Assembly (NCBI GenBank): GCA_029858305.1
Contig: JAOUFI010000006.1
Coordinates: 9,851 to 73,850 of the forward strand
Reading direction: 5' to 3'
Length of the DNA: 64,000 nt
From: Candidatus Thorarchaeota archaeon
Lineage (GTDB): Archaea > Asgardarchaeota > Thorarchaeia > Thorarchaeales > Thorarchaeaceae
In this document: piece after piece, positions 1 to 64,000 of the stretch
How the letters are laid out: every line of letters starts with the position of its first letter
Position numbering within the stretch: position 1 is the stretch's first letter
Made by a program: the position numbers and the translations under genes
The notes under the pieces: generated by a model
The model's database searches: none
What the model saw: the letters and a program-made list of their open reading frames with translations, nothing else
Told to the model about the DNA's origin: nothing

Positions 1-803
1 GCGGCTAGAATAGTAGCTCCTACTGGTTCACCAAGAACTGCAGAAGAAACCACGTATGCTGGGACTTTAGTGAGAAGATAGTTATTGACAGAGTGTCCAA
101 GTACTGTTGGGAAAATTGCTAATGCTATGAAAATTAGAACCTCAGATGGTTCAAAGACCAATACGTTAAATCCGCCTAAAAGACAGAAACCTAGAGTGGT
201 AATCGCAGCTACAAGATAGATAATTGAAGTGTAGACCGTGATGGGCATTCCTTGAGCATATCTTCTTCCGCCAATGAAATATATAGCAAGGAAAACAGCA
301 CCTGCAAGTGCTAACAGGTCTCCAGCCAATGCTCCTAATTCTAGGCCATAATCAATCCACACTAGGAAAATCGCGCCAGCTATAGCAACAAAGATGCCAA
401 TCCAAGAACGCCTTCGAAGAGATTCGCCCAAGAATACAGTGGATAATATGGCAGTAAAAACTGGTGACGAATCAACAAGAACAACGCTTGCAGGAATAGA
501 GGTCATCTCGAGCGATTGAAACCAAGTCGAAAAATGGAGAGAGAGGATAATACCTATCCCGATAAGCCAAGGCCAATTGTTACGTACCTGCGGACTTCTG
601 AGCTTTGAAAGATCTCCTCGGATTGCACCTATTATCGCCATGAAGAGTGAGCCATAGAGAGTTCTCCAAAATACCTTTACCAATGAGGGTGAAACACTAA
701 TTGTGATGAGGATACTTGCGCTCGAAACCATTGAAACAGAGAGCGTTAATAATAGAACCACCCTCAACCTACTCGTTGATACATCAAACAATGGCATAGG
801 CAT
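1..803 (-). CDS. DMT/EamA family transporter (3' end beyond window)
   Basis: Manual translation from ATG at 803: MPMPLFDV..LHFSTWFQSLEMTSIPASVVLVDSSPVF..GDLLALAGA..PTVLGHS..LGEPVGATILA; two EamA-like hydrophobic repeats; frame open to window edge. Confidence 0.85.
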   Translation of the reverse strand, partial: MPMPLFDVSTSRLRVVLLLTLSVSMVSSASILITISVSPSLVKVFWRTLYGSLFMAIIGAIRGDLSKLRSPQVRNNWPWLIGIGIILSLHFSTWFQSLEMTSIPASVVLVDSSPVFTAILSTVFLGESLRRRSWIGIFVAIAGAIFLVWIDYGLELGALAGDLLALAGAVFLAIYFIGGRRYAQGMPITVYTSIIYLVAAITTLGFCLLGGFNVLVFEPSEVLIFIALAIFPTVLGHSVNNYLLTKVPAYVVSSAVLGEPVGATILA

Positions 804-807
804 AGTC

Positions 808-1308
808 TTACACCACAATATCATAATCAGAATGACCACATGACACACAACGGATCTCGTCTTCCAAGACTTCTGCCACCTGACTATCACAGATTGTACA
901 TTTTTGAACAATTAAATTCTCAAGGTTCAGAGAATGTAGAATCTTGCCAACTTCTATTAGAGATGTATACTCAAACAAAACTTTTCCATCAGCCCCCATA
1001 ACCATTTTCGAAATAGAATCAGAATCAGATTGATGGAATAATAAAACTGGTTTCATCAGGTCAATAGCCAACATGATCTCCATTCCAACTCCAAGCGATG
1101 GACTTGAAATCTCAGCAATTAGAAAATCACACAATCGAACGTATTCGACATCACGTTTGAATATTAATTTTGGTTCTCTTTCTTGAAGTAGCTGAGGTGC
1201 AAATACTCTAATCCCCTTATTCTCTAAAACTTTAATCACAGTAGAACAGAAATCATCCCTGCGTAGTGACGGATGAATGATAGGTGCTGAGAGATATACA
1301 AAGACCAT
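808..1308 (-). CDS. Nucleoside 2-deoxyribosyltransferase / DNPH1(Rcl)-like protein with C-terminal zinc ribbon
   Basis: VYLSAP, RD..D..IAE..PSLGVGME motifs; C-terminal CxxC...CxxC. Confidence 0.75.
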   Translation of the reverse strand: MVFVYLSAPIIHPSLRRDDFCSTVIKVLENKGIRVFAPQLLQEREPKLIFKRDVEYVRLCDFLIAEISSPSLGVGMEIMLAIDLMKPVLLFHQSDSDSISKMVMGADGKVLFEYTSLIEVGKILHSLNLENLIVQKCTICDSQVAEVLEDEIRCVSCGHSDYDIVV

Positions 1309-1340
1309 AACATTTCCGCTCTGTGGACATTTCTTATGCT

Positions 1341-1700
1341 CTATTCTTCAAAAATCGTTGATTCCTTAGAAGCCCCTAGTTCTGTTATTGAAGGAACTGA
1401 GCCATCATCAGCGATATGTTCGTATTTTCCCGAGCGACCTAGCGAGAGCTGTACTTTTCCCTGCCATTCCTTCGCCCAACCATCCTCTATCTTTATGACC
1501 ATTCCTGCAGAGAGATCGTTACCTTCATTAAAACCCCAAAGAGAGAGAATTGCGGATCCAGAATCATCAGCCACCAGGACTTCTTTTAGCATAGTTTTAC
1601 GTCCCGCTCGAGTCTGAATAATTCTAGGAGATGCGATTGATATTATCCGGACGATAAGATCAGATACGCTTTTACTAGGCTCAACATCAGATAGCTTCAC
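1341..1700 (-). CDS. Single-OB-fold single-stranded DNA-binding protein (SSB/RPA-like)
   Basis: VADDSG..LSLWG..G.VIKI..GWAKEWQG..QLSLGR OB-fold signature; short acidic C-terminus. Confidence 0.8.
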   Translation of the reverse strand: MKLSDVEPSKSVSDLIVRIISIASPRIIQTRAGRKTMLKEVLVADDSGSAILSLWGFNEGNDLSAGMVIKIEDGWAKEWQGKVQLSLGRSGKYEHIADDGSVPSITELGASKESTIFEE

Positions 1701-1765
1701 GACGACTCACACTATTACCAAATTCATACATCTAAATCAGTCTATCGCCAAGACCACAAATCTAG

Positions 1766-3793
1766 TTAATCCTCATCTTCACCTGAATCGACGAAATCTA
1801 GTAGACGACTCAGTTCATCTAATGATTCATTATTTATAGGTGAGTTCTCAGAGTGCTGCTTAGTGTCATTAGAATCTTTTTTCTTGGTTCCACCTACAGC
1901 ACTATCCAGAGGGCCGAGAATAAGCTCTAACTCCTCAAGTGACTCGGCATCAATCTCTTCTCGAATGTCGGACTCCCCCTCGGTAGGAGTAGCCTCATCA
2001 CTCTTAAATGCTTCAAGAGCTTCATCGATTTCAGTATGAGAAACAAGATCAAGTTCTGCGGAGATGAATTCATCGGCCTCGAGAGCTTCGAATATAATTT
2101 CTTTGGCCATTTTTACGCCTCCGTTGTTTTCTTCAGCAATCGGTTCTATTCCGAGTTTCTCTTCAGGTGGAAGTTCCTCTTCAGCAAAATCGATTTGTGG
2201 TAATTGTTCTTCTACTTCTATCGAAGATTCTTCCTTTGGCAATTCAATGGAAATATCCATGGAGATTTCATCAATCTCTTTCGACTCCTCCATGTGGGAG
2301 GGTTCAAATCCTTCACCCTCTTCCAATTGCATGCCTGTCGCAAAAGCATCTTCTTCTGTAGTCTGGTCCGGTCCTATTGCTTCACTGAGAGCATCAGCTT
2401 TAGCAAGTTCGACTTCTTGGTGTATCAAATGTTCCTCAGAGAACTCTACTTCTAGAGGAAATGATTGAATCTCTGCTTCAAGCGGAGATACAGAGATTTC
2501 TACTTCCTCCTCTACTTCCTTAGTTTCCTCTATAATGGCCTCAGGAATCGGTTCAGAAGATGCAATCTCATCTTCGACTTTTACTTCAGGCTCGGGTTCA
2601 AAGAATTCTACTTCCGCCTCTGCTTCCTCAATCTCCTCTAACATCACATCAGGAGCTAGTTCCGGAGAAACAATCTCTTCTTTTGTTTCTTCTTCTTCAA
2701 AGAGATCTTCATCTACTTCTTCAATGACTTCTTCAATTATCTCATAGTCATTTAGGTTCTCAATGACATGTCCATCTTCGTCAACCAAGACTTCCTCGAC
2801 CACTTCAATAGTCTCGAATTCAGATTCTTCAATCTCTGCAGTTTCCCTTCGTTCCTGCATCGCATCTGTCTCAGCTATCGCTTCCTTGGTTGCGGCATCT
2901 GTAAACTTCAAGAGCTCGGATGCCGGAAGATCCGGAAGAGCAACACCAACATATTGTGCTGCAGCAGTCATCAAAATCCTTAGCATCTCATCACGCCTAG
3001 CCTTGTCAATTGCAACCATTGGAAAGGTAGGAATTCCTAGTATCTTCTGAACGACCTCAGGTTTCATAGCGTTTGGTTTATCCTGTTTATTAGCCAGAGC
3101 AAAGACGGGAACCTTCGGAGCGTCTCGTTTAATGAGCTTGAGAATGTCCTTACTGATTATCACGTTACGAAGAGCTGAATCACAAACTAAGAAGATTACA
3201 TCAGCTCCATGGAAATAGAATCGCCATAGTGTTCGAAAGCGCTCTTGTCCTGCAAAATCCCAGAGGACAAGACTGTAGTTGCCAAATCTGATGTTTTCAA
3301 CAGTTTCAAGATTGAGAGCTATTGTTGGGACATATTGCAGTGGTGGTGTGTCTCCAAGTAAAAGGTGGAGTGTTGTTGTTTTTCCAACACCACCCTCTCC
3401 AACTAGCGCAATTTTCAATCTGGTGGTCACAGATGGTTCAACAAGTTTTTCATACCCTTGCTTCACAGCGTCAAGTCCTGATTTTTTCAGCTCCTTTCTC
3501 ATGAGCTTCGATGCAGCTTCAACCTTCTCGAATATGCTTGATTCGTCTTCTCCTTTATCAGTAACAAACAGTAAAAGAAGGTCTGAAACCAAGTCCACTC
3601 CATGAAACTTGTGATCTCCTAATATTAGTGCTAGACTTTCTAGATGCGTATCATTGCTCTTTTCAGAACGAAGTTCTTCCCTTGTTTTGACATATTCGCT
3701 AAGAATCTCATGTGACACATCAACGGGCCAATATTTAGTGAATGCAATTATTTCTTGTGTTGAGATGCGTATAAGGAAGGTGTTGTGAATCAC
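1766..3793 (-). CDS. Arf-related small GTPase with N-terminal longin-like domain and long acidic C-terminal tail
   Basis: G1 GEGGVGKTT, G2 PTI, G3 WDFAGQ followed by RTLWRFYF, G4 ANKQD; ~125-aa N-terminal domain; ~380-aa Glu-rich tail. Confidence 0.85.
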   Translation of the reverse strand: MIHNTFLIRISTQEIIAFTKYWPVDVSHEILSEYVKTREELRSEKSNDTHLESLALILGDHKFHGVDLVSDLLLLFVTDKGEDESSIFEKVEAASKLMRKELKKSGLDAVKQGYEKLVEPSVTTRLKIALVGEGGVGKTTTLHLLLGDTPPLQYVPTIALNLETVENIRFGNYSLVLWDFAGQERFRTLWRFYFHGADVIFLVCDSALRNVIISKDILKLIKRDAPKVPVFALANKQDKPNAMKPEVVQKILGIPTFPMVAIDKARRDEMLRILMTAAAQYVGVALPDLPASELLKFTDAATKEAIAETDAMQERRETAEIEESEFETIEVVEEVLVDEDGHVIENLNDYEIIEEVIEEVDEDLFEEEETKEEIVSPELAPDVMLEEIEEAEAEVEFFEPEPEVKVEDEIASSEPIPEAIIEETKEVEEEVEISVSPLEAEIQSFPLEVEFSEEHLIHQEVELAKADALSEAIGPDQTTEEDAFATGMQLEEGEGFEPSHMEESKEIDEISMDISIELPKEESSIEVEEQLPQIDFAEEELPPEEKLGIEPIAEENNGGVKMAKEIIFEALEADEFISAELDLVSHTEIDEALEAFKSDEATPTEGESDIREEIDAESLEELELILGPLDSAVGGTKKKDSNDTKQHSENSPINNESLDELSRLLDFVDSGEDED

Positions 3794-3916
3794 TATTACT
3801 TCACCAGATTATCTAATAGATTATACACTGTTGTGGAGAATCCACTCAATATAGAGTAGGATATTACAGGCTTGATTAACTTGTTTTGTGTGTACAATCT
3901 TTGATTTTCAAGAAAC

Positions 3917-4162
3917 AAGTTAGATGTTGGGGGTTCAGAGAACCCCAAACATCCGTTGGAGCGTGTTCTTCCACAGGAGCGGCAAAATTCGTTTATGCGC
4001 AAGAACAGTAGCAGTTCACACTGCAATTAGGGACTAGAACTCGTGGGACCGTGTATTGCGAGTTCCTGACGGGGGAAGACCGCCACCTGTGTGAAGTTCA
4101 CAATGGATGAAACCCTAAATCGCCATAAGAAGCTTTCTGGTTTACCAAAAAAAGTTAGATGT
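3917..4162 (+). other. Structured non-coding element bounded by 11-bp direct repeat AAGTTAGATGT (candidate ncRNA or non-autonomous mobile element)
   Basis: Repeat at 3917-3927 and 4152-4162; several internal helices; G-U pairs favour the + strand; GC-richer than the AT-rich flanks. Confidence 0.55.
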
Positions 4163-4290
4163 GTCTATTTTCTTGATTCACAACTTATAGGTCTCTTTTT
4201 TGTAATATTCGCAAGAAAATATATTGGAATTGTGAATTTAGCAATACTGCTAATGTGTCAATAGTAAGCCCGCAATAGAATTTTCATAAC

Positions 4291-5430
4291 TCATCGAGGG
4301 AAGTTATCTCGTAGGAGCCTGAGATGCTGATGAACCATCTCCATTGCCTTAGGATCATCGGGAGTCTTTTCCAAGTCAGTTACAAGAGTTTGCAAGAAAT
4401 ACTCTGGGAAGAATAGCCGAACCCTAATATCATTCAGAAGAAACAGCCATTTATCATATTCACCAGAAGGTCCTTTCCTACGCTTCTCTGAAACAACTCT
4501 GAATTTCTTGAGAGTCTGAATTGCCTCCTTCAGCTCCTTTGGAGGAATACCTAGTGTAGCTTCCAATTCTGATATGTTAGCAGGACGCCTTCTGAGTTCA
4601 CTAAGTGTATCATAACAATCGGGGTCTGCTAATACTTGAGCCACAGATACCGTATCCTCAGGTGTCTTCTGCCATTCAGTGAGAAATTCAAGAACCTCCG
4701 ATTTGTACTCAGCTGCAAGTTCTGGATCGAGAACACTGCTTGCGGATTCCATTGCAACAAGCGGTGGGGCTCTAAATACTTCGAGGTCCTTAATCATAAA
4801 GACACAAGTACGGCCAATCTCATCGACCCATTCTGTCTTTACGAGTCCTAGTTCTTCAAAAGGAGCGATAATTGAGTCCACACTAACACTTGGAAGACCA
4901 GTGACCATCTTCAACCATTCTTCAAGTTCTTCTTTGGATATGCCTCCTTTCCAAAGTTTGGGAAAGACAGCCCTACTCACCTCATCGGAGAAAAGCCGTG
5001 CTAGTCGAGACTCATCGGTCATACCAGCAAGTCTGATAATTCGCCTGTAGGTGTTGTCCAGTTCATCCTGAAGTTCTGCGTCAGTCAATGCAACCACAGC
5101 ATTCGTAAGAGGAGTCACAATCGAGGTGATTGCAGCCTCGTACATCTTTGGATCCTCTGAGGGAGTAAGCAAGAGAGACACACAATACTGTTCCTCCTCC
5201 CTCACTATTCCAGTATAGTAGGATGCAACACCATACTCTTCACCACCAATTCGAATACTAAGTGATGAAAAACCAGCTGTGGCATCGCCCATGGCGTGAG
5301 AAGTGAAGATACGCATAATTTCTGTATTTAGATCTTCGCGATAATAATCAGCAAAGTCTGCAGGTACCTTCGCCTTCAGTACAGCTCCAATCTTTGAGTC
5401 CCAATCTATAAGCAGCATTGCAACCGGCAT
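4291..5430 (-). CDS. Longin/uDENN-like domain protein with C-terminal winged-helix domains
   Basis: N-terminal LLIDWDSKIGAVLKAKVP resembles the uDENN/NPRL2-type start motif; C-terminal ISELEATLGIPPKELKEAIQTLKKFRVV helix-turn-helix. Confidence 0.55.
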   Translation of the reverse strand: MPVAMLLIDWDSKIGAVLKAKVPADFADYYREDLNTEIMRIFTSHAMGDATAGFSSLSIRIGGEEYGVASYYTGIVREEEQYCVSLLLTPSEDPKMYEAAITSIVTPLTNAVVALTDAELQDELDNTYRRIIRLAGMTDESRLARLFSDEVSRAVFPKLWKGGISKEELEEWLKMVTGLPSVSVDSIIAPFEELGLVKTEWVDEIGRTCVFMIKDLEVFRAPPLVAMESASSVLDPELAAEYKSEVLEFLTEWQKTPEDTVSVAQVLADPDCYDTLSELRRRPANISELEATLGIPPKELKEAIQTLKKFRVVSEKRRKGPSGEYDKWLFLLNDIRVRLFFPEYFLQTLVTDLEKTPDDPKAMEMVHQHLRLLRDNFPR

Positions 5431-5575
5431 TTCGCTTCTCTCCCAGTCCCTGGGGGCTTGTTCTGCATAGAGCCAGAGTATTTACGATTCAGTGAGTCAC
5501 ATATTAAAACCTTGTCACTAGCGAGTTCGCGACCGTATTATTCTGGTATATATAGCGCCTAGGGATTTGTGTATA

Positions 5576-6268
5576 TCATTCTTGTGATGGATAATACCTG
5601 CTTTTTACTGCCTGTATTATGTGCTCATACACTATTTGTACGACTACATCAAGAGGTTGATGAGCATCAACTATCTTGAAAACTCCAGTATCCTGTTCTG
5701 CTATCTCAAGGTAGGTCTTACGAACCTCAATTAACCTGTCAAGTTTCTCAAATTGTAGATTTGCTACATTTTCTCGTCCTATTGCTCTCTCAAGTCCAAT
5801 ATCAGCTGCCACATCTAAAATAAAGATAATATCTGGTTCTGGGGCATGAATGTCTTCTCGGTTCCTTCGCAGTATTTCTCTCCAAGAGATACCAGTGACT
5901 ACTGATTGGTAGGCTCCGGTAGCAAAAAAGTAACGGTCCATGAGAACGACATATCCAGCGACCAGTGCTGGCACTATTCTGTTTTTAATATGCCATTCTC
6001 GATCTTTCACAAATAACTCAAGCTCTTCAGTAGGAGTGAGTTCACCTCGAGGAGTTCGTTCTCGGATTTCCTTCCCCCAGGGACTTTCATTTGTCGGCTC
6101 TCTCAGGTAAATAACATCATACCCGTCACTATGAAGGATTTCCACCAATTGGTGACATACTGCAGTTTTACCAGAACCATCAATGCCTTCTAAAACGAAT
6201 AGGAAACCTTTGCGATCAGATTCTGTTTTCAAATGGTAAATACTCCTGAGATAGCGCTGTTGCTTCAC
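5576..6268 (-). CDS. tmk: Thymidylate kinase (start may be ~6232)
   Basis: LEGIDGSGKT P-loop, REP, DRY, AYQ and PD..F.LD motifs. Confidence 0.92.
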   Translation of the reverse strand: MKQQRYLRSIYHLKTESDRKGFLFVLEGIDGSGKTAVCHQLVEILHSDGYDVIYLREPTNESPWGKEIRERTPRGELTPTEELELFVKDREWHIKNRIVPALVAGYVVLMDRYFFATGAYQSVVTGISWREILRRNREDIHAPEPDIIFILDVAADIGLERAIGRENVANLQFEKLDRLIEVRKTYLEIAEQDTGVFKIVDAHQPLDVVVQIVYEHIIQAVKSRYYPSQE

Positions 6269-6373
6269 CAGAGTTTTACCGTATAGATGCTTCGGTTTAA
6301 AGGAGCACTAGAATGTTGAAAAGAGAAACTCTTAAATTCATGAGGCGTAGGATAGGATAACCTATCCTAGAGT

Positions 6374-6886
6374 GTGGTATCCCTGAAGCCTCGAAAACCA
6401 AGCATCATGCTTGTACTGATTCTGGTTGTAGTGATGAGTCTATCAAACCCATCGCATGTACAGGGTAGCTCAGATTTCATTTTGGCAGCTGAGAGAATCA
6501 CACTCACAATAGACTTTGGAAATGGAACAATCAGAGAATACAATGATCTCAGTGGGTCTACAGTTCTCGAAGTTACATCTTCAGTACTCAATGTCGACGT
6601 ACAGTGGTTTGGTACTCTTGCTTATATCAGGGAAATAGAAGGACTTGTTGGCGAAGGTGAGTATGGATGGCAATTTTGGGTAAACGGGGAGTTTGCATCA
6701 GTTGCAGCCAATCAATACATACTTGACGATAACGATATTGTTTCGTGGGTATATTCCACTCCAACTCAACAGCGACAAGATGATCCATCATTAGTTCCAG
6801 GCATACTCCTTGTATCAGCAGCAGGTTTTGGTTTCATTGCTATTGTCTATATGCAAACTTCAAGGAGGATTCACTCGAATGAATAG
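6374..6886 (+). CDS. Membrane-anchored DUF4430 (transcobalamin C-terminal-like) protein
   Basis: Signal peptide; YI..IEGL...WQFWVNG..A.V.A.QY.L.D.D.V.W.Y motif; C-terminal TM helix. Confidence 0.75.
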   Translation: MVSLKPRKPSIMLVLILVVVMSLSNPSHVQGSSDFILAAERITLTIDFGNGTIREYNDLSGSTVLEVTSSVLNVDVQWFGTLAYIREIEGLVGEGEYGWQFWVNGEFASVAANQYILDDNDIVSWVYSTPTQQRQDDPSLVPGILLVSAAGFGFIAIVYMQTSRRIHSNE

Positions 6887-7622
6887 AAGAATGGCTCTGT
6901 CAGTAATTGTCATGATGTTTATGGTTTCAGTAGGTCTAACCACTATAGCTACAGGGTATAGTACCTATATCGATAATGAAACAGTAATAACTTGGAATGT
7001 TGAGAAAATTACAAACTTCACTATGTGGTACACTGAAGGAGGATACTGCGCGGCATTAAATGACAGTACTATGGAATTTTCTGCATCCAATGTTGACGAT
7101 GAGGTTTCTGGCACCCTATCCATTGGAAACGTTTCAGTAGCCACAAACGACACAATGATTGCTCTGGATTTGACACTAGGGGTATGGCCAGACTGGCTTC
7201 CCGGATTAATTATCGAAGTTGGTCAAAATAATATCAACACGCTGAATGAAACAGCATATGCAGCCGCAGAGAGAATCGCAGGAAACTGGATGAATGGAAC
7301 GATGGTCTCCAAGTATGAGAATATAACTATCGGTTTAAGGACAGAGGAATGCATTGTATTTGACTATTTACAGGATTCTCCTGGCACACAAGTAACGCAT
7401 TTGGCTTATTCACTCTCATCCGGAGTGCTCGTGGAGGCCAACACGACTGTCACTTTTACTAGTACGTACTTGCTAGTCGTTTCTCTTTCATCAATCAATA
7501 ATCCTACTATTGTTGATTTGACTCCTCCTCCGTTTCCAGGGATTATCCTCGCAGGAATTATTGGGGGAGGGCTCATCGCAGTTATTGTTCTAATATTCAT
7601 TCAAATCAGTCGTCGAAAATAG
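6879..7622 (+). CDS. Secreted membrane-anchored hypothetical protein
   Basis: Signal peptide MNRRMALS..., many N-x-S/T sequons, C-terminal TM plus basic tail; overlaps the upstream stop. Confidence 0.7.
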   Translation: MNRRMALSVIVMMFMVSVGLTTIATGYSTYIDNETVITWNVEKITNFTMWYTEGGYCAALNDSTMEFSASNVDDEVSGTLSIGNVSVATNDTMIALDLTLGVWPDWLPGLIIEVGQNNINTLNETAYAAAERIAGNWMNGTMVSKYENITIGLRTEECIVFDYLQDSPGTQVTHLAYSLSSGVLVEANTTVTFTSTYLLVVSLSSINNPTIVDLTPPPFPGIILAGIIGGGLIAVIVLIFIQISRRK

Positions 7623-7643
7623 GGAACAGGAGACAAATCGGAG

Positions 7644-8249
7644 ATGACCCGTATGTCATATGGAACTATAAGTGGCAGTAAATGGGTTTCCATAACCGCC
7701 ATCATGACTGCTCTTGCGCTTGTCGGCAATTATGCATTAGTTGCAGTCCCCAATCTAGAGCTAGGATCAACAGTTCTTTTTGTCACAGCGTATATCTTCG
7801 GAGCTCACATGGCAATCTGGTCAACTTTGATTATGTCGCTACTATTCGGTATCATCAATCCATGGGGAGGTTTCATACCTCAGATTTGGGCGTCACAAGT
7901 CATAGGGTGGATCTACATTGTCACCATAGCTGCAATTATGGGAAGACATAGTAAAAGTGGCAAAAGGATAGAACCACGAAAATGGGAGCTAGCCATAACA
8001 GGAGCTTTTGTTACCTTCATATTCGAAGAAATCACTAACCTTGGTTATTCAATCACATTTGGAATACCATTCATTCTTGCAGCTACAGCAGCAATCCCAT
8101 TTTCAGTCATTCACATCATCTCTAATACAGTGATTTTCTCGCAGGTCGTACCAATGTTAAATTCAGCACTGAGAAACCAGCTCAAAGACCTTATCTGGAA
8201 TACTGAATCAGAAGTAAAAGTCGATATGTTGGAGAGTGATTTAGCTTGA
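7644..8249 (+). CDS. ECF transporter S component
   Basis: ~6 TM helices; AI.TALA..GN..L..VPN.E motif typical of S components. Confidence 0.75.
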   Translation: MTRMSYGTISGSKWVSITAIMTALALVGNYALVAVPNLELGSTVLFVTAYIFGAHMAIWSTLIMSLLFGIINPWGGFIPQIWASQVIGWIYIVTIAAIMGRHSKSGKRIEPRKWELAITGAFVTFIFEEITNLGYSITFGIPFILAATAAIPFSVIHIISNTVIFSQVVPMLNSALRNQLKDLIWNTESEVKVDMLESDLA

Positions 8250-8875
8250 ATTGGAAAGAGGAGTTCATCCAATTATCTCAACCAGCTGATGGTAGAGTTG
8301 CTCCAGCCTTCAAACCACACCATGCCGCCGTTGCACTAATTCTCATTGGTCGAGAACAACCTCTTGGGAGATACGATCTCTGCGAAAAAATGTCTATTGG
8401 CGAGGGGAGTGTACGAACACTCATGAAACGCCTCTCAGAAGCGAATCTCATTGAAGCAGAAGGAAAACAAGGTCAGACTTTAACTAAAAGTGGCCAAGCT
8501 CTGTTTGATAGAATTGCAAAAGATGTTCCAATAGGACTGGAACTGGATGTCAGACGACTTGTAATGTATGATTATGCATTTGCCAATCTAGTCAAAGGGC
8601 GAGCAAATAGAATCTCAGACGGAGTGAGACAAAGAGATGAGGCAATCATACAAGGAGGCTATGGTCAAGCAGGAGCTACAACTCTCATTCACAAAGCAGG
8701 GAACCTCGTAATGCCACCCGACGATTTCAATATACTTCGGGTATATGAGGAGGAAACGATTCTTGTTGTAGAGAGTCTACGAACTGAAGATGGTGATGTC
8801 GTTGTAATTGGATCTGCAAATGAACAAAATCTAGCCCGAGAAGTTGCCATGGCTGCAGTGATGACATTATTCTGA
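8246..8875 (+). CDS. Winged-helix protein, DUF4443/DUF2111-like
   Basis: GRYDL...IGEGSVRT HTH; G..QRDEAI..G..GATTL C-terminal domain. Confidence 0.7.
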   Translation: MNWKEEFIQLSQPADGRVAPAFKPHHAAVALILIGREQPLGRYDLCEKMSIGEGSVRTLMKRLSEANLIEAEGKQGQTLTKSGQALFDRIAKDVPIGLELDVRRLVMYDYAFANLVKGRANRISDGVRQRDEAIIQGGYGQAGATTLIHKAGNLVMPPDDFNILRVYEEETILVVESLRTEDGDVVVIGSANEQNLAREVAMAAVMTLF

Positions 8876-8880
8876 GGGAT

Positions 8881-9726
8881 TTGCAGATGCAGTCAGATCT
8901 TTTTGGTAATGTCCCCGAGATAGTAATTGATGTGCATGAAACTAGTGGAAAGAGAATCAACTCTGTAAAACATCTCATGTCCATGATGGATAAAGAAGGC
9001 ATAAAATATACCATTGAGAAGATACCTATTGGGGACGTTCTTGGGACTGATGGCATCGCAATAGAACGTAAGACAGTAAGTGATTTAGTAAATACTCTAA
9101 AGGGGAGTGCAGCTGGAGTTCCCCGATTTTCGAAACAAATGGACGCTCTTCTGCAATATGAGAAACCCTATGTGCTCATAGAGAATGTTCTTGCCATAAG
9201 AAGGGACCCGGTGAAAGGTTGTGTGTACATTCCCTTTAGCACAAAGCAGACAAGAGGAAAGCCATATTTTGTCACAATGGAACGAGCCGCCTATATTCAT
9301 CCCAATGCCCTTGACGCATTGATACAAAGTGTTAGGGATAAGGGCATTCAAGTATTGGAGGGGTATAACGCACTTCATTCAGCAGGGCTACTTTATGGTG
9401 TATTATTTGGTATTGAAGAACAGAGAAAGCAGAAAGGACAGCGGTTGCCAATAGTACGGACTCGAAAAGGTCTTGATTCCATGAATGATGAACAAGAGTT
9501 TTTCATTGCGGGTTTTCCTGGTGTCAATGTCGTTCGAGCAAGAGACCTCCTAAAACGGTTCGGAACACCTCTTGAAGTAATCAATAAGACAGATGAATGG
9601 GGACAAATTGCTGGCATCGGCCCAAAAACGATTGCTACAGCAAAGAAGTTACTATTCTCCAATTATAATTCAGAAGCGAATTCCACAGATAGTAACACTG
9701 TACAGAGAGGCACTGAAGAAGAATAA
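8881..9726 (+). CDS. XPF/ERCC4 structure-specific endonuclease (short form with HhH)
   Basis: IVIDVHE, GD...IERKT..D nuclease motif; PGV..VRA..LL..FG and IAGIGPKT HhH motifs. Confidence 0.85.
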   Translation: MQMQSDLFGNVPEIVIDVHETSGKRINSVKHLMSMMDKEGIKYTIEKIPIGDVLGTDGIAIERKTVSDLVNTLKGSAAGVPRFSKQMDALLQYEKPYVLIENVLAIRRDPVKGCVYIPFSTKQTRGKPYFVTMERAAYIHPNALDALIQSVRDKGIQVLEGYNALHSAGLLYGVLFGIEEQRKQKGQRLPIVRTRKGLDSMNDEQEFFIAGFPGVNVVRARDLLKRFGTPLEVINKTDEWGQIAGIGPKTIATAKKLLFSNYNSEANSTDSNTVQRGTEEE

Positions 9727-9796
9727 TGCCTTGACAAAAAGGTTAAATGATGTCACTATTCTATGACCAGAGAATATATAGCTAAGGTGATAAGTA

Positions 9797-10885
9797 ATGG
9801 GAGACATCCGAGTAGCAATTGCAGGACTTGGAAACTGTGCTTCAGCACTCATCCAGGGGACTCATTATTACCGCAACTCACGAGCAGAGGATGAGGTTCC
9901 AGGTCTCATGCATGTTGATTTTGGGGGCTATTTCCCGAAGGACCTGAAGTTTGTTGCAGCCTTCGAAGTTAATAGGAAAAAGATTGGTCTTGACATAGCC
10001 GATGCCATATGGGCGGAACCAAATTGTTGTGCTAAGTTCGCGCCAGATGTACCAAAGATAGGAGTCAAAGTTCTTCCCGGCCCTATTTCAGATGGTGTAG
10101 CACCACACATGAGAGAGTCCTTCTTTGTCTATGATGAAAAGGAAATTGAACCAGTTGATGTTGCAGAAGAACTCAGGAAAGCCAAGGCAGATGTTCTAGT
10201 AACATACTTGCCTGTTGGCAGTGCTCAAGGTACAAGAATCTATGCGCAAGGAGCATTGGATGCTGAGATAGGATATATCAATGCTATTCCAGAGTTCGTT
10301 GTTTCAGATCCGAAATCTCCAATCGTTCAGGGATTCGAGAGAAAAGGAATCCCCTGCGCAGGCGATGATATAAAGAGCCAACTGGGTGCAACAATCCTCC
10401 ACAGAGTTCTTGCTCAACTCTTCGATCAAAGAGGTCTGATTCTCGAAAACACATACCAGCTAAATATTGGTGGTAACACCGACTTTGAAAATATGCAAGT
10501 GGAAGATAGATTGAGCTCTAAGAGAATCAGCAAGACTGAAGCAGTGACAAGTTGTGTACACTATGAGCTTCCAACCAAGATTGGACCAAGCGATTATGTT
10601 CCATTTTTACAGGACAATAAGGTATGTTACATCAGTATGAGGTCCAGAGCATTTGGTGACCTACCTCTTGATCTCGATCTTAAGCTCTCCGTGCAAGACT
10701 CACCAAATAGTGGTGGTGTCATCATCGATGTTGTAAGAGCAGTAAAAATAGCCATGGACCGTGGAATTGGTGGAGAACTCTCAAGTATAAGCTCGTATAG
10801 CTTCAAACACCCCAGATACCAAATCAACGATTTTGAAGCAAGAGTAAGAGTCGATGAGTTTATCGAGGGCAAAAGAGAACGTTAG
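9797..10885 (+). CDS. ino1: myo-inositol-1-phosphate synthase
   Basis: GLGNCASALIQG, YLPVGS, GDDIKSQLGAT, QLNIGGNTDF, DSPNSGG motifs. Confidence 0.95.
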   Translation: MGDIRVAIAGLGNCASALIQGTHYYRNSRAEDEVPGLMHVDFGGYFPKDLKFVAAFEVNRKKIGLDIADAIWAEPNCCAKFAPDVPKIGVKVLPGPISDGVAPHMRESFFVYDEKEIEPVDVAEELRKAKADVLVTYLPVGSAQGTRIYAQGALDAEIGYINAIPEFVVSDPKSPIVQGFERKGIPCAGDDIKSQLGATILHRVLAQLFDQRGLILENTYQLNIGGNTDFENMQVEDRLSSKRISKTEAVTSCVHYELPTKIGPSDYVPFLQDNKVCYISMRSRAFGDLPLDLDLKLSVQDSPNSGGVIIDVVRAVKIAMDRGIGGELSSISSYSFKHPRYQINDFEARVRVDEFIEGKRER

Positions 10886-10906
10886 TCGATAATCAATATA
10901 ATAGTA

Positions 10907-10935
10907 AGCCAGCCTAGAAAAAACCTAGGCTGGTT
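10907..10935. terminator. Hairpin between convergent ino1 and peptidase genes
   Basis: AGCCAGCCTAG-N7-CTAGGCTGGTT inverted repeat. Confidence 0.5.
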
Positions 10936-10946
10936 TCACACTATGT

Positions 10947-12086
10947 TTAGATGACAGTGAAGCTCGCTACTGCTTTTTCATCGAGTTTCTGCAGAACTTC
11001 AATCAAGAGTCTTACTGCGTTCTCCACATCTTCAAAATCAAGCATTCCATGATGGGAGTGAATATACCTTGTTGGAATTCCTAAAAACAACGATGGTGCA
11101 CCTATTCCAGCTAGGTGTATGCTACCTGCATCAGTACCTCCAGCTTTCAGGAATGCTGGCTGATGTGTGATGTCTTTCTCTTCAGCAATGTCCAACACAA
11201 ACTTACGAAGTCTGGGATTAGGTATCATTGAACCATCTCCAGCAGATATTGATACACCTTTTCCCATCTTTTGTACAAGACCGTCTGAGTTTGGCGAATC
11301 TCCGGAGATATCAACATCTAGTGCAAATCCAATGTCAGGCTTTATCATCTGAGATGCAGTCTTTGCACCTCTCAGACCTACTTCTTCTTGGGTTGTTGAC
11401 ACAAAGTATACCTCATTGGGTAGAGAGATGTTCTCCTCAGAGATGCGTCGCAAAGCCTCAAGAACAATGAAAACGCCAATTCTATCATCAAATGCTTTTG
11501 CAACTCCAAGCATCACGTTGTGAATTTTTTCCTCGGTATCATTCTCTTCATCTTTCTTTTCTTTACGTGTGCGCTTTATAGTTCGGAAAACTGCATGGGG
11601 AACTGCAGGGTCACCAACACGGATGCCAAGTTGTTTTACCTCATCAGCGGACGAGCATCCTATGTCAATGTACATCTTTTCTTTGGTCACTACTTTGGCA
11701 CGATCCTCAGGAGTCAGAATATGCGGGGGTGGTGCGCCAATAACACCAATTATCTTCTCTCCGCCTTTATATGGACTAATGACTACTTCCTGTGTCAACA
11801 AGGTCTGGTCCCACCAACCACCAAGCTGGTGAAAGGACAGATAACCATCTTTCTTAATCTCGGTAATCACAAATCCAATTTCGTCTATATGCCCTGCAAG
11901 CATAATCTTCGGACCGCTATTTCCCTTCCTGAATATGACAGATCCAAGGCCATCATGAAGGACCTCGTCAGAGTATTTCTTGCCATAATCGTGAACAATC
12001 TTCTGCACTTCATGTTCATGCCCACTTGGACCGAACGCATTACAGAGGGATTCTAAGAGTTTCAAATCAAGTTTTAGATTAGTCAT
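10947..12086 (-). CDS. M42 family (TET-like) aminopeptidase
   Basis: GPSGHE, AGHIDEIG, KAFDDR, QEEVGLRGA, GGTDA, RYIHSH motifs; start taken at MTNL. Confidence 0.93.
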   Translation of the reverse strand: MTNLKLDLKLLESLCNAFGPSGHEHEVQKIVHDYGKKYSDEVLHDGLGSVIFRKGNSGPKIMLAGHIDEIGFVITEIKKDGYLSFHQLGGWWDQTLLTQEVVISPYKGGEKIIGVIGAPPPHILTPEDRAKVVTKEKMYIDIGCSSADEVKQLGIRVGDPAVPHAVFRTIKRTRKEKKDEENDTEEKIHNVMLGVAKAFDDRIGVFIVLEALRRISEENISLPNEVYFVSTTQEEVGLRGAKTASQMIKPDIGFALDVDISGDSPNSDGLVQKMGKGVSISAGDGSMIPNPRLRKFVLDIAEEKDITHQPAFLKAGGTDAGSIHLAGIGAPSLFLGIPTRYIHSHHGMLDFEDVENAVRLLIEVLQKLDEKAVASFTVI

Positions 12087-12188
12087 AGGACTCACTTCAA
12101 ATGCTGTTATTGATGATTTGGAACAATCTATCTCTCCTTTTGTCATTTTGGGAGGCGCATTGAAATACGTTAGAACAGAAAAAGGTGA

Positions 12189-12725
12189 TTATTGTAGTGT
12201 GTATTTAGCCAACATATAGAATGCGTTTTCTACATTTTGCCCCGATAGAGCACTGGTTTCCAAATAGCCCGATAGGGCATTTTCCTCAACAAACTGCAGC
12301 GCCATTTCTCTCGTAATTACTCGATGTTCAACCAAATCAACTTTGTTCGCTAGCAGGATGATAGGAATCCTTTCACCAAGAGCATCCTCAGTTTCTTGAA
12401 TCCACTTTGGTAACTCGATCCATGTACTCTTTCTTGTACAGTCAAATAGAAGTAGAGCTCCTTTGCTTCCTCTATAATAGCTTCCACGAATGAAATCAAA
12501 ACGCTGTTGTCCTGCTAAGTCCCAGACGAGAAGCTTGACAACAACATTGCGACCATTTGCAGTTTCAACCTCGACAGTCTTTACAGCAAATTGCGAACCG
12601 ATAGTGACGATGTACTCTTCAGAGAACTTGTGGGTCAGGAAACGGTTGACTAGTGCGGTCTTTCCACTACCTCCTGCTCCGATCATCACGACCTTCCGCA
12701 TATAGTCGAAACCGCCACTACTCAA
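12189..12725 (-). CDS. Rab-like small GTPase
   Basis: GAGGSGKT, TIG, WDLAGQQRF, SYYRG, NKVD, ETSAL. Confidence 0.92.
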   Translation of the reverse strand: MSSGGFDYMRKVVMIGAGGSGKTALVNRFLTHKFSEEYIVTIGSQFAVKTVEVETANGRNVVVKLLVWDLAGQQRFDFIRGSYYRGSKGALLLFDCTRKSTWIELPKWIQETEDALGERIPIILLANKVDLVEHRVITREMALQFVEENALSGYLETSALSGQNVENAFYMLAKYTLQ

Positions 12726-12985
12726 GTGTTCACCTCACCCAATGATAGGACCATATCTGCTCAAGGGCTATTATGGGACAATTCAGAATGTTGACTAGTC
12801 AGTTCCATCCTTTCGTGTCCTTATTCAAAGTTGGATTGACCGTATTTAGCCATTTCTGGGTTTAATGTCCTTGAGAAACATGAACTCAGAAGTTCAATGA
12901 GCAGAAGTTGGCGCGTTAATCATATTGAGTCGAATCAGTTTATATCGGGTAATAGTGGTTGCACCGCTGCTGTGAGGCACAAACA

Positions 12986-13171
12986 ATGCAACTAGTGACT
13001 GTAAAGATGAGTGATATCTACGTAAATGGACTTGACAAACTCGTGGAAATTGGAATGTACCCATCAAGAAGTGAAGCAATTAGAGTGGCAATTAGAGACT
13101 TGTTGCGGCGTGAACTTTGGCCTGAAAATGGGAGCCCTCTTTTGAAAGAGAGTGATTCAGACAAGTCATAG
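12986..13171 (+). CDS. Ribbon-helix-helix (CopG/CdrS-like) regulator
   Basis: MQLVTVK..LDKLVE.G.YPSRSEAIR.AIRDLL. Confidence 0.85.
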   Translation: MQLVTVKMSDIYVNGLDKLVEIGMYPSRSEAIRVAIRDLLRRELWPENGSPLLKESDSDKS

Positions 13172-13253
13172 CGATTATCTATGCCCACAATACACATTAG
13201 GAAACATATTAAGTTACAGTCACAATCACCTAGTTCAAAGGAGGATTAGTGGT

Positions 13254-13775
13254 TTGAACTTCAGAGTCTTCTTCAAGAGTTTCAAGTTCGCGTTCCGCGC
13301 CAAGAAACGAGTCATCCCATTCATGATAGTTTATGCCATACTGTTTATTGTGGTTTCAGATGGACTTGTATCATCTAATGCCGCATGGTACTTTCTGATG
13401 GCATTTATTGTATCAACATTTTATGCGCTCATCATCTCTCAATCGAGAAGACGAGATATGTCAGTTTTCAAATGTATAGGTTGGCAGAATAATGATGTCT
13501 TGCTTGTCGTAATTGGGGAAGTAATGCTAGTTACCATTGCGTCATTCCTAATTATGCTTCAAATCAGTTTCGAAGTCATTGGAATAATCACCTACTTCAG
13601 TATTGATCTGGGTGCGGGTACTTTCTTCCAAGCAGTACATGATTTTGTTGTCATTGAAGCAGCCCCATTATTCACATCGTTCTTCATAATTCTTGGACTG
13701 CAGATACCAGGTTTATTCATAGCTCAGCGAAGAGCCGTTTCTGTTCCACCAATGAAGGCACTTAGGGAGGAGTGA
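13254..13775 (+). CDS. FtsX-like ABC permease (short, 4 TM)
   Basis: RRRDMSVFKCIGW...E motif; C-terminal RAVSVPPMKALREE; start estimated from SD-like GGAGG. Confidence 0.7.
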   Translation: MNFRVFFKSFKFAFRAKKRVIPFMIVYAILFIVVSDGLVSSNAAWYFLMAFIVSTFYALIISQSRRRDMSVFKCIGWQNNDVLLVVIGEVMLVTIASFLIMLQISFEVIGIITYFSIDLGAGTFFQAVHDFVVIEAAPLFTSFFIILGLQIPGLFIAQRRAVSVPPMKALREE

Positions 13776-13779
13776 GAAG

Positions 13780-14457
13780 ATGGCACAACCAATTATCCAA
13801 GTTCAGGAAGTCAATAAGGAATACGGTAAAGGAAAGAACACTGTTGCTGCTCTTAAGGATGTCAAAATTGACATACAAGCAGGAGAATTCGTAGCAATTG
13901 TTGGCCCTAGTGGATGCGGTAAGAGCACACTGCTTCACGTTATGGCTGGTCTGGAGCAACCTACATCAGGAAGAATCCTTGTAGATGGAGTGGATGTCAC
14001 GCTAATAAGTGAGAGAGATCTCCCAAAAGTCAGGATGCAAAAAATCGGATTTGTGTTCCAATCCTTTTTGCTTATCGAGGACTTAACAGCGTATGAAAAT
14101 GTAGAAGCAGTTCTTTGGCCGAGCTTTGACTACACAAAGGAGAAGCAAGAAGCAAAGACTTTGGAGGTGTTGCGAGAAGTCGACATGCTTGAACGACGCG
14201 ACCACTTCCCCAGGCAAATGAGTGGTGGAGAGCAACAACGAATCGCAATTGCAAGAGCCTTGGTCAATAATCCACCCATTCTCTTTTGCGATGAACCAAC
14301 TGGTAATCTTGACTCTAAGACTGGAGAGAATATCATGAAGATAATCGCTCAGCTCAACAGGGAGAAGAATATGACAGTGGTCTTGGTAACGCATAATGAA
14401 GACCTGGTGAAATTTGCGAAGAGAACCTTACATATGAGAGACGGAGTTGTCAGGTAG
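13780..14457 (+). CDS. ABC ATPase, LolD/FtsE/MacB type
   Basis: GPSGCGKST, GFVFQ, MSGGEQQR, DEPTGNLD, VTH. Confidence 0.93.
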   Translation: MAQPIIQVQEVNKEYGKGKNTVAALKDVKIDIQAGEFVAIVGPSGCGKSTLLHVMAGLEQPTSGRILVDGVDVTLISERDLPKVRMQKIGFVFQSFLLIEDLTAYENVEAVLWPSFDYTKEKQEAKTLEVLREVDMLERRDHFPRQMSGGEQQRIAIARALVNNPPILFCDEPTGNLDSKTGENIMKIIAQLNREKNMTVVLVTHNEDLVKFAKRTLHMRDGVVR

Positions 14458-14490
14458 TAGATAATCTCTGCTTTCGGAGATAGATGGGCA

Positions 14491-15324
14491 ATGCAACCGG
14501 CAGATTGCCAAAAGCAAGAAGATCTAGCTGAGAAGCTTGCTGCTAGCGGTAGCAATGAAGATGCTATGGCACAATTCTTCAAAACAGCCAACTGTTGGAA
14601 GGCTTGGGAGGTATACTCAAAGGCAGCACAGGCTTATGAAAGAGCATACGAACATGGTATGTTATCTCAGCACTACGCAGAAGCTGCGGCAATCATGATA
14701 GAAGCTGGATTATCATGGATCAAACAAGGCGAGCATGATAAATTTGAAATAAACTGTCAGATTGCTGCGGAAGCCTATGTGTCTGCGGCTGAAGAAGAGA
14801 AGGATTTGCTCTATCTTGTTGATGGTGCCTTCTGCGCAATCACTGGAGGCAATTTAGAATTTGCCCGAGAATTGATCAGTACTGTGAAAGAGGGATCAAA
14901 GGGAAAGCTGGATGAGTTGATTTTTGTTGCACTCATGCTAAGTGAGTATAGATTTGGTGATGCTGATCGCACTATTGAGTCAAAACTTGTCGATATAGTG
15001 GATATGAACAGACTTGCAAAGATTAGAAAATCCTTCGCACATGTGCTGGCCGGATTTGTGCGGTCTTCACTTGAGGCTGAAGCAGCTGTGACGATTGCTG
15101 GTTTGGAGGCAAGTACAGGTCTTGAATCGAAAAAATTGAAGAAACTTATCCAGAAAGGCATTCAAGAGGGATTGATTCCGGCCTATTTGGACGAGGACAC
15201 TGATGAATTGGTGGTTGATTCTGACCGGTTTGATTTGTCAAGTCTCGAGTCACGAAAAGGACCAATAATGAGCAGAGATCTCAAGGATCCTGGAGCATGG
15301 GATATGGACCTCGAAGACGAATGA
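14491..15324 (+). CDS. TPR/SNAP-like helical repeat protein with C-terminal PCI-like winged helix
   Basis: AA..Y..A repeats; C-terminal LI.KGI.EGLI.AYLDE....LVV pattern. Confidence 0.55.
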
Positions 15325-15427
15325 CACAAAAATCATGAAAGAATATATGCAAAGTTGTGGACATCTCTTAGAAAACGTTTTTAGTACCATTGTTGAGTCT
15401 GACATTGCCGGCCGATAATACACACAG

Positions 15428-15652
15428 GTGGTTCTAATGGCTGAAGGGCTAAAATGGTTCCAGTGTCCGGTTTGTAAGGAGTCGATACACTGGAAAGTTC
15501 CTACAGATGAGCTGAAGAACGTGAAACGGTTCCCAGCTCCAGTTGTGATAAAACACAAGGACCACTATCTTGTCTGTTACCTAGACAGTCATCATCAACT
15601 CGCAGATACAGAGGTAGCTATTTCTTATATTGTAGGGAAATCTAAGGAGTAG
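15428..15652 (+). CDS. Small putative zinc-binding hypothetical protein
   Basis: CPVC plus H.DH.L..YLD motif. Confidence 0.6.
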   Translation: MVLMAEGLKWFQCPVCKESIHWKVPTDELKNVKRFPAPVVIKHKDHYLVCYLDSHHQLADTEVAISYIVGKSKE

Positions 15653-15662
15653 AATTCCCCAC

Positions 15663-16199
15663 CTAGTCTATGCCATTGTCCATTGCCCATTCTAGTACAC
15701 GTGATGCCTGTGCACTTGCCATTCCCCATGATTTTAGATTAATGACTAGATTCCTAATACCGGTGATCCAATCCTCTAACAACTCCTTAATTCTGAGGTG
15801 GATTGCGGAGTCGTCGGTCTCCTTATAGATAGGAAGAATCTTGTCGACCAGACTCTGCGATAGAACAAGAATAGTTTCCAAACGTGCTATCCATTCTTCT
15901 CGAGGGAGTCCAGTAAGAGTCTGTGCCACAGCAAGATGATAATCATACTGAGCTGTATAATAGCGTAGGCGCCACGAAAGGAATTCAACAAAGATTGTCT
16001 TGTGAGCTGTACTTGGTGCAGTCTTCATCAACAGGGTAAGAAAACGTTGTGTCATCTCATCAGCTGATTGACTAGCATCATAATAGAGTGCCATTGCTTG
16101 TTGATACTCTTCGCCGCTCAGACATTCGTCAGCGCGGCCAACCGCTTTTTTGAAGCGCTCAAGAAGCGCTCGCGTTTTGTTGCCTTCAATATCTTCCAA
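15663..16199 (-). CDS. Hypothetical alpha-helical protein
   Basis: 178-aa ORF with SD-like GGAGGTG upstream; no recognised motif. Confidence 0.6.
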   Translation of the reverse strand: MEDIEGNKTRALLERFKKAVGRADECLSGEEYQQAMALYYDASQSADEMTQRFLTLLMKTAPSTAHKTIFVEFLSWRLRYYTAQYDYHLAVAQTLTGLPREEWIARLETILVLSQSLVDKILPIYKETDDSAIHLRIKELLEDWITGIRNLVINLKSWGMASAQASRVLEWAMDNGID

Positions 16200-16376
16200 C
16201 CTGTTGTCACCTCCGTTGCACCATTTTACAAAGCCGAAGGATTTTTTCTAGAAATTTAATGCAATGTAATTGCTGCGCGAATATATACGTGTCAGTGATA
16301 TTTACTTCGACTCAGATTCAAGTGTGAATGTCTTACACATCAATATGATGTTATGTAGTTTCTATTAAGAAGCATT

Positions 16377-17351
16377 TCATAGAGGAGGCATATGTTGAAT
16401 CTTGTAATCTTCACTCGCCTGAGCCCATTTGAGAAACTCCTCGCTTGGGGAATCGTTCCTGTATAACTCAGCCCGCTCAGCCTCAAGACACCTGTTATCT
16501 TCACCAGCGAGTCCAGCCATCGAGATAGTTTTATTCCCAGATTCTGCAGCGACATTTAGCACCGGACACAACCAATCATTCCATTTCAGATCACGCATGA
16601 TATGATGGTCGACTACAAGAATGGATATTGTTCTTGCAAGATTTGACAGGCAAAAGAGAGCAGATTGTAATTCATTTTTGCCCAGATTACTGAGATAGAT
16701 TGGGGGACCTCCTATGATTGCCATCATTGGGTTCTGAGAAAGAATGTAGGAGAGACTATCCCGAGCTATCGGGCCTTGAATATCAGGTGCGAAAAGAATT
16801 CGCACTCCGTGGTACTCGATAGTTGTAGCAAGAACATAACCGAGGAAACTGCCCTCAGGACCATGAGGGAGAGGTTTCGAGTAGGTGATAATTGTGTCGC
16901 CGAATGTGAATTGTCTGCCATCCACCCATTGAAGTTCCTTAACCACGGATTTGATGTCTTTCTGAAAGAAGAATGCTCTTCGCCTCTGAGATGAATTGAT
17001 GTTCTCGCGATTGTCCTTCGCAAATACAACCTTGCCTATTAGGGCTTGTTTCCGTTCATCTTGCGTACTAAAGTTGTAGAGATAATTAGTAAATCCTGGT
17101 CGAACATGGTCATAATGATAATGGGAGATGGATATGATATCCGCTTCTTCCACAGAAGTGCGTATTCTTTCGAGTGAATCCTGCAGAGCCAAGTACTCAG
17201 CAGGATGTGGTTCAAGGTTATAGCGCTTGGCAAGCGCTGCAGATGGATCAAAGAGAATACTAACATCAGGTGTACGGATCAGTGTGCATAATGACCGAAC
17301 ACCAAGACTTTCAGCTGCAAGTGGAGATACCTCAATCCCATCAATGTTCAT
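16377..17351 (-). CDS. Metallo-beta-lactamase fold hydrolase (UPF0282-like)
   Basis: AAESLGVRS, DP, SHYHYDH, PHG, DIQGP, DHH motifs. Confidence 0.85.
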   Translation of the reverse strand: MNIDGIEVSPLAAESLGVRSLCTLIRTPDVSILFDPSAALAKRYNLEPHPAEYLALQDSLERIRTSVEEADIISISHYHYDHVRPGFTNYLYNFSTQDERKQALIGKVVFAKDNRENINSSQRRRAFFFQKDIKSVVKELQWVDGRQFTFGDTIITYSKPLPHGPEGSFLGYVLATTIEYHGVRILFAPDIQGPIARDSLSYILSQNPMMAIIGGPPIYLSNLGKNELQSALFCLSNLARTISILVVDHHIMRDLKWNDWLCPVLNVAAESGNKTISMAGLAGEDNRCLEAERAELYRNDSPSEEFLKWAQASEDYKIQHMPPL

Positions 17352-17856
17352 TTGCTATCACTCTGTAGTACGTTAGATGATACCCCTTTTCATCATGTAG
17401 AAGTTCTGCTTCATGCATTTGAGCCCCCCCACTCTTTTCTCGGAACCGTCTGAACATCTCAAAATCTGATGGTAAGAAGTGTGAACTATTCGAATCAATC
17501 TCTTCAGTTGTAAATAACGATAGAGTACCCTCATGATGATTCATTTTAAAATCATCAACAATGGCATGTCCAACGAAAATTAGAAAATGCGCTGAGAGCG
17601 TTCCATCCCTATCCACAAGCCGTTCTGAAACAATTCCTCTATAATTGTACGCTTGGACCTGCGTGGTCCCCGTTTCTTCAACGATTTCCCTTTTAGCAGC
17701 TGTTTGGATATGCTCACCTGTTATAATTTTACCACCAACAAGACTCCAAAGCCCCTCATAAGGTGGATTTCGACGTTTAAGGAAAATATAGCGGTCTTTG
17801 CACGATAGAATTGTTATTGCTATGGGTACCATCTTGGTCATTAGATTCACCATCAT
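17341..17856 (-). CDS. NUDIX hydrolase
   Basis: GGK...GE....AAKREIVEETG Nudix box. Confidence 0.9.
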   Translation of the reverse strand: MMVNLMTKMVPIAITILSCKDRYIFLKRRNPPYEGLWSLVGGKIITGEHIQTAAKREIVEETGTTQVQAYNYRGIVSERLVDRDGTLSAHFLIFVGHAIVDDFKMNHHEGTLSLFTTEEIDSNSSHFLPSDFEMFRRFREKSGGAQMHEAELLHDEKGYHLTYYRVIANEH

Positions 17857-17944
17857 TTCGAGATAGCAAGAAAAAAGAACCTAATGTGGGCTTTAAACAT
17901 AAGCACTCTACAGAAGGCTAACATTCTTAGGACATTCAGAAGAT

Positions 17945-19450
17945 GTGTTGATGGCGAAAGAATTGTCTGATTTGTTACCAACCTTTGTCAGAGAAAAGCT
18001 TCTCATGCGAATAACTCCAACAGAGGAAGAGATACGAATCCAAAAAGGAGTGATTGCTCAACTAACGGAGGTTCTAAGCAAACAAGCTGAAAAATGTGAA
18101 TTTCCATATTCATTTATTGAAGCACAAGGTTCGACAGGTAAAAAACAGACACAATTGAGGGGAACATCAGATATTGACCTCTTCGTGGGGCTCAGACCAG
18201 AGGACTATCAAGATACACTGAGTAAAGGGAGAACGGATAGACACAAAGCCATCGATTCACTCATGAATGAGTTGGTCGAAAAATGGTTTTACCCTGCTGT
18301 AATAAGTCTCAATGCAGAGAGGATTCAGAGGGCGTTTTCGCAGCATCCTTTTCTTAGTCTAAGAATGAGTGGAATGGAAGTAGATATCCTAGGTTGCTTT
18401 GATATTGATGCAGAAACTCTTTCGCATAAAGGACCAATCACAGCAGTAGATAGAACTGTTCATCATTCTCGTTACGTGTCAGAACATTTGACTGAGAAGA
18501 AGAGAGAAGATGCTCGAATTCTCAAGTCATTTGTGAGAGCATGTCATGCGTATGGAGATACATGTGCAGTGGGGAGAATGGGACTCACTGGTGTATCTTT
18601 AGAATTAATAGTCATATCAACAAGAAATCTGGATAACGCCTTACAGTTTCTTCAGACTCTGGATATGAACCCTCTAGATCCATTAAATAGGACTTTAGAG
18701 GAATTGAGAAGAATCCCAGCTTTTCGAGACGATCATATTTTTTTAATCGATCCAACAGATCCAAGTCGGAATGTTGCATCAAGCTTCACACCCAGAGCGT
18801 ATCGATGGGTTCAATATAGAGCACTAAGACTCCGAGAATTGTTGGTAACATCTAAAAATAAGGTCATCATCGACGAATTGATTGAAAAACCAATTCCCGA
18901 AGACGATTTACCAACATGGTTTGAACATCATTGTTTCGCATACGAATTCAAATCAGACGGAGAAACGCATTACACAATACTTCGGGATAAAATCCACAGA
19001 TTAGCTCGTATGTTGCAGGTCCAGTTAACCATTGAACGAACAGGGGAGCCCCGGTTTGGTGAAATTCTCACAGAGGTGTATTTCAAGAACGATTTGTATG
19101 CTCTTGGACTGTTAATTGAGCAACCTGTGATCACACGAACTTACCTGCGTAAAGGTCCACCAAGCTATTTGGATGCTGCAGCAAAGGAATTCAGAGCTGC
19201 TCATCAGAATGTCATAGAAGTAGATGGATATCTTAGTGTTGAGGAAGAGAGAGAATGGACATATGCTTCAGCAATGATTGAGAAACTACTTCAAGAGAAT
19301 CCTATCGAAGGTTTAACCTTGATCACTAACAAGAGCTCCTTGTCAAAACAGGTTCTAAATGTGCTATACAAGTATGTACTTCCAATAGAATCTGGGTTTA
19401 GAGAGAGAATAACAAGAGTTAAGCATACACAATCGAGATTTGACATGTGA
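17945..19450 (+). CDS. cca: Archaeal CCA-adding tRNA nucleotidyltransferase (class I)
   Basis: GS....T.LRG.SDIDLF, HP, TAVDRT..H, IDP.DP.RNVA, GPP motifs. Confidence 0.88.
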   Translation: MLMAKELSDLLPTFVREKLLMRITPTEEEIRIQKGVIAQLTEVLSKQAEKCEFPYSFIEAQGSTGKKQTQLRGTSDIDLFVGLRPEDYQDTLSKGRTDRHKAIDSLMNELVEKWFYPAVISLNAERIQRAFSQHPFLSLRMSGMEVDILGCFDIDAETLSHKGPITAVDRTVHHSRYVSEHLTEKKREDARILKSFVRACHAYGDTCAVGRMGLTGVSLELIVISTRNLDNALQFLQTLDMNPLDPLNRTLEELRRIPAFRDDHIFLIDPTDPSRNVASSFTPRAYRWVQYRALRLRELLVTSKNKVIIDELIEKPIPEDDLPTWFEHHCFAYEFKSDGETHYTILRDKIHRLARMLQVQLTIERTGEPRFGEILTEVYFKNDLYALGLLIEQPVITRTYLRKGPPSYLDAAAKEFRAAHQNVIEVDGYLSVEEEREWTYASAMIEKLLQENPIEGLTLITNKSSLSKQVLNVLYKYVLPIESGFRERITRVKHTQSRFDM

Positions 19451-20538
19451 TTGATGTGCCCGAGGATACTATTGCATTCATCTCCCACCCGAAGGCAATT
19501 ATGCATCAGATGCCATTTCCAAAGCCGCATCTGGAGTCTTTTGAAAATCCATTACGCTACCAGATTGCTGAAAGGTATTTAGAGAAGCGTGGGGCGTTAG
19601 ATCGGACTATTCGGATTAAGGCTCCTAAGGCAACTGTGGATGATGTTTTATTAGTTCACTCTCCATACCTTGTGGATACTGTTAGAATTCTCTCCGACAT
19701 TGGCAGTGGTCAACTTGGCGAATCAGCATATGCAAGTCCCGATTTACTTCGCACAGCACTTCTTGCAACAGGTGGTGCGATGAAAGGAGTTGACATGGTT
19801 CTATCTGGAGAGGTTAAACACGCTTTCGTGTTCATGAGACCTCCAGGGCATCATGCTACAACCTCGAATTCTATGGGCCTCTGCTATTTCAACAATATTG
19901 CCATCGCGACAAAACATGCCTTGAAAAATGATAGGATTAAGCGAGTATCGATAATAGATTTTGATGACCACCATGGCAATGGCACATCAGAGATATTCTA
20001 TGCAAATGCAGATGTTCAATACATTTCTTTTCACGAATATGATTATGAGAACTTTGGACTTGGTCATTATGCAGAGATTGGACAGGGAGAAGGAAAAGGT
20101 ACTAACGTAAATATTCCTCTTATTGAGGCATCACCCGATATCTCCTATGATACAGCCATTAAACGTATTCTCGAACCTGCTTTGAAAGCTTTCAAACCTC
20201 AGCTTGTAATGGTTTCTGCGGGATATGATGCACACTATGCAGATCCGGTTGGGAATATGAGTGTAGATTCTAGAACGTACTGGAAATTTGGGGATTCGAT
20301 TAACAAAATTGTCCATTCTCTAAATGCTGTAGGTTCGGTATGGGTTCTTGAGGGGGGCTATAATCCATTTGCGCTTGGCCCTTCAATCTTTGCAAGTCTT
20401 GAAGGGCTTGCAAGAAAACCAAAACCAGAGCTTGAAGATCAAGTAGAACGGGAGTTAAATGAACTCATTGTCGAATCCAACATCGAGGTAATCGACAAGG
20501 TATTGGAAACAGTCACACCATTCTGGTCCAAGAAGTGA
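19447..20538 (+). CDS. Histone deacetylase family protein
   Basis: RPPGHHA, G.CYFNN, DFD.HHGNG, SAGYDAH, LEGGY. Confidence 0.93.
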   Translation: MIDVPEDTIAFISHPKAIMHQMPFPKPHLESFENPLRYQIAERYLEKRGALDRTIRIKAPKATVDDVLLVHSPYLVDTVRILSDIGSGQLGESAYASPDLLRTALLATGGAMKGVDMVLSGEVKHAFVFMRPPGHHATTSNSMGLCYFNNIAIATKHALKNDRIKRVSIIDFDDHHGNGTSEIFYANADVQYISFHEYDYENFGLGHYAEIGQGEGKGTNVNIPLIEASPDISYDTAIKRILEPALKAFKPQLVMVSAGYDAHYADPVGNMSVDSRTYWKFGDSINKIVHSLNAVGSVWVLEGGYNPFALGPSIFASLEGLARKPKPELEDQVERELNELIVESNIEVIDKVLETVTPFWSKK

Positions 20539-20616
20539 GGCAATAAACTGTGGCATGGACAATGTTTTAAGGCTATAAATTTGCGAGCGAATAATCAGTC
20601 AAGGTGGTTCTGAAAA

Positions 20617-20892
20617 GTGGGTAAGAAAAGAAAATCTGGCGGCCGAAGCAAAGGCAGTTCTGGTCATAGTGGAACTGTGCAGTGTTCAAGATGTGGTCGA
20701 GTCGTGCCAGCAGATAAGGCTAAGAAATACACTAAGAGAGTCTCTTCTGTTGAACCACAATTAGCTAGAGAATTGCGACAACAGGGAAGCTACATTCAGA
20801 CACGACGCGTAACATCCTACTATTGTGTCAGCTGTGCAGTTCACGCAGGAAGAGTCAACATCAGAGCATCATCTGAGCGTAAATCCGTTTAA
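20617..20892 (+). CDS. rps26e: 30S ribosomal protein S26e
   Basis: KKRKSGGRSK, VQCSRCGRVVPADKA, YCVSCAVH. Confidence 0.95.
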   Translation: MGKKRKSGGRSKGSSGHSGTVQCSRCGRVVPADKAKKYTKRVSSVEPQLARELRQQGSYIQTRRVTSYYCVSCAVHAGRVNIRASSERKSV

Positions 20893-20979
20893 CAGCAGCA
20901 TGCTGAACTCACTATGAGCGCTCTCTTGAATTCCTCCGATGACAATTGCCTTTAATGCATAATCTAGAGGGTATACCTA

Positions 20980-21579
20980 ATGCCCGTTGAATCAAAATCC
21001 ACCTTGTTAAGATTTATTCAGCTTTTGCCAGAGATTCCACCAACAGGAGATTTCCTCCTTAAGGATCTTCCAGGAACAGGTAATCGTATCGATGTTCTGT
21101 GTCGTGATTTAGCGGCATGCTTTGATTGGGGTCCAACAAAATGGTCATATTCCCAGTTGGAACTAGTTGCGATATTCAGTAACGAAGTTATCCTCACTTT
21201 CAACAAACCGTCAAACGATCTACCACTTGGAGAAATGGGATGGGCAAAGGACATCAAGGAAGCCCTGCAAGGGAAACCTCCAGATTATATCAAAATCAGT
21301 AAGAATTCTTTAGAAACCATAATTAAGAGATTCAACAAGCCACCAAACTCCCAACTTTGGATTCTTCATGAGGAAGGAAAGCCATTCAGTGACTATAAAA
21401 TACAGGTTTTCAAAACGCAGAACAGTTTTATGCTTGGAGATTATAGAGGCTTCGATTCCCAGACAGAAGAGCTCATATCCAAATATGATTTGAGAAGGAT
21501 GTCACTAGGAAAAATAAGCTATCTTAGTAGTCATTGCGTGGTTTCAATTATCTCAAAATTTGAAAGGATGGTCAAATAA
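20980..21579 (+). CDS. trmY: tRNA (pseudouridine54-N1)-methyltransferase, SPOUT family
   Basis: F.LKDLPG..RIDVLCR, LHEEG, F.LGD..G, SLG..SY.SSHC. Confidence 0.8.
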   Translation: MPVESKSTLLRFIQLLPEIPPTGDFLLKDLPGTGNRIDVLCRDLAACFDWGPTKWSYSQLELVAIFSNEVILTFNKPSNDLPLGEMGWAKDIKEALQGKPPDYIKISKNSLETIIKRFNKPPNSQLWILHEEGKPFSDYKIQVFKTQNSFMLGDYRGFDSQTEELISKYDLRRMSLGKISYLSSHCVVSIISKFERMVK

Positions 21580-21935
21580 TGCCCGAGGGAGAGCAAACAA
21601 GTGATGAAAATAAGTCTAAAGCCATTAACAGACTTGTAAGCAAACTTACAAAAGAAATGCTGTGGATGTACATATTACGACTCCTGCAGGAACGACCTCA
21701 TTATGGATATGAAATCAAGCAATTGATACGTGAACGATTTGGTTTCTCTCCAGCAACTGTAAGTGGTTATGCAATAATCTATCGCCTTATCAATGATGGA
21801 CTTATTGAGGAACAACGTCCTGATGACTCCCCAAGGAAGTACTATGCAATTACAGCAAAAGGGAGTGCCGCGATGTCTGATGCCAAGGCATTCCTATCAA
21901 GTACTCTCGCCAAAGTTTTTGATCAAACCGATTAA
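21579..21935 (+). CDS. PadR family transcriptional regulator
   Basis: IL.LL...P.YGYEI...Y..L...GLI...RKYY.IT.KG. Confidence 0.9.
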   Translation: MPEGEQTSDENKSKAINRLVSKLTKEMLWMYILRLLQERPHYGYEIKQLIRERFGFSPATVSGYAIIYRLINDGLIEEQRPDDSPRKYYAITAKGSAAMSDAKAFLSSTLAKVFDQTD

Positions 21936-21942
21936 AAGATAC

Positions 21943-22866
21943 TTAACGTGTTTCTGAATCATGAGCTATTTGCGCAGCCCTTCGTTCCACATCAGAACGT
22001 ATCAAATTGAAATCAAGTCCTGTTCTTTCAACCTTCTCACTAGCTACTGCAGCTCCTAAAGCCGCGCAATTAACAATGCTTCTCTCCTCTAGTAAACCAA
22101 GAGCAAATCCAGCTAGAAAAGAAGCTCCTGCACAGAATGCATCTTTTGCTTGAGTTGGAAATGCGGGAACGATTGTGAACATGTTTCCATCATATATCAA
22201 ACTACCTTTCTCTCCTAAGGTGATGATACAACTTTCTGCTAATGACTCAACAAGTAGCTCGGCAGCGAGAAACATATCCTCTTCTCCGGTAATTAAGAGA
22301 GCCTCGCGTTCATTAGGTTTGATAAAATCCAGAAATGAGCGTGTTTTTTCGATGACTTGTAGTTCGGATACGACTGCGAGCTTCCCCTCTGAATTGATAT
22401 CTCGCAGTTGAGGGTCAAGGAGGATAGTTGCATCAGATGAATTACATATCCATTCAATAAGTTCTGCGCTAATTTCTTGCAAAAGCGGGCTAAGAATAAT
22501 GATCTGTGAAGATAGAAATTCATCGGGTATATCACGAATACCGATTGTTTTGGGTACACCCAACACCGAAATATAGTCAGGTTCAATACCCCCATTATAA
22601 TTGAGTTCAAATCCACCTGTATCTAGCGAGTTTATTGGATAGTATTCAGGGATACCTAGCTTGTCGAGATAGATAGCATATTGATCCAGGTATTGAGAAC
22701 TGATTGGACCTACGATTGCCATATTTTCGATTCCCAATTGAACTGCGCATCGTGCACTAAATATAGCTGGACCAGACAACTGGCGACCATTATTTGATGA
22801 TGGTCTTACAAATCTATCATATGAGGGACTACCTATCACAACAAGATCATACATTAAATCATTCAC
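21943..22866 (-). CDS. PfkB/ribokinase-family protein (catalytic Asp apparently substituted)
   Basis: KPNEREA, ITLGEKGS; DAFCAGASF instead of DxxGAGDxF. Confidence 0.8.
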   Translation of the reverse strand: MNDLMYDLVVIGSPSYDRFVRPSSNNGRQLSGPAIFSARCAVQLGIENMAIVGPISSQYLDQYAIYLDKLGIPEYYPINSLDTGGFELNYNGGIEPDYISVLGVPKTIGIRDIPDEFLSSQIIILSPLLQEISAELIEWICNSSDATILLDPQLRDINSEGKLAVVSELQVIEKTRSFLDFIKPNEREALLITGEEDMFLAAELLVESLAESCIITLGEKGSLIYDGNMFTIVPAFPTQAKDAFCAGASFLAGFALGLLEERSIVNCAALGAAVASEKVERTGLDFNLIRSDVERRAAQIAHDSETR

Positions 22867-23599
22867 CTAACTCCGAGGCAAGAATCACTTTACGAGCATA
22901 GAGCAATCGTTGGACTACTGTGATATGCGATAGAATACCAACTATCACGATACAGAGAGTGAGGATATTTGTGATGTCCAGTGAAATAAAGAAAGCTAAT
23001 AGTCCAGGTAAAGGTGTTAATAGATCAATCCAAATGTTTGATGTAGGTATTGCGAGGAGAAGGATACCTGCAATCTGCAATAGCAATTTCTCTTGCCGCT
23101 CTGCTATTCCCACGGTACAGCTCTCCATCCCACCAACAGACTCAGCTTTTGCTCGAGTGAAACTTGCCATTATCATACCGAAAAGTGCAAAGAATCCCCA
23201 GAACCAAGGTATGAATGTATCACCAGCAACCCACCATGAAAGTGTAAATGGAGCCCAAGGAAGAAGCACTGCATTCAACGGCCCCATCATGAGACCAAGC
23301 ATGAAGAGATATTCTGCATATCTATCAAGAGTATGGTCGAAAGTAGCTCCAAACTTTGAGGATAGATTTGCAGCACGTGCAACAGCCCCATCGAACATGT
23401 CCATTACCACGGTCAGAATCATAACGAGTAGGCCTGTTATGATCTCACCAATAATAAAGAACCAAGCACTAACTAATGCAACTAGCAGCGTCAGTCCTGT
23501 AATCATATTTGGTGTAATCCCTGTTTTGGCAAGTACCCTGCCAACAGGCATCATAGCACGTTGATATCGCTCTCGAAGACTTCCAAGCATAGGTATCAC
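22859..23599 (-). CDS. CDP-alcohol phosphatidyltransferase (archaetidylinositol-phosphate synthase-like)
   Basis: TPN.IT, DMFDGAVAR......FGA.FD...DR, S..RAKAE, G..ER.E. Confidence 0.88.
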   Translation of the reverse strand: MIPMLGSLRERYQRAMMPVGRVLAKTGITPNMITGLTLLVALVSAWFFIIGEIITGLLVMILTVVMDMFDGAVARAANLSSKFGATFDHTLDRYAEYLFMLGLMMGPLNAVLLPWAPFTLSWWVAGDTFIPWFWGFFALFGMIMASFTRAKAESVGGMESCTVGIAERQEKLLLQIAGILLLAIPTSNIWIDLLTPLPGLLAFFISLDITNILTLCIVIVGILSHITVVQRLLYARKVILASELGE

Positions 23600-23662
23600 G
23601 ATTCCAAGCTGTGGTCAGACGGCGGCCAAAGTTGTGATGCTAATAAACGTGTTGTGGAATGT

Positions 23663-25330
23663 TCATAACACGCTTTTAATGCGTTCAAGAACCCAATCAT
23701 TCCCTAGAAGGTTCAAAAAGGGTCCTAGTCTAGGTCCAGAATTCTTCGAGAGAAGAATTCTATAGAGTATTAGAAACGCTCGTTTAGGTTTGATGCCGAT
23801 ATCCTTAGCTGTATTGAATATTGATGCCTGCATATCATCATCATCTAATGGCTCGCGTTGGATAGTTTCCACAAATCTAGATAAGAAGCGTCTATCATCT
23901 TTGCTCATCGTAGAAACAACATCTTTTGGCACAACATCAGGAACTTCGATAATATCTTGCTCACTACCATATTCTCGGGCCCAATTATAGGCTCTTGAAA
24001 GCCGTGTGGGTATCAGGGACTTAGCTTTCGGGGGTACATCAGATAGGTTGTGCTGTTTTTTCAGAACATTATAACAACGCTCCAGAATCATTTCTTCACT
24101 TAAGATACCCTTAAGCTGAGATGTTAGAACCGCGAACTTGAAGGACAGTTTTGGAACAAATTCATCACAAACCGGTTGCACCTCTGTCAAAGGATAGAGT
24201 ATCTTAGCCAATTCCTGTTTCTCACTATCAACTTCCTCAGGCCTATAGAATGTCTGCTCAAAGGATTCGTAAATGTCGACCAAATCGGGGATTAGGTCTG
24301 TCTGTATATTATTTGCTTTTTCAGGGTCAATTCTAAGGATCATGTACCTAAACAACTCGGGTGGAGCAATATTCAGCCAAGATTTGGGAGTAAAGACAAA
24401 GCCTCTCGATGTACCCATGTCTTTTCCTCCGAGTCGTACCCATTCAAAGGGAACCTTTACTGGTCCAGACCAACCAAATACACGTTGAGATATCTCTAGG
24501 CCGGTATCATAAGAACCACCTTTCACGGCATGGTCTTTACCAGCTGGTTCACAGGTTGTGTTCATTACATACCATTTTGCAGGCCAATCCACTCGCCATG
24601 ATAATTTCAACCGGAGATTATCGAGTTTTGTAGTGTCAGAATGTCCACAGTGAGCACACTTGAAAGATACTTCATCAGTTTCTTGATTATATGATGTCAC
24701 TCGATTGGGAACTATTGAGCCCTTTCCGCCAGATTGAAGTCGACCGCATTCAGGACATACTACTGATGCCGGATACCAGGATTTCATCGACTCGATGTAT
24801 TCAGTCCTCTGATTCAGGTCAAAATCCCGTGCAACAAACTCAATCAATATCTCTCTGATAGTCTCTGTATGCCTTAGGCAGATACGAACAGCGTTAAGCA
24901 TCTCTTTTGTCTTGTATAGTTTTGACTGTAGCACGACTTCAGGATCTGCACCAAATTCCGGAAATGATTCTACAAGCTCATTTGTCCAGTGGGCGCCCAG
25001 ACTTTCACAACAACCATATGGATCAGGGGCATCAGAATATGGTACTCCCATGTATTCTTCAGGGGATAAAGTGAGACTTGGGGGAAATGAGCGAATCGGA
25101 TCATAATCATCTGAGATGAACACTGTCTTCGCTCTTTTGCCGTGTTTCTGAAGTTCTCGCTTAATGACATCTGCAATGATAATCTCCTTCATGAATCCAA
25201 CATGTACACTACCACTCATACTCTTGCCTGTTACAATTGTGTACTGATCTGGATCTCGTTCTAATACTTCATCGACTATATCTTTAATCCAGTGAATTGA
25301 GAATTCATCTTGAGTTTCTTCAGGCGTCAC
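23663..25330 (-). CDS. lysS: Lysine--tRNA ligase, class I
   Basis: HW, SG.VHVG, DP.GCC, CPECG, L.WRVDWP.KW, E.AGKDH, GPRLG. Confidence 0.95.
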   Translation of the reverse strand: MTPEETQDEFSIHWIKDIVDEVLERDPDQYTIVTGKSMSGSVHVGFMKEIIIADVIKRELQKHGKRAKTVFISDDYDPIRSFPPSLTLSPEEYMGVPYSDAPDPYGCCESLGAHWTNELVESFPEFGADPEVVLQSKLYKTKEMLNAVRICLRHTETIREILIEFVARDFDLNQRTEYIESMKSWYPASVVCPECGRLQSGGKGSIVPNRVTSYNQETDEVSFKCAHCGHSDTTKLDNLRLKLSWRVDWPAKWYVMNTTCEPAGKDHAVKGGSYDTGLEISQRVFGWSGPVKVPFEWVRLGGKDMGTSRGFVFTPKSWLNIAPPELFRYMILRIDPEKANNIQTDLIPDLVDIYESFEQTFYRPEEVDSEKQELAKILYPLTEVQPVCDEFVPKLSFKFAVLTSQLKGILSEEMILERCYNVLKKQHNLSDVPPKAKSLIPTRLSRAYNWAREYGSEQDIIEVPDVVPKDVVSTMSKDDRRFLSRFVETIQREPLDDDDMQASIFNTAKDIGIKPKRAFLILYRILLSKNSGPRLGPFLNLLGNDWVLERIKSVL

Positions 25331-25377
25331 TAAACAAGCCTCAGGAGTATCTAAGGCAATGGTCTAAAGAATATTAC

Positions 25378-27231
25378 TCAAGATGAGAATTCTGACACAG
25401 TAAGGTCGCTTCGTCTCATGAAGAAGAGATAGACAGGTATAGAGGATAGCACAATCACTGCAAGTATTGCTACAAAGAGTGATAGGATAGAAACTGGGAG
25501 ATATGATAGGGTTGGAACTGCTGCTTCAGGTATAAGTGAATATACACTCAGAAACGTCCCAATAACTAATGCAGGGATTCCTGCTCGCACTCCGACATCT
25601 AAGCCCTCTGCAATCATCATTTTAGCGATGAATGAGGGTTTTGCACCAATGGATTGCATGATGATATAATCTCTCAATCGCCCAAATATCGACACTAACA
25701 AGTAATTCATGAGAGCGAGAAATGAACTAACCAAAGCCATTAGAGCTAGCGGATTCAGGAGAATCCATATTGAGTGGATAGCTAGCATATTCTCATCAAG
25801 TACTTCCTGCTGCCTATAGATGCTCAATCCATAATTTTGAGCAAGAGATTCAATTTGATCAATCACAGAGTCAACATATGAATCAATCTGCACTAGCAGG
25901 AGGTTATAGCCAGCTAAGCCATAATAATCCTGAAGAGTGGTCAGATCCATAATAGCCATATTACCTCCATTTAGGGTATCAAATGCCAAAGCCTGTATAT
26001 CTAAAGATCTTCCAGCTACCCTCAGCGATTGGACAAGAGGATCATCAAATAGCTCTTGAGCTATTGTACCGCCTATCCAGACCTGTTGGGAACTATTGAC
26101 TCTTGTTCCTTCATAATACCAATTAGAGAGGGTCGATTGCCAATTAACACCAACAAGTACAGCAGAGCCATCTCTCTCTTGGCCAATAATCTCGTATTGC
26201 TGAAGTTCTTCGTTCCAGACTATTCCTTGCCCCTCCTCGACATCATCATAAATGACTAGTCGCGATTCCATTGCTACAATTCCTGAAACACTTTGAAGGT
26301 CAGTAACAAGAGATTCGTTTATCATATCTGTTGGTTCAATGAAACTGAAAGAGTCATTGAGAGATGAACCATAGAAAGAATATGCGTCATAATATTGACC
26401 AAGCATATCGGTATTCCCTACTGCGATAATATTAGTACCCATAGAACGCATCATATATGACTGAGATGTTGTTTCAACAACTCCACCGCCTATCCAGAGA
26501 AGAGACGCAATAGAAAAACTCAGGAAGAGAGAGAGAATTGTTCTCCTTGTTCCTTTTAACCGACGACCCGTACCTTTAGAAGCGATTTGGAAAGCAAGCC
26601 CAAATCCATCTAGAAACCCCGACTTTCGGACACGCATGCCCACATCGGGATTCAGCGTGATAGATGGGGATTCTTGTACAGTATCATAGATAGGCTTCTG
26701 TGCTGAGAAATAACCAGCGATAATGTAAATGATTGCAAGGAGAGCAAGCTGAAGCCATGGGAATTCCAAGGAAAATTGAATTCCTGGCATGATTCCTGCG
26801 AGCCAAATCATTGCTATAATGTATAAAACAGTACCAAAAGCCAATCCAATGGCAATACTTGCTAAAAGGACAATTACCGATTGTGCCATGAAGAAATCAA
26901 AGATGGAATCCATGAGTGTACCCATAGCTTTCATGAGTCCAATGTCACGACGTCGTGTCACCATTTCAAGGGAAAGCGTAGTGGAAACTACAACAGCTCC
27001 CATTACAAAGACAAGTAGTAGAATGGACCAGATAAAGGTCGAGAAGAACAAACCCATGGATGTTGATAGAGCTCTAGCTAACGAGTATGTTGACACATCG
27101 AGAAGAACATTTCCAAAGAGGAAGATGAAGGTTGTCGCTGTCACAGAGCTGCTAAGAGATATTAGAACAAGAGCACCTCTGAAGGGTCTTCGTTTCAAGT
27201 CCTTTGATGCAAATCCTTGAAACTCAGACAT
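25378..27231 (-). CDS. FtsX-like/MacB-type ABC permease
   Basis: Two R.RD.G..K..G / R.RDY.IM.SIG motifs; large extracytoplasmic domain. Confidence 0.85.
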   Translation of the reverse strand: MSEFQGFASKDLKRRPFRGALVLISLSSSVTATTFIFLFGNVLLDVSTYSLARALSTSMGLFFSTFIWSILLLVFVMGAVVVSTTLSLEMVTRRRDIGLMKAMGTLMDSIFDFFMAQSVIVLLASIAIGLAFGTVLYIIAMIWLAGIMPGIQFSLEFPWLQLALLAIIYIIAGYFSAQKPIYDTVQESPSITLNPDVGMRVRKSGFLDGFGLAFQIASKGTGRRLKGTRRTILSLFLSFSIASLLWIGGGVVETTSQSYMMRSMGTNIIAVGNTDMLGQYYDAYSFYGSSLNDSFSFIEPTDMINESLVTDLQSVSGIVAMESRLVIYDDVEEGQGIVWNEELQQYEIIGQERDGSAVLVGVNWQSTLSNWYYEGTRVNSSQQVWIGGTIAQELFDDPLVQSLRVAGRSLDIQALAFDTLNGGNMAIMDLTTLQDYYGLAGYNLLLVQIDSYVDSVIDQIESLAQNYGLSIYRQQEVLDENMLAIHSIWILLNPLALMALVSSFLALMNYLLVSIFGRLRDYIIMQSIGAKPSFIAKMMIAEGLDVGVRAGIPALVIGTFLSVYSLIPEAAVPTLSYLPVSILSLFVAILAVIVLSSIPVYLFFMRRSDLTVSEFSS

Positions 27232-27976
27232 CTTCTTGTAACGCTCCTGACTCCATTCTGAAGCGACGGCATCCAGATTGATTGATTATTCGTTCATCGT
27301 GAGTCATCACTATGACCGCTTTTCCTTCCTTGTTCAATTCAAGAAGAAGATCCCTTATCATCTGGCCGCTTTCTCCATCTAGATTCGCTGTTGGTTCATC
27401 AGCAAGAATTATCGGAGGGTCGTTTGCCATAGCTCTGGCAATTGCAACTCTCTGCTGTTCCCCAGAACTCAATTGCCACGGCAGATGATCTGCTCGATGC
27501 TCCATTTCAACGCGTTCAAGAAGCTTCATTGCTTCGTCTTGAAGTGACTTGAGACTCTTCGAGGAGAGCTGCATCGGAAATAAGACATTCTCCAGTGCTG
27601 TTAGTGTCGATACTAGATTGTAGCTCTGGAAGATAAATCCCGTGTTGCTTAATCTGAATGAGGACCTGAAGGTTTCATCATAATCATTGATTGGCACATC
27701 CATTACAAATAGGCGACCAGATGTTACAAGATCAATGGCTCCAATTATGTTGAGTAAGGTGGTCTTACCAGATCCTGAACGACCAGAGATTACGATGAGC
27801 TCCCCTTGTCGAACCTCCAGATTTACGTTCTTTAGTGCCTCTATTTCCTTTTTCCCAGTCTTATACACTCTTGAAACATCCACTAGTTTCACAGCATACT
27901 TGACTCGTTCAAAGTCATCATCACCGACTTCATCCTTTGTATAATCAATCGCATCAAGATAATCATGATCAGCCAT
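27224..27976 (-). CDS. ABC ATPase, LolD type
   Basis: [29 protein letters not shown]. Confidence 0.92.
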
Positions 27977-28072
27977 TGGTAGGTCACCTAATCATCAATC
28001 TTTCAACAACTATCTACTGTTGAATTGAGACGGCCATCTTCGAGTTCCTAGATAAGTATAGAGTTTGTGCCG

Positions 28073-28876
28073 TTATTGTACTAGGATATCCATACTGATT
28101 ATTGCAGACCGCGCCCAATCTGTGAGTATGACTGGTTTTTCACGACCAAATACTTTGATGGATCGAAGAATATCAGCCTTCAAGAGACTACTAGTGTAGT
28201 AAGAAATCAAACTCTTGTCAACATCAAGAACCTTGCTAATCTCAGCTTGAGTTGTCTGTCCATTCTTCACACACTCTGAGAGGATTGATCCTACCGTAGG
28301 ATTTCGAGAGAGTGCGGTCAGCAGAAGAACTCTATCCTCAAATGAGAAATCACTTGGAAAGATATGCCGTACATTTCCATATCTAATTGAAACTACCTCT
28401 CCCGCATTTTCCAAGTTGTTGATGTGATATTGCAGCGCACCCATTGCACATCCTATATTTCTATGAAGCTCGCGCAAATGTATGCCTGGATTCGCGACGA
28501 CTTCATCAACAATTCTATCACGTAGTTTGAGAGCTTTCCGGTCCCTTGTTCGTTCTACAGCTATTGTACCAATAATTAACGCAAATAATCCAATGTCCAC
28601 TGACTGAGTTGTCCAATGCACCCAATAGTTAATTGTGCCAATAGCAGACTGAGAAATGGCATCTAGTGTGAAATTAATTGTACCACTACTTACAGTCGCA
28701 AGTGTAAATCCAAGATCTAGAGCAACCTGATTATTGTTTTGCGTGATTGGTAAACTCGGAGAAACAGAATCCAAGTTACCAAAACCTGATTCTGATAGAG
28801 CCAAGCCAACTATACCCCAAGTGATAAGGAGAAAAGAGAGTCCAATCAGGATTTTTTTAGTGAAATGGCTGCTCAT
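28073..28876 (-). CDS. Membrane-anchored winged-helix transcriptional regulator
   Basis: Two TM segments, then NPGIHLREL....G.LQYH HTH and a second HTH (QAEISK.L.V.KS.ISYY). Confidence 0.75.
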   Translation of the reverse strand: MSSHFTKKILIGLSFLLITWGIVGLALSESGFGNLDSVSPSLPITQNNNQVALDLGFTLATVSSGTINFTLDAISQSAIGTINYWVHWTTQSVDIGLFALIIGTIAVERTRDRKALKLRDRIVDEVVANPGIHLRELHRNIGCAMGALQYHINNLENAGEVVSIRYGNVRHIFPSDFSFEDRVLLLTALSRNPTVGSILSECVKNGQTTQAEISKVLDVDKSLISYYTSSLLKADILRSIKVFGREKPVILTDWARSAIISMDILVQ

Positions 28877-28947
28877 ATGTTTTCTACCACCTGACTCCTT
28901 AAGATGATTACGCAGTTAAATAGTGCGTTTGTTGAACGGATGCACTA

Positions 28948-29502
28948 TTATGTACTGCTTCGTGCAGGATACGTGAGTGTGATTTTAAATGTGCAGGACT
29001 CGGCACCAGCGGATATACATGTTTCTTCACTAACAATTAGTTTTTCATACTCGATTCTGTTGAAATCTGTAAGATATTCAAGAACCGCTTCGATGAAACC
29101 TTTTAGAAAGTAACACGAAGGTTCTTCACTCTCATACCCAGAGGCATAGGGATTATTTCCCACCTCTATTATTGCTTCTTCATCAAGCCACAATTTGTAT
29201 AGCTTGGAAATTTTAATGTCACCAAAAGGAACAATCAAAGTTTCTAAAGTCATCTTAATGAACTCGACTATACCCTTAAAGTCGCCAGGAGGCTTTTGTT
29301 TACCCACCTTGAAATATTCTCGTTGAGCTTCAAGACCTGCAAGACGACCTGCGGAATAATACAAATCACGTACTCGATCCGGAAACATTACAGCAATTCG
29401 GCTGCCAATCTTGTTCCAGGTCTTAGCAAAGAACGCGGACATTAAATCACGTTCTTTTAGGCGACCTTGCCACCACGGAATCACCCGTTCCTCTTTTGAC
29501 AT
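28948..29502 (-). CDS. V4R domain protein
   Basis: Y..G...G, NPY......P.CYF.KGF...V, EETCISAG..SC.F.I. Confidence 0.8.
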   Translation of the reverse strand: MSKEERVIPWWQGRLKERDLMSAFFAKTWNKIGSRIAVMFPDRVRDLYYSAGRLAGLEAQREYFKVGKQKPPGDFKGIVEFIKMTLETLIVPFGDIKISKLYKLWLDEEAIIEVGNNPYASGYESEEPSCYFLKGFIEAVLEYLTDFNRIEYEKLIVSEETCISAGAESCTFKITLTYPARSST

Positions 29503-29563
29503 TGGAGAGTCCTCTAACTAATGATTCTACATGCAATTGCGTTAAGTGCTTTGTTGTTATATT

Positions 29564-30046
29564 TTACACTAGACGCACATTCCAGACACACATGCTTGCA
29601 CCTGTCGCACGGGATTGCTCTTGAAAGACCCTTGCATCCACACCCTTGACTTCAAGGATTGACTCAAGGATGCCACTGAAGACCTCACAATACCCAAAAC
29701 CACGCATACCCTCAAGATTCACATCTTGACACCAAACACAGCTATGATCACTAATGCGGACAGATCCTCGAGCTGTCTTCATGTCAACATCAGCAGGACG
29801 TTTATCGTATAGAATCTTAAAGACAACTTCAATCAGTTTTGCAACGTCCTCACGCGTCGTAACGCTCTCCTTAGTTTTCTCTACAATTTCTGTGTTAAGG
29901 TATATCTGTCGACCAATCTCGTAGCCAAGGTCACGCAGCTTCTGATTTGCTTCATCGATATTTGTTGTTCCAGATAGTATGTTGTCAACGTAGTATGAGT
30001 AGAGGCTCACCAGTAGTGGATTTTCTATCTTTGGCATTTCAGGCAC
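29564..30046 (-). CDS. Bet3/TRAPPC3-like V4R protein
   Basis: Y...V........DEANQKLRDLGYEIG.QI resembles the Bet3 helices; CxWC, YC..FSG.LE, C.W. Confidence 0.7.
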   Translation of the reverse strand: MPEMPKIENPLLVSLYSYYVDNILSGTTNIDEANQKLRDLGYEIGRQIYLNTEIVEKTKESVTTREDVAKLIEVVFKILYDKRPADVDMKTARGSVRISDHSCVWCQDVNLEGMRGFGYCEVFSGILESILEVKGVDARVFQEQSRATGASMCVWNVRLV

Positions 30047-30059
30047 CTATTAGTTATTC

Positions 30060-31064
30060 TTAGACAGTTCTGCCAATCATCTTTAACCCAGCTTTTCTAT
30101 ACTTGGCTATTGTCTGAACGACCTTGGGGATTGGCAAGTTGAGTTTTTCAGCGATTTGCTCGGGTGTCAGATTTCCGTCACACAATCTGATTAATTGGAT
30201 GTCTTCATTTGAGACCTTTGAGGTATCACCATCAAACATTGGACATTTTACATACTTTCCAATGGATGTACCTGCAGCGACAAACTTGGGGCTTTCATCT
30301 AATATTGGAACGTCAATTATGCCTTGTGAAGCAGTCCATTTCAGAAGATCTATGATCCTGTCGATTGGTTGGAACATTGAATCCGCAATCTTCTCAACAG
30401 AATTATTACCATCGACAAGCATTAGTACGTCAAAACCAAAGTTGCGATAGAGTACTTTCATCTCATTATAAAGTGCAGAGTCTAGTAAGAGAGAATTAGC
30501 ATATTCGGAGCCTCTTTCGGGAACTGTTATTGGCGTGATGTTGAAATCCTTGGATGACAGTTTTTTCGCAGGCTTACTGGGAACTTCTGGAGCTGGCTTG
30601 GACTCCTCTGGAGGCGGGACAACCACTGGGGATGGTACAACAGATGCTGCTTTGATGGCAATGCTTTCCAGAACTTGAATATTCATCTCAGAGGAGTCTT
30701 CAAAATCTTCAGGAGGCGGTGGAAGTTCAATGCCCTCGAGAAGACGTAGAACATTCTTTGTCTTGGCAATAGCAAGTCCCAGTTGAAGTTCAGGTACATA
30801 TAGAACCGTTAGAATCCAATTTTCATCAACAGGAGAAAGAACTACGAGTCCTTTCTCAGTATCGATGGTCATCAAACGCAAGTCAGCCTTGTAGAGTTTA
30901 ATGCTGTCTTTTATTCTTGGAAACAGCTCGTCAGGAAATGCGAAACTGACAAAGGGTCTACCTATCTTTGTCATCAGAGAATAACCCAAAACCTGATCAT
31001 CAAATCGTAGTTTAGACAAAGCACGCTCCAAATCTTTGGACATAAGATAACACCTCACGAGCAC
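30060..31064 (-). CDS. Roadblock/longin-like N-domain + Pro-rich linker + two winged helices (paralog of 32911-33870)
   Basis: LERALSKLRFDDQVLGY.L.T..G.PF.SF; LPPPP; two (V/C)DG..(S/T)...IA HTH motifs. Confidence 0.55.
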   Translation of the reverse strand: MLVRCYLMSKDLERALSKLRFDDQVLGYSLMTKIGRPFVSFAFPDELFPRIKDSIKLYKADLRLMTIDTEKGLVVLSPVDENWILTVLYVPELQLGLAIAKTKNVLRLLEGIELPPPPEDFEDSSEMNIQVLESIAIKAASVVPSPVVVPPPEESKPAPEVPSKPAKKLSSKDFNITPITVPERGSEYANSLLLDSALYNEMKVLYRNFGFDVLMLVDGNNSVEKIADSMFQPIDRIIDLLKWTASQGIIDVPILDESPKFVAAGTSIGKYVKCPMFDGDTSKVSNEDIQLIRLCDGNLTPEQIAEKLNLPIPKVVQTIAKYRKAGLKMIGRTV

Positions 31065-31219
31065 TAGCGTGACCAGGACCTGCTCGTATAATCTCTATTT
31101 TTGAGAGTCATCTGAAAAGGATTGTGGTGCTGGAATTTGATTTCTTTATTGAGTTCATTCGAAAACTGTTAAGAGGGACCGACCAACATCAATGAGGTCA
31201 GTTGTCCAGAGGAGATTCA

Positions 31220-31801
31220 ATGAGAAATTTTGCTGGTGGTTTCATAGGGATTATCGTTGGTTCCTTTTCATTGGTCATTTTAGCTGGAATATTACCATCT
31301 CAGCCCTCATACCCAGACCCGTTCAACGCAATATGGTTTTTGCTAGCTGGATCTTGGGTGTTTCAGTCAACTCTTCAGGAACTAGTCAATATGACTTTAG
31401 CAGGACCATTGTTACTATCGTGGTTGATCATTGGTATCGTTATTGCTCCTTTTTCTCGGAAGGGATGGAATCTTCTTAGGTCGACACTATGGGTGGCAGT
31501 GTTTCTAACAATTTTCGCATTAATTTTTCAGGTATTAGAGAATCCATCTTTTTGGGATGTTAATCTGAATCCGACGAGGAACTACGATCTGATATTCCAA
31601 TTTGCTACATCCATAGTCGTATCTCTCTTTGCCCTTCCAAGTGCAATCCCAATCACAATTACCATTGAGAGAGCACGCCAGACCGGAGAGCAACCGATTC
31701 CAGAGAAGATTGAAACAATATGTGAGTGTGGAGCTATTTTCAAATCAAATCCAATTATTTGCTCAGAGTGCGGCCGTATCTTGAGAATGTTGGAGAATTA
31801 A
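31220..31801 (+). CDS. Membrane protein with C-terminal zinc ribbon
   Basis: 4-5 TM helices; CECG...CSECG. Confidence 0.7.
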   Translation: MRNFAGGFIGIIVGSFSLVILAGILPSQPSYPDPFNAIWFLLAGSWVFQSTLQELVNMTLAGPLLLSWLIIGIVIAPFSRKGWNLLRSTLWVAVFLTIFALIFQVLENPSFWDVNLNPTRNYDLIFQFATSIVVSLFALPSAIPITITIERARQTGEQPIPEKIETICECGAIFKSNPIICSECGRILRMLEN

Positions 31802-32316
31802 CGGTCCCTGGTTATACCCCCACCAAGAATACCACCAATTACACACGCAATCGCAGGATAGATTGCTCCTTCGAGTGCAACTTCCATCAGGATCAATGAG
31901 CCAGGTGCGAAAATAGCTGCGATATCAAAACCCGGGGATATCACAAGAACTAACAACCATGTCAGAAACGCACCTATGATTGCCGCAAAGACTGCAGCTA
32001 GAATTGCAGGTAAGAAGTCTTTTGACATAAGACCTGCAATTAGACCACCAGTGCCCCATGCTAGGAACATGAGGACAGAGGCACCAATAGCACCATAACC
32101 CAATACACCGCCAAGACCGGGACCTGCTAGGGCAGAAGGATAGAGTATCGTTCCAACCACAGCCAATCTGAATTCAAGATCACTATAATTTAGAAATTCT
32201 TGCACAACGGTGGGTGAAATTAAATCAGCTGGCATGTAGTTACCAAATGTCATGACGACGAACGTGATAGCGAATGCAGTTATGAGCCCAAATATCGTAC
32301 CTAGACCTTGACCCAA
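31798..32316 (-). CDS. Gly/Ala-rich integral membrane protein
   Basis: 4-5 hydrophobic helices with GxxxG motifs. Confidence 0.65.
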   Translation of the reverse strand: MGQGLGTIFGLITAFAITFVVMTFGNYMPADLISPTVVQEFLNYSDLEFRLAVVGTILYPSALAGPGLGGVLGYGAIGASVLMFLAWGTGGLIAGLMSKDFLPAILAAVFAAIIGAFLTWLLVLVISPGFDIAAIFAPGSLILMEVALEGAIYPAIACVIGGILGGGITRDR

Positions 32317-32397
32317 TCATTAGGCCTCCATGTAAGGTGCATATACGATATTTTCTCGCTTATTGTTTTATACCTATTCCAGATGGCTACAAGGGTA

Positions 32398-32904
32398 CTA
32401 TTCCCTGAGATTGAGAGTCCAAGTGCACGTATCGTCACCTAGAGCTTTGCATGACTCCTGATAGCTCTCAGCTGAAAAACCACGCAATTTCATGACTGCA
32501 TCAAAGACTCCACTCACAATCACACAGTACTGAAGACCAGGCATGTCCGAGATTACAACACCTTCACAAATTGGGCAGGCATCATCAGTGAATTTGATTG
32601 TCTTCTTGTCTTTGCTAATGTCGATTTTGGTGAAAAATTGCCCAGAGTTCACCTTGTATGCTAGTTGTAGTGTCTTTGAGAATGTTGCAAAGTCTACAGC
32701 ATGCTCTCGTATCCTATCTGCATAGTCCATGAGAAGAGTTTCACCGACTCGAAAGCCGATGTCTTTCATCTTTCGATTGATCTCTTCGACACTGCCACTT
32801 GTACTCATGACTAGATTCATGAGTTCTCGATAGCTGGCTTGGAAGAGAACTTTCGAAACTTTAGTCGTCATTAGATTCCACGCGATTTTTCCCTTTACAC
32901 TCAT
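32398..32904 (-). CDS. Bet3/TRAPPC3-like protein
   Basis: KVSKVLFQASY..L......EEINRKMKDIGFRVGE.LL.DY aligns by eye to the Bet3 N-terminal half; CPIC, YC..VSG, ESC...GDDTC. Confidence 0.75.
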   Translation of the reverse strand: MSVKGKIAWNLMTTKVSKVLFQASYRELMNLVMSTSGSVEEINRKMKDIGFRVGETLLMDYADRIREHAVDFATFSKTLQLAYKVNSGQFFTKIDISKDKKTIKFTDDACPICEGVVISDMPGLQYCVIVSGVFDAVMKLRGFSAESYQESCKALGDDTCTWTLNLRE

Positions 32905-32910
32905 TTCGTT

Positions 32911-33870
32911 TTATTCTCCTGATTTCTTGTCAACACGTACCATTCTAAGAGTTTTTCCGCGATAGGGGAGAATACTCTGTAATGCATTAAAGTATTGTAT
33001 GCCTAGCTCTGCTGATATTTCCTGTAGGGTTCGTGTTCCATCACAGAGCGCGAGGAGTTGGCGATGTTCTTTCTTTACTTTATCAAGCTTGCCTTCAAAG
33101 AGCGGTAACTCTACGATTTCTTTCAGACTTGTTTCTTGCGCATCGGGACAGTCTACGTCGACTATCTTTTCTGCAATACACCATTTTACGACGTCCATGA
33201 CTCTTTCGACAGGTTTAGTTAAACTTGTAGCTATCTTATAGATCGTCATCTTTTCATCTATGACTAATAGTATATCAACGCCCAGATTTGCATAGGCTTT
33301 CTTGAGAGCAAGATTCAGACTTGATTCAAGAGTCATAGCATCTCTGTATCTCTCACCTCTAAGAAGAACACATCCATGGGTTAATTCCATGACTTCCATT
33401 GGTTTAGATTTGATATCAGCCACGGAAGTGACAACATCTCCTTCAAGAGTTTCTATTGAAACCTCAAGTAAATCTGGCTCAACGGTTTCAGAGATGAGAT
33501 TGTCTTCTAACTCAACTGGGATAGGAGGCGGTGGTAGGGCTACTTGTTCTAAGAGCTCAACGACTGATTTTGCTCTAGAGAGTGCTGTGCCTAGTGTGAG
33601 CTCTGGGCTGAAAAGAACTGCAAGAACCCATTGGGGATCAACTCGTGCTAAGATAACGCTTCCTTGACTGGTCATAATGTTGACAAGTTTAAGGTCAGCA
33701 GCATGAATCCGCAGGGTGCCTTTAATCTGTGGGACAACTTCGTCTGGAAGTGAGAAAGAGAGGAATGGTTGGCCATCATTGGTGATCAGTGCATAACCGG
33801 TAACCGACTCATCGAATTTCAGCTTCGTGAGTACGCGCTCTAATTCCAATTGATTCACCAAACCTCGCAA
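32911..33870 (-). CDS. Roadblock/longin-like N-domain + Pro-rich linker + winged helices (paralog of 30060-31064)
   Basis: LERVLTKLKFDESVTGY.LIT..GQPF.SF; LPPPP; LCDGTRTLQEIS HTH. Confidence 0.55.
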   Translation of the reverse strand: MRGLVNQLELERVLTKLKFDESVTGYALITNDGQPFLSFSLPDEVVPQIKGTLRIHAADLKLVNIMTSQGSVILARVDPQWVLAVLFSPELTLGTALSRAKSVVELLEQVALPPPPIPVELEDNLISETVEPDLLEVSIETLEGDVVTSVADIKSKPMEVMELTHGCVLLRGERYRDAMTLESSLNLALKKAYANLGVDILLVIDEKMTIYKIATSLTKPVERVMDVVKWCIAEKIVDVDCPDAQETSLKEIVELPLFEGKLDKVKKEHRQLLALCDGTRTLQEISAELGIQYFNALQSILPYRGKTLRMVRVDKKSGE

Positions 33871-33893
33871 AGGCAGTACTGCTAATTCGTTAC

Positions 33894-34994
33894 CTATTGG
33901 TGCATAAGTAGCTTTTTACCATCTATGGACAGCGCAGGATTTGAACGTAGAAATGTAAGGATATCTTGGCGCGACGGATGTGTTGCAGTTGGTGATGAAA
34001 CATAGAGAATAGCAACAGCATTGGCAAGGATGATTCGATCCAATGGTGGAAGGTTAAGCAGGTGCCCGTAAATGTCTCCTGCATTCCATGCATCTCCAGC
34101 CCCACAGACTACTTTACTCTCTCTCTGAAATGAGGGTGTTGAGATAACATTATCATCATCTACAATAGCTGAGAAATGTTGCGTGTGCAGATCAATCGTG
34201 ATTCCTAATTCATGGGAAACCATCTTTGCTACGTGTATCCATTCTTTGGGATTGGATACGTGATGACGCCAACGTTCATTCTTCCCCTTGAGCTCCCACG
34301 CAAGCCAACAAATTTCATTTTCATTCGCCCCTAGAATATCCACAAGACCTTCGTGTAAGACATCTTTTACCAATGGTGTGAGTAATTCGGAATTACTTGA
34401 GGGATCACCAATATCCATGAATGTGATTGTAGTTTGGGTTTCTTTAGCCATCTCAAACAGGTCATGCGCAAGCTGTGCACCTTTATGATTGTGATTTAGA
34501 TTTACTAAAGCAACCAATCCACTTTTCCGGATAAGCTCCAAATCGGCCAATGTAAGATCGTCAAATCCGAATGCAGCAGCAGAGCCACTGTCACTAATCA
34601 TCATATTGATCCTACGTCCTTCAAATTCAGTTTCAATCGAAACCGTTGTCGATAATCGACCATCTCTATGAACATGATTCATGTCTATATTGGGGGATGC
34701 TAGTACTTTGAGAAGTAAGGCACCGTACTCATCTGTGGTAATAATCATCTGAGCATCCACTCCCAATGCGTGAAGAGCAGAAGTTGTATTCACACAGTTG
34801 CCCCCTCGACGAATGAATTGCTCAGTGCCTGTTAAGTTCCCCCCACCCTGTTTGGCAAGGATGTCTAAACTCTTAAGAAATCCAGTATAACTTGGTAGGA
34901 TAACAAAATGATCTACAAAGAAGTCTGGGAGAATGACTGGATATGGAACTATGGGAGGATTCTCAAGTAGTGAGATAAGCCGAGCATAATCCAA
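33894..34994 (-). CDS. PfkB-family carbohydrate kinase
   Basis: GGN..N, NENE, GAGDAWNAG. Confidence 0.85.
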   Translation of the reverse strand: MDYARLISLLENPPIVPYPVILPDFFVDHFVILPSYTGFLKSLDILAKQGGGNLTGTEQFIRRGGNCVNTTSALHALGVDAQMIITTDEYGALLLKVLASPNIDMNHVHRDGRLSTTVSIETEFEGRRINMMISDSGSAAAFGFDDLTLADLELIRKSGLVALVNLNHNHKGAQLAHDLFEMAKETQTTITFMDIGDPSSNSELLTPLVKDVLHEGLVDILGANENEICWLAWELKGKNERWRHHVSNPKEWIHVAKMVSHELGITIDLHTQHFSAIVDDDNVISTPSFQRESKVVCGAGDAWNAGDIYGHLLNLPPLDRIILANAVAILYVSSPTATHPSRQDILTFLRSNPALSIDGKKLLMHQ

Positions 34995-35025
34995 CTCGAT
35001 TACCCCATTGTACTTTCATAATGGA

Positions 35026-35475
35026 CTAGACTTTCTTGAGTGCTGCTTTTACCATTTCTGTGATACGGTCTTCTGGGATTCCAGTCTTGTTTGCAACTTT
35101 CGCAATGTCACAGTAAGCAAGATCGGAAACAGTCTTGAGACCAGCCTTTGCTAGAAGTTTGGCTTCTTCATCCTTCACAGCTTTTAGTGCAGAGAGCTCA
35201 TCAACAGCCTTGGCAACTGATGCCGTAGCAGTACTCTCTTCAGTAGCTAGAGCCGCAACAAATTCCTCAAGATCTTTCTGATACTGTTTTAATGCTTCGA
35301 CATTCTCAGGATATGCAGTTTTCCTTCGGATATCAACAATTAGACCCATCTTACGAGCATCAACAACTGTGAGTCCAGATTGAATTGTTTCCTCTATACT
35401 AAAACCACGGCCACGTCTGGGTTTGGCATCTTTTGGTGACCTCACAACTGGTTCGGCAATAATATCAAAGCTCAT
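35026..35475 (-). CDS. rpl13e: 50S ribosomal protein L13e with C-terminal HhH-like extension
   Basis: P.VR.P..R.GRGFS.EE..GL....AR..G..VD.RRK..ENV..L; start at MSFD. Confidence 0.9.
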   Translation of the reverse strand: MSFDIIAEPVVRSPKDAKPRRGRGFSIEETIQSGLTVVDARKMGLIVDIRRKTAYPENVEALKQYQKDLEEFVAALATEESTATASVAKAVDELSALKAVKDEEAKLLAKAGLKTVSDLAYCDIAKVANKTGIPEDRITEMVKAALKKV

Positions 35476-35554
35476 TGATTCATCCACCTGACACGGCTTC
35501 GAGCCTTCGGACCACTTATCAAGCTTTCGAGATGGCAAAATAAAGAGGAGAGAT

Positions 35555-36370
35555 TTAGATAAAATCATCAAGTGACATTTGTCTTATTGCTTCACCATCT
35601 AGCATCTTCAATAATTTTCGTTCTTGGTGTTGATTGATTGTACCTAAGAGAGATAGCATCTGAAGTGCGTTCAAAGGAGCGTTTCCTGCGAAATGATTAT
35701 TGAAATACCCCAAGACAAGGTTTACATTATTCGTCAAATCCTCCAGGCGAGGAAGCCATTCCTTGAGTTCTTCAAGTGAATATCTGTAGTTGTACCATAA
35801 CCCTTCATTTTGACCGTGCCACCGTACATATGAAAAATCAGTTGTTATTCGGAGGTCAATAGGGAGCTTTGGTTCATCAACGATGACATGAGCGATATTA
35901 TATTGCTCTAATAGACTCCAGACAGACTCTATCAACCAGCTATGGTGTCTGAACTCGATTGCGTACCGATACGCAGGGTTGAGTGCAGCAAAAAAGGTCT
36001 CAAGATTAGCCATGGTCGATATCTCCCAGGGTGGTAACTGAATGAGCAGAACATCAATACGGTTTTCAATCGGTCGTAGAAGTTGATAATACTCATCAAG
36101 AACTGCACCACCCTCTCCGGTGAGGTCGAGTCGATGGTCATGTGTTACTTTCTTGGGTAATTTGGCTGTGAAGAACTTATTGGGATCAAGACTAGCCAAG
36201 TGTTTAATGAAAGTGGGTTTGGGTAGAGCGTAGAATGTCGAATTAATCTCTGCCGTGTCGAAGTAGAGCAAGTATTGATGGAGCATGGATCTACCGGAGG
36301 TATAGAAAACACCTTTCCAATCCTTTCCATATGACCATCCACTGGTACCGATATGAAGCCCCTTTCTCAT
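35555..36370 (-). CDS. DUF72 (YecE) family protein
   Basis: IGTSGWSY, EINSTFY, QLPP, EFRH.SW, YVR.HG, YFNNH. Confidence 0.92.
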   Translation of the reverse strand: MRKGLHIGTSGWSYGKDWKGVFYTSGRSMLHQYLLYFDTAEINSTFYALPKPTFIKHLASLDPNKFFTAKLPKKVTHDHRLDLTGEGGAVLDEYYQLLRPIENRIDVLLIQLPPWEISTMANLETFFAALNPAYRYAIEFRHHSWLIESVWSLLEQYNIAHVIVDEPKLPIDLRITTDFSYVRWHGQNEGLWYNYRYSLEELKEWLPRLEDLTNNVNLVLGYFNNHFAGNAPLNALQMLSLLGTINQHQERKLLKMLDGEAIRQMSLDDFI

Positions 36371-36479
36371 TTTATTCGATATCTATAGTTACACATTCAT
36401 GTTTGTGCTTTATGGATTCTGTATTGTCGTAAAGATGAGGTTCATAAGAGTGCAAGATACACAAAGAGTTGTGAGTGCT

Positions 36480-36791
36480 ATGAATGCCAATGATGCAAAA
36501 GCTGATTTTGAGAATCTAGAAGTCCATATGGGGCCCCTAAAGGATAGCAAGTTCAAAATGAAATGCTCTGTAACATATGAAGAACAGATGCTCATTATGG
36601 ATGGAGGAAAGAGAGTAGCACGAATGCATGCTCGTAACATTGGCAATGTTCACCTTGAAAAGAAAGCAATTCGAATTGCAGCTATGAATTTTGAAGTAAA
36701 AGAGGGTGAAGACGTCAGTGTGGCCAGTGGTTCTATAAGACTTGAACTCGGAGATGCTGCAAAAGACTGGTACCAGGAACTTTGGGGCTAA
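36480..36791 (+). CDS. Hypothetical protein, possible PH-like fold
   Basis: Beta-rich sequence ending in the helix AAKDWYQEL; start uncertain. Confidence 0.55.
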   Translation: MNANDAKADFENLEVHMGPLKDSKFKMKCSVTYEEQMLIMDGGKRVARMHARNIGNVHLEKKAIRIAAMNFEVKEGEDVSVASGSIRLELGDAAKDWYQELWG

Positions 36792-36843
36792 AACAAGACC
36801 TTTTAATGAGGTTCGATAAAGCACGGAACGCAGCAACCACGGA

Positions 36844-38160
36844 GTGAATATTATGTCTGAGAAGATTGAGTATATTGAACTTAGATTCACAGATCTGTTA
36901 GGAAGAATGAAAGCTATGGTAGTTCCTTGCAAACCTGTGGATGACCTTGAAGACCTTCAATCTGACCCAACATGGAAGAAGGGAACAAGCTGTGATGGAA
37001 GCTCTGTAGTTGGACTGGCAACAGTTGAAGCATCTGATTTACGTCTTGACCCTGATGCTTCCACTTTAATAGAGATTCCACTGACATCTCAGCGGACCGC
37101 CGCGGCGATGTGCTTTATTAGAGAGAAAGAGGCACACGGAACAAGTACAGATTACCACACACTTGACAGTCGTGGAAGGCTTCATCAAGTGTGTGAAGAT
37201 CTTCTTCCTGGCAATCTACGTTTGATGGTAAAGGTTGAGCCAGAATTTCACTTCATCACTCCTGAAGGTGAACACTTCGATAATGCGGGGTATGCAGATA
37301 CGTATCCGCAGAGCCCAGGAATGGACATTCTCCTCGAGTTGGCTTCAGCAATTAGAGAAGTTGGAATGCGACCACGTGTTATTCACCATGAGGCTGGTGA
37401 AGCTCAGCAAGAGATAGAGCTTGATTTTGATGATGCAAGGAAAATGGCGGACAACATTTTAATTTTTAAGAACCTTACAAGAGCAATCGCACAGAGTCAC
37501 GGTGTCGATGTTACCTTTATGCCAAAACCATTTGTAAATGAAGCAGGAAGCGGTCTTCATTGCCATATGCAACTATGGGATGGTAACAAGAACCTCTTTG
37601 GTGATGACAAGACGGATGGACTATCTGAAACTGCTCGGAGGTTTATCGCAGGGTTATTAGAACATGCACCTGCAATAACAGCAATTGCCAATCCCACTGT
37701 CAATTCCTACAAGAGATTAGTACCTCATCATGAAGCACCTGTTTATATCACATGGGGAGAAAAGAACCGGACTGTACTCGTGAGAATACCTACATTTGGT
37801 AAGAGTGAGAAAGCGGCCATTGAGCTCAGATCAGGGGATTCTATGGCAAATCCGTACTTGTTCTTTAGTGCAATCATAGCAGCGGGTATGGATGGAATCA
37901 ATAAAAAACTCGTACCACCAGAGCCTCGTAGTGAAGACATCTTTATGATGACAGATGATGATAGATCCGAATACGCAATTAGAACACTACCTACGACCCT
38001 TGAAGAAGCCCTTGATAGCTTAGAGGCAGACCCAGTAATTATGAAAGCATTGGGATCCGGAATTGCCCATGCGCACATCAAACTCAAACGTGCAGAATGG
38101 CGCAAATATGTGAGTCATGTTGTTTCTGATTGGGAATGGGAAATGTACCAAGACCTCTAG
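36844..38160 (+). CDS. glnA: Glutamine synthetase family protein (type I)
   Basis: F.DL.G..K, DGSS, EPEF, HHE...Q.E, TFMPKP, GSG.H.H, NSYKRL, W...NR, IELR..D. Confidence 0.88.
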   Translation: MNIMSEKIEYIELRFTDLLGRMKAMVVPCKPVDDLEDLQSDPTWKKGTSCDGSSVVGLATVEASDLRLDPDASTLIEIPLTSQRTAAAMCFIREKEAHGTSTDYHTLDSRGRLHQVCEDLLPGNLRLMVKVEPEFHFITPEGEHFDNAGYADTYPQSPGMDILLELASAIREVGMRPRVIHHEAGEAQQEIELDFDDARKMADNILIFKNLTRAIAQSHGVDVTFMPKPFVNEAGSGLHCHMQLWDGNKNLFGDDKTDGLSETARRFIAGLLEHAPAITAIANPTVNSYKRLVPHHEAPVYITWGEKNRTVLVRIPTFGKSEKAAIELRSGDSMANPYLFFSAIIAAGMDGINKKLVPPEPRSEDIFMMTDDDRSEYAIRTLPTTLEEALDSLEADPVIMKALGSGIAHAHIKLKRAEWRKYVSHVVSDWEWEMYQDL

Positions 38161-39311
38161 GTTGTAAAGTAACTATATAATCGGTCGAAAGCTTCATCCA
38201 CTGCCTCAGGAGTGAGAGGACCAATTGATATTCTGATGTGTCCTTCACCTGCTTCTCCGAATATGATACCAGGTAAAACCAATGTTCCAGTTGATTGAAG
38301 AATGTCGAGAACTAGAGCACTAGAATCAGTGCAATCCCGCACCTTCGGAAACATATAGAAAGTTCCAGATGTTCGAATAACTTCAAGTTGATCAATCTCA
38401 CGAATCCGCACATATGCTAGTTCTCGGAGGAGGTTCAGACGTTCAATCTCTTGTTCTACTGCATCAAGTCCATTCTTCAGTACTTCAAGAGCGAGTAGTT
38501 GTCCAGCTGTCGGAGCACAGATTGTCACAGTATCCTGTACTTTGAGATACTGTTCGATAAACTGACTAGGTCCAATGACATATCCTACACGCCACCCACT
38601 CATTCCGAAATCCTTGGAGAAGCTTCCTATGGTAATTACATTCTCAGTAGCATCTCTCCGCAATCGAGGACTATAATGACTACTTCCATCAAAGACCATT
38701 CGTGAATATGTTTCATCTGAAAAAAGGACAAGATCATGATTGAGACAAATATCTACGATGCTGTCAATTGTTTTTCGCTCATAAACTGCCCCAGTTGGGT
38801 TATTTGGAGATACTAAGAAGATACCACGTGTGTTTGCATCAATTGCTTTTTCAATATCCTCTGAAACAACTTGGAAATTGGCATTAGTGCGTATCTCTTT
38901 CACGTTTCCACCTGTAAGCTTGACAGCCATGACTGAATTGAAATAATATGGTGTTGGCATTATGACATTTTCATTCGGTCCTATTAATGTCTGAGCGGCT
39001 CCTGCAAATGCATTATTGGCACCTGCAGTTATTACAAGCTCAGTCTGAGGATTGATATCAATACCTGCAGTCTGTCGAAGATATAGTGATAGTTCCTCTC
39101 TCAACTCGAGTAGGCCCTGATCAGTAGTGTACAAATGTGTTGAAGGATGTGACAAGCGCTCGCGTAGGGATGCCAGAGCCTTGTCCGGAGGAATATGCCC
39201 AGGAAGCCCTTGACCCAAGTCTAGAAAGTCAGGTGATGCCACATATCTCTTTGCAGCCTCGGTTAGTTTTAGGATTGGAGGGTACATGATGTCTTCTGTA
39301 TGAAATTTCAT
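38157..39311 (-). CDS. PLP-dependent aminotransferase class I/II
   Basis: LGQG.P, PNNPTG, DETY, SFSKDFGMSGWRVG, R.S. Confidence 0.92.
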   Translation of the reverse strand: MKFHTEDIMYPPILKLTEAAKRYVASPDFLDLGQGLPGHIPPDKALASLRERLSHPSTHLYTTDQGLLELREELSLYLRQTAGIDINPQTELVITAGANNAFAGAAQTLIGPNENVIMPTPYYFNSVMAVKLTGGNVKEIRTNANFQVVSEDIEKAIDANTRGIFLVSPNNPTGAVYERKTIDSIVDICLNHDLVLFSDETYSRMVFDGSSHYSPRLRRDATENVITIGSFSKDFGMSGWRVGYVIGPSQFIEQYLKVQDTVTICAPTAGQLLALEVLKNGLDAVEQEIERLNLLRELAYVRIREIDQLEVIRTSGTFYMFPKVRDCTDSSALVLDILQSTGTLVLPGIIFGEAGEGHIRISIGPLTPEAVDEAFDRLYSYFTT

Positions 39312-39465
39312 TGGATGGCTCCTCTCGAATGAACCAAATGCAACAAGGATTCTCATTGGTCACATCTTACCGAATTCATTTAACCTTACCCAAATCATTG
39401 CTTGTTATTCAAGCACACTTAGCAAGGATTATATCGGGCTATAACTGGCCTCGGTCAGGAGTACT

Positions 39466-40860
39466 ATGGAAACTGATAAGCGAGGTAGAAAGACCGTCAA
39501 GAGAGCCGCAGCTCTTTCTGTCCTTGCTGCACTTATACTTACACTATTGAAAACAGTGATCGGAGTCCTAACTAATTCTATTGGTATCATCTCGGAAGCT
39601 CTCCATAGTGGTCTGGATCTATTAGCAGCGGCAATCACATTTGCAGCTGTGAGATCAGCATCAAAGGAACCAGATATAGAGCACCAATACGGACACGGCA
39701 AAATAGAGAATTTCTCAGCACTTGTTGAAACAATTCTCCTTTGGATAACATCTGCTTGGATCATATACGAAGCACTACGAAGGATTTTGGGAGAGGAGTT
39801 CATAGAGCCTACAATCTGGGGAATAGCTGTTATGCTCACGAGCATCTTCATAGATTACGAGAGAAGTCGCATGCTCTATCGTACAGCGCATAAATATAAC
39901 AGTCAAGCACTCGAAGCAGATGCACTTCATTTCAGCACGGATATGCTCAGCTCAGTAGTTGTTCTCCTAGGTCTGACCCTCGTATCACTAGGTTTTCCTA
40001 TCGGAGACCCTCTCGGGGCTTTAGGAGTTTCGATTGTAATCCTATTTGTTTCCTATAATCTAGCGAAAAGATCCTTCAACTTCTTGGTAGACCGCGCTCC
40101 TGAAGGGGTGAAGGAAAAAGTAATCCAGACTTGCTCGAGCATTCCAGGGATTTTAAGTTGCTCAAGAGTTCGCGTTCGAACATCAGGACCAGATTTGTTT
40201 GTAGATGTTATTGTGAATGTAGATGAAACCGTAACCACGGGTGAAGCACATAGCATCACTGAATCTATCGAGTCAGCGTTGGCAGGCCTAGCACCAAGAG
40301 TGGATGTTGTTGTACATGTTGAGCCTGCCAAGATGGAGCCTGATGAATATATCAAAATGAGTCTATACGAACAACTCCAGGTTCTAGCCAGAAGAGAGCC
40401 CAAGATTCGCAGTGTTCATAATGTTCGGATTTTCACTTTTAAAAAGCAGATTGAAGTTGCTGCAGATATTGAGATGTCAGTAGATTTGACTCTAAAACAA
40501 GCTCATAGAATATCCGATCAATTCGAGAATGAGATTAAAAAATTCGATCCAAGAATTAACACAGTCCTATTGCATCTCGAAACAACTGCAATAGAAAGTG
40601 AAGCTGTCGATATCACAAACGAATCAGAAGCCTTTGTAAATCAGATTTGCAAACTTGTAGAGAAGACTATCCCGAATATCAGCTGCTCCAATGTGACTGT
40701 GAGGGAAGAAGAAACAGGAGTGTCCCTTTTAATCCAATGTAGTACCGACGGAGCAATATCTCTAACTGAGAGCCACGAAATTTCAGATGCAATTGAGAAA
40801 ACCATAATGGAATCGATTTCCAAGGTCACTCATGTCTTTGTCCATGTTGAACCGCTATGA
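39466..40860 (+). CDS. Cation diffusion facilitator (CDF) transporter with three C-terminal ZT_dimer-like domains
   Basis: EALHS..D, HQYGHGK.E, ADA.HF..D; repeated AH...E...HVEP/HLE units. Confidence 0.9.
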   Translation: METDKRGRKTVKRAAALSVLAALILTLLKTVIGVLTNSIGIISEALHSGLDLLAAAITFAAVRSASKEPDIEHQYGHGKIENFSALVETILLWITSAWIIYEALRRILGEEFIEPTIWGIAVMLTSIFIDYERSRMLYRTAHKYNSQALEADALHFSTDMLSSVVVLLGLTLVSLGFPIGDPLGALGVSIVILFVSYNLAKRSFNFLVDRAPEGVKEKVIQTCSSIPGILSCSRVRVRTSGPDLFVDVIVNVDETVTTGEAHSITESIESALAGLAPRVDVVVHVEPAKMEPDEYIKMSLYEQLQVLARREPKIRSVHNVRIFTFKKQIEVAADIEMSVDLTLKQAHRISDQFENEIKKFDPRINTVLLHLETTAIESEAVDITNESEAFVNQICKLVEKTIPNISCSNVTVREEETGVSLLIQCSTDGAISLTESHEISDAIEKTIMESISKVTHVFVHVEPL

Positions 40861-40895
40861 CCCAAGCTTAATAACAATCTTTCAACACAGTTCCT

Positions 40896-41690
40896 TTGAG
40901 GTTCTTGATGTTGGAGAATAACTGTGATGCAAAGGTATTAGGAGCACCAGAGGCGCACGTCGTTCAAACTCATGAGATGACACTCAAAACACCATTAATG
41001 GTTTGCTGCTTTCCTTCTGCAGGAGTAGTCGGTCCAATAGCAGCACATGCCATCATCGATCAGTTCAAAATGGACGAGATAGCGCATCTCAGATCTCGGT
41101 ATATGCCATCTGCTGCTGTATTCTTGGAGGGACGACTCAGACATCCGTTCAGAATCTATGGCCATGAAGAACTCAATCTCATTCTTGTCACTGCTGAACT
41201 TCCAGTCGCTGATGAAGGATTATATGCTGTCAGTTCAGCCTTGCTCGATTGGGGTGCGAGTATGGGTGTTAGAGAAATAGTGATTCTTGATGGAATACCA
41301 GTACAGGGAATGCCATCAGACCGAAAGGTACTCTTTGCAGCGGAGGAGGAAAAAATCTCCGAACTTTCAAAAGATGAACACATGGAAATTTTAGATAAGG
41401 GTATTATAACAGGGATTGCGGGTTCGATTCTCTCTGAAACACTCTGCAGATCCATGATTGGCTTTGCACTACTTACACCGGCAATAGCAGTAATTCCAGA
41501 CCCTGGAGGCGCGCTACAACTCCTTGAAGCCCTTAATAGACTCTACAATCTAAAAATCGATCTTACCGAGCTTAAGGAAGGGAGTGAAGTAATCCGACGA
41601 AAAATGGAAGAGATGGCTCAACAAGTGGATGGGATGCAGCGTCAACAACAGATTACTGGACGAAGTGGCTACGAACGAATGTATGCCTAG
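40896..41690 (+). CDS. Proteasome assembly chaperone (PAC2 family)
   Basis: FP..G.VG.IA, P.RIY, G.I.G..G..L, PDP..A; C-terminal MYA (HbYX-like). Confidence 0.88.
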   Translation: MRFLMLENNCDAKVLGAPEAHVVQTHEMTLKTPLMVCCFPSAGVVGPIAAHAIIDQFKMDEIAHLRSRYMPSAAVFLEGRLRHPFRIYGHEELNLILVTAELPVADEGLYAVSSALLDWGASMGVREIVILDGIPVQGMPSDRKVLFAAEEEKISELSKDEHMEILDKGIITGIAGSILSETLCRSMIGFALLTPAIAVIPDPGGALQLLEALNRLYNLKIDLTELKEGSEVIRRKMEEMAQQVDGMQRQQQITGRSGYERMYA

Positions 41691-41753
41691 TGTCGAAGAA
41701 AGAGGCTCAATGTGTATTAAAAGAAGGTCATGTTCTCCGCACTATTTGTCAAA

Positions 41754-42311
41754 TCAGTCAATACAAGTGTCGTACGCTTCCCTTGCGCCCTCAGCGTTAC
41801 GATCGCCAACTTTTCCTTTCCACTTCTCGCGTATTACTTGTTGAATTGTTTCCAGCTTAACCAAGCCTGTAGCCTTCGCAAAAGCGCCAAGCATGGTCGT
41901 ATTGATAACAGGTAATCCTCCTACAAGAAGCCCATTCTTCAACGCAATACCTGTACCATCATAGGTATAGATATGGCCTTTATTCACTATAATTTCAGCA
42001 GCGCGTTTAGGTGTATTGATGATTACCTTACCATCGTCCTTTAGACCCTCAGTCACATCAATCAAATCGAGAATTGTAGAGTCAAGAACTGCAACAACAT
42101 CTGGAGTGTAAACCTGACTTCGAACATTTATCTCCTCATTGGCGATCCGTGTGAACGCCTTTACAGGAGCACCACGACGCTCAGCCCCAAAATAGGGGAA
42201 TGCTTGTACTCCCTTGTATCCATCAATATATGCTGCCTTTGCGAGCAACTCAGCGGAAGTAACGCCTCCTTGTCCGCCTCTGCCATGCCAACGAACTTCA
42301 ATCATTTTCAT
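41754..42311 (-). CDS. porG: Pyruvate/2-oxoacid:ferredoxin oxidoreductase gamma subunit
   Basis: EVRWHGRGGQG, FP.FGAERRGAPV.AF.R, NT.MLGA. Confidence 0.92.
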   Translation of the reverse strand: MKMIEVRWHGRGGQGGVTSAELLAKAAYIDGYKGVQAFPYFGAERRGAPVKAFTRIANEEINVRSQVYTPDVVAVLDSTILDLIDVTEGLKDDGKVIINTPKRAAEIIVNKGHIYTYDGTGIALKNGLLVGGLPVINTTMLGAFAKATGLVKLETIQQVIREKWKGKVGDRNAEGAREAYDTCID

Positions 42312-42503
42312 CCAAAATGACTCCTAAGTTGACCTGTTGGTCAAGCCCTGCGCGGTATCGGTGAAACATAACCTTTACGTTAGTAGTACTTCCTGAATTT
42401 ATGATACGATTTTTGCAGGGATATCGGTAGTCACGGATCATACTGACTCCGTACGATATATATTTTCAAAAACGACAACAAAGCTCAGGTCGGGAAAAGA
42501 GGA

Positions 42504-43313
42504 ATGGACAGACATATCAAGGCAAATCGAGACCTATGGGACGAATGGACCCTCATGCATGAGGACTCAAAAGAATATGATGTGGAAGGATTCATCAAAG
42601 GAAAACAAACGCTTGATCCAATCGAGGTTAGTGAACTTGGCTCTGTCAAAGGAAAAAGTCTCTTACATCTTCAGTGCCATTTTGGACTAGATACAATGTC
42701 GTGGGCGAGATTGGGTGCAGACGTGACAGGTGTTGACTTTTCCGAGAAAGCAATTGATTTTGCCCGGAGATTGAGCAATAGAACTGGAATAAAAGCAGAG
42801 TTCATTCATGCAAACATCTACGATCTTCCTAACATGTTGGACAAGAGATTCGATATTGTCTTCACATCCGAAGGTGTTCTTGTATGGCTACCAGATATTG
42901 TAGAATGGGCGAAAATCATATCGAGATTTCTAAAAAGAGGAGGGAAGTTCTACATCCGAGAGGGACATCCGTTTTCAAAAATCTTTGATGATGAAATAAA
43001 GACTTGCGAATTCAAGATACGATACCCATATTTCACTCCAAAACATCCGTTCCATTTCAGAGGTGCAGAAACCTATACTGAGTCCACTCGAAAGATTGAA
43101 CCTATGGATTGGTATGAATGGAATCACAGCGTATCTGAGATAATCAATAGTCTCATCAAAGCTGGCTTGAGAATCGATTTCTTCAACGAATATACTTACA
43201 TCTCAAGTAAGGTATTTCCGTTCTTGATTCGGAGAGAGGATGGTAACTGGACACTTCCCAGAGATATGGGAGAGATGCCATTACAATTTACATTACTCGC
43301 AACAAAGGTCTAG
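42504..43313 (+). CDS. Class I SAM-dependent methyltransferase
   Basis: LLHLQCHFG.DT, GVDFS, FDIVF.S.G.L.W.PD. Confidence 0.9.
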   Translation: MDRHIKANRDLWDEWTLMHEDSKEYDVEGFIKGKQTLDPIEVSELGSVKGKSLLHLQCHFGLDTMSWARLGADVTGVDFSEKAIDFARRLSNRTGIKAEFIHANIYDLPNMLDKRFDIVFTSEGVLVWLPDIVEWAKIISRFLKRGGKFYIREGHPFSKIFDDEIKTCEFKIRYPYFTPKHPFHFRGAETYTESTRKIEPMDWYEWNHSVSEIINSLIKAGLRIDFFNEYTYISSKVFPFLIRREDGNWTLPRDMGEMPLQFTLLATKV

Positions 43314-44683
43314 ATTACAGCATCTTCCATCAGAGCATGAACTGCACCATCTGCGGATTGAGCAGCCTGTTGAAGGCCAACTCCGGAACCTGATGTGTCA
43401 GTCCCCACAATGTATAATCCTTTGATAGGAGTTCGGGGTCCAGGTCTGTCAAGATCCGTCTGACCTGGGATTAGTTTTGCTCTTGTAGCATATGACACCT
43501 GAGCATGCTCCATCTCAATATGGTCCAAGATTCTAGGATAATATTTCGCCAGACCATTTCCTTTCATCATTGAAATATGTTCATCTACTGATTTCCCAGG
43601 TTCAGCAATCATGGCGATAGCAACTAATTCTTTGCCTTTAGGAGCACAGCTTGGGTCGAAGCTTGAGATGGAAACAATCCACCGATTTGGATTGGGGTGA
43701 ACAAGAACCCTATTTTTCCGATCTCCAATTACCGTCTTATTGAGACCTAACCAGAGTGTAACTCCCCTTGTGGGTTCAATAGTACTCCATCTTTCAAAGA
43801 ACTCTTGTGTAGTGCCTAATGTTGATTGAACAATCTTATCCATAGACCAGAGAGGAATATTGCTTACAATGGTGGAGTGTTCAATATGTGTTCCAGCTAC
43901 TGTTAGACCAATAATGCCACCATCTTGCTCATGAATCTGCTCTACAGGAGCATTAAGCACATAGTCGCCATCAATCGTCTCAATAACTCGTTTGATAAGA
44001 CCCTCCATCCCGCCAATGACATATCCCTCATCATACTCACTCGAACCAAAAATCAATCTCTTCGCAGAGGCTAATTTTGATGATTCCCTATCGGTATCCT
44101 TCAAAGTCCTTAATGCTTCATATGCCGATGCTTCTGAAATAGGTACACCTGCAGCCATATAGATGGCACTCTGCATGACATCGAGCATGACCTGGTTTGT
44201 CGCCCCTCTAGACTCCATGAACTCTAGAAAAGAGATGTCCTTGTACTTCTTCATCTCATCGAGTTTCATTGTCTTAATCTTTGCACCAATTCTGACAAGT
44301 CCTAATCGACCTCTCCAACCAGTAAGCGGCCAACGTAGAGTTTCTCCAATGCTAGAAGGAATTGGTCCAGTCTTATCATAGACACGGAACTCCCATCCAT
44401 CATGGATAACAAACTCAGGAGGAGGAGAGAGGTAGTTCTTTAGGAACCTCACGAAGGCCCCTCGTGTGACTCGCGTTATCACATGAAGACCTTGATCAAC
44501 CCGAAATCCATCGACCCAATAGCCATGCCAAACACCGCCCAGACGATTTTCTTTCTCGATAACTAGGACTTTCTTGCCATTAGCAGTCAATGCAAGTGCT
44601 GTGAGAAGACCGCCAGCTCCTCCGCCAGTGATAATGACATCATAATGAGATGGATCCACTTGGTCGAGGGTTATCTGTTTCAT
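43310..44683 (-). CDS. FAD-dependent oxidoreductase, phytoene desaturase family
   Basis: DVIITGGGAGGL...EKE.RLGG, D.G.H, GG, D.S.AP.G, TPIKGLY.VG; start at MKQI. Confidence 0.85.
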   Translation of the reverse strand: MKQITLDQVDPSHYDVIITGGGAGGLLTALALTANGKKVLVIEKENRLGGVWHGYWVDGFRVDQGLHVITRVTRGAFVRFLKNYLSPPPEFVIHDGWEFRVYDKTGPIPSSIGETLRWPLTGWRGRLGLVRIGAKIKTMKLDEMKKYKDISFLEFMESRGATNQVMLDVMQSAIYMAAGVPISEASAYEALRTLKDTDRESSKLASAKRLIFGSSEYDEGYVIGGMEGLIKRVIETIDGDYVLNAPVEQIHEQDGGIIGLTVAGTHIEHSTIVSNIPLWSMDKIVQSTLGTTQEFFERWSTIEPTRGVTLWLGLNKTVIGDRKNRVLVHPNPNRWIVSISSFDPSCAPKGKELVAIAMIAEPGKSVDEHISMMKGNGLAKYYPRILDHIEMEHAQVSYATRAKLIPGQTDLDRPGPRTPIKGLYIVGTDTSGSGVGLQQAAQSADGAVHALMEDAVI

Positions 44684-44858
44684 CGATTGACTCTCGTAAG
44701 AAAAGTTACTTGGTCTACTTAAGCATGTCCACATTACGGAACTATTGATGAGTGTTAATCTCAAGATCGATAGTTTTACGACTGGATGATACGTTCTAGG
44801 ACGCTCATTAGGACAACTGTTATGAGGAAACAGGGATTCAGCATATTCAAAGAAATGA

Positions 44859-46694
44859 TTGGTGTTAGATAAAGGAGAAACAGCAACCTTGACCTCTGAA
44901 GATGAACTCCTCAAAGAAGCAAGAAAGATACTCGAAGAGGGCAATAAGGAAGAGGGAGTGAAAAAACTTCTGAAAGTTGCTGAGAAATTAGAAGGAAAAA
45001 CAGAGTACGACCAAGCTGCAAAGCTCTACGAGGAGGCTGCTCTGATATACAGAGATTTGTATCATGCAGATGAATGCTTCAAAATGTTCGATAAAGCCAC
45101 TATTATGATGATTAGAATGCCCCAAAGCCCAGAGGTCTATAAAGAGATAGTACGACTAAACATGACTGCAGCCAAGATTGCAGAGGTGGCAACTGAGCAC
45201 AAGAAAGCTGCGGATTTCTATTTTAGGGCAAAAGATTTCGCAATGACTGATGAAGAGAAAAACAACCTCAATATACGCGCAGCTGATGCCTTAGAGAATA
45301 TTGCAGATATAATGGAGGAGAAGGAGAACTTCTCTGAAACGGTAAGCCTCTTGCGGAAGGTAGGCAGGCTCTATTATACCGCGGGTGATGATGAGCTCGG
45401 AGCAAGAATTAACGATAGAGCAGTTAGAGTAGCTCAAAGATGGGCAAATATCTCTAAGAGCAAGGGTGATTATGTATCAGCTGGGAATGCACTCGCAGAA
45501 GCAGCGCAAATCATGCAAACAATCGGTGAATCTCCCGAAGCTACACGCACCATGATGGAGGCAGGAGACTTCTACGAAGCAGCCCAGCTCTTTGAAAAAG
45601 CTGGAAACATCTATGATGCTGCGCAAGAAGCCTATAAACTTCAGCGGCTTACCTCTGCAAGAAATCAAGCACTAGCAAAAGCTGCGGAAGCCTATCTAAA
45701 GATGGAAGGAAAGCCAGAGGCTGTAGCACCGCTCCTAGTTAAGGGAGGCAATATGTTCAACGAGATAGGGCGTGTTATGAAAGCCAAATGGGCATTCAAA
45801 CGAGCGAGTGAGATGTTTGATGAATTAGCGAAGAAGGCATCAAACGAGAGAGACACTGAGTCAGAGAAAAAGTACCTTAGATATCAAGCAATGTGTTTGA
45901 AAATGTGGGGATATGAAGACCAAGCTAAGGAAATCTATACAAATGTGACCGAATTTTATCTCGGACAAGCTCAGGATCAGAGTAAGGCAGGTGACAAGGA
46001 GCTTCAAGCTGTCGCACTAGAGGAGGCTGCAGAAGTATTTCTAGAGTCAGGACAGACTGACGAGAGCAACATGTACATCGAGCAAGCAATTAACCTATAC
46101 GTAGAACTTGCAGAGGAAAAATCGTCTCCTGAGGATTCTGAGGCTGCATCAAAGCTCTACAGCAAAGCTGCAGATTGCGCAATACGACTCAGCGACAGTG
46201 AGAGAAATGAAACTTATCATGGGATGGCTAGTGAGAAAGCAGAACAAGCTGCTGAATTCTACAACCAGCTTGGAGTGCCAGAATTATCTACAATCTGGAT
46301 TCGGACTGCAGGAACAGAAGCGCTCCAAACTAATTCCAAAGAAATGCTTGAGAAAGCAATCAATCTACTTGAAAAATCCGCAGAGGGATTCAAAGCAGCT
46401 AATGCACTAAAAGAATCATTCGAAGACCTATTTCTGGTGTTTGAAACACGATTCATGCATTATCCTGAAAAACGACGACCAATTAAACAAACAATATCCT
46501 CAATGGATGAGATTGCTAAAATATTGCTAGATGATATCATTAATGCATTGATGTCTCTGATTCGTGCATTAAATGAAGGGAATCATATTGGCGCTCTTCT
46601 CATTCTGCAGGAAAATGAAGAAGATCTATTAGAAAAGGCAGATAGAATCCGGAAGATGATAGCTCAATCTAAAGTCGTGCGTGCCGCGAAATAG
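44859..46694 (+). CDS. Long alpha-SNAP/TPR-like repeat protein
   Basis: Many A..Y/F..AA..Y helical repeats across 611 aa. Confidence 0.7.
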   Translation: MVLDKGETATLTSEDELLKEARKILEEGNKEEGVKKLLKVAEKLEGKTEYDQAAKLYEEAALIYRDLYHADECFKMFDKATIMMIRMPQSPEVYKEIVRLNMTAAKIAEVATEHKKAADFYFRAKDFAMTDEEKNNLNIRAADALENIADIMEEKENFSETVSLLRKVGRLYYTAGDDELGARINDRAVRVAQRWANISKSKGDYVSAGNALAEAAQIMQTIGESPEATRTMMEAGDFYEAAQLFEKAGNIYDAAQEAYKLQRLTSARNQALAKAAEAYLKMEGKPEAVAPLLVKGGNMFNEIGRVMKAKWAFKRASEMFDELAKKASNERDTESEKKYLRYQAMCLKMWGYEDQAKEIYTNVTEFYLGQAQDQSKAGDKELQAVALEEAAEVFLESGQTDESNMYIEQAINLYVELAEEKSSPEDSEAASKLYSKAADCAIRLSDSERNETYHGMASEKAEQAAEFYNQLGVPELSTIWIRTAGTEALQTNSKEMLEKAINLLEKSAEGFKAANALKESFEDLFLVFETRFMHYPEKRRPIKQTISSMDEIAKILLDDIINALMSLIRALNEGNHIGALLILQENEEDLLEKADRIRKMIAQSKVVRAAK

Positions 46695-46749
46695 AATTTC
46701 TCAAATCAGGAAGATAGAAGAGAGTCAATCTAGATTCTTAGAAGTGTAG

Positions 46750-47178
46750 GTGGATATTTTGAGTACATATCATGAGAGCCTAAGATTTTATACTAAAGGT
46801 GACTGTGACATGGTGGACATTACCTCAAGAGTAGAAGCAGTCCTTCAAAAAAGTGCCCTCACTACTGGAGTGTGCACGATTTTCTGCACAGGTTCTACAG
46901 GTTCGGTCACAACCATAGAATATGAAGATGGTCTACTCAAGGACTTTCCTGAAGCAATGGAGAGAATTGCTCCGAAAGGGGCAGAATACAAACATGATCT
47001 TAGATGGAGAGACGGTAATGGTCATTCTCATGTGAGAGCATCGATTGTAGGGCCTAGTCTTACAATTCCATTTGTGAATAGACAACTAGCAATCGGCACT
47101 TGGCAACAAGTAGTTTTCATCGATTATGATAATAGACCTCGCGACAGAAGTCTGGAGATTGTGATAATCGGAGAGTGA
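46750..47178 (+). CDS. YjbQ (UPF0047) family protein
   Basis: DIT..V, T...T..E, NGHSH, GTWQ, D..PR.R. Confidence 0.92.
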   Translation: MDILSTYHESLRFYTKGDCDMVDITSRVEAVLQKSALTTGVCTIFCTGSTGSVTTIEYEDGLLKDFPEAMERIAPKGAEYKHDLRWRDGNGHSHVRASIVGPSLTIPFVNRQLAIGTWQQVVFIDYDNRPRDRSLEIVIIGE

Positions 47179-47481
47179 CTAAGGAATCTCAACATCAGGC
47201 ATTAAATCCCACGATAACTCACGCAAACTGTGGCTAACTGGTGTCGAGTCACGTATCTTAAGTGCAAGGTAATGAATCCTCATGGCTCTTCGTAAACGAT
47301 GAAGCTGAAAGGGTGCATTCCAAGTTGCTGAAGGAGTTCTGTATCCATGTGTATCCATGAGGTCTCGGATTGTATCCAATTCCTTCTTGACTTGGAGCTT
47401 GATGTCATCGAGGTCTCGTTGAATAGTTAGTGAAGGTCTATCAGTCATAGTTGACATCTCTCCACTCTTTTCACAGGGCAA
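47179..47481 (-). CDS. Hypothetical protein
   Basis: ~90-100-aa ORF filling the intergenic gap; start uncertain. Confidence 0.45.
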   Translation of the reverse strand: MPCEKSGEMSTMTDRPSLTIQRDLDDIKLQVKKELDTIRDLMDTHGYRTPSATWNAPFQLHRLRRAMRIHYLALKIRDSTPVSHSLRELSWDLMPDVEIP

Positions 47482-47526
47482 GTACCCATTTTATATGATG
47501 TAAGACTTAGGTATTACCTACTTTCA

Positions 47527-48048
47527 CTACTTTCGGGCCTTTCGGGAAACCTTTCGAAGCATTTGAGTGCCACAAATAGGACACTCGAGCCCTTCTGTAG
47601 ACACTTGAGACTTGTGGTTACAAGCAGGGCAAATTAGAATCCAACGAATGTCATCCTTAAACTTGTGACTGGGGTCGAGAATATCTATCCTCAGATGTCG
47701 GGCAGTATTGAGAATAGCCATGTCCGTAGAAACCAATGTTGCACTTATCCCCGTCATTTTCTTTGCATGTGCTAGAGCAATCAATTCAATATCAGTTTCC
47801 GAAAGAACTGGTTTATCGCCAGTTTCAGCTGCGGCTTTCACGACAGCTCTGATCGAAGCAATCGGAGGTGTTTCTTTTTGGAGCTTGTCAAGGAGCTCAA
47901 GTATATCAACACGAAACTTCGTTGGTCTATTACGTATCTCATCCACGACACCGGAGGTCGTTGTAAATACTCCGTTTGGTGCTTGCCTGGTCCAATCAGA
48001 AAATAACACACCTGAGTCTATCACATAGATATGTGACATTTCATTCAC
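47527..48048 (-). CDS. nob1: NOB1-family PIN endonuclease with zinc ribbon
   Basis: VIDS, V.DEI, TGD..LS.TD..LIALA, TD..I.N.A; CPAC...CPICG. Confidence 0.88.
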   Translation of the reverse strand: MNEMSHIYVIDSGVLFSDWTRQAPNGVFTTTSGVVDEIRNRPTKFRVDILELLDKLQKETPPIASIRAVVKAAAETGDKPVLSETDIELIALAHAKKMTGISATLVSTDMAILNTARHLRIDILDPSHKFKDDIRWILICPACNHKSQVSTEGLECPICGTQMLRKVSRKARK

Positions 48049-48918
48049 CTACAAGGTTCTTGGAACAAGTCGTGTATTAAGACGGTCGTAATAGTTATCG
48101 TAGAGTCGGATGAAGCGAGAGACCTTCTCAGACTTTTTCAACCATACTTTATCGTGAGGTTCAACATCCCATCGAGTTTGACCATCGATAACAGCAAGAC
48201 CTGGGGCTCCTGCTTTCACTAATTCGAGTTCGAAGATTGAATGATTGGGAATTACGATTGATTTCAACTCAAACCTTGGAGGGCAGACTGGAACAAAAAT
48301 AAGACCATTCACATTAGGAGCTAAAATGGAACCTCCAGCGGCTAGTGCATAAGCTGTAGATCCACAGGGTGTTGCGAGCATGGCGCCATCTGCACGACCA
48401 TAGTCTACGCGAACCCCATCAAGAAATACTTGGAATGTCAGAAGTCGGCCAGGAATCTTTGAAACGATGTATACCTCATTAAGAGCATCAGGAAAGACCC
48501 TCTCATCAACGCCAGAGCTGATGTTCACATTGGTTTCGATGATACAGTCGTTTGCAAGTATTCTCTCAAGAGCACTGAAAGCAGTGGTTGTTCCACTCTC
48601 AGTAAGAAACCCAACTGTCCCACGATTGACACAAAACAATGGAGTTTCACTATTCTTTAATTTTGACAAAGTGTAGAGAATTGTACCATCTCCGCCAATG
48701 GTAATGACAAAATCGACATCCATTTCCTCAATGAGCGTAGGTTTTACCATTGTATTAGAGAGATCAGAAGAGCCTGGGTCTACTTGAATCTCGATGTTTT
48801 TAGACACAAGAAGCTCAGCTATACGCTCAGCAATACGGACTATCTCCGTACGACCAGGTTTGCATACCAATCCCACGGCTCGTTTTTCAGTAAGTATCTG
48901 AGGATTCTCTACAATCAC
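48049..48918 (-). CDS. nadK: NAD(+) kinase
   Basis: GGDGT, N.G.VGFL, ALNE, ADG..ATP.GSTAY..AAGG. Confidence 0.93.
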   Translation of the reverse strand: MIVENPQILTEKRAVGLVCKPGRTEIVRIAERIAELLVSKNIEIQVDPGSSDLSNTMVKPTLIEEMDVDFVITIGGDGTILYTLSKLKNSETPLFCVNRGTVGFLTESGTTTAFSALERILANDCIIETNVNISSGVDERVFPDALNEVYIVSKIPGRLLTFQVFLDGVRVDYGRADGAMLATPCGSTAYALAAGGSILAPNVNGLIFVPVCPPRFELKSIVIPNHSIFELELVKAGAPGLAVIDGQTRWDVEPHDKVWLKKSEKVSRFIRLYDNYYDRLNTRLVPRTL

Positions 48919-49064
48919 GAAAGGTCACATCCACGATTGACTCGAGCGGTCGCCATTTTACTCTTGCTACCGCTTACTCATCACATGAGAACACGCCCCC
49001 AAATATATATAGACGAATCGAAAGATGTGTAGCATGGTCTGCGTGACACAGTTGGTGAATAAAA

Positions 49065-49466
49065 GTGAGTATTAAGAAAGCTGAAGCAAAAAGCTTGAAG
49101 CCCGGAGCGTACATGCTGATTGATGACGAGCCATGTAGAGTTGTATCTATGGATAAATCTAAGCCTGGAAAACATGGTGCTGCAAAGGCGAACATTATTG
49201 CAGTTGGTTTCTTTGATAACAGAAAACGTAATGTCATCATGCCTGCAGACCGTATGGTAGATGTTCCAGTAATCGATAAAAGAGCTGCCACAGTGATTGC
49301 GGACACTGGAGAAAACTTCAGTCTAATGGACAGTGAAACATTCGAGACCTACGACATACCCAAACCCACAGATCCAGAAATTCTTTCACAAATCGAACTC
49401 AATACTGCTGTGGAAGTATGGGACTTGATGGGGAGACGTGTTATTACACGAGTCAAGACTGGGTAA
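49065..49466 (+). CDS. eif5a: Translation factor aIF-5A
   Basis: SKPGKHGAAK hypusination motif. Confidence 0.96.
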   Translation: MSIKKAEAKSLKPGAYMLIDDEPCRVVSMDKSKPGKHGAAKANIIAVGFFDNRKRNVIMPADRMVDVPVIDKRAATVIADTGENFSLMDSETFETYDIPKPTDPEILSQIELNTAVEVWDLMGRRVITRVKTG

Positions 49467-49500
49467 ACCAGAAGTGGCTCAAATGAATTGACACGTTGAG

Positions 49501-49953
49501 ATGGTCCAAATGGGGTCGACGGATAGAACTGACGAAAAAGACAAACAGATTATTGAGATTCTATCTAAGAACGCACGAATTTCACTGAGAGATATCAAGA
49601 AGCAGGTGAACCTTAGTCCTAGCTCTATTCGTAACAGAATGGAACGTCTCGTAGATATGGGCGTAATCAAAAGGTACACAGTTGAAATTGACTATACGAA
49701 AATGGGGCTTGATATTCAAGTCCTCGTTCTGATTACAACGAAACCGGGAACATCAAAGAATATCTATAGCAGACTATCGAACTATATGCAGGTAACCGGA
49801 GTTATGAGGACAGCAGGTCCTGCAAATTTCATCCTTACGGTCCGTGTTAGGGACATTGCGGAGCTTACTCGTTTCATCACAGGAGAATTAGAGGGTCTTG
49901 ATGGAGTGGAGCGAATTGAGACTATGTTTATTCTTCCTGATGAGAAGGAATGA
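49501..49953 (+). CDS. Lrp/AsnC family regulator
   Basis: D.KD..I...L..NAR...I...LS....RNR..RL...GVIK.Y plus RAM domain. Confidence 0.92.
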   Translation: MVQMGSTDRTDEKDKQIIEILSKNARISLRDIKKQVNLSPSSIRNRMERLVDMGVIKRYTVEIDYTKMGLDIQVLVLITTKPGTSKNIYSRLSNYMQVTGVMRTAGPANFILTVRVRDIAELTRFITGELEGLDGVERIETMFILPDEKE

Positions 49954-49982
49954 TATTACCTCTTCACTGATACTTACAAATT

Positions 49983-49995
49983 GTGCGGAGGGCGA
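49983..49995 (-). repeat. 13-bp copy of the tRNA-Leu 3' end (att-like)
   Basis: GTGCGGAGGGCGA identical to 51893-51905. Confidence 0.6.
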
Positions 49996-50082
49996 TAATA
50001 ATGGAAAATTCACCCCAGATTGCTGCGCATCATCTGTAAAGATTTAATACAATTTGCTGGTTGAATTATCTCGAGGGTATTC

Positions 50083-51204
50083 GTGGAAATTTTAAAGTTA
50101 TTGAACAAAAAACTAATCGTAGTGAACATTGTCAAATTAGCTTTTGTCTTTCTTGTGCCAGTTCAATTCGATATTTCCACTGGAAGAGAAGGAATAAATT
50201 ATGGAATATCCAGTCAGAGTTATGCCATTCTGGCATTGATAGGACCTTCGTCATACTCAATATTCCGATGGATAATAGTACGATACCCTATATCGTTGAT
50301 TCTGGCTCTGATAGCATTAATCTTCACTATTAGGTTACATCAGCTCCAAGGAAAATCATATCCAATCAGATCTGCTTTTGTAGTAGGTCTTGTATTATCA
50401 ATTATCCCGATCTATTATTTCATCCAATTCTTCTTGGTGAGTGACCTGTACTGGCTTGATATCATGAGGACTGCACCAGTGTCAATTGGTTTTTGTAGTA
50501 GTCTATTTCTCATCTTTGTTGTTCTTCCTTCGATAAGCTGGTACTCTGATTCAGTATCTGCAGATAGGTCTATCCCGAAGAAAAAAGATGATCAAGAGGA
50601 TGGAGAAAAGAAAAGAACGATTCTTACTCCGAAGATGAGTAGTTACCTGATGTTTCTTGCTGCATTTCTTCTTCCAGGAACGATGATATTAGAAAGTTCT
50701 ATTTCAATCGATTATTCAAATCTGACTATTAGGCTCGGAGGATTTCTTCTGCAACTCAATTATGGTTTCTCTACAGAACTTTCTCGGCTGGGATTCGCGT
50801 ATACTCTTCAAAATATTGATAATTGGAACCTGTTCGGAGTTGCTATTGTTTGCTGTGCTGCAAGCCTTGTCTTTGCGTGGACCATCATGAGGTATGTTCA
50901 TGGTAAGGGTACTAAAAGAATTGCGATTTTGATTGGATTTCTTTCCGAAATACCTCCAATTCTATACACAATAAGCGAACTTGCATATGTTTCGGTCTGG
51001 CCAATTCTTCCACTTCCTGTGGTTCTCGTCATCGGTTTACTAGTATTGCGATTCGCCAAAGCAATTGAACCGAGTAGAAAAAGCACTGAACAAGATCAGT
51101 CTGAGATTAAGGTGCCTTTAGCATTTCGATTGAAATCCCGTTTCTTTGGACATATGAAGATTTCAGACAAACAGCTAGTAGAGAAAACAGGTGAAAGTGA
51201 CTAA
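50083..51204 (+). CDS. Multi-pass membrane protein (hypothetical)
   Basis: ~8 hydrophobic segments; two similar halves. Confidence 0.65.
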   Translation: MEILKLLNKKLIVVNIVKLAFVFLVPVQFDISTGREGINYGISSQSYAILALIGPSSYSIFRWIIVRYPISLILALIALIFTIRLHQLQGKSYPIRSAFVVGLVLSIIPIYYFIQFFLVSDLYWLDIMRTAPVSIGFCSSLFLIFVVLPSISWYSDSVSADRSIPKKKDDQEDGEKKRTILTPKMSSYLMFLAAFLLPGTMILESSISIDYSNLTIRLGGFLLQLNYGFSTELSRLGFAYTLQNIDNWNLFGVAIVCCAASLVFAWTIMRYVHGKGTKRIAILIGFLSEIPPILYTISELAYVSVWPILPLPVVLVIGLLVLRFAKAIEPSRKSTEQDQSEIKVPLAFRLKSRFFGHMKISDKQLVEKTGESD

Positions 51205-51381
51205 GAAACTTGAATACTTCAAGGTAACTACGAGTGTGAATAATATCTAGAAAGTTAACAGCTAAAATTGAGATATGCCACTAATATTGGTGCTGATGGC
51301 TAGATTTGACATCAGTCTTCATGGATTTCTCCTTGAAAGGATTGCTGATAGCAAGCGAAAAATCAATACGCTCGCTCCCAT

Positions 51382-51810
51382 ATGATATTCCATGGTGGTG
51401 TCGTTGAAGATGTGTCCAGCAACAGAGGGTGGGTTGATAGACACAGGAAGTTAGTTGCGTTAATTATCATCGTACTCGTCGGATCTGGACTGATTAATCT
51501 CATACTGCCTCGAGTAGTTCCGTTCCTTCCACTCCCATCGGAAAATCCCTCATACTCATTCACTGCCTGGATTGCGCCCGAAGATCAGGAATTCATACTA
51601 CATCTGGATTTCTATGGTTCTGAACAGGATGCTGAGAATAAAATCAATAGATACTTCGGATATGGAATACGGGTTGAACCTATGGACAATGAACGGAACG
51701 ATGGCTACTTTTACAATCTTCCTGAAAACCTATTGAGCGCGTGGGTGAAGATATACTTTGATGAGGACACTGAAGAACCCCGCCTTATCATCGATATTAG
51801 AATAGGATAA
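51382..51810 (+). CDS. Hypothetical protein with N-terminal TM (possibly frameshifted at the 3' end)
   Basis: TM helix LVALIIIVLVG followed by a soluble domain. Confidence 0.5.
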   Translation: MIFHGGVVEDVSSNRGWVDRHRKLVALIIIVLVGSGLINLILPRVVPFLPLPSENPSYSFTAWIAPEDQEFILHLDFYGSEQDAENKINRYFGYGIRVEPMDNERNDGYFYNLPENLLSAWVKIYFDEDTEEPRLIIDIRIG

Positions 51811-51890
51811 CAGTGATATTACAAGAGTGGGAGATCAGTATTCTCATCGGGCCGTGGTCTGGCGACGAAGGTTAGATCTGAGAAAAGAAA

Positions 51891-52008
51891 TGGTGCGGAG
51901 GGCGAGATGTGTTCCGACTCGGGGGAATCCCGATTCGCTTGAACTCGCGAACTCCTACAAGATAGGGATCTGAACCCTACGCCTTTGACCAGGCTTGGCA
52001 ACCTCCGC
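51891..52008 (-). tRNA. tRNA-Leu(CAG) with 30-nt intron in the T-loop (58/59), CCA encoded
   Basis: Acceptor GCGGAGG/CCTCCGC-ACCA, D arm GCCAAGCCTGGTCAAAGGC, anticodon arm TAGGG-TTCAGAT-CCCTA, long variable arm, T arm GCGAG-TTCAA[intron 51909-51938]AT-CTCGC. Confidence 0.92.
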
Positions 52009-52085
52009 GCATTTCGAACTTTTCTGTAAGTACCTTTTAACCATATCGAGCTTGCTTAATCATTAGTCAGATGTTAGAAAATAAT

Positions 52086-52844
52086 CTATTCAAGCATGTG
52101 TGACCGATAGGAGATGATCTGCTCCTGCAAGTAATTCCAATCACCGACAGTGTCAGCAAGTTCTTTTCGTCTGATTGCGTCCTTGGTTGGTCCATCATAG
52201 ATTATTCGTCCATCTTCAATCACTGCAACAGAGTCAGACCAGTTCTCAATGAAGAATCTGTCATGTGTAGTGAAGAGGATACTGATTCCCTCTTGACGAA
52301 GTTTCTGGATTATATCAATCATCGTGTGGACCATCTTGAAGTCCAATCCTGAGAATGGCTCGTCCAAAACAAGAATACTTGGCCTCATCGCGATGATCCC
52401 CGCAAGAGCAACTCGCTTTGCCTGACCATGACTTAGCTGATTAACAGGTCGATTTGTAAACTTCGACATCCCAACTCGATCTAGCGCCCACTCTACTCGC
52501 TCAGAAACCTCTTCTTCAGAAAGACCGAGATTTCGCGGACCAAACGCAACATCCTCCCAGACAGTAGGCGCAAAAAGCTGATCATCTGGATTCTGAAATA
52601 GGAAACCAACTTTCTGTCTGACTTCCCAGAGATTATCGCGTGTCACCTTCCTATCAAAGACGAAGATATCACCAGAAATGGGCTCTAAGAGTCCAAGAAT
52701 GAGTTTAAAGAGCGTAGTCTTACCAGACCCGTTCAACCCCACAATGGCTTTTTGCTCACCGACATGGAGGCTAAGTGAAACATCATCCATTTTGAATTCA
52801 TCATATTTAAAGAACAAGTGACTTATCTCAATAGCACAGGTCAT
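52086..52844 (-). CDS. cbiO: ECF-type Co/Ni transporter ATPase (CbiO/NikO)
   Basis: GLNGSGKTT, FQNPDDQLF..TV..DVAFGP, LS.GQ.KR, DEP. Confidence 0.9.
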   Translation of the reverse strand: MTCAIEISHLFFKYDEFKMDDVSLSLHVGEQKAIVGLNGSGKTTLFKLILGLLEPISGDIFVFDRKVTRDNLWEVRQKVGFLFQNPDDQLFAPTVWEDVAFGPRNLGLSEEEVSERVEWALDRVGMSKFTNRPVNQLSHGQAKRVALAGIIAMRPSILVLDEPFSGLDFKMVHTMIDIIQKLRQEGISILFTTHDRFFIENWSDSVAVIEDGRIIYDGPTKDAIRRKELADTVGDWNYLQEQIISYRSHMLE

Positions 52845-54598
52845 GGAAATATCACCTCAAGTAGTATTGAAAACATAAAGGGTAAGCTCACAATCAGAAA
52901 CACAACAAGAATTGGGAGAAAGACATCAGACTTCCTCAACCCAGCACCTGGAATTTTTGTTCCTTTGCTGAATCCCCGTAGGCTCATGGATTCATAGGCA
53001 GTTATACTTCTATCGAATGATCGATTGATGCTTGTTCCTACCAGATATCCAAGAGACCGAATTCTCTCAAACCTACGACCTCTGCTGAATCCTCGTAGCT
53101 TCTGAGCGTTGTGCATTCGAGAACGTTCTTCTATGAATAGGGGTACATATCGGAACATAATCAAGAGGGAACCAACAATGGAATTTGGTACTCTCAATGT
53201 ACGTAATGCTCCAGTGAACTCGCTTAATGTCATATGCGACAATGCAGTAAGAAGGGTTAGGAGTATAGCAAACATCCTTGATCCTAGAAGCAGACCTAGG
53301 TAAAGCCCCTCGGCATTGGCATTGAGAAATCCCCACGGAAGGTTAATTGTGAATATGACAGTTGAACCATAAATGAACGGTTCAAGGATAATCCAAAATA
53401 GAATAACCACTTCAAACTTCGTTGCGAGTGAGATAACATCACGCCACCTAGTTCCAGATAACCAGCCTGAGAGTATAATTAATCCAATGAGTATCAGAAT
53501 GGAGGAGAGGGTGGTTTGAAGAGAGATCACAACTGCAACTGCAATGCTTGAAAGCAATAAACCGGTTGACGAGAACAATCTCCTTTTTTGTTTGCCTTCG
53601 TCAAAGGGTATGAGAAACTTATCAGTATGTTCATGGTCATGTCCATAATGAGTGCTCTTCCTGAAAATTAGGTACGCGAGCCCAAGTACAGCGATGATTC
53701 CAACGGAACCAGTGAACGCATTGACAAACTGGTTCTCGCCTAGAAATGACCAGAGACCCTGAAATCCATTTTCGGGTTCTGGAATCCCGGCATACACGAA
53801 TAAAGCCCACTCAAACCCATCAGGACTCTGCGATGCTAGACCAATGAGGATTACAGACGTAATTACAATAATAGAGAATGCTAACACTGAAGCTACCTTT
53901 TTTATTGGATACCCAGGTTGGAGTTTATTGTCTTCTTGTTCTTCTACTTCCTCAGAATCGTCTTTCAGGAAGCTAATAAGGTGGGGATTAGCCTTCACGA
54001 AATATAGGAGTATGATAGATGTAAGAATGGCTTCTCCAAGGCCGATGATGATATGAACACCAGTTATCGCAGCTAAGGCTTCTATACCAAACCCGGGTAC
54101 TGTAAGAAGCTCTAGTCCAAGAACAAAGGCAGCAGAAGTTGTCACGATGAAAGCAGCAAAACCAGCTGAAAAAAAGACAGCTCTATCTGAGGTTGTCTTC
54201 CCACGTAGGAATTTGAAGAGAAGAAGGGCAATGCCATACCCAAGAAAGACGGAGAATGCACCCATATTGAACAGATTGAGACCATAGGTCAATATTCCTC
54301 CATCGCCATAGAGCACCTGGACAAAAAGCACTAGACCTATTATCAACATCCCGGCCCAAGGACCTACCATCACCGCAAGAAGAGTAGAACCGACCAGATG
54401 TCCACTGGAAAATGGAGGCACTGGGAAATTAACTAGTTGCGCTGCAAAGATGACTGCAGCAAGTACTCCTATGAATGGTATGAAGCGGTCATCGAATCTT
54501 GCTCTTATTTTCCTGTAGGATATTACCATCACAGTCCCACTCACGACTAGCAATAGGACCTGCAACCAAAGTGGTATGATTCCATCAGGAACGTGCAT
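52841..54598 (-). CDS. Fused Co/Ni ECF transporter CbiM/NikM + PDGLE (NikN-like) + CbiQ/NikQ
   Basis: N-terminal MHVPDG, SGHLVG, GDGG; central PDGFE; C-terminal RY..LF.EE..RM..A...RG, M..RGF. Confidence 0.88.
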   Translation of the reverse strand: MHVPDGIIPLWLQVLLLVVSGTVMVISYRKIRARFDDRFIPFIGVLAAVIFAAQLVNFPVPPFSSGHLVGSTLLAVMVGPWAGMLIIGLVLFVQVLYGDGGILTYGLNLFNMGAFSVFLGYGIALLLFKFLRGKTTSDRAVFFSAGFAAFIVTTSAAFVLGLELLTVPGFGIEALAAITGVHIIIGLGEAILTSIILLYFVKANPHLISFLKDDSEEVEEQEDNKLQPGYPIKKVASVLAFSIIVITSVILIGLASQSPDGFEWALFVYAGIPEPENGFQGLWSFLGENQFVNAFTGSVGIIAVLGLAYLIFRKSTHYGHDHEHTDKFLIPFDEGKQKRRLFSSTGLLLSSIAVAVVISLQTTLSSILILIGLIILSGWLSGTRWRDVISLATKFEVVILFWIILEPFIYGSTVIFTINLPWGFLNANAEGLYLGLLLGSRMFAILLTLLTALSHMTLSEFTGALRTLRVPNSIVGSLLIMFRYVPLFIEERSRMHNAQKLRGFSRGRRFERIRSLGYLVGTSINRSFDRSITAYESMSLRGFSKGTKIPGAGLRKSDVFLPILVVFLIVSLPFMFSILLEVIFP

Positions 54599-54638
54599 TC
54601 GTTAAACTCCAAGCAGAAATCCTTTTTACGAGTTATAT

Positions 54639-54666
54639 GTGTTACTTTTTGAGAAATCGTGTTACT
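54639..54666. promoter_or_regulatory. Candidate operator in the divergent nikR/cbiM intergenic region
   Basis: GTGTTACT at 54639 and 54659 (20-bp period). Confidence 0.3.
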
Positions 54667-54685
54667 ATCTCTGGTGGTTCGTGTC

Positions 54686-55120
54686 ATGGTTTTGAAAAGA
54701 TTTGGAGTGTCAGTACCTGAAGACCTCCTTGAAGAGTTTGATATGATAGTCGAAGAAAGAGGATATGTTGGTCGATCTGAGGCAATTCGAGATGCAATGA
54801 GGGCATATATCTCACAAAGCGAATGGGAAGCGGAGGGTCAAAAGTTAATGGCAACACTCAACATTGTATATACACACAAACCACGTTTGATGGAGGCGCT
54901 TGTGAAAGCTCAACATCACTCGGAAGCAAATGTTATTTCTACAGTACATGTTCATGTATCGCAATCGCATTGTTTGGAAGTCATAACTCTCACAGGTTCA
55001 AAGGAGTCGATCACGCAGTTTGCAAATAAGATCTCAGGAATCTCTGGAATTGAATATGTACGGCTGTTTGCATTCTCCCTTCCTGACGATGCAACGATAG
55101 TCCCTTCGCACACACACTGA
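54686..55120 (+). CDS. nikR: Nickel-responsive regulator NikR
   Basis: RFGVS.P..L...FD......GY..RSEAIRD RHH; QH, HVH....CLEV. Confidence 0.92.
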   Translation: MVLKRFGVSVPEDLLEEFDMIVEERGYVGRSEAIRDAMRAYISQSEWEAEGQKLMATLNIVYTHKPRLMEALVKAQHHSEANVISTVHVHVSQSHCLEVITLTGSKESITQFANKISGISGIEYVRLFAFSLPDDATIVPSHTH

Positions 55121-55154
55121 AAACAACTTAACATAGTATGTCTATGGCGATATC

Positions 55155-56267
55155 ATGATAGTAGCGGTCTCTGACCTTCATCTTGGGGATAAGGCTTCGA
55201 ACAAATCTGGATTTATCAACTTTATCGAAGGGTATCTGAAACCAAATGCAGAAGATATCACCCATCTATTCCTGCTGGGAGACATGCTCGACTTATGGAG
55301 GAAAAATAATTCAGCTGTCATCTCCAACAATCTCGATATTCTTGATTCTATAAGATCCCTGGGATTTCGTGTATTCTACCTTGTTGGAAATCATGATTTC
55401 ATCATGATTGATATGATTGGAAAATATCCTGGTTTTGTGCCATCCGCAACAACCGATGAAAATCTTGGAGATATCACTATCTGTACAACTCACCAAATGA
55501 CTGATGGAAACGAAAAGTTACGATTTATACATGGCCATCAAATCGATTATTGGTATGCGCTTCCATTCTACAAGGCATTTTGTAGAGCGATGTGTAATGT
55601 AGATGAGAACCAGAAAGCACTCGCAAACATCTGGGAGCTGGTACTCTTGTTTTCACAGGATATATCGCCTGTTGTTTATTCCAGAATTTCTCAGATGTCA
55701 AACGAAACTCGAAGGAAAATCGAGCTAAAATTAGCCGGACCACTTGAGGAGAGCAAAATGAGCAAAGAGGAGTCAACTCTTGTTGAACTTGACTTGTTAC
55801 GGCAATTCATCGAGATAGGACAACTTTGTCCGAGAACTTCAGATGCCAACTTGTTTGAATCAGTTAGAAAAGAAGTTCGGGCGCTATCAAATTCCTTTAG
55901 AAAATGGACCTCTGCACCAAAGAGCATAGAAGAAACTTATCAACTAGCATCATATGGAACTCCTGAAGAGATTGTAAGCCGCTTCATAATGACCTGGTCA
56001 GACAGTTATCGATGGTTTCTCGAATCTGAAAAGGAATTGGCGAAACTGGATAAAAGGGTACAACTTTTGCGCCACCTAAGGAGAATAGCTGCAATGCTCA
56101 CAGTCAATCTTCAGCCAGATGAATTTCTAATACATGGTCATGGACATGTGCCCTTTGTAGATCTAAAAACTAGAACTGCGGATACAGGGTGCTGGTTAAG
56201 AGATAAAGGATCATTCGTTTCAATTGAAGATGGCAAAGTTACAAGCATGCCTTGGTCAATAAAGTAG
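55155..56267 (+). CDS. Calcineurin-like metallophosphoesterase (LpxH-like) with large insertion
   Basis: SDLHLG, GD.LD.W, GNHD, HGH, GHGH.P, G.W. Confidence 0.82.
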   Translation: MIVAVSDLHLGDKASNKSGFINFIEGYLKPNAEDITHLFLLGDMLDLWRKNNSAVISNNLDILDSIRSLGFRVFYLVGNHDFIMIDMIGKYPGFVPSATTDENLGDITICTTHQMTDGNEKLRFIHGHQIDYWYALPFYKAFCRAMCNVDENQKALANIWELVLLFSQDISPVVYSRISQMSNETRRKIELKLAGPLEESKMSKEESTLVELDLLRQFIEIGQLCPRTSDANLFESVRKEVRALSNSFRKWTSAPKSIEETYQLASYGTPEEIVSRFIMTWSDSYRWFLESEKELAKLDKRVQLLRHLRRIAAMLTVNLQPDEFLIHGHGHVPFVDLKTRTADTGCWLRDKGSFVSIEDGKVTSMPWSIK

Positions 56268-56277
56268 AAGACTTGCG

Positions 56278-56586
56278 GTGATATCTGTTCTTTTTATCTG
56301 TATACTGCAAACATGGGAGGGGATATATTTGACAGATGATGATGTTGCTCCATTAGTATATACAATTCGATCTAAGATTTTTACTCGACGGTTCAATATA
56401 TGGATTGTTTCAATATTTGTGTTCACCATTCTGGCAGCTTCAACTCTGTCATATGCAGGATTCATACAAACGGATCCATTGACAGCAGCAGTCGATGGAT
56501 TCTTGGTTGCAATTTTCTATGTTGGATTCAGATTGTATAAAGCATACCGTGTGGTTAGATTACATTCAACGATGAAAACCGAGTGA
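56278..56586 (+). CDS. Small membrane protein (hypothetical)
   Basis: Two TM helices; start uncertain. Confidence 0.45.
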   Translation: MISVLFICILQTWEGIYLTDDDVAPLVYTIRSKIFTRRFNIWIVSIFVFTILAASTLSYAGFIQTDPLTAAVDGFLVAIFYVGFRLYKAYRVVRLHSTMKTE

Positions 56587-56955
56587 AAATTCTTCGACTC
56601 CTAGTCTAGGTTTTTAAGAATCAACAAGAATCTTGAAAGTAATGAATTGTATCTTACAATTTAGAATACCTATATTCTTATTTGTCATAATCATCCTCGA
56701 AAAGGATGACCATCACTGGACAACTTAAAAAAGCGTTGATCTTTATCCAGAATGTTGGTTGCTAGATCAAGCATCATTCATTACAATTGATGATGGAGCA
56801 GTTGGTTTTTCGAAATGGTCATGACCTTTAGATTTTGTTCATAATCTCATATTAGTCAAGAAACATATGTGGAGGATATACCCATCAGTCTTATTAGAGG
56901 GATATGAATAAAATTAGCTTCCACAACGCCCGTTGTGGTTTGGAGGAAAGAGCAC

Positions 56956-57309
56956 ATGTCAAGTAAGCCAATGGGGATCGTCATTCTGGCGGTCTTGCAG
57001 CTTCTATCTGCACTTGCATACCTAGCTTTAGGTTTGATGGTGCTGATTGCTTTGCTACCACTGGGCATCTTCGCCATATTTGGCGCGATTTTCTCACTGA
57101 TATTTGTGATAATCGGTATAATCGGACTCATCCTATTCTACGGTCTATGGAACACAAAGTCCTGGGCCTGGCTATGGACTCTGATTATCAATATCCTAGG
57201 TATCTTGGGAGGAATCATGGATCCCATTAACAACATCATATCGTTGGCCATTAGCATAATCATTGTGATTTACCTATTCATGCCAACGACAAGAGCTGCA
57301 TTCAAGTGA
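56956..57309 (+). CDS. Small 4-TM membrane protein
   Basis: KP.GI.ILA, GLW..K.WAW, YLF.P..RA.F pattern. Confidence 0.7.
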   Translation: MSSKPMGIVILAVLQLLSALAYLALGLMVLIALLPLGIFAIFGAIFSLIFVIIGIIGLILFYGLWNTKSWAWLWTLIINILGILGGIMDPINNIISLAISIIIVIYLFMPTTRAAFK

Positions 57310-57336
57310 GATAAGCAAAATCTCAATTGTAAGAAT

Positions 57337-57382
57337 AGAAGTCCTGAAGATTGATTATTCAGGGCTTCTTGTTTCTTTTTTT
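57337..57382 (+). terminator. Hairpin plus T-tract terminator
   Basis: AGAAGTCCTGAA-N9-TTCAGGGCTTCT followed by a T run. Confidence 0.55.
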
Positions 57383-57387
57383 CAAAG

Positions 57388-58380
57388 CTATCTTAGTAAG
57401 TCTATCATCTTTCCAAGATTTCTCTTCCTAGCCTCATCATAAACCATCTTCGCTGCTGCAATGTCTTGCGCTGAAATTCCAGTCGCATCGAAGACTGTAA
57501 TTTCATTCTCGTGTTCCCTACCAACTTTATCACTATTGAGAATCTCGCCAATCTCAGCATGAACATCCTCTTTGCAAATCAATCCTTGACTAATAGCGTG
57601 TTGAATCTCTCCAATACGAATACATTGTGATAAGCTATCAACAACAATCTTAGAAGCTCGTGTCATAATGAGAGGATCTAACTCTTGTTTTCCAGGTCCG
57701 TCAGCACCAATCGCATTGATGTGGAGACCTTCGTGGATTGCATTGACCGGGATGAGTGCTTTTCTTGAGGGTGTCGCTGTAACAAGAATGTCTACATCAG
57801 ATACAACCATCTCGGGTTTGTCAACTACGCTAATTTCAACAGAAAGAATCTCGCTCATTTCATCTGCATATCTTCTTGCCATGTTTGGTTCAATATCCCA
57901 TATCTTCGCATTTTGAATATCGAACAGCTCTTTGAGGGCTATGAGCTGCATACGACCCTGTGTTCCAGCTCCAAGAATACCTACCTGCGTTGAGTTTCTC
58001 CTTGCAAGAACACTAGCAGCTACAGCTCCAGCGGCTCCAGTTCTGTAGGCTGTTATGTGCGACCCATCCATGATAGCCAAAGGCATGCTAGTTTCCAAAT
58101 CTAGGAGAACAATGATTGCGATTCCAGGAGGCAATCCCTTCTTCCTGTTATCATAGAATCCAGAGGCGATTTTTGTTCCTATAAGCTTGAAATCCTCAAT
58201 AAATCCAGATTTTATATCAACCTCTCCATTGTATTTATGGACATCGAGGTGTTGGACAGCGGGCATCTGAACCCGACCTTTCGCATAGGCGGAATAAGCC
58301 ACCCGAACTGCACTAATGGCATCTTTCATGGATAGGCATTCATGCACTTCAGACCGGGATAAAAGTAGAATATCATCCAA
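57388..58380 (-). CDS. Ornithine cyclodeaminase/mu-crystallin family (archaeal alanine dehydrogenase-like)
   Basis: IT..RTGAAG, GAG.QG, TATPS, HINAIGAD..GKQE, FD.TG...QD. Confidence 0.9.
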   Translation of the reverse strand: MDDILLLSRSEVHECLSMKDAISAVRVAYSAYAKGRVQMPAVQHLDVHKYNGEVDIKSGFIEDFKLIGTKIASGFYDNRKKGLPPGIAIIVLLDLETSMPLAIMDGSHITAYRTGAAGAVAASVLARRNSTQVGILGAGTQGRMQLIALKELFDIQNAKIWDIEPNMARRYADEMSEILSVEISVVDKPEMVVSDVDILVTATPSRKALIPVNAIHEGLHINAIGADGPGKQELDPLIMTRASKIVVDSLSQCIRIGEIQHAISQGLICKEDVHAEIGEILNSDKVGREHENEITVFDATGISAQDIAAAKMVYDEARKRNLGKMIDLLR

Positions 58381-58581
58381 TAGAAGACACTTCCTTGATT
58401 CTCAAACCCTTCCTTCTGAACAACTAGTTCCCTCATGCCAACTCAATGATATAACTAATTCTTTGTAACTAATACAGGCATATTTTGCCTCCGATTTCAA
58501 GCACGTAGCAACTCGTGTCACATGAGGAGGACACAAAACTCTTTTCTCATGTGAGTCGAACCAAGAGATGGTGAGATATCT

Positions 58582-60252
58582 TTGAAAATTGCACTAGTTC
58601 AAATGAACTCTACAGTCGGGGACCTTAATGGCAACTCTGAGAAGATCAAGAATTACATTGAGCAAGCTAGGGAATCTGGAGCACAACTCGTGGTCTTTCC
58701 TGAACTTGCAATCACAGGGTACCCACCCCGGGATCTACTCTATGAGAAGGAGTTCATCAGGGCAAACAAATCGGCTATCAAGGAGATATCTCGATCTTGC
58801 CATGAATTGACAGTTTTAGTGGGTTTTGTGGATTATGACAGAAAATGGAGATTATACAACTGCGCTGCAGTAATCTCAAATCATGAAGTTATAGCAACCG
58901 TCAAGAAAACATTGTTGCCAACATACGATGTTTTTGACGAGGATAGATACTTCGAATCTGGAAAATCAGACGAAATAGCTCCTCACCAAATCATAGTTGG
59001 AGGACAGAGCATAAACCTTGGTGTCGAGATTTGTGAGGACCTATGGGATGATGGTTATGAAACGAAGGTAACTGACCTTCTTGTTGAACGAGGAGCACAA
59101 CTTGTCATCAACATTTCTTCATCACCTTTTCACATGGGTAAGGGAGCACAGAGAGAGAAGCTTGTAAAATCCAAGGCTACGAAAAACAAGGTTCCAGTCT
59201 TGCTCTGCAATCTTGTTGGAGGGCAGGATGAGCTGGTCTTTGATGGACAGAGTGTTGGCATTGATTCATCAGGAAAACTGATAGCTTGTGGACAAGCGTT
59301 CAAGGAGGATTTGATATTCGTAGACTTGGATATTGATCATGGACTGGCTAAGAAGACTATCAAGCCACCCTACAACCGTCAGAAGGAGATGTTCGACGCA
59401 CTCTCACTTGGCATTGGTGATTACTTTAGAAAAACAGGTTTTGAGCGAGCATTGCTTGGACTAAGTGGGGGAATAGACTCAGCAGTAACGGCATGTATCG
59501 CAGCTGACGCATTGGGTCCAGAGAATGTGATTGGAGTATCAATGCCGTCTAGATTCTCAAGCAAACATAGCAAAGACGACGCTGAGCAGCTTGCTCAAAA
59601 TCTCGGTATACATTATGTGAAATTCTCAATCCAAGAGATTGTAGACGTATATCATGAATCACTGGGAGCACCACTTAAAGAATTAAGAAGCCTCTTTCAT
59701 GTAGATATGTCTGCAGATGATTCTGTAGCGGATGAAAACATTCAGCCTAGAGTCCGAGGTAACGCGCTTATGGATTTTTCAAATAGATTGAAGGATTTAC
59801 ATATACTCGTTCTGAATACAGGCAACAAAACAGAACTAGCACTTGGATATTGCACACTATATGGCGATATGACTGGAGGAGTTGGTGCAATAGGAGATGT
59901 CAGCAAGCTGCAGGTTTACGAGCTTGCAGAGTATATCAATTCAAAAGCGGCCAAGAAGATTATACCAGAGAGCACAATTAAGAAGAAACCATCAGCAGAA
60001 CTAAAGCCCGACCAGTTTGATCCCTTTGATTTTGACATTGTCAGTCCAATGGTGGATGAGATTATCGAGCACAGACTTAGCAAGAAGGAATTGATTGCCA
60101 AGGGCTATGCGGTCGATATTGTTGATGATGTGTACACAAGAATCAGGCGTTCTGAGTACAAAAGATGGCAAGCGCCACCCTGCATCAAGATTAGCCAGAA
60201 AGCTTTTGGTATAGGGTGGAAAATGCCAATTGTAAATCACTACACAGGATAA
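58582..60252 (+). CDS. nadE: Glutamine-dependent NAD+ synthetase
   Basis: Nitrilase domain (FPEL..GYPP, K..LP.Y..FDE, ICEDLW) plus LSGGIDS, ENIQ.R.R, TGNKTE, PSAEL. Confidence 0.95.
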   Translation: MKIALVQMNSTVGDLNGNSEKIKNYIEQARESGAQLVVFPELAITGYPPRDLLYEKEFIRANKSAIKEISRSCHELTVLVGFVDYDRKWRLYNCAAVISNHEVIATVKKTLLPTYDVFDEDRYFESGKSDEIAPHQIIVGGQSINLGVEICEDLWDDGYETKVTDLLVERGAQLVINISSSPFHMGKGAQREKLVKSKATKNKVPVLLCNLVGGQDELVFDGQSVGIDSSGKLIACGQAFKEDLIFVDLDIDHGLAKKTIKPPYNRQKEMFDALSLGIGDYFRKTGFERALLGLSGGIDSAVTACIAADALGPENVIGVSMPSRFSSKHSKDDAEQLAQNLGIHYVKFSIQEIVDVYHESLGAPLKELRSLFHVDMSADDSVADENIQPRVRGNALMDFSNRLKDLHILVLNTGNKTELALGYCTLYGDMTGGVGAIGDVSKLQVYELAEYINSKAAKKIIPESTIKKKPSAELKPDQFDPFDFDIVSPMVDEIIEHRLSKKELIAKGYAVDIVDDVYTRIRRSEYKRWQAPPCIKISQKAFGIGWKMPIVNHYTG

Positions 60253-60273
60253 CGGATATTGCAGCATTCAGTT

Positions 60274-60702
60274 TTAGACAAGAATAGTGACTACCGGGCA
60301 ATCAACACTACTAATTACAGATTCCGTCACGCTCTTAGATAAACGACCAAGAAGACCTTTTTTCTTTCGCCGCTTCATCATAAAAATCATAGAATAATCT
60401 GTCGAACTCGCCTCCTCGGTTATAGCATCGGCCACTCGCCGAGCTGTTACTAATTTGATCAAAGCGGAATACCCCTGACCATTGAGCCAGTCTCGAATTG
60501 GAATAATCTTGCTTTCTGCTTCTTTGAATATGTCATCCATGCCTTCAGAACCGAGAGGAGTAGATATTGGGGTCTCTATGACATGAAGTAATGTTAGGTT
60601 CGTTGTTTGAAATCGCAACAAGGGAAGCATTGCTGCGATCATATCAGAATACTCTATCAAGCCTGAGATGGGCATCAGGACACCTGCTTCTTCATCACTC
60701 AT
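60274..60702 (-). CDS. Universal stress protein
   Basis: LLHVIE...I...A....I.M...SV...V.....CPV. Confidence 0.8.
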   Translation of the reverse strand: MSDEEAGVLMPISGLIEYSDMIAAMLPLLRFQTTNLTLLHVIETPISTPLGSEGMDDIFKEAESKIIPIRDWLNGQGYSALIKLVTARRVADAITEEASSTDYSMIFMMKRRKKKGLLGRLSKSVTESVISSVDCPVVTILV

Positions 60703-60725
60703 CTTGATTGACCCGCCTTTACCTC

Positions 60726-60995
60726 TTAGTTGTCTACCATCTTACCATCTTTCTTATGGGCATACATAATCACGCTGGAAACTGTGGTTTTGATGCCTTC
60801 AATTTTCAAAATTTTATTCTTGAGCATATTTCTAAAGTCTATCACATCATTTGCCTTTACTATAGCAACGATATCAGACTCACCAGTGACCTCATAAACA
60901 TCTACGACTTCAGGCAATGCCGCAAGAGTGTTAGATACTTCATCAAGGTCTCTAGATTCAATTGTAATGTTGAGAATCACACGTATTTGTGACAT
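60726..60995 (-). CDS. Stand-alone Lrp/AsnC ligand-binding (RAM) domain
   Basis: LPEV..VYEVTG..DIV...I..IEGI..T. Confidence 0.85.
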   Translation of the reverse strand: MSQIRVILNITIESRDLDEVSNTLAALPEVVDVYEVTGESDIVAIVKANDVIDFRNMLKNKILKIEGIKTTVSSVIMYAHKKDGKMVDN

Positions 60996-62926
60996 TATCT
61001 ACGCACCACCATGAGTTTCCCAGGAGCAATACTTGACACGAGAGAAATCATATCATCAATGCTATCACGTTTTCCTTTCTTAAACGATTTTCCACGTATG
61101 ACAATTACAAAGTCATACTGGTCCGATATTGCAGCTTCAGTCACTACTTTCTTCACAGAACCAACATGTACTATCTCTCGTGTTTCGAACCCAAAATCTG
61201 TGAGCTCCACAGATATGTTTCGTAAATCTAGGCTTGCTAATTTTTTATATTCGATTGCTGCAGTGAGTGGCAGATCCCATTTGTCAGTTGAGATAACACT
61301 CAATAGAGTCAGTCGGAATCTTGTATCAAAACTGTCTCTCAGGGATTCAGCAATTTCTTCCCTCTCTTCAGGACGTATCAACACGAGAGCGTTCATCTTA
61401 TACGTCATCGGTTTGATGCTACTGCCGATATCACGGCTAAAGAAAGGTTTCCCAATTCTACGACGATGTATAGCATAAATCAGAATTCCTATTGTGGTCC
61501 AACTGAAACCAAGGAGTCGGCCTATGGGATGGAAGATTACAACTAGCAACCAAATTGAAGAACAAGCTATTATTCCCAGGAGGCTTGGGAGTGGAATATC
61601 ATAGGATTTTTGTTTGATGGTAAGTTTGAAGGTGAATGGTACCTTCCAAGAGCGATGCGCTTCCTTATCCGTCTGTCGCAATACTATCAGAGATATATTG
61701 ACCATCAGATAGGAGAGAAGTGCTCCAAAATTATACAGATCTGCAACCCAATCAAGTTGACCTATGAGCGCTAGGAGCGCACCAATGGATCCAAAAACTA
61801 TGATGGTTCTCACTGGTGTTCTAGTCTTGGAGTTCACCTTTGAGAACCATGCTGGTAAGAGATCAAAATTACTCATTGAGAAGACAACCCTTGAAACACC
61901 AATAATCCCGGTATTTGAGGATACCAAACAGATTGCAAAACCGGTAAAAGCGACAATTGGCAAAAGTGTGACACCAACTCCTGCAATGGACCGAACCAAA
62001 GCTGAAATTGGATCTTCCAGACTCGCTCCGAGTGTAGACCAAGATATCATTCCAAGACTTATAGCAGATAGACCAACTGCAAATAATAGAACCGATACTA
62101 TTGACATTTTAGTGGCACGGGGTATTGTTCTATCCGGTCTTTTTGTTTCCTCAGCGGCTTGAGCAATCGATTCAATTCCGATAAAAGAGCTCATGGCAAG
62201 TGTTACTGCATAAAAGAAATTCTGATCGCTATAGTCAGTACTCCAGATATAGGCGATATGACCAAATGGATCTGGCGCTCCTCGAATTGTGATTTGCATA
62301 CTAAATAGATCAAGATTGAATGCAAGTAGTAGCCCTAGCGCCATTATTATCGAGAGCACAATAATATTCAGGGCAACCATAGTCGTATTGAGAGTAGAAG
62401 CTTCCTTTATGCCAACTATGTTGATTCCAATGAGAATGAGTACTATTACAAATGCAACAAGACCTATTGCATTCACTACAATTTGCAATCCTAATAACGA
62501 GAATGTGAAAGTGGTCAAGATGAGTACTGGAAAGAAGAAGGTCAAGTAACCAACAGTGGCAATTGCAAAGAGTGCAGTACATACTGTATAATCAAGCATG
62601 ACCAACCACCCTCCAAGAAAGCCCGCAAAATCGTTGAATGCCTTCATGGAGTAGACCTGCGCACCGCCTGCATATGGGTAGGCAGTTGCTAGTTCAGCAT
62701 AAGCTAGACCAGTAGCTATGTATGTTACGGAAGCGATGATGAAGGCGACTGGAGCCCAACCCGCCGCATATGCTGCGACAAGACCTAATGCCACATAAAT
62801 ATCCGCACCGACATCAGCATAGCCCATCGCGAAGGACCCAAACCAACCGATGTCTCTTTTGAGAGCAACCTTTGATTGTTTTGTTGTGGTACCTTCATCA
62901 GTTGACAAGAACGAATCCTCCATCAC
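60995..62926 (-). CDS. APC-family amino acid permease with C-terminal USP-like domain
   Basis: LKR.IG, YAELA...P.AGG, F.G.E...AEE...P, SR..F.M, TP; soluble C-terminal domain. Confidence 0.9.
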   Translation of the reverse strand: MMEDSFLSTDEGTTTKQSKVALKRDIGWFGSFAMGYADVGADIYVALGLVAAYAAGWAPVAFIIASVTYIATGLAYAELATAYPYAGGAQVYSMKAFNDFAGFLGGWLVMLDYTVCTALFAIATVGYLTFFFPVLILTTFTFSLLGLQIVVNAIGLVAFVIVLILIGINIVGIKEASTLNTTMVALNIIVLSIIMALGLLLAFNLDLFSMQITIRGAPDPFGHIAYIWSTDYSDQNFFYAVTLAMSSFIGIESIAQAAEETKRPDRTIPRATKMSIVSVLLFAVGLSAISLGMISWSTLGASLEDPISALVRSIAGVGVTLLPIVAFTGFAICLVSSNTGIIGVSRVVFSMSNFDLLPAWFSKVNSKTRTPVRTIIVFGSIGALLALIGQLDWVADLYNFGALLSYLMVNISLIVLRQTDKEAHRSWKVPFTFKLTIKQKSYDIPLPSLLGIIACSSIWLLVVIFHPIGRLLGFSWTTIGILIYAIHRRRIGKPFFSRDIGSSIKPMTYKMNALVLIRPEEREEIAESLRDSFDTRFRLTLLSVISTDKWDLPLTAAIEYKKLASLDLRNISVELTDFGFETREIVHVGSVKKVVTEAAISDQYDFVIVIRGKSFKKGKRDSIDDMISLVSSIAPGKLMVVRR

Positions 62927-63072
62927 TAAAAAATGAATTATTCGAGAAATTCATTGAATTCTACATAGTTCTTACAAATTAATCCTCATTCTGTGACGAT
63001 TACTTAATGAACATGACAACTTTGTAAACCTAATTGATTGTCTTTAAAAAATACTCTATATCATCAAGGTAA

Positions 63073-64000
63073 TTATATCATTTTCTTTACTACCGTACGT
63101 ATCTTTACCCTCTTGAGTACCAACCAGGCAACCGATGTGAACGAAATTGCCAAGATTCCTGATACTACCCATAAGAACCGTAGACTGCCGGAGTAGGTCC
63201 AAATGTACGCGCCCACAGGTGCCGCCATCAATCCTGTGATGGAAATTGCTAATTGGTAGATACCAAGTGCCCTGCCTTTCATATTTGATGGAACACCATT
63301 GACTGTGAGAATAACTTCGGTAGCTATCCAGACTACAATGGGTGCAGCCCAGAGCATGTTGAGAAGGATCAGAAGCCAAGCCTCGGAACCTAGACCAAGT
63401 GCGGTCATCACAACCGAGTTGCCAGCCAAACTTATGACCAATCCAGATTTTGTCCGCTTTCCAGCAATGCCACTCAAAGTGTACATCATTGAAACAGATG
63501 CTAAGGAGAAGACACTCGAAGCAATCCCATATACCTCAAGACTGACGCCCCATTCCCTAACGCTGAGAATTCCAATATACGGAATAGCCATTCCCCATGC
63601 CAAGTAATAGCCTACCATGGCAGCTGTAAACTTCCAGAATGACCTTCCAAGGGATCTCAGAGTGTCAATAATTGGCATCTTTGGCGCAGGTTCTACAGCT
63701 TTGACGAGTGTTTCTTTTATTTGTGTAGCTGAAAATAACATGGCAAAGACTGCCGCTAAAACTCCAATGAGGAGGAGCGATGGAAGGGCGAATCCAGAAT
63801 ATAGAAGTATGACAGCCAATATCGGACTAATCCCATCAACTACAAAAGATGGCATGAGGACCATAGTCATCTTCCGTGTTGCGTCTGTTCCAGAATCTAG
63901 GTTTATTTCGTCAGCAGGTATTGCTCGAGATATAACAAGAACAAAACTCCAGCCAAACGACTGTAGGCCGTAGGCAAAAAGCACCAATGGCCATAGTGGG
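63073..64000 (-). CDS. MFS transporter (5' end beyond window)
   Basis: Multiple TM helices; P...KGRA.G MFS motif; frame open to window edge. Confidence 0.8.
   Translation of the reverse strand, partial: PLWPLVLFAYGLQSFGWSFVLVISRAIPADEINLDSGTDATRKMTMVLMPSFVVDGISPILAVILLYSGFALPSLLLIGVLAAVFAMLFSATQIKETLVKAVEPAPKMPIIDTLRSLGRSFWKFTAAMVGYYLAWGMAIPYIGILSVREWGVSLEVYGIASSVFSLASVSMMYTLSGIAGKRTKSGLVISLAGNSVVMTALGLGSEAWLLILLNMLWAAPIVVWIATEVILTVNGVPSNMKGRALGIYQLAISITGLMAAPVGAYIWTYSGSLRFLWVVSGILAISFTSVAWLVLKRVKIRTVVKKMI

Follow-up and report, generated by a model that had tools for sequence, protein, structure and literature searches.

A longin domain, a small GTPase and a modular acidic tail joined in one thorarchaeal protein, most probably of the ArfL group

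We analysed a window of 64,000 nucleotides from a Candidatus Thorarchaeota genome (contig JAOUFI010000006.1), in which one gene encodes a protein of 675 residues with an N-terminal longin domain (residues 1–123), an intact small-GTPase domain (124–285) and an acidic tail (291–675). The protein is a Thorarchaeota member of an Asgard-only group of small GTPases with an N-terminal longin domain, and judged by its features and published descriptions, rather than against a labelled ArfL sequence, this group is most probably ArfL. The longin-GTPase fusion is already known, and the protein is one more example of it, without connecting Arf to the adaptor coats in a new way. We consider it reasonably probable that the protein combines a nucleotide switch, a longin platform and a modular tether, with the product of the neighbouring gene, here called N379, acting as regulator or effector.

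The open reading frame and the short motifs given in the first-pass annotation were all recovered exactly: the frame lies on the minus strand (Table 1), and the protein contains RTLWRFYF (187–194), ANKQD (234–238), LEELELIL (619–626) and DELSRLLDF (659–667). A protein search returned 320 proteins of 371–1182 residues at E<=1e-20, with 78–100% identity across residues 1–290 among the 120 listed, and a second search gave 460 matches of 159–508 residues at E<=1e-3. The frame is therefore not a chance one, and represents a real gene of this Asgard archaeon. The MIH... N-terminus that follows from the GTG start is common to the relatives in the alignment. Scanning the full window against Rfam with the gathering threshold gave no matches.

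Table 1 Features of the longin-GTPase gene and its upstream neighbour, with positions counted in the window
Feature	Position	Strand	Residues	Remarks
Longin + Arf-like (ArfL-type) GTPase + acidic tail gene	1766..3793	-	675 aa	GTG start; stop codon 1766-1768
Longin domain	3425..3793	-	1-123	
Small-GTPase domain	2939..3424	-	124-285	Pfam Arf 77 bits
G1			132-139	GEGGVGKT
Switch I			157	Thr157
G3			179-183	DFAGQ
Switch II			187-194	RTLWRFYF
G4			235-238	NKQD
G5			261	Ala261
Tail module 1	2858..2938	-	286-312	PDLPxxELL[KR]F, then helix-like stretch; conservation 0.92, 0.74 (15-residue blocks)
Tail module 2	2720..2812	-	328-358	hydrophobic/acidic alternation around conserved DEDG turn; conservation 0.81, 0.72
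Variable acidic linker	2111..2719	-	359-561	indel-rich, 15 prolines; conservation 0.10-0.48, occupancy down to 0.21
Tail module 3	1994..2110	-	562-600	conservation 0.71-0.75; no Pro or Gly
Tail module 4	1895..1957	-	613-633	ELExILGP-type motif including LEELELIL; conservation 0.83
Tail module 5	1790..1840	-	652-668	C-terminal amphipathic helix candidate including DELSRLLDF
Upstream neighbour N379	4291..5430	-	379 aa	Asgard family; weak signal of a winged helix around residues 256-330

The N-terminal domain is confidently predicted to adopt a longin fold. In the AF2 model (pLDDT 91.7), DSSP assigned strands to residues 2–9, 14–20, 56–58, 61–67 and 72–78 and helices to 28–44, 84–105 and 107–122, giving a β-β-α-β-β-β-α-α topology with two C-terminal helices and no N-terminal helix. 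The model resembles solved longin domains over the full length of the domain, which bears out the longin assignment made from the sequence by eye. The closest structures were the longin domains of δ-COP and AP mu/sigma; VAMP7, TRAPP, SRX and roadblock folds trailed the best matches by a few Z units, with the VAMP7, Gse1 and synbindin longins within ~2 Z units. A profile of the family's N-terminal domains, compared with PDB sequences, ranked AP mu/sigma first, with five of the nine top matches (E 0.0022 to 0.12; AP-3 mu1 0.0022, AP-4 sigma1 0.0064). Among 26 family members, the Fuz_longin_1 HMM matched five (best E 5.7e-7) and Clat_adaptor_s (PF01217) three (best E 0.0043); the latter gave no match at E<=10 to the N-terminal domain of the 675-residue protein itself. 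These 26 sequences span several Asgard lineages, and their alignment shows two invariant positions and a further two conserved in at least 90%.

The G domain retains all the switch marks of the Ras superfamily, namely G1, the switch I threonine, the catalytic glutamine of DxxGQ, NKxD and the G5 alanine, and GEGGVGKT, Thr157, DFAGQ, NKQD and Ala261 are invariant across a 50-sequence alignment. Its description as an Arf-type GTPase stands as far as overall similarity is concerned. The Pfam Arf score exceeds its cut-off of 22.3 and is followed by Roc (65.9 bits) and Ras (51.8), while the Gtr1_RagA HMM scores 18.4 bits on the protein, under its cut-off of 22. Arf1 is the best PDB sequence match (E 1.5e-19) with Arf6 also among the best, and the best 60 matches are of Arf/Arl type save 8oun and 8oum, whose entries bear just the name 'GTP-binding protein'. 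The description fails on the hallmarks of true Arfs. The Arf-specific Leu-Asp at G1 positions 2–3 (GLDxxGKT, as given in section 6 of PMC11914678) is absent from the GEGGVGKT loop; among the 31 family rows listed, 26 show GxGGVGK[ST] or GxSGVGKT at G1, and the strong-Arf Asgard matches mostly show GL[DE]xxGKT. G3 lacks the glycine at position 3 of the Arf DxGGQ mark, one that discriminates poorly, as the best-scoring Asgard Arf-HMM proteins also have DVAGQ. The Arf N-terminal amphipathic helix is missing as well, with the 123-residue longin domain in its place, and some AArfs also bear extra N-terminal domains, including longin, according to PMC11914678. Structure-based typing of the G domain was dropped: the model of the longin and G domains reached a pTM of 0.59, which does not fix how the two domains lie relative to each other, with pLDDT down to 44–70 across the switch region, and Foldseek with this poor model returned a mixture of Arf, Arl and Rab (Sec4, Rab27, Rab33) at E ~1e-6 and an rmsd of 6–10 Å.

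We placed the G domain in a quick tree of Asgard GTPases (91 rows, 159 columns, no eukaryotic references), leaving out rows L134 and L135 'f2', in which no G4 motif was found. The longin-GTPase family forms a single clade (SH-aLRT 99) whose stem measures 1.36 changes per site and which stands apart from the strong-Arf (30 rows), Rag-type and Ras-type Asgard GTPases. Within this Asgard-only tree, Arf-, Rag- and Ras-type sister groups are each allowed: Arf plus the family as one clade has a p-AU of 0.707, Rag plus the family 0.678, and the pairing with Ras is that of the free tree, with a support of 14. An Arf affinity is thus not rejected, but the strong-Arf clade does not include the family. 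Strong Arf-HMM proteins (95–162 bits) occur in 12 of 61 Asgard genomes; they were found in none of the seven genomes with the longin-GTPase family, and Rag-HMM proteins in none of five (genome G000 included in both counts).

The 79 loci of the family come from records titled Thor-, Hermod-, Odin-, Jord-, Frey-, Hod- and Promethearchaeota, and in the searches made it was seen only in Asgard records. The host genome of the 675-residue protein holds three paralogs. Tail-less Thor paralogs of ~305 residues share genomes with the long type, seven isolates among the 79 loci having both, and the Hermod, Jord and Frey homologs reach their C-terminus shortly after the G domain. Indirectly, an ArfL assignment is supported by the Asgard-only records of the family, its annotation as Arf-like, its separation from the ArfR-type proteins and the longin fusion of some members. 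The ArfL group comes from Klinger et al. 2016, as cited in PMC4917890 (Box 1), PMC10933270 and 10.1101/2024.02.28.582541. The joining of a longin domain to an Arf-like GTPase is not new, such fusions having been in print since 2016. In Lokiarchaeum, PMC4917890 describes five longins that are joined to Arf-like GTPases, and Asgard fusions with Arf-like or Rag-like GTPases appear in PMC4917890, PMC10933270, PMC11914678 (section 6) and 10.1101/2020.10.19.343400. AP sigma/COPI zeta-like longins are likewise already catalogued in Asgard archaea, according to 10.64898/2026.10.28.762692.

The tail is as acidic as first described, with 27% Glu over 385 residues, 133 D+E against 20 K+R and a net charge of -113. 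Tandem repeats do not account for it, a single array of 24 nt x 2 being found (2688–2735). Aligned with 129 orthologs, it reads as a variable acidic linker with five conserved short modules, the islands showing a conservation of 0.71–0.92 and the linkers 0.10–0.48. The islands are still recognisable in orthologs of 65–70% core identity, module 2 being kept there and module 3 recognisable in distant orthologs; since 122 of the 129 are close relatives with a core identity of 75% or more, recent divergence may account for some of the conservation of the islands. Module 1 also forms the C-terminal end of the tail-less Thor paralogs. The amphipathic character proposed for the end of the tail is borne out for the DELSRLLDF stretch, whose helical hydrophobic moment of 0.59 is the tail maximum (mean 0.22, sd 0.12). 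For the acidic dileucine-type motifs the outcome is mixed: they lie in conserved islands, but the frequency of [DE]xxxL[LI] in the tail is at chance level (two observed, 1.66 expected from 2000 shuffles). The strict motif of module 4 is present in 36 of 129 orthologs. ExxxLL of module 5 is found in 105 of 129 but in none of the seven below 75% core identity, which have two copies of an ELExIL-type motif instead.

The upstream gene N379 is likely to encode a partner of the longin-GTPase, because members of its family lie beside longin-GTPase genes in the Thor, Hermod, Jord and Frey lineages. In Thor, it is present at 38 of 41 long-type loci, the remaining three having no upstream flank, and is 84–100% identical across loci whose GTPase core is 67–91% identical. 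The entire six-gene block that includes both genes is syntenic in Thor, so synteny there says little by itself for a partnership. In Hermod, Jord and Frey, distant homologs (31–33% identity) adjoin the longin-GTPase genes in tight same-strand arrays, with gaps of 36 nt in Jord and 14 nt in Frey. The 49–57%-identity group, which comprises the tail-less Thor paralogs and close kin, lacks N379 at all 10 of its loci, and no adaptin-like genes were seen among the scanned neighbours of the GTPase gene. The two Thor genes are separated by 497 nt containing a conserved non-coding element and therefore need not share a transcript; single-sequence folding of the element gave a z-score of -0.56, which alone lends no support to a structure.

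Comparison of the N379 profile with PDB sequences returned weak winged-helix matches alone (best E 0.0063), and the NPR2, DENN and uDENN HMMs had no match at E<=10 on the N379 of this genome. A sequence link to the longin family was considered and rejected, hhalign giving a probability of 0.3 when the two family profiles were compared. In the Atlas, the whole protein matched unnamed Asgard clusters alone (scores 0.95–0.96), and residues 1–140 matched a cluster with 19% NPR2 members at 0.81, a score that shuffled proteins reach one time in three. Prediction of a complex between residues 1–360 (with GTP and Mg) and N379 gave a median score of 0.33, and an unrelated-partner control gave 0.34; the result speaks neither way on binding.

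We propose that the G domain, in which every position for nucleotide binding and catalysis is retained, would switch between GTP and GDP in the normal way. By analogy with SRX-SRβ, MglB-MglA, the Rag C-terminal domains and the TRAPP and Mon1-Ccz1 longins, the longin domain may serve as a built-in platform that brings two molecules together or holds a regulator near the switch regions. The tail would be a flexible tether whose modules, the C-terminal amphipathic helix foremost, bind partners or the protein's own core, and conserved N379 appears the most likely regulator or effector. A more specific version, in which the modules are docking helices controlled by the switch, strikes us as quite improbable: module 5 would occupy the protein's own longin groove in the GDP state, by analogy with closed longin SNAREs or dileucine binding by AP sigma, GTP would free the tail for partners, and N379 would set the nucleotide state. 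If true, Thorarchaeota would have, as a speciality of their own, a pre-eukaryotic version of 'GTPase opens adaptor' contained in one protein.

One alternative, along the lines of the first-pass annotation, takes the protein for a Rosetta-stone fusion in which a longin of AP sigma/mu type is joined to a true Arf and the dileucine-type tail motifs fold into the longin domain, as cargo motifs do in AP sigma; it would be a forerunner, complete in itself, of the recruitment of coats by Arf. In its favour, δ-COP and AP mu/sigma head the structure and profile matches, Arf1 and Arf6 head those of the G domain, the C-terminal ExxxLL falls within an amphipathic module that is conserved, and a grouping with Arf-type Asgard GTPases is allowed. 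We nevertheless regard it as very unlikely. The VAMP7, Gse1 and synbindin longins follow closely, Clat_adaptor_s recognises 3 of 26 members and not this protein's own domain, the P-loop is not that of Arf and the family falls outside the strong-Arf clade, and the motifs occur at chance frequency, with the strict form replaced by ELExIL-type copies in all seven orthologs below 75%. Arf1 moreover contacts the large adaptin and COP subunits and is not known to contact the longin domains. A passive tail, an acidic spacer or solubility bristle on an ordinary stand-alone small GTPase with the longin as structural remnant, seems to us equally doubtful: the variability of the linker in length and sequence, the tail-less paralogs within the same genomes and the homologs that stop soon after the G domain would suit it, but five islands conserved amid diverging linkers and persisting at 65–70% core identity argue against an inert tail, as do the invariant and near-invariant N-terminal positions against a remnant.

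A signalling module like Rag/GATOR, with the longin dimerising two G domains in the manner of the Rag C-terminal domains and N379 as an NPRL2- or DENN-like longin GAP or GEF, is also unlikely, if somewhat easier to entertain. The older 'Arfl' group is placed near Rag in PMC11914678, the Rag grouping is allowed by the tree and the Atlas offers a weak NPR2 lead. Against this stand the Gtr1_RagA score under its cut-off, the lack of Rag-HMM proteins in the five family genomes, the NPR2, DENN and uDENN searches without a match, the hhalign result, and the ease with which shuffled proteins attain the Atlas score. We thus favour the Asgard longin-GTPase with switch, platform, tether and N379. The debate on the origin of eukaryotic membrane traffic turns largely on the small GTPases and longin domains of Asgard archaea; this gene brings no new type of evidence to it, because such fusions are in the literature and its G domain is no true Arf. 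Its interest would lie in the thorarchaeal tail, a variable linker with conserved modules rather than low-complexity padding, and in the N379 family (360–430 residues), which, occurring beside longin-GTPase genes in four Asgard lineages, offers a GTPase class without any regulator or effector a concrete candidate for one.

Comparison with known systems places the protein nearest to the Asgard longin/ArfL fusions, which have the same N-terminal longin directly before a small GTPase annotated as Arf-like and likewise form a clade apart from true Arf-type Asgard GTPases. It differs from them in its 385-residue tail, unmentioned in the available passages of the published accounts; a full-text literature search found no publication on a thorarchaeal acidic tail with five modules. 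The SRP receptor pairs SRX of SRα with the Arf-related SRβ (PDB 1nrj, 5ck3) as two polypeptides where there is one here, and the 675-residue protein lacks the SRα NG domain and a membrane anchor, SRX not being its best longin match. In Rag/Gtr and the Asgard Rag-like proteins (PDB 8yl2, 9m28), the domain order is reversed; the platform is N-terminal here and has longin topology, unlike the C-terminal roadblock of Rag/Gtr, whose Gtr1_RagA HMM scores under cut-off. The AP sigma/mu and COPI zeta/delta longins act with Arf1 alongside adaptin partner subunits that are not seen in this neighbourhood, and the G domain here is no true Arf by signature or tree. The roadblock and GTPase modules of prokaryotes, MglA/MglB, differ in that the roadblock of MglB is a protein by itself and has an N-terminal helix, and in the G domain of MglA.

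The longin-GTPase gene is real and widespread. The open reading frame comprises 675 codons from a GTG start, and all the sequence strings quoted in the first-pass annotation were located where it had put them, which confirms its observation of the gene. A Pfam scan placed a small-GTPase domain at residues 123–262, with no match on residues 1–122 or on the tail. A word-indexed search with residues 1–290 (the core) returned 460 proteins of 159–508 aa and, within a 371–1182 aa band, 320 proteins at E ≤ 1e-20; the best 120 of these 320 long relatives share 78–100% core identity and are 491–703 aa in length. By source name, the relatives are mostly from Thorarchaeota, with some from Loki/Promethearchaeota, Hodarchaeota and Hermodarchaeota. 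They fall into two groups, long-tailed orthologs and ~305 aa proteins, ~50% identical, that end soon after the G domain. Both types occur together in 7 isolates among the recovered loci, and the window's genome holds 3 longin-GTPase paralogs.

We examined the N-terminal domain (residues 1–123), which had been proposed to be an AP-adaptor-like longin. The predicted structure, from a 44-row alignment (pLDDT 91.7, pTM 0.87), has a strand-strand-helix-strand-strand-strand-helix-helix topology, and Foldseek ranked AP-1 sigma3, AP-1 mu, AP-3 sigma and COPI zeta/delta at the top (E of 5e-5 to 2e-4). When 26 N-domains, taken from loci in several Asgard lineages, were combined in a profile and compared to PDB sequences, AP-3 mu1 came first (E 0.0022) and then AP-4 sigma1 (E 0.0064), aligned from residue 1, and AP mu/sigma subunits account for 5 of the 9 top matches. 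In Pfam scans of the 26 single members, Fuz_longin_1 matched 5 (best E 5.7e-7), Clat_adaptor_s 3 (best 0.0043), Longin 2 and Sybindin 1, while the window's own N-domain matched none of these models. Thus, the identity of the domain as a longin is secure, as proposed. AP-like is its best match yet not an exclusive one, since AP mu/sigma rank first by Foldseek and PDB profile, but Fuz_longin_1 matches more members. The domain is narrow at the sequence level, since an exhaustive HMMER search of 1.84 billion cluster representatives with it alone found only 23 at E ≤ 1e-3; in 22 of these the match lies at the N-terminus or close to it, and the remaining one is an unrelated repeat protein. Two distant N-domain relatives, P0134 (513 aa) and P0138 (515 aa), comprise a longin, a G domain and then ~200 extra residues that, by eye only, start with longin/roadblock-like strands and end helix-turn-helix-like; BLASTP gave no significant match of either to N379, the protein encoded upstream of the longin-GTPase.

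By its residue set, the G domain (residues 124–285) is an intact switch, and it is Arf-like in similarity without being a true Arf. Across 50 relatives there is no change in the P-loop, switch I Thr157, DFAGQ, NKQD or the G5 alanine. Arf was the top Pfam model (77 bits), followed by Roc (65.9) and Ras (51.8), and the Gtr1_RagA HMM reached 18.4 bits, under its cut-off of 22. In a PDB sequence search (best E 1.5e-19), the best 60 of 692 matches were Arf, Arl or Arf fusions, bar 8oun and 8oum, which carry only the name "GTP-binding protein"; 8OUM is an Asgard Arf structure (PMC11914678). Arfs are marked by Leu-Asp in G1 and Gly-Gly in G3 (PMC11914678), whereas the longin-GTPase has GEGGVGKT and DFAGQ at these positions, neither bearing the Arf mark. 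Strong Arf-HMM matches (E ≤ 1e-25; 95–162 bits versus 77 bits for the window protein) were found in 12 of 61 Asgard genomes, and in none of the 7 from the window's own family. A separate Ras-type GTPase, with no extra domain, lies ~8 kb from the longin-GTPase. The two-domain model (pTM 0.59) does not fix the relative orientation of the longin and G domains.

A G-domain tree built over 159 columns from 91 rows (30 Arf-type, 16 Rag-HMM, 16 Ras-HMM and 29 longin-GTPase family) places the longin-GTPases in a single clade (SH-aLRT 99, stem 1.36). The Rag types form one clade and the Ras types another (SH-aLRT 99 each), and the Arf-type rows group weakly (76). The branching order among the four is unsettled in this tree. 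The quick free tree paired the family with the Ras type at a support of 14; relative to it, constraining the family with the Arf type gave an lnL 8.5 higher (p-AU 0.707) and with the Rag type 6.1 higher (p-AU 0.678), neither being rejected. The earlier reading of an Arf-like GTPase stands for similarity in Pfam and PDB, but not for the G1 and G3 marks. The placement agrees with two descriptions of the older Asgard group ArfL/Arfl: one describes ArfL as Asgard-only and without direct relation to eukaryotic Arfs (10.1101/2024.02.28.582541), and the other leaves Arfl outside the Arf clade (PMC11914678). From its features and these descriptions, we infer that the family probably belongs to ArfL.

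Related fusions have been published. Three sources describe 5 of 41 Lokiarchaeum longin domains fused to Arf-like small GTPases (PMC4917890 Box 1, citing Klinger et al. 2016), an MK-D1 class of Rag-like/Arf-annotated GTPases joined to a longin or a roadblock domain (PMC10933270, which also gives part of the background on longin/roadblock platforms) and Rag-family GTPases fused to longin (Liu et al., 10.1101/2020.10.19.343400). Asgard Arfs may carry extra N-terminal domains, e.g. longin (PMC11914678 section 6), and AP sigma/COPI zeta-like longins are already listed in Asgard ESP catalogues (10.64898/2026.10.28.762692). The longin-GTPase is a further member of this published class and no new Arf-adaptor Rosetta stone.

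The tail (residues 291–675) is 27% Glu, with 133 acidic versus 20 basic residues, and is not made up of tandem repeats. Alignment of 129 long orthologs reveals five conserved islands (residues 286–312, 328–358, 562–600, 613–633 and ~652–668), with a mean column conservation of 0.71–0.92, joined by indel-rich linkers at 0.10–0.48. This contrast is real but shallowly sampled, since 122 of the 129 orthologs have at least 75% core identity; the islands are still seen by eye in representatives at 65–70%. Island 1 is also the end of the tail-less paralogs, and within the tail helical amphipathicity peaks in island 5 (0.59 versus a mean of 0.22). The proposed [DE]xxxL[LI] motifs gained little support: the tail has 2 sites versus 1.66 expected, that at 620 kept in 36 of 129 orthologs and that at 660 in 105 of 129. 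The 7 orthologs with less than 75% core identity all lack the site at 660 and instead have two copies of an ELExIL-type motif.

N379 lies on the same strand as the longin-GTPase and is found in 38 of 41 Thor loci with a long-tailed ortholog, the other 3 having <250 nt of upstream flank. Its identity among Thor loci (84–100%) is above that of the GTPase core (67–91%) and of other neighbours. Thor synteny spans a six-gene block, so alone it could be mere relatedness. The N379 homologs in other lineages are more telling: they are full-length, 31–33% identical and adjoin longin-GTPase genes in Jordarchaeales, Freyarchaeota and Hermodarchaeota loci that retain none of the other Thor neighbours. The homolog and GTPase gene are separated by 36 nt in the Jordarchaeales locus, followed by a 112-aa protein, and by 14 nt in the Freyarchaeota locus, followed by a homologous 110-aa protein; one Hermodarchaeota array runs GTPase, 299-aa gene, GTPase, N379 homolog. 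In the group at 49–57% identity, made up of the tail-less Thor paralogs and their close relatives, none of the 10 loci has N379. The modules of the tail and the linkage to N379 each add modestly to the published class; our literature search found no paper on the tail or on the gene pair, which leaves absence unproven.

Coordinates of the longin-GTPase gene, its neighbours and related loci
Location	Strand	Feature	Remarks
Window 1766..3793	-	Longin-GTPase	Conserved GGTGA directly before GTG start
Window 3794-4290	-	Spacer between N379 and GTPase gene	497 nt; core about 3925-4135
Window 4291..5430	-	N379	379 aa; upstream of longin-GTPase
Window 1341-1700	-	OB-fold protein, downstream	119 aa; weak RPA/SSB-type matches (E 0.0012); syntenic only in Thor; in Jord/Frey this position holds the small protein that, after the N379 homolog and the GTPase, completes a three-gene array
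Window 808-1308	-	Nucleoside 2-deoxyribosyltransferase-like, downstream	Zinc-ribbon-like C-terminal end; syntenic only in Thor
Window 12189-12725	-	Ras-type small GTPase	178 aa; Pfam Ras 151.9 bits
L076:6830-7168 (Jord)		Small protein after longin-GTPase	Gap 1 nt; helical-looking by eye
L077:6526-6858 (Frey)		Homologous small protein after longin-GTPase	Gap 12 nt; helical-looking by eye
L056:6275-7174 (Hermod)		~300-340 aa protein	Later Cys-rich stretch; between two longin-GTPase genes
L052:10160-11176 (Hermod)		~300-340 aa protein	Later Cys-rich stretch; first part like N379 start (26% identity, tblastn)

N379 is assigned to no known family; its only signals, of winged-helix type, are weak and lie around residues 256–330. 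HTH_20 matched 7 of 12 family members (best E 5e-4), the ArsR/SmtB NCBIfam model gave 21.5 bits versus a cut-off of 55, and the PDB match to PH1932 is weak (E 0.0063). Atlas look-alikes of the whole protein are Asgard clusters without names. NPRL2-like and DENN-like families are described in Thor by Liu et al. (10.1101/2020.10.19.343400); as readings of N379 they were confirmed neither by the NPR2, DENN and uDENN HMMs nor by profile comparison to the longin family. Across 11 Thor loci, the spacer keeps invariant blocks amid diverging sequence; a single-sequence fold of the element gave z = -0.56 and an Rfam scan of the window no match.

The analysis establishes the order of the domains, a full set of GTPase residues, a tail built of modules and the conservation of the upstream neighbour. 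Longin and roadblock domains provide platforms for GTPases in SRX-SRbeta, MglB-MglA, the Rag C-terminal domains, TRAPP and Mon1-Ccz1. By analogy with these platforms, the longin domain may pair two molecules or serve as the docking site for a regulator at the switch, the modules of the tail could act as short binding sites, and N379 would be a regulator or effector of the longin-GTPase. Whereas Arf has an amphipathic helix before its G domain, the longin-GTPase has a longin domain in that place.

Follow-up and report, generated by a model that had tools for sequence, protein, structure and literature searches.

Organization of the locus

The window, meaning the whole 64-kb stretch of Thorarchaeota DNA that was analyzed, carries between two protein-coding genes a short element (3910..4101) that would encode a structured non-coding RNA (ncRNA) of ~190 nt, almost certainly read from the minus strand. 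The upstream neighbor (4291..5430, minus strand) is a highly conserved gene coding for a 379-aa protein that matched nothing in Pfam, gave only sub-threshold ArsR/SmtB-like winged-helix matches in NCBIfam and the PDB, and fell in the protein atlas exclusively into unnamed Asgard (Thorarchaeota/Promethearchaeota) clusters. The downstream neighbor (1766..3793, minus strand) codes for a small GTPase of Arf/Roc-like type (675 aa) whose tail is acidic. Read in this sense, the ncRNA is co-directional with both neighbors, rather than antisense to them as proposed in a first-pass annotation of the same DNA. That annotation had placed the element at 3917-4162; its limits were revised to about 3910-4101 for the RNA, with a separate BRE/TATA-like promoter, AGAAAGCTTCTTATG, at 4124..4138 on the minus strand, in which AGAAAG (4133-4138) is followed by C and by TTCTTATG (4124-4131). 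A 185-nt core of the RNA, from 4101 to 3917, fits the covariance model described below, and the window coordinate of RNA position r is 4102 - r. Judging from the promoter spacing and the T-tract, the RNA would start at about 4101 ± 3 and finish within the T-rich tract 3910-3918.

The 11-bp direct repeat AAGTTAGATGT, reported earlier as bounding the element, does occur exactly twice in the 64-kb window, on the plus strand at 3917-3927 and 4152-4162 (0.05 occurrences expected), and 14/15 bases match when it is extended. Its left copy coincides with the base of the 3' hairpin P4 and the 3' tail of the RNA, and its right copy is located upstream of the promoter, outside the RNA, and is present in this genome only. 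Together with the A7 run beside it (4147-4153, reading T7 in the minus sense), the right copy looks like a terminator of the 379-aa gene. The ORFs overlapping the element were short and unconserved, in agreement with the earlier view that no convincing ORF is present, and the homologs differed through indels of 1, 2, 17, and about 25 nt, sizes that rule out a conserved coding frame.

Taxonomic range and copy number

The element gave one match, a single copy, in its own genome, and BLASTN showed one copy in 19/24 other genomes of the genus and none in 16 more distant genomes. The exact core pattern was identified in 24/27 genus genomes and in 0/372 other genomes of the phylum. A covariance model (R1; 198 positions, 43 pairs) built in the minus sense from 15 sequences of one genus clade matched the locus at L001:1518-1702(-), equivalent to window positions 3917-4101, and gave one full-length match in 72/85 other genomes of the family, covering 12/16 genera; second matches in three genomes were partial or binning duplicates. 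Divergent copies in genera g18, g21, and g28 were located by synteny and confirmed with a shorter core model (R2; 35 sequences, 102 positions), which extended the range to 15/16 genera, and in the remaining genus, g20, the contig of the sole genome stops inside the upstream 379-aa gene. In an even sample of 150 genomes across the phylum, R2 matched 22/25 genomes of the family that carries the ncRNA (f1) and 0/125 genomes from 26 other families. These counts strongly support an apparent restriction of the ncRNA, within the searched range, to one Thorarchaeota family. About 45 homologs were examined, and the length of the ncRNA, ~190 nt here, was about 190-250 nt in other genera.

The sister family, represented by a single genome, carries the 379-aa ortholog (65% identity), with the GTPase gene starting about 126 nt beyond it, and the intergenic spacer of this one genome contained none of the ncRNA's motifs. 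The empty site anticipated by the first-pass annotation thus exists, without the recent insertion that it was expected to betray: an empty site found only in the sister family indicates an old gain or loss, the ncRNA having been gained in, or lost outside, one family.

Secondary structure and covariation

The fold, strongly supported by the sequence comparisons, would consist of a long helix P1 closing a junction that bears hairpin P2, a variable hairpin P3, and conserved single strands, followed by hairpin P4 and a U-rich tail. The 5' strand of P1 (4079..4101, minus strand) pairs with its 3' strand (3963..3983, minus strand), as derived from pair analysis and reading of the sequence. Most of the long imperfect helix described in the first-pass annotation corresponds to P1, except for the outer extension CATCCGTTG/CAATGGATG, which draws on the unconserved segment 4101-4118. 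On the minus strand, P1 is followed by the single-stranded J1/2 (4067..4078), CUUCCCCCGUCA, with an invariant CCCGU core (columns C6-T10 of alignment A9, 35 sequences), and by P2 (4036..4066), in which GGAACUCG (4059-4066) pairs with CGAGUUCU (4036-4043) around a 15-nt loop (4044-4058) bearing ACGGUCCC. J2/3 (4026..4035) contains a second GUCCC motif and reads GCAUUGGUCCCC in most other genera. P3 (4011..4024) is GCAG/CUGC here, with 5/5 pairs changed on both sides, and in other genera is replaced, lengthened, or lost. J3/1 (3984..4010) includes the near-invariant CUUGCGCAUA (3994-4003) and the U-tract GAAUUUUG (U's at 3984-3987), and the linker GCUCCAAC (3955-3962) separates P1 from the conserved 3' hairpin P4 (3922-3954), which is followed by the tail CUAACUU and then the T-rich tract. 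The inner hairpins noted previously, GCAG/CTGC at 4011-4024 and GAACTCG/CGAGTTC at 4036-4066, are P3 and P2, and the previously noted 5' hairpin at 3923-3953, recovered by a repeat search, is P4. P1-P4 were all kept in relatives with compensatory changes.

The folding z-score of a 261-nt stretch was -2.4 on the plus strand and -4.0 on the minus strand. MAFFT misaligned the clades when all genus homologs were taken together, so that RNAalifold recovered a poor consensus, and model-guided alignments were used instead. When 26 sequences representing 10 genera were aligned under the model (1008 cells), 91.9% of the cells formed standard pairs vs. 75.5% when shuffled, 31/43 pairs had changed on both sides, and the covariation score was 0.449, a value reached by 0/500 shuffles, vs. 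0.189 for shuffled data; the score fell to 0.06-0.08 with partners slid by 1-3 columns. In P1 (helices 1-3), 14/15 pairs had changed on both sides, with 84-93% of cells paired. Since this alignment was fitted to the model, P2 and P4 were checked on plain MAFFT alignments. The unfitted alignment of P2 displayed a G-C/G.U/A-U series together with the compensatory variants AAUCUC/GAGAUU (g19, L079) and ACCUGU/ACAGGU (g28, L122), and P4 showed an equivalent G-C, G.U, A-U series (GCGG/CCGC, GCGG/CUGC, and GCAG/CUGC) along with several different upper stems.

Lineage-specific additions to the ncRNA resembled expansion segments in their behavior. Five genus members have a 17-nt hairpin, capped by a GAAA loop, that separates J1/2 from P2, and two have a 25-nt insert within P1; several genera carry an additional 5' hairpin, and g15, g26, and g18 an additional hairpin between P1 and P4. 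The pseudoknot TTAGGG/CCCTAA suggested in the first-pass annotation was not confirmed, its second strand drawing on 4101-4118, spacer sequence without conservation that separates the TATA box from the start of the RNA. Further pseudoknot candidates, CCGU(C)/(G)ACGG and CGCAU/AUGCG, have invariant strands, and by inspection their few variants were uncompensated.

Strand and promoter

Several lines of evidence assign the ncRNA almost certainly to the minus strand. For the 43 pairs, 97 G.U vs. 20 A.C cells were counted in the minus sense, with the numbers swapping on the plus strand, so that the plus-strand preference read from G-U pairs in the single sequence is reversed across the family. The unfitted MAFFT alignment of P2 gave 25 G.U vs. 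4 A.C/C.A in the minus sense. The consensus-structure energy was lower on the minus strand in 24/26 sequences, by 7.0 kcal/mol on average, CUUCGG occurred 15 times in the minus sense vs. 0 for its complement, and UNCG loops with a 3-bp closure numbered 30 on the minus vs. 3 on the plus strand. Against this, the free MFE slightly favored the plus strand in 19/27 sequences, by 1.8 kcal/mol on average, a comparison superseded by the consensus-structure energies, and small GNRA-closed hairpins numbered 105 on the plus vs. 16 on the minus strand. Most of these plus-strand GNRA hairpins are untenable, either overlapping P2 or made up solely of three U.G pairs; one, UGC-GCAA-GUA over the invariant CUUGCGCAUA, was found in 25/44 homologs and fits the plus strand better. 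The evidence for the plus strand is the weaker of the two sets.

Transcription from the ncRNA's own promoter is likewise strongly supported by sequence features. The motif AARG.TTCWTATG was present upstream of 40/44 homologs, and in the window the promoter box is located 22 nt before the conserved start, with an unconserved spacer of 20-22 nt within the genus. Similar boxes were identified upstream of the tRNA (e.g., CGAAGACTTTATGAG), RNase P RNA, and SRP RNA genes of the same genome. An archaeal transcription unit has a BRE/TATA box about 22-27 nt upstream of its start and a U-tract at its end. Both features were present at the locus, with the box at the proper distance from the predicted start and a T-rich predicted 3' end, and P4 is also followed by T-rich sequence in the homologs. 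Taken jointly, the assignments of gene, fold, strand, and taxonomic range are very probably correct.

A search for RNA runs over window positions 3300-4800 listed none. One run (X1), labeled metatranscriptomic and flagged as probably DNA, contained three contigs of 50-133 nt with adaptor-like loose ends that cover 3967-4082, the uncovered flanks counting neither for nor against expression.

Comparison with known RNA classes

A search of the whole 64-kb window with Rfam 15 (4227 models) gave no match at the gathering score. At E ≤ 10, the interval 3780-4300 yielded five weak matches of 13-16 bits (E 2.2-8.5), far under the gathering score and none of them to the RNA body: rliE at 4115-4211(-) lies mainly over the promoter region, as does the C/D model Afu_264 at 4088-4181(-) (13.2 bits, E = 7), which touches the first 14 nt of the RNA, and the C/D model snoZ103 (16.4 bits, 3783-3869) is outside the ncRNA. 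The 13 homologous loci of other genera (54,692 bases) gave no Rfam match at E ≤ 1, and ARAGORN identified no tRNA or tmRNA in the window. Archaeal SRP RNA is recognized by a match to its model, with one such RNA per genome, and archaeal RNase P RNA by a match that includes the P4/CR-I/CR-V core. The genome's own archaeal SRP RNA (RF01857) was located at G000:C50:9890-10201 with 95 bits, marginally below the 96.5-bit cut-off, and its archaeal RNase P RNA (RF00373) at G000:C44:45535-45873 with 157 bits; the element matched neither model.

H/ACA guide sRNAs combine a hairpin bearing a large pseudouridylation pocket with a K-turn (or K-loop), and their ACA box sits 3 nt away from the 3' terminus. 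In the P4 alignment, inspection revealed an internal loop of about 2x2 nt only and no K-turn signature, and the tail of the ncRNA carries ACA in many homologs and AUA, AAA, or none in others, so that this class was rejected. C/D box sRNAs have C (RUGAUGA) and D (CUGA) boxes near their ends and a terminal stem, and were rejected as no conserved C or D boxes were seen by inspection of the minus-sense alignment. U6 is recognized by an ACAGAGA box, an AGC triad, and an internal stem-loop with a bulge. A U6 or other spliceosomal snRNA was rejected given that no U1-U6 Rfam match was obtained and that the ACAGAGA box and AGC triad were absent by inspection. The ncRNA includes UAGCAUUGGUCCCCUUGC, which may resemble part of U6, a likeness that carries no weight as a test. 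No literature on such an RNA was found among the titles and abstract openings consulted. With a conserved, covarying fold, nothing matched in Rfam, and both SRP RNA and RNase P RNA encoded elsewhere, the earlier reading as an uncharacterized ncRNA was supported, and on these sequence comparisons the ncRNA is a new RNA family without described relatives.

Genomic context and probable transcriptional independence

The 20 genus loci shared the same two co-oriented neighbors, the 379-aa gene being found in 19/20 and the GTPase gene in 17/20; at least two of the loci with a miss (L012 and L015) end at a contig end. Outside the genus, the ncRNA followed the 379-aa gene in 38/38 loci, with the GTPase gene beyond it in 35/38. 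In five loci of four genera (L091 and L102 of g15, L093 of g26, L082 of g23, and L089 of g24), a convergent gene abuts the 3' end of the ncRNA.

This context bears on two alternatives. The first-pass annotation allowed for a non-autonomous mobile element on the plus strand, whether MITE-like, circularizing, retro-copied, or of guide type, delimited by a target-site duplication, a reading that has become extremely improbable. The exact 11-bp repeat (14/15 extended) does bound the element in the window's genome, where an 8-bp inverted repeat also lies just outside (3908-3915 and 4169-4176), and the sister family has an empty site. However, the ncRNA is present in one copy per genome at the same syntenic place in 15 genera, and the strand evidence favors the minus strand. 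The repeat, which the annotation had also considered a possible part of the element, was recovered in only 1/27 genus homologs, the longest word shared by the two borders in the other 26 being 4-7 bases, which is the chance level, and its right copy falls outside the conserved RNA and promoter. The 8-bp inverted repeat, seen in the window's genome only, is by our estimate near chance within 321 bp, and no IS110, TnpB, or reverse-transcriptase gene was found among the neighbors examined. A MITE typically occurs in several copies at different places in a genome and has a target-site duplication and terminal inverted repeats at its ends. MITEs share with the element a short, non-coding, structured nature and, in this genome, a flanking direct repeat, but differ from it in that the element is single-copy, fixed in synteny across the family, and without conservation of the repeat. 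A cis-acting part of an mRNA is the less improbable of the two, though still judged quite unlikely; it would be either a long structured 5' leader (or attenuator) controlling the GTPase gene or a 3'-UTR element released by processing of the 379-aa transcript. The ncRNA is situated between two co-oriented genes and on their strand, its position after the 379-aa gene was constant in all loci outside the genus, and the GTPase gene begins within about 100-150 nt of it in most genera. Between the upstream stop codon and the promoter, T-runs of at least 5 were found in only 16/44 loci (at least 4 in 33/44), and for this reason some co-transcription or read-through from the 379-aa gene is possible. 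On the other side, the ncRNA was kept in the five loci followed by a convergent gene, indicating that it needs no downstream co-oriented gene and is not a 5' leader, and a riboswitch or leader of the downstream gene, which should always sit immediately before a co-oriented target, was rejected on these loci. The sister family's two genes, 126 nt apart, dispense with the element, and the convergent loci together with the conserved BRE/TATA box at the right distance argue for a separate transcription unit.

Conserved single strands and proposed function

The unpaired near-invariant elements of the ncRNA are CCCGU, ACGGUCCC, (GCAUUG)GUCCCC, CUUGCGCAUA, the U-tract before the P1 3' strand, and ACGGAUGCGG. 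GUCCC occurred 2.2 times per RNA (range 1-4; 41 RNAs) vs. 0.31 expected from dinucleotide shuffles, with copies at homologous places being non-independent observations. Copies of the motif sit in the P2 loop and J2/3 and also in additional loops that several genera acquired separately, examples being a third copy in g29 and g24, one within the loop of a hairpin inserted in g17, and one in the P3 loop in L107. Its constant part spans 5-6 nt and its flanks vary between genera; a short motif shown repeatedly with changing flanks suggests a protein site over an antisense seed. In 38/40 homologs, three or more consecutive U's immediately precede the P1 3' strand. The genome, 88.9% complete, has three LSM-domain genes, and searches of it for RRM_1 and TROVE found neither.

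A tentative model, to which we give somewhat less than an even chance, is that the ncRNA serves as the scaffold of a stable RNA-protein particle or as a titrating RNA. A stable RNA acting in trans would offer a sequence-specific RNA-binding protein 2-4 unpaired GUCCC(C) motifs on which to dock, and would either assemble or titrate that protein; the junction U-tract GAAUUUUG and 3' U-tail could hold Sm-like archaeal proteins. For the joint claim that the element is an independent gene encoding a structured ncRNA of ~190 nt and that this RNA is a stable, trans-acting scaffold of an RNA-protein particle, the chances appear about evenly balanced. A bolder version, an Asgard-specific particle resembling the eukaryotic Sm-class snRNPs, with a RAUUUUG-type site, an Sm-bound 3' hairpin and U-tail, and GUCCC loops recruiting a second protein or RNA, is a long shot; if true, archaea closely related to eukaryotes would possess an snRNP-like machine specific to their lineage, its RNA being carried beside a gene pair for a longin-like protein and a small GTPase.

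Two other modes of action were weighed against a protein-binding scaffold. The C-rich motifs (GUCCC, CCCCGUC) might instead be seeds of a trans-acting base-pairing regulatory RNA directed against G-rich mRNA sites, in the manner of RsaE/RoxS, Firmicutes sRNAs with UCCC/C-rich loops. Several unpaired C-rich motifs and an own promoter would suit such a regulator, as would the U-tract and U-tail, to which Sm-like proteins could bind. However, GGGAC, the complement of GUCCC, showed no enrichment (32 vs. 30.4 expected) within the 40 nt preceding 1873 predicted start codons; in the same regions, GGAGG was enriched 3.3x and GGTGA 2.4x. The motif is moreover constant over 5-6 nt only, with flanks differing between genera, and the ncRNA is larger and much more structured than typical seed-type sRNAs, so that base-pairing regulation is considered unlikely. 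A catalytic or ligand-binding RNA, either a ribozyme or a trans-acting aptamer whose invariant junction strands form a tertiary core, is rated slightly lower still. The invariant unpaired nucleotides cluster at the multi-helix junction (CCCGU, ACGGUCCC, CUUGCGCAUA, and ACGGAUGCGG) and the peripheral helices vary freely, a pattern typical of tertiary-core RNAs, but no Rfam ribozyme or riboswitch matched, no covarying pseudoknot was demonstrable with candidate strands that never vary, and no associated enzyme or transporter gene hints at a ligand.

Relation to known systems

Features of the protein-binding scaffold or titrating RNA can be compared with several known systems. CsrB/RsmZ are protein-titrating RNAs with repeated GGA loop motifs. 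In common with them, the ncRNA carries a short motif 2-4 times in its unpaired regions, with a copy number varying by lineage through added hairpins, but the motif is GUCCC, its copies are far fewer, and the fold is mostly rigid and conserved rather than a string of similar hairpins. With Sm-class and SmAP-bound sRNAs, the ncRNA shares a purine-A-U(3-5) tract between helices in 38/40 homologs, a 3' hairpin, a U-rich end, and a genome with LSM-domain genes, and it differs from Sm-class small RNAs in having no snRNA signature. The Sm-site and sponge-like features of the ncRNA are suggestive only.

Archaeal SRP and RNase P RNAs resemble the ncRNA gene as single-copy stable RNA genes of the abundant type with a similar promoter box, although both are located elsewhere in the genome and the element matches neither. 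No Rfam 15 model shows detectable sequence or structural similarity to the ncRNA. Of all known lineages, the Asgard archaea are the most closely related to eukaryotes, and to our knowledge their ncRNA content is barely described besides rRNA, tRNA, SRP RNA, and RNase P RNA. If the partner of the ncRNA were an Sm-like or other eukaryote-type RNA-binding protein, this would bear on the origin of small RNA-protein particles, and the GUCCC motifs and U-tract provide handles for finding that partner.

Further parallels in kind are raiA, OLE, ROOL, and GOLLD, bacterial orphan structured ncRNA classes from comparative genomics. The ncRNA described here shares with them a covarying structure, invariant junction nucleotides, its own transcription unit, and an annotation without function, and differs in being archaeal (Thorarchaeota), about 190-250 nt long, and confined to one family. 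The fold, promoter, taxonomic range, and about 45 homologs provide enough material for founding an Rfam family and for annotating the genomes concerned.

Gene context of the RNA

The RNA lies between two genes on the minus strand. The upstream neighbor (4291-5430, minus strand) encodes a 379-aa protein with unusually high conservation, showing 94-100% identity within the genus and 83-94% across other genera compared to approximately 50-81% for the neighboring GTPase, while the sister-family ortholog retains 65% identity and identity to proteins of other Asgard classes, in which paralogs occur, is 25-34%. A search of Pfam assigned the 379-aa protein to no family, and the sole match, obtained with NCBIfam and PDB, was a sub-threshold one to an ArsR/SmtB-like winged helix at residues 262-318. 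Further upstream on the same strand is an ordinary thymidylate kinase gene (5576-6268; Pfam PF02223, E = 5e-40).

The gene downstream of the RNA (1766-3793, minus strand) codes for a 675-aa protein consisting of an N-terminal domain of ~120 aa, a G domain of the Arf/Roc/Ras type (residues 123-262), and a low-complexity, E/D-rich, and very acidic tail formed by the last ~400 residues. Conservation of this GTPase among relatives was limited to the first 300-350 residues. The interval separating the RNA from this gene contains a genus-conserved box at ~3868-3895 (minus strand), which reads ATTAACTTGTTTTGTGTGTA on the plus strand and TATTTTGATGTTCTGTGTATCTA in the other clade, and which may be the promoter of the GTPase gene or a regulatory site.

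Repeat copies and putative terminators

The two repeat-bearing ends at 4143-4162 and 3910-3927 (minus strand) have 11 nt in common. The right copy reads on the minus strand as ACATCTAACTT followed by further T's, giving seven T's in total, and is situated ~130 nt past the stop codon of the 379-aa gene; it looks like the terminator of that gene. The left copy falls within the 3' tail of the RNA, ACATCTAACTTGTTTCTT. Sharing of these 11 nt between the RNA 3' end and the putative terminator of the 379-aa gene was found in the window's genome only and may stem from a small duplication that copied a terminator locally.

Variation among homologs

The homologs from genus g27 (L100 and L101) matched the covariance model R1 over the 3' half only (104-119 nt, E about 0.002) and the position expected for hairpin P2 was apparently taken by a different hairpin. 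The RNA may have been reduced or remodelled in g27. Genome bin G011 contained the RNA locus in two distinct variants, on contigs C21 and C103 (L032 and L012/L048). The contamination of this bin was ~7% and the double locus probably represents two strains binned together, with a true duplication being less likely.

Among the motifs of the RNA, the one with the highest conservation is CUUGCGCAUA (3994-4004; homologs in loci L075-L111), which would fold into a GNRA-capped mini-hairpin when read on the opposite (plus) strand in 25 of 44 homologs. This hairpin is backed by one compensatory variant, from genus g18, and three wobble variants; it is the sole feature that fits the plus strand better.

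Follow-up and report, generated by a model that had tools for sequence, protein, structure and literature searches.

Duplicated pairs of roadblock-winged-helix and TRAPPC3/Bet3-family genes in Thorarchaeota: a candidate heteromeric regulatory module

The core of the eukaryotic TRAPP complex, a Rab1/Rab11 guanine nucleotide exchange factor (GEF), comprises Bet3/TRAPPC3, TRAPPC5, and TRAPPC6 along with the longin subunits TRAPPC1, TRAPPC4, and TRAPPC2. In the literature, TRAPPC3-like proteins from Asgard archaea figure as forerunners of membrane trafficking in eukaryotes. The sole protein-level study (Tran, Akil, Senju, Robinson 2024; PMC10933270) described Thor-TRAPPC3 (PDB 7YH3 and 7YH2), a Zn(Cys)4 homodimer that most resembles TRAPPC3 and for which the authors proposed ligand binding. 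The consulted portions of that paper handle the protein alone and mention neither an upstream roadblock-winged-helix gene nor a second paralogue. The Bet3-like protein itself is thus already crystallized and published; the conserved, duplicated, and occasionally fused pairing reported here changes the picture by giving it a testable partner, the upstream roadblock-winged-helix protein.

Among the known platforms for GTPases are roadblock and longin domains. The actinobacterial conservon/Mfp operon encodes the roadblock protein MfpD, which reportedly acts as a GTPase-activating protein (GAP), the DUF742 protein MfpC, the Ras-like GTPase MfpB, and a histidine kinase. The mycobacterial DUF742 helix-turn-helix protein MfpC was reported to be the GEF of the Ras-like GTPase (PMC11343762). 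In the archaeon MK-D1, GTPase genes generally do not occur in operons with roadblock, longin, or TRAPPC3 genes, according to the portions of PMC10933270 consulted.

Two paired-gene cassettes in a thorarchaeal locus

The window, the whole 64,000-nucleotide stretch analyzed here (Candidatus Thorarchaeota archaeon, GCA_029858305.1 JAOUFI010000006.1:9851-73850), contains two ancient paralogous two-gene cassettes, each encoding an adaptor of ~315 to 330 amino acids and a zinc-(Cys)4 protein of the TRAPPC3/Bet3 family. In cassette A, the gene for partner A (32911..33870, minus strand; 319-aa ORF) is separated by 6 bp from that for Bet3A (32398..32904, minus strand; 168-aa ORF). In cassette B, partner B (30060..31064, minus strand; 334-aa ORF) is separated by 13 bp from Bet3B (29564..30046, minus strand; 160-aa ORF), and a gene for an ordinary V4R-domain protein follows (28948..29502, minus strand; 184-aa ORF). 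An earlier note on this DNA had listed these five minus-strand ORFs and spacings, and all were recovered. Translation of partner A probably starts at a GTG at 33858 because its database relatives are 315 aa long; the start of partner B is likely the ATG at 31043, ~45 nt downstream of an AT-rich TATA-like stretch. The duplication claimed in the same note was borne out by BLASTP: partners A and B share 35% identity over their full lengths (E 7e-71), and Bet3A and Bet3B are paralogues with 21% identity (E 6e-25). Only two copies of each gene were found in the organism's own genome (3.04 Mb, 89% complete), where a six-frame search with Pfam TRAPP returned scores of 42.5 and 27.0 bits.

Two conserved membrane proteins are encoded between the cassettes. 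TM172 (31798..32316, minus strand) is glycine-rich with ~5 predicted helices and matches no Pfam family; it was found in 45 of 50 thorarchaeal loci, and the remaining 5 loci end before reaching it. TMZn199 (31202..31801, plus strand) has ~4 helices, ends in a zinc-ribbon-like tail (CxC...CxxC), is convergent with TM172 and divergent from partner B, and was found at 44 of the 50 loci. A TMZn199 relative also adjoins a roadblock-winged-helix homologue in family f14 (phmmer 5.6e-9 and 1.3e-4), and no Bet3 gene adjoins that homologue. Beyond the ordinary V4R gene lies a membrane-anchored, double winged-helix-turn-helix (wHTH) regulator of the HVO_0163 type (28073..28876, minus strand; Pfam HTH_HVO_0163_N, 54.5 bits), a conserved neighbor in Thorarchaeia only that is absent at non-thorarchaeal loci; whether it belongs to the module is doubtful.

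Family assignment of the Bet3-like proteins and their partners

Both small cassette proteins scored above the Pfam TRAPP (PF04051) cut-off of 27 bits, Bet3B clearly (42.9 bits) and Bet3A marginally (27.4 bits). By sequence, Bet3B is the Thor-TRAPPC3 orthologue (7YH3 at E 7.9e-85; 7YH2 at 1.4e-81), and by this orthology it has the two-layer alpha/beta fold, dimerizing through the N-terminal helices, that was described for the crystallized protein. Its single-sequence search reached eukaryotic TRAPPC3/Bet3 chains only at 0.019 to 0.8, and a profile of 30 Bet3A orthologues matched Thor-TRAPPC3 at 1.2e-27, eukaryotic TRAPPC3/Bet3 chains at 7.3e-10 to 1.9e-6, and TRAPPC6 at ~0.03, with no V4R sensor chain, bacterial ones included, among its structure matches at E ≤ 10. 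In the tree, 40 Bet3-like rows stood apart from 4 V4R rows (support 100/100, branch length 3.86). Pfam, profile search, and tree thus agree in placing Bet3A and Bet3B in the TRAPPC3/Bet3 family and not among ordinary V4R sensors. The Bet3 motif quoted in the earlier note is present in Bet3A, and the cysteine sets of the three small proteins do differ, with counts of 5, 4, and 3 in Bet3A, Bet3B, and the ordinary V4R protein; the five in Bet3A are invariant (CPxC, YC, SC, C-W), and the four in Bet3B form the Zn site. The earlier note had counted the third gene among three V4R paralogues. Its V4R assignment holds (Pfam V4R 36.5 bits, cut-off 31; best PDB match the archaeal V4R protein MJ1460 at 0.0019), but it is an ordinary V4R protein, with a separate clade and a BLASTP E value of 0.46 against Bet3B. 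Both Thorarchaeia and family f2 keep this gene downstream of cassette B.

Partner A comprises a roadblock domain (residues ~2-107), a PPPP motif, a strongly acidic disordered linker (~119-160), and two winged helices (~168-240 and ~252-314), and partner B has the same architecture. In the AF2 model of partner A (mean pLDDT 79.5), the N-terminal domain has the predicted topology alpha-beta-beta-alpha-beta-beta-beta-alpha, that of a roadblock. Foldseek matched this domain to Asgard roadblocks, LAMTOR2, and MglB at E ~1e-6 (roadblock matches at E 1.3e-6 to 1e-4, target TM 0.63-0.74), and VIA-align superposed the partner on roadblock structures with Z 12.7-11 and rmsd 2.3-2.9 Å over 102-112 residues. 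These results support a roadblock fold plus two winged helices for the partner, whose N-domain differs in topology from the sybindin/sedlin longin found in the TRAPP core. The Pfam Robl_LC7 (PF03259) cut-off of 23 bits was not reached by partner B (12.3 bits, E 0.14), and partner A gave no match at E ≤ 1. Against curated cut-offs of 27.1 bits for HTH_47 (PF16221) and 27 bits for DUF742 (PF05331), partner A scored 15.2 and 14.9 bits, respectively, and partner B scored 25.1 bits for HTH_47; at E ≤ 0.1, all 30 family members compared matched HTH_47, and 24 of these 30 matched DUF742. By these sub-threshold scores, the last winged helix resembles both families and is a member of neither. Partner A has 286 relatives, every label present being Thor/Sif, and our literature search found no paper characterizing the partner or describing its pairing with Bet3.

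These assignments bear on a rival explanation, in which the pair is a transcription regulator split over two proteins: the Bet3/V4R fold would detect a hydrophobic ligand or the redox state with its cavity and Cys/Zn site and relay the signal to the roadblock-winged-helix protein, whose basic last winged helix would bind DNA to control nearby genes. PoxR-type regulators use V4R-fold domains as ligand sensors, the ligand binding proposed for Thor-TRAPPC3 (PMC10933270, consulted in part) fits such a role, and all three small proteins weakly match NCBIfam MsvR (E 0.0007-0.017). With a median pI of 9.3, the last winged helix is basic and hence a potential DNA binder, and it shows weak matches to Sigma70_r4 (26 of 30 members), TrmB (13 of 30), and HTH_47; the first winged helix and linker, however, are acidic. 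Candidate targets lie at hand in Thorarchaeota, where cassette B is followed by the ordinary V4R gene, the membrane wHTH regulator, and an ABC transporter, but these are not kept outside Thorarchaeota, where the pair alone is kept. With the GTPase associations described below also counting against it, we consider this explanation somewhat unlikely. If true, it would reveal a new split sensor-regulator built from eukaryotic-looking parts and would urge caution in assigning trafficking functions to Asgard signature proteins.

Conservation of the pairing and its association with GTPase genes

The earlier note had claimed that the pairing was retained through duplication, and this is supported: among informative Thorarchaeota loci, cassette A is kept as a pair at 43 of 46 and cassette B at 38 of 38, and the pairing recurs outside Thorarchaeia too. 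Across 400 surveyed genomes of the phylum, a full-length partner was present in 82/85 genomes of family f1 and 1/1 of f2, and Pfam TRAPP in 78/85 and 1/1, respectively. In one thorarchaeal subgroup, partner A persists with no intact Bet3A: at the 3 other cassette A loci, Bet3A is reduced to its last ~35-40 codons, and at a further locus it is interrupted by an in-frame stop. An 11-gene neighborhood, from L13e to the ABC transporter, is frozen throughout Thorarchaeota, so synteny within this group is weak evidence by itself.

Altered forms of the pairing occur in four further Asgard families. Their N-terminal domains vary among roadblock, longin, and small types; the constant element, common to the Asgard versions, is the last winged helix (hhalign Prob 96.8 and 95.9). 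The partner-Bet3-V4R order is found at the single f2 locus (1/1). A winged-helix protein lies immediately 5' of a Bet3-like gene in f16 (251-252 aa; 7/7 loci) and of a Bet3A-type gene in f14 (159-188 aa; 12/12 loci). Family f30 has the order Bet3-Bet3-(224-244 aa) at 5/5 loci and (209 aa)-Bet3 at 2/2, and its partner version has longin topology, with TRAPPC1 and synbindin among the Foldseek matches. A fused version is found in f31, where a single 296-aa ORF encodes a longin domain of the f30 type (Prob 99.3, E 1e-20) together with a Bet3-like domain.

The frozen neighborhood, together with the persistence of partner A where Bet3A has decayed, would suit a second rival, that the two proteins are neighbors without contact, kept together for co-expression or by genomic inertia, with the Bet3-like protein serving as a lipid or ligand carrier and the adaptor being unrelated. 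Partnerless Bet3-like genes also exist, as tandem or single genes with no adjoining partner at 7 loci of f15 and as a second Bet3 type in f14 (adjoining partner at 0/5 loci), and the crystallized orthologue is a stable homodimer by itself (PMC10933270, consulted in part). Yet the pair is found again in five families whose other neighbors differ, has outlasted at least two separate duplications, and is closely spaced in the window, with stop and start overlapping at some non-thorarchaeal pairs; a longin-Bet3 fusion also exists in f31. We regard the absence of contact as very unlikely. With both pairs recurring across Thorarchaeota, the gene arrangement far exceeds chance, and the module is real and conserved.

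No GTPase gene was found inside the block in the window or within ~6 kb of the cassettes in 50 thorarchaeal loci, and no kinase gene in the block in the window or at the same 50 loci. The f30 pair is immediately preceded by two or three co-oriented genes for Ras-family GTPases, and in f2 a divergent small GTPase gene adjoins the partner; the orthologue of the latter lies on the same contig as the thorarchaeal cassettes, ~33 kb away. These associations, the general role of roadblock and longin domains, and the lack of any winged helix in the f31 fusion all argue against the sensor-regulator explanation.

A candidate regulatory complex and its relation to known systems

The module is probably heteromeric, and a GTPase-regulator or proto-TRAPP role is plausible. 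We judge the chances to be about even that the adaptor and the Bet3-like protein of each cassette act as one heteromeric regulatory complex and that pairing of the A and B roadblocks provides a small-GTPase platform. The most likely docking site for the Bet3-like dimer on the adaptor would be the last winged helix, since no other portion of the adaptor is retained across all the Asgard versions. Pairing between the A and B roadblock domains would resemble that of roadblock/longin domains in MglB, Ragulator, and NPRL2/3, and the resulting platform would regulate a small GTPase, possibly at a membrane beside TM172 and TMZn199. Binding, stoichiometry, the GTPase client, and activity (GEF versus GAP) are properties that we infer for such a complex. 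The existence of an Asgard TRAPP-like GTPase regulator thereby becomes an experimental question with named proteins.

To our knowledge, no TRAPP core subunit has winged helices. The cassettes are like the TRAPP core in combining several Bet3-family paralogues with a protein of the roadblock/longin superfamily, the likeness being extended in f30 by its longin partner and adjoining Ras-family GTPase genes. They differ in that the thorarchaeal partner has roadblock topology plus two winged helices. A more far-reaching reading is that the pair is the thorarchaeal form of an Asgard-wide, sometimes fused, Bet3 plus roadblock/longin module, a prokaryotic forerunner of the TRAPP core acting as a Ras/Rab-like exchange factor, with the cassettes forming a Bet3-paralogue heteromer on a roadblock heterodimer that foreshadows the TRAPPC3/C5/C6 plus longin layout; we think this unlikely. 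Relative to Thor-TRAPPC3, Bet3B shares the four-Cys zinc site and the TRAPPC3-like two-layer alpha/beta fold expected of an orthologue, and Bet3A is a paralogue with 21% identity to Bet3B.

V4R sensor regulators (PoxR-type; MsvR) share with the pair the V4R/Bet3 superfold and Cys-bound zinc; in Thorarchaeota, however, the sensor fold and the helix-turn-helix reside on separate proteins, and the Bet3-like clade stands apart from the V4R gene of the same locus. As in the conservon/Mfp operon, a roadblock domain occurs with a DUF742/HTH_47-like helix-turn-helix, but the thorarchaeal partner fuses the two, its DUF742 match is below the Pfam cut-off, a Bet3-like protein is added, and the block has neither the GTPase nor the kinase gene of such an operon. 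The Ragulator LAMTOR2/3 and MglB roadblock dimers are also comparable, LAMTOR2 and MglB being top matches for the partner N-domain.

NPRL2/NPRL3 (GATOR1; Npr2/Npr3 of SEA) likewise have an N-terminal roadblock/longin domain, C-terminal winged helices, and two paralogues, as do the partners, which could heterodimerize. The partner N-domain is a roadblock, however, and not a longin. Foldseek listed NPRL2/3 chains for both partner models, with low TM-scores (0.19-0.38) and an rmsd of 15-24 Å over the full length; for the thorarchaeal model, matches to NPRL2/3 and to Npr2 had E 8e-6 to 5e-5 and TM 0.19-0.23, and VIA-align gave Z 10.7-10.9 and rmsd 16-19 Å. Pfam NPR2/NPR3 did not match the partners and was equally silent in control genomes. 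An NPRL2-like family in most Thor MAGs, noted in the consulted part of Liu et al. (10.1101/2020.10.19.343400), may or may not be the partner family. In overall build, the partner resembles NPRL2/3, or a roadblock joined to a DUF742-like helix-turn-helix, more closely than it does any TRAPP subunit.

The cassettes and their surroundings in the window

The ORF listing of the window contained all five minus-strand genes of the earlier note, namely partner A (32911-33870, 319 aa) with Bet3A (32398-32904, 168 aa), partner B (30060-31064, 334 aa) with Bet3B (29564-30046, 160 aa), and a third small gene (28948-29502, 184 aa) that encodes a Pfam V4R protein. The intergenic gap is 6 bp within the first pair (cassette A) and 13 bp within the second (cassette B). 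A full-length alignment of the two partners shows 35% identity (E 7e-71), and the two Bet3-like proteins share 21% (E 6e-25); BLASTP similarity between the third small protein and Bet3B was not significant (E 0.46). The three small proteins do differ in their Cys sets, with counts of 5, 4, and 3. Each cassette gene is present in exactly two copies in the genome of origin (3.04 Mb, 205 contigs, 89% complete), all of them inside the window.

The window is Asgard-like in content: besides ribosomal protein L13e, its products include a Ras-family GTPase (12189-12725) and an Arf/Roc protein of 675 aa (1766-3793). The L13e protein (gene at 35026-35571) ends in a helix-hairpin-helix/DUF4332-like extension. 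Its gene is followed directly by PfkB and partner A, and because the successive gaps are only 31 and 23 bp, cassette A may be co-transcribed with L13e. A scan for bacterial-type promoters and terminators yielded 19 promoter-like sites where 17.6 were expected; such a scan carries no information for an archaeal host. A sub-region of a 611-aa protein (44859-46694) matched the TPR family of SNAP, the soluble NSF attachment protein (E 1.8e-9). The region from 31202 to 32316 encodes, on opposite strands, two small polytopic membrane proteins that belong to no Pfam family: TM172 (31798-32316, minus strand, ∼5 predicted helices) and TMZn199 (31202-31801, plus strand, ∼4 helices and a Cys-rich, zinc-ribbon-like tail). 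Both were found between the cassettes in every Thorarchaeota locus that extends that far. In family f14, a TMZn199 relative and a 160-aa glycine-rich membrane protein adjoin a roadblock-winged-helix homologue (locus L066, 10764-11893).

Bet3-like proteins and the partner fold

The proposal that the small proteins are of Bet3 type, rather than ordinary V4R sensors, held for Bet3A and Bet3B and failed for the third protein, as judged by Pfam, profile matches to solved structures, and a phylogenetic tree. Against the Pfam TRAPP model (curated cut-off 27 bits), Bet3B scored 42.9 bits and Bet3A a marginal 27.4 bits; the third protein scored 36.5 bits against V4R, above the cut-off of 31. Bet3B is the orthologue of the crystallized "TRAPPC3 from Thorarchaeota SMTZ1-45" (PDB 7YH3, E 7.9e-85) and "AB25" (7YH2, E 1.4e-81). 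A Bet3A profile built from 30 orthologues (mean column identity 78%), in which five Cys are invariant, matched this Thor-TRAPPC3 with E 1.2e-27 and eukaryotic TRAPPC3/Bet3 chains with values of 7.3e-10 to 1.9e-6 (TRAPPC6, ∼0.03), and no bacterial V4R chains were among its solved-chain matches. The best solved relative of the third protein was the archaeal V4R protein MJ1460 (0.0019). In a tree of 44 rows (24 non-Thorarchaeota Bet3-like proteins, 4 V4R proteins, and only 8 orthologues each of the Thorarchaeota A and B types), Bet3-like and V4R rows separated with 100/100 support. Type A formed a single clade (94/91) and type B joined two types from f30 (94/94, flagged for long branches), a grouping that hints at, without proving, an A/B split older than Thorarchaeia. 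A 2026 preprint describes an Asgard structural cluster with TRAPPC5/C6, separate from the TRAPPC3 cluster, and this cluster may correspond to the second Bet3 paralogue.

Passages of Tran et al. 2024 (PMC10933270) describe Thor-TRAPPC3 as a Zn(Cys)4 homodimer whose nearest structural relative is eukaryotic TRAPPC3 and which contains internal cavities; its authors suggested ligand binding. That suggestion and the V4R ancestry of Bet3-like proteins are in line with the main rival to a GTPase-regulating complex, in which the Bet3-like protein would be the sensor and the partner the DNA-binding regulator of a split sensor-regulator pair.

The partner gave only sub-threshold Pfam matches (HTH_47, DUF742, Sigma70_r4, and Robl_LC7). 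Its AlphaFold2 model (30-sequence alignment, mean pLDDT 79.5) comprises an N-domain (residues 2-107) of topology alpha-beta-beta-alpha-beta-beta-beta-alpha, a disordered stretch (119-160), and two winged-helix units (168-240 and 252-314); a PPPP motif is invariant. The roadblock fold suspected in the earlier note was recovered for the predicted N-domain by Foldseek, which returned Asgard roadblock proteins, LAMTOR2, and MglB (E 1.3e-6 to 1e-4, target TM 0.63-0.74), and by VIA-align (Z 12.7-11, rmsd 2.3-2.9 Å over 102-112 residues). Such a domain fits the sensor-regulator alternative less well, as do the longin domains found in other families. Charge varies between the domains: the linker, with a median charge of -14.6, is strongly acidic, the first winged helix close to neutral, and the last winged helix, with a median pI of 9.3, basic, which agrees with that same alternative. 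EspG5, the sole sequence match of the partner profile in the PDB (E 0.18-0.22), was taken as noise.

The partner family is narrow in sequence searches. A word-indexed search retrieved 286 relatives, all from Thorarchaeota or Sifarchaeia where labelled, some of which JGI has named Roadblock/LC7/MglB regulator. When 1.84 billion representatives were searched exhaustively with the profile, 41 proteins were retrieved at E<=0.001, 23 at 1e-10, and 11 at 1e-30. The closest clusters in a protein atlas were Thorarchaeota hypothetical proteins only. Full-length matches to NPRL2/NPRL3/Npr2 were geometrically poor (Foldseek TM 0.19-0.23; VIA-align Z ∼10.8, rmsd 16-19 Å). Pfam NPR2 had no match in the genome of origin, and the control genomes were silent as well. 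The sole HTH_NPRL3 match in this genome was not the partner but another protein of 300 aa with two winged helices, one of which reached 22.9 bits, below the cut-off (contig C156, 26722-27624; 1228-2130 of locus L108). The longin-plus-NPRL2-tail family that portions of Liu et al. (10.1101/2020.10.19.343400) report from most Thorarchaeota MAGs may be the partner, or may instead be this C156 protein.

Conservation of the pairing

We compared 50 named Thorarchaeota loci. Gene order was identical wherever the contig reached: L13e, PfkB, partner A, Bet3A, TM172, TMZn199 (opposite strand), partner B, Bet3B, V4R, a membrane winged-helix-turn-helix regulator, and an ABC ATPase. Partner A was followed by Bet3A at 43 of 46 informative loci and partner B by Bet3B at all 38. 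One subgroup is losing Bet3A while partner A stays, as judged from deletions that leave only the last ∼35-40 codons in L039 (6920-7800), L045 (3095-3740), and L053 (6655-7520), and from an in-frame stop near codon 22 in L030 (2990-4240). The broken genes are followed by 600-1200 bp that hold no long ORF and are apparently conserved among these loci; an Rfam search of this non-coding stretch gave no match. A survey of 400 genomes from the phylum found the partner profile matched in 82 of the 85 from the window's own family (f1) and in the single genome of f2, mostly with two matches ∼2.9 kb apart, and Pfam TRAPP matched 78/85 and 1/1, respectively. Since the entire neighborhood is frozen, synteny within Thorarchaeota is by itself weak evidence for a specific partnership, and synteny in other Asgard families is the stronger test.

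In those families the conservation of the pairing was partial: it extended to f2, f16, f30, and f14, and was absent in f15 and for a second Bet3 type of f14. Family f2, of the same order as the window's family, has a single partner-Bet3-V4R cassette. In f16, a 251-252-aa protein whose last winged helix matches that of the Thorarchaeota partner is encoded directly 5' of the Bet3-like gene at 7/7 loci (six genomes of one genus). One locus type of f30 has two Bet3 genes followed by a gene for a 224-244-aa protein (5/5 loci, with the winged-helix HMM passed in 4/5); the other has a 209-aa protein followed by a Bet3-like gene (2/2 loci). The 209-aa model (pLDDT 74) combines a longin domain (beta-beta-alpha-beta-beta-beta-alpha) with a winged helix, and its Foldseek matches were led by NPRL2/NPRL3/Npr2, followed by Zeta-COP, AP sigma, TRAPPC1/Bet5, synbindin, and Ykt6; its full-length match to Sybindin was weak (E 0.028). 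In f14, a class of its own with a Bet3A-type gene in all 19 genomes, a 159-188-aa protein, in which a small N-domain precedes the same winged helix, is encoded directly 5' of that gene at 12/12 loci. When the Thorarchaeota partner was compared by profile-profile alignment (hhalign) with the partner-like proteins of other families, f16 and f30 among them, the alignments covered the last winged helix alone, with Prob 96.8 at E 2.7e-10 and Prob 95.9 at E 6e-9, and no part of the N-domains. The last winged helix, with its conserved LCDG motif, is what constantly accompanies Bet3.

A 296-aa ORF in f31 (one genome, 4.9-kb contig) fuses a Bet3-like domain directly to a longin domain of f30 type (hhalign Prob 99.3, E 1e-20, 134 columns), resembling the Heimdall longin-TRAPPC3 fusion mentioned in passages of Tran et al. 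(PMC10933270). This arrangement, which lacks a winged helix, is a poorer fit to a sensor with a DNA-binding regulator. A search for longer, fused proteins with the Bet3 profile returned none at E<=0.001, which is weak evidence; the f31 fusion came to light by genome search.

As counter-examples, no partner adjoins the Bet3 genes of f15 (four tandem pairs and three singles), the second f14 Bet3 type has a partner at 0/5 loci, and an f14 homologue of the Thorarchaeota partner with a roadblock domain and one winged helix lies beside membrane-protein relatives with no neighboring Bet3 gene. Because genomes within each family are close kin, the independent observations amount to about seven locus types, not dozens. 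KaiC-like ATPases are encoded in f15 and f16 (L085, 2498-3760; L086, 3001-4248; L077, 7172-7894; L078, 4903-5718), some fused to an XylR_N/V4R sensor module (415-420 aa) and others directly upstream of a lone Bet3-like gene.

GTPase association and relation to known systems

No GTPase gene occurs within the cassette block in the window or at the 50 Thorarchaeota loci. In f2, a small GTPase gene adjoins the partner and is divergently transcribed, and in the second f30 locus type the pair is immediately preceded by co-oriented Ras-family GTPase genes, three in L090 and two in L091. These neighbors, too, are less readily accommodated by the sensor-regulator alternative. At L090 (7050-9029), a MoxR-type AAA+ protein with a VWA domain is encoded after the GTPase, longin-winged-helix, and Bet3-like genes. 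The orthologue of the f2 GTPase in the genome of origin (contig C180, 5953-6654, E 1.2e-90) lies ∼33 kb from partner B and 3.2 kb beyond the window, and is followed in both genomes by the same two genes, for a TPR protein and a ∼1270-aa protein; it is a candidate client of the module and nothing more. The three-gene block kept between f1 and f2 (divergent small GTPase, TPR/SNAP-like protein, and ∼1270-aa protein with a PPC domain) occupies C180 1017-6654, 3-9 kb before the window start, and 8003-13695 of L068, and in f2 it abuts the partner-Bet3-V4R cassette.

Alongside the observed folds, paralogy, pairing, longin-Bet3 fusion, and GTPase adjacency elsewhere, we propose that a Bet3-like dimer would bind the last winged helix of the partner as its adaptor, that the roadblock domains of partners A and B would pair with each other, and that the assembly would regulate a small GTPase, perhaps at a membrane with TM172 and TMZn199. 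We have moderate confidence that the two cassette proteins act together and low to moderate confidence that they regulate a GTPase.

The module is real and conserved, and its parts are already known; no description of the partner-Bet3 pairing turned up in the full-text literature searched. A 2019 mBio paper on Loki- and Thorarchaeota mentions neither TRAPP nor V4R nor roadblock proteins, and Eme et al. 2023 mention TRAPP once, in passing. A precedent for reading the Thorarchaeota module as a GTPase regulator is the mycobacterial Mfp conservon, in which the DUF742 helix-turn-helix protein MfpC is reported to be the GEF (PMC11343762), and the roadblock protein MfpD is reported to be the GAP (PMC9769811), of a Ras-like GTPase.
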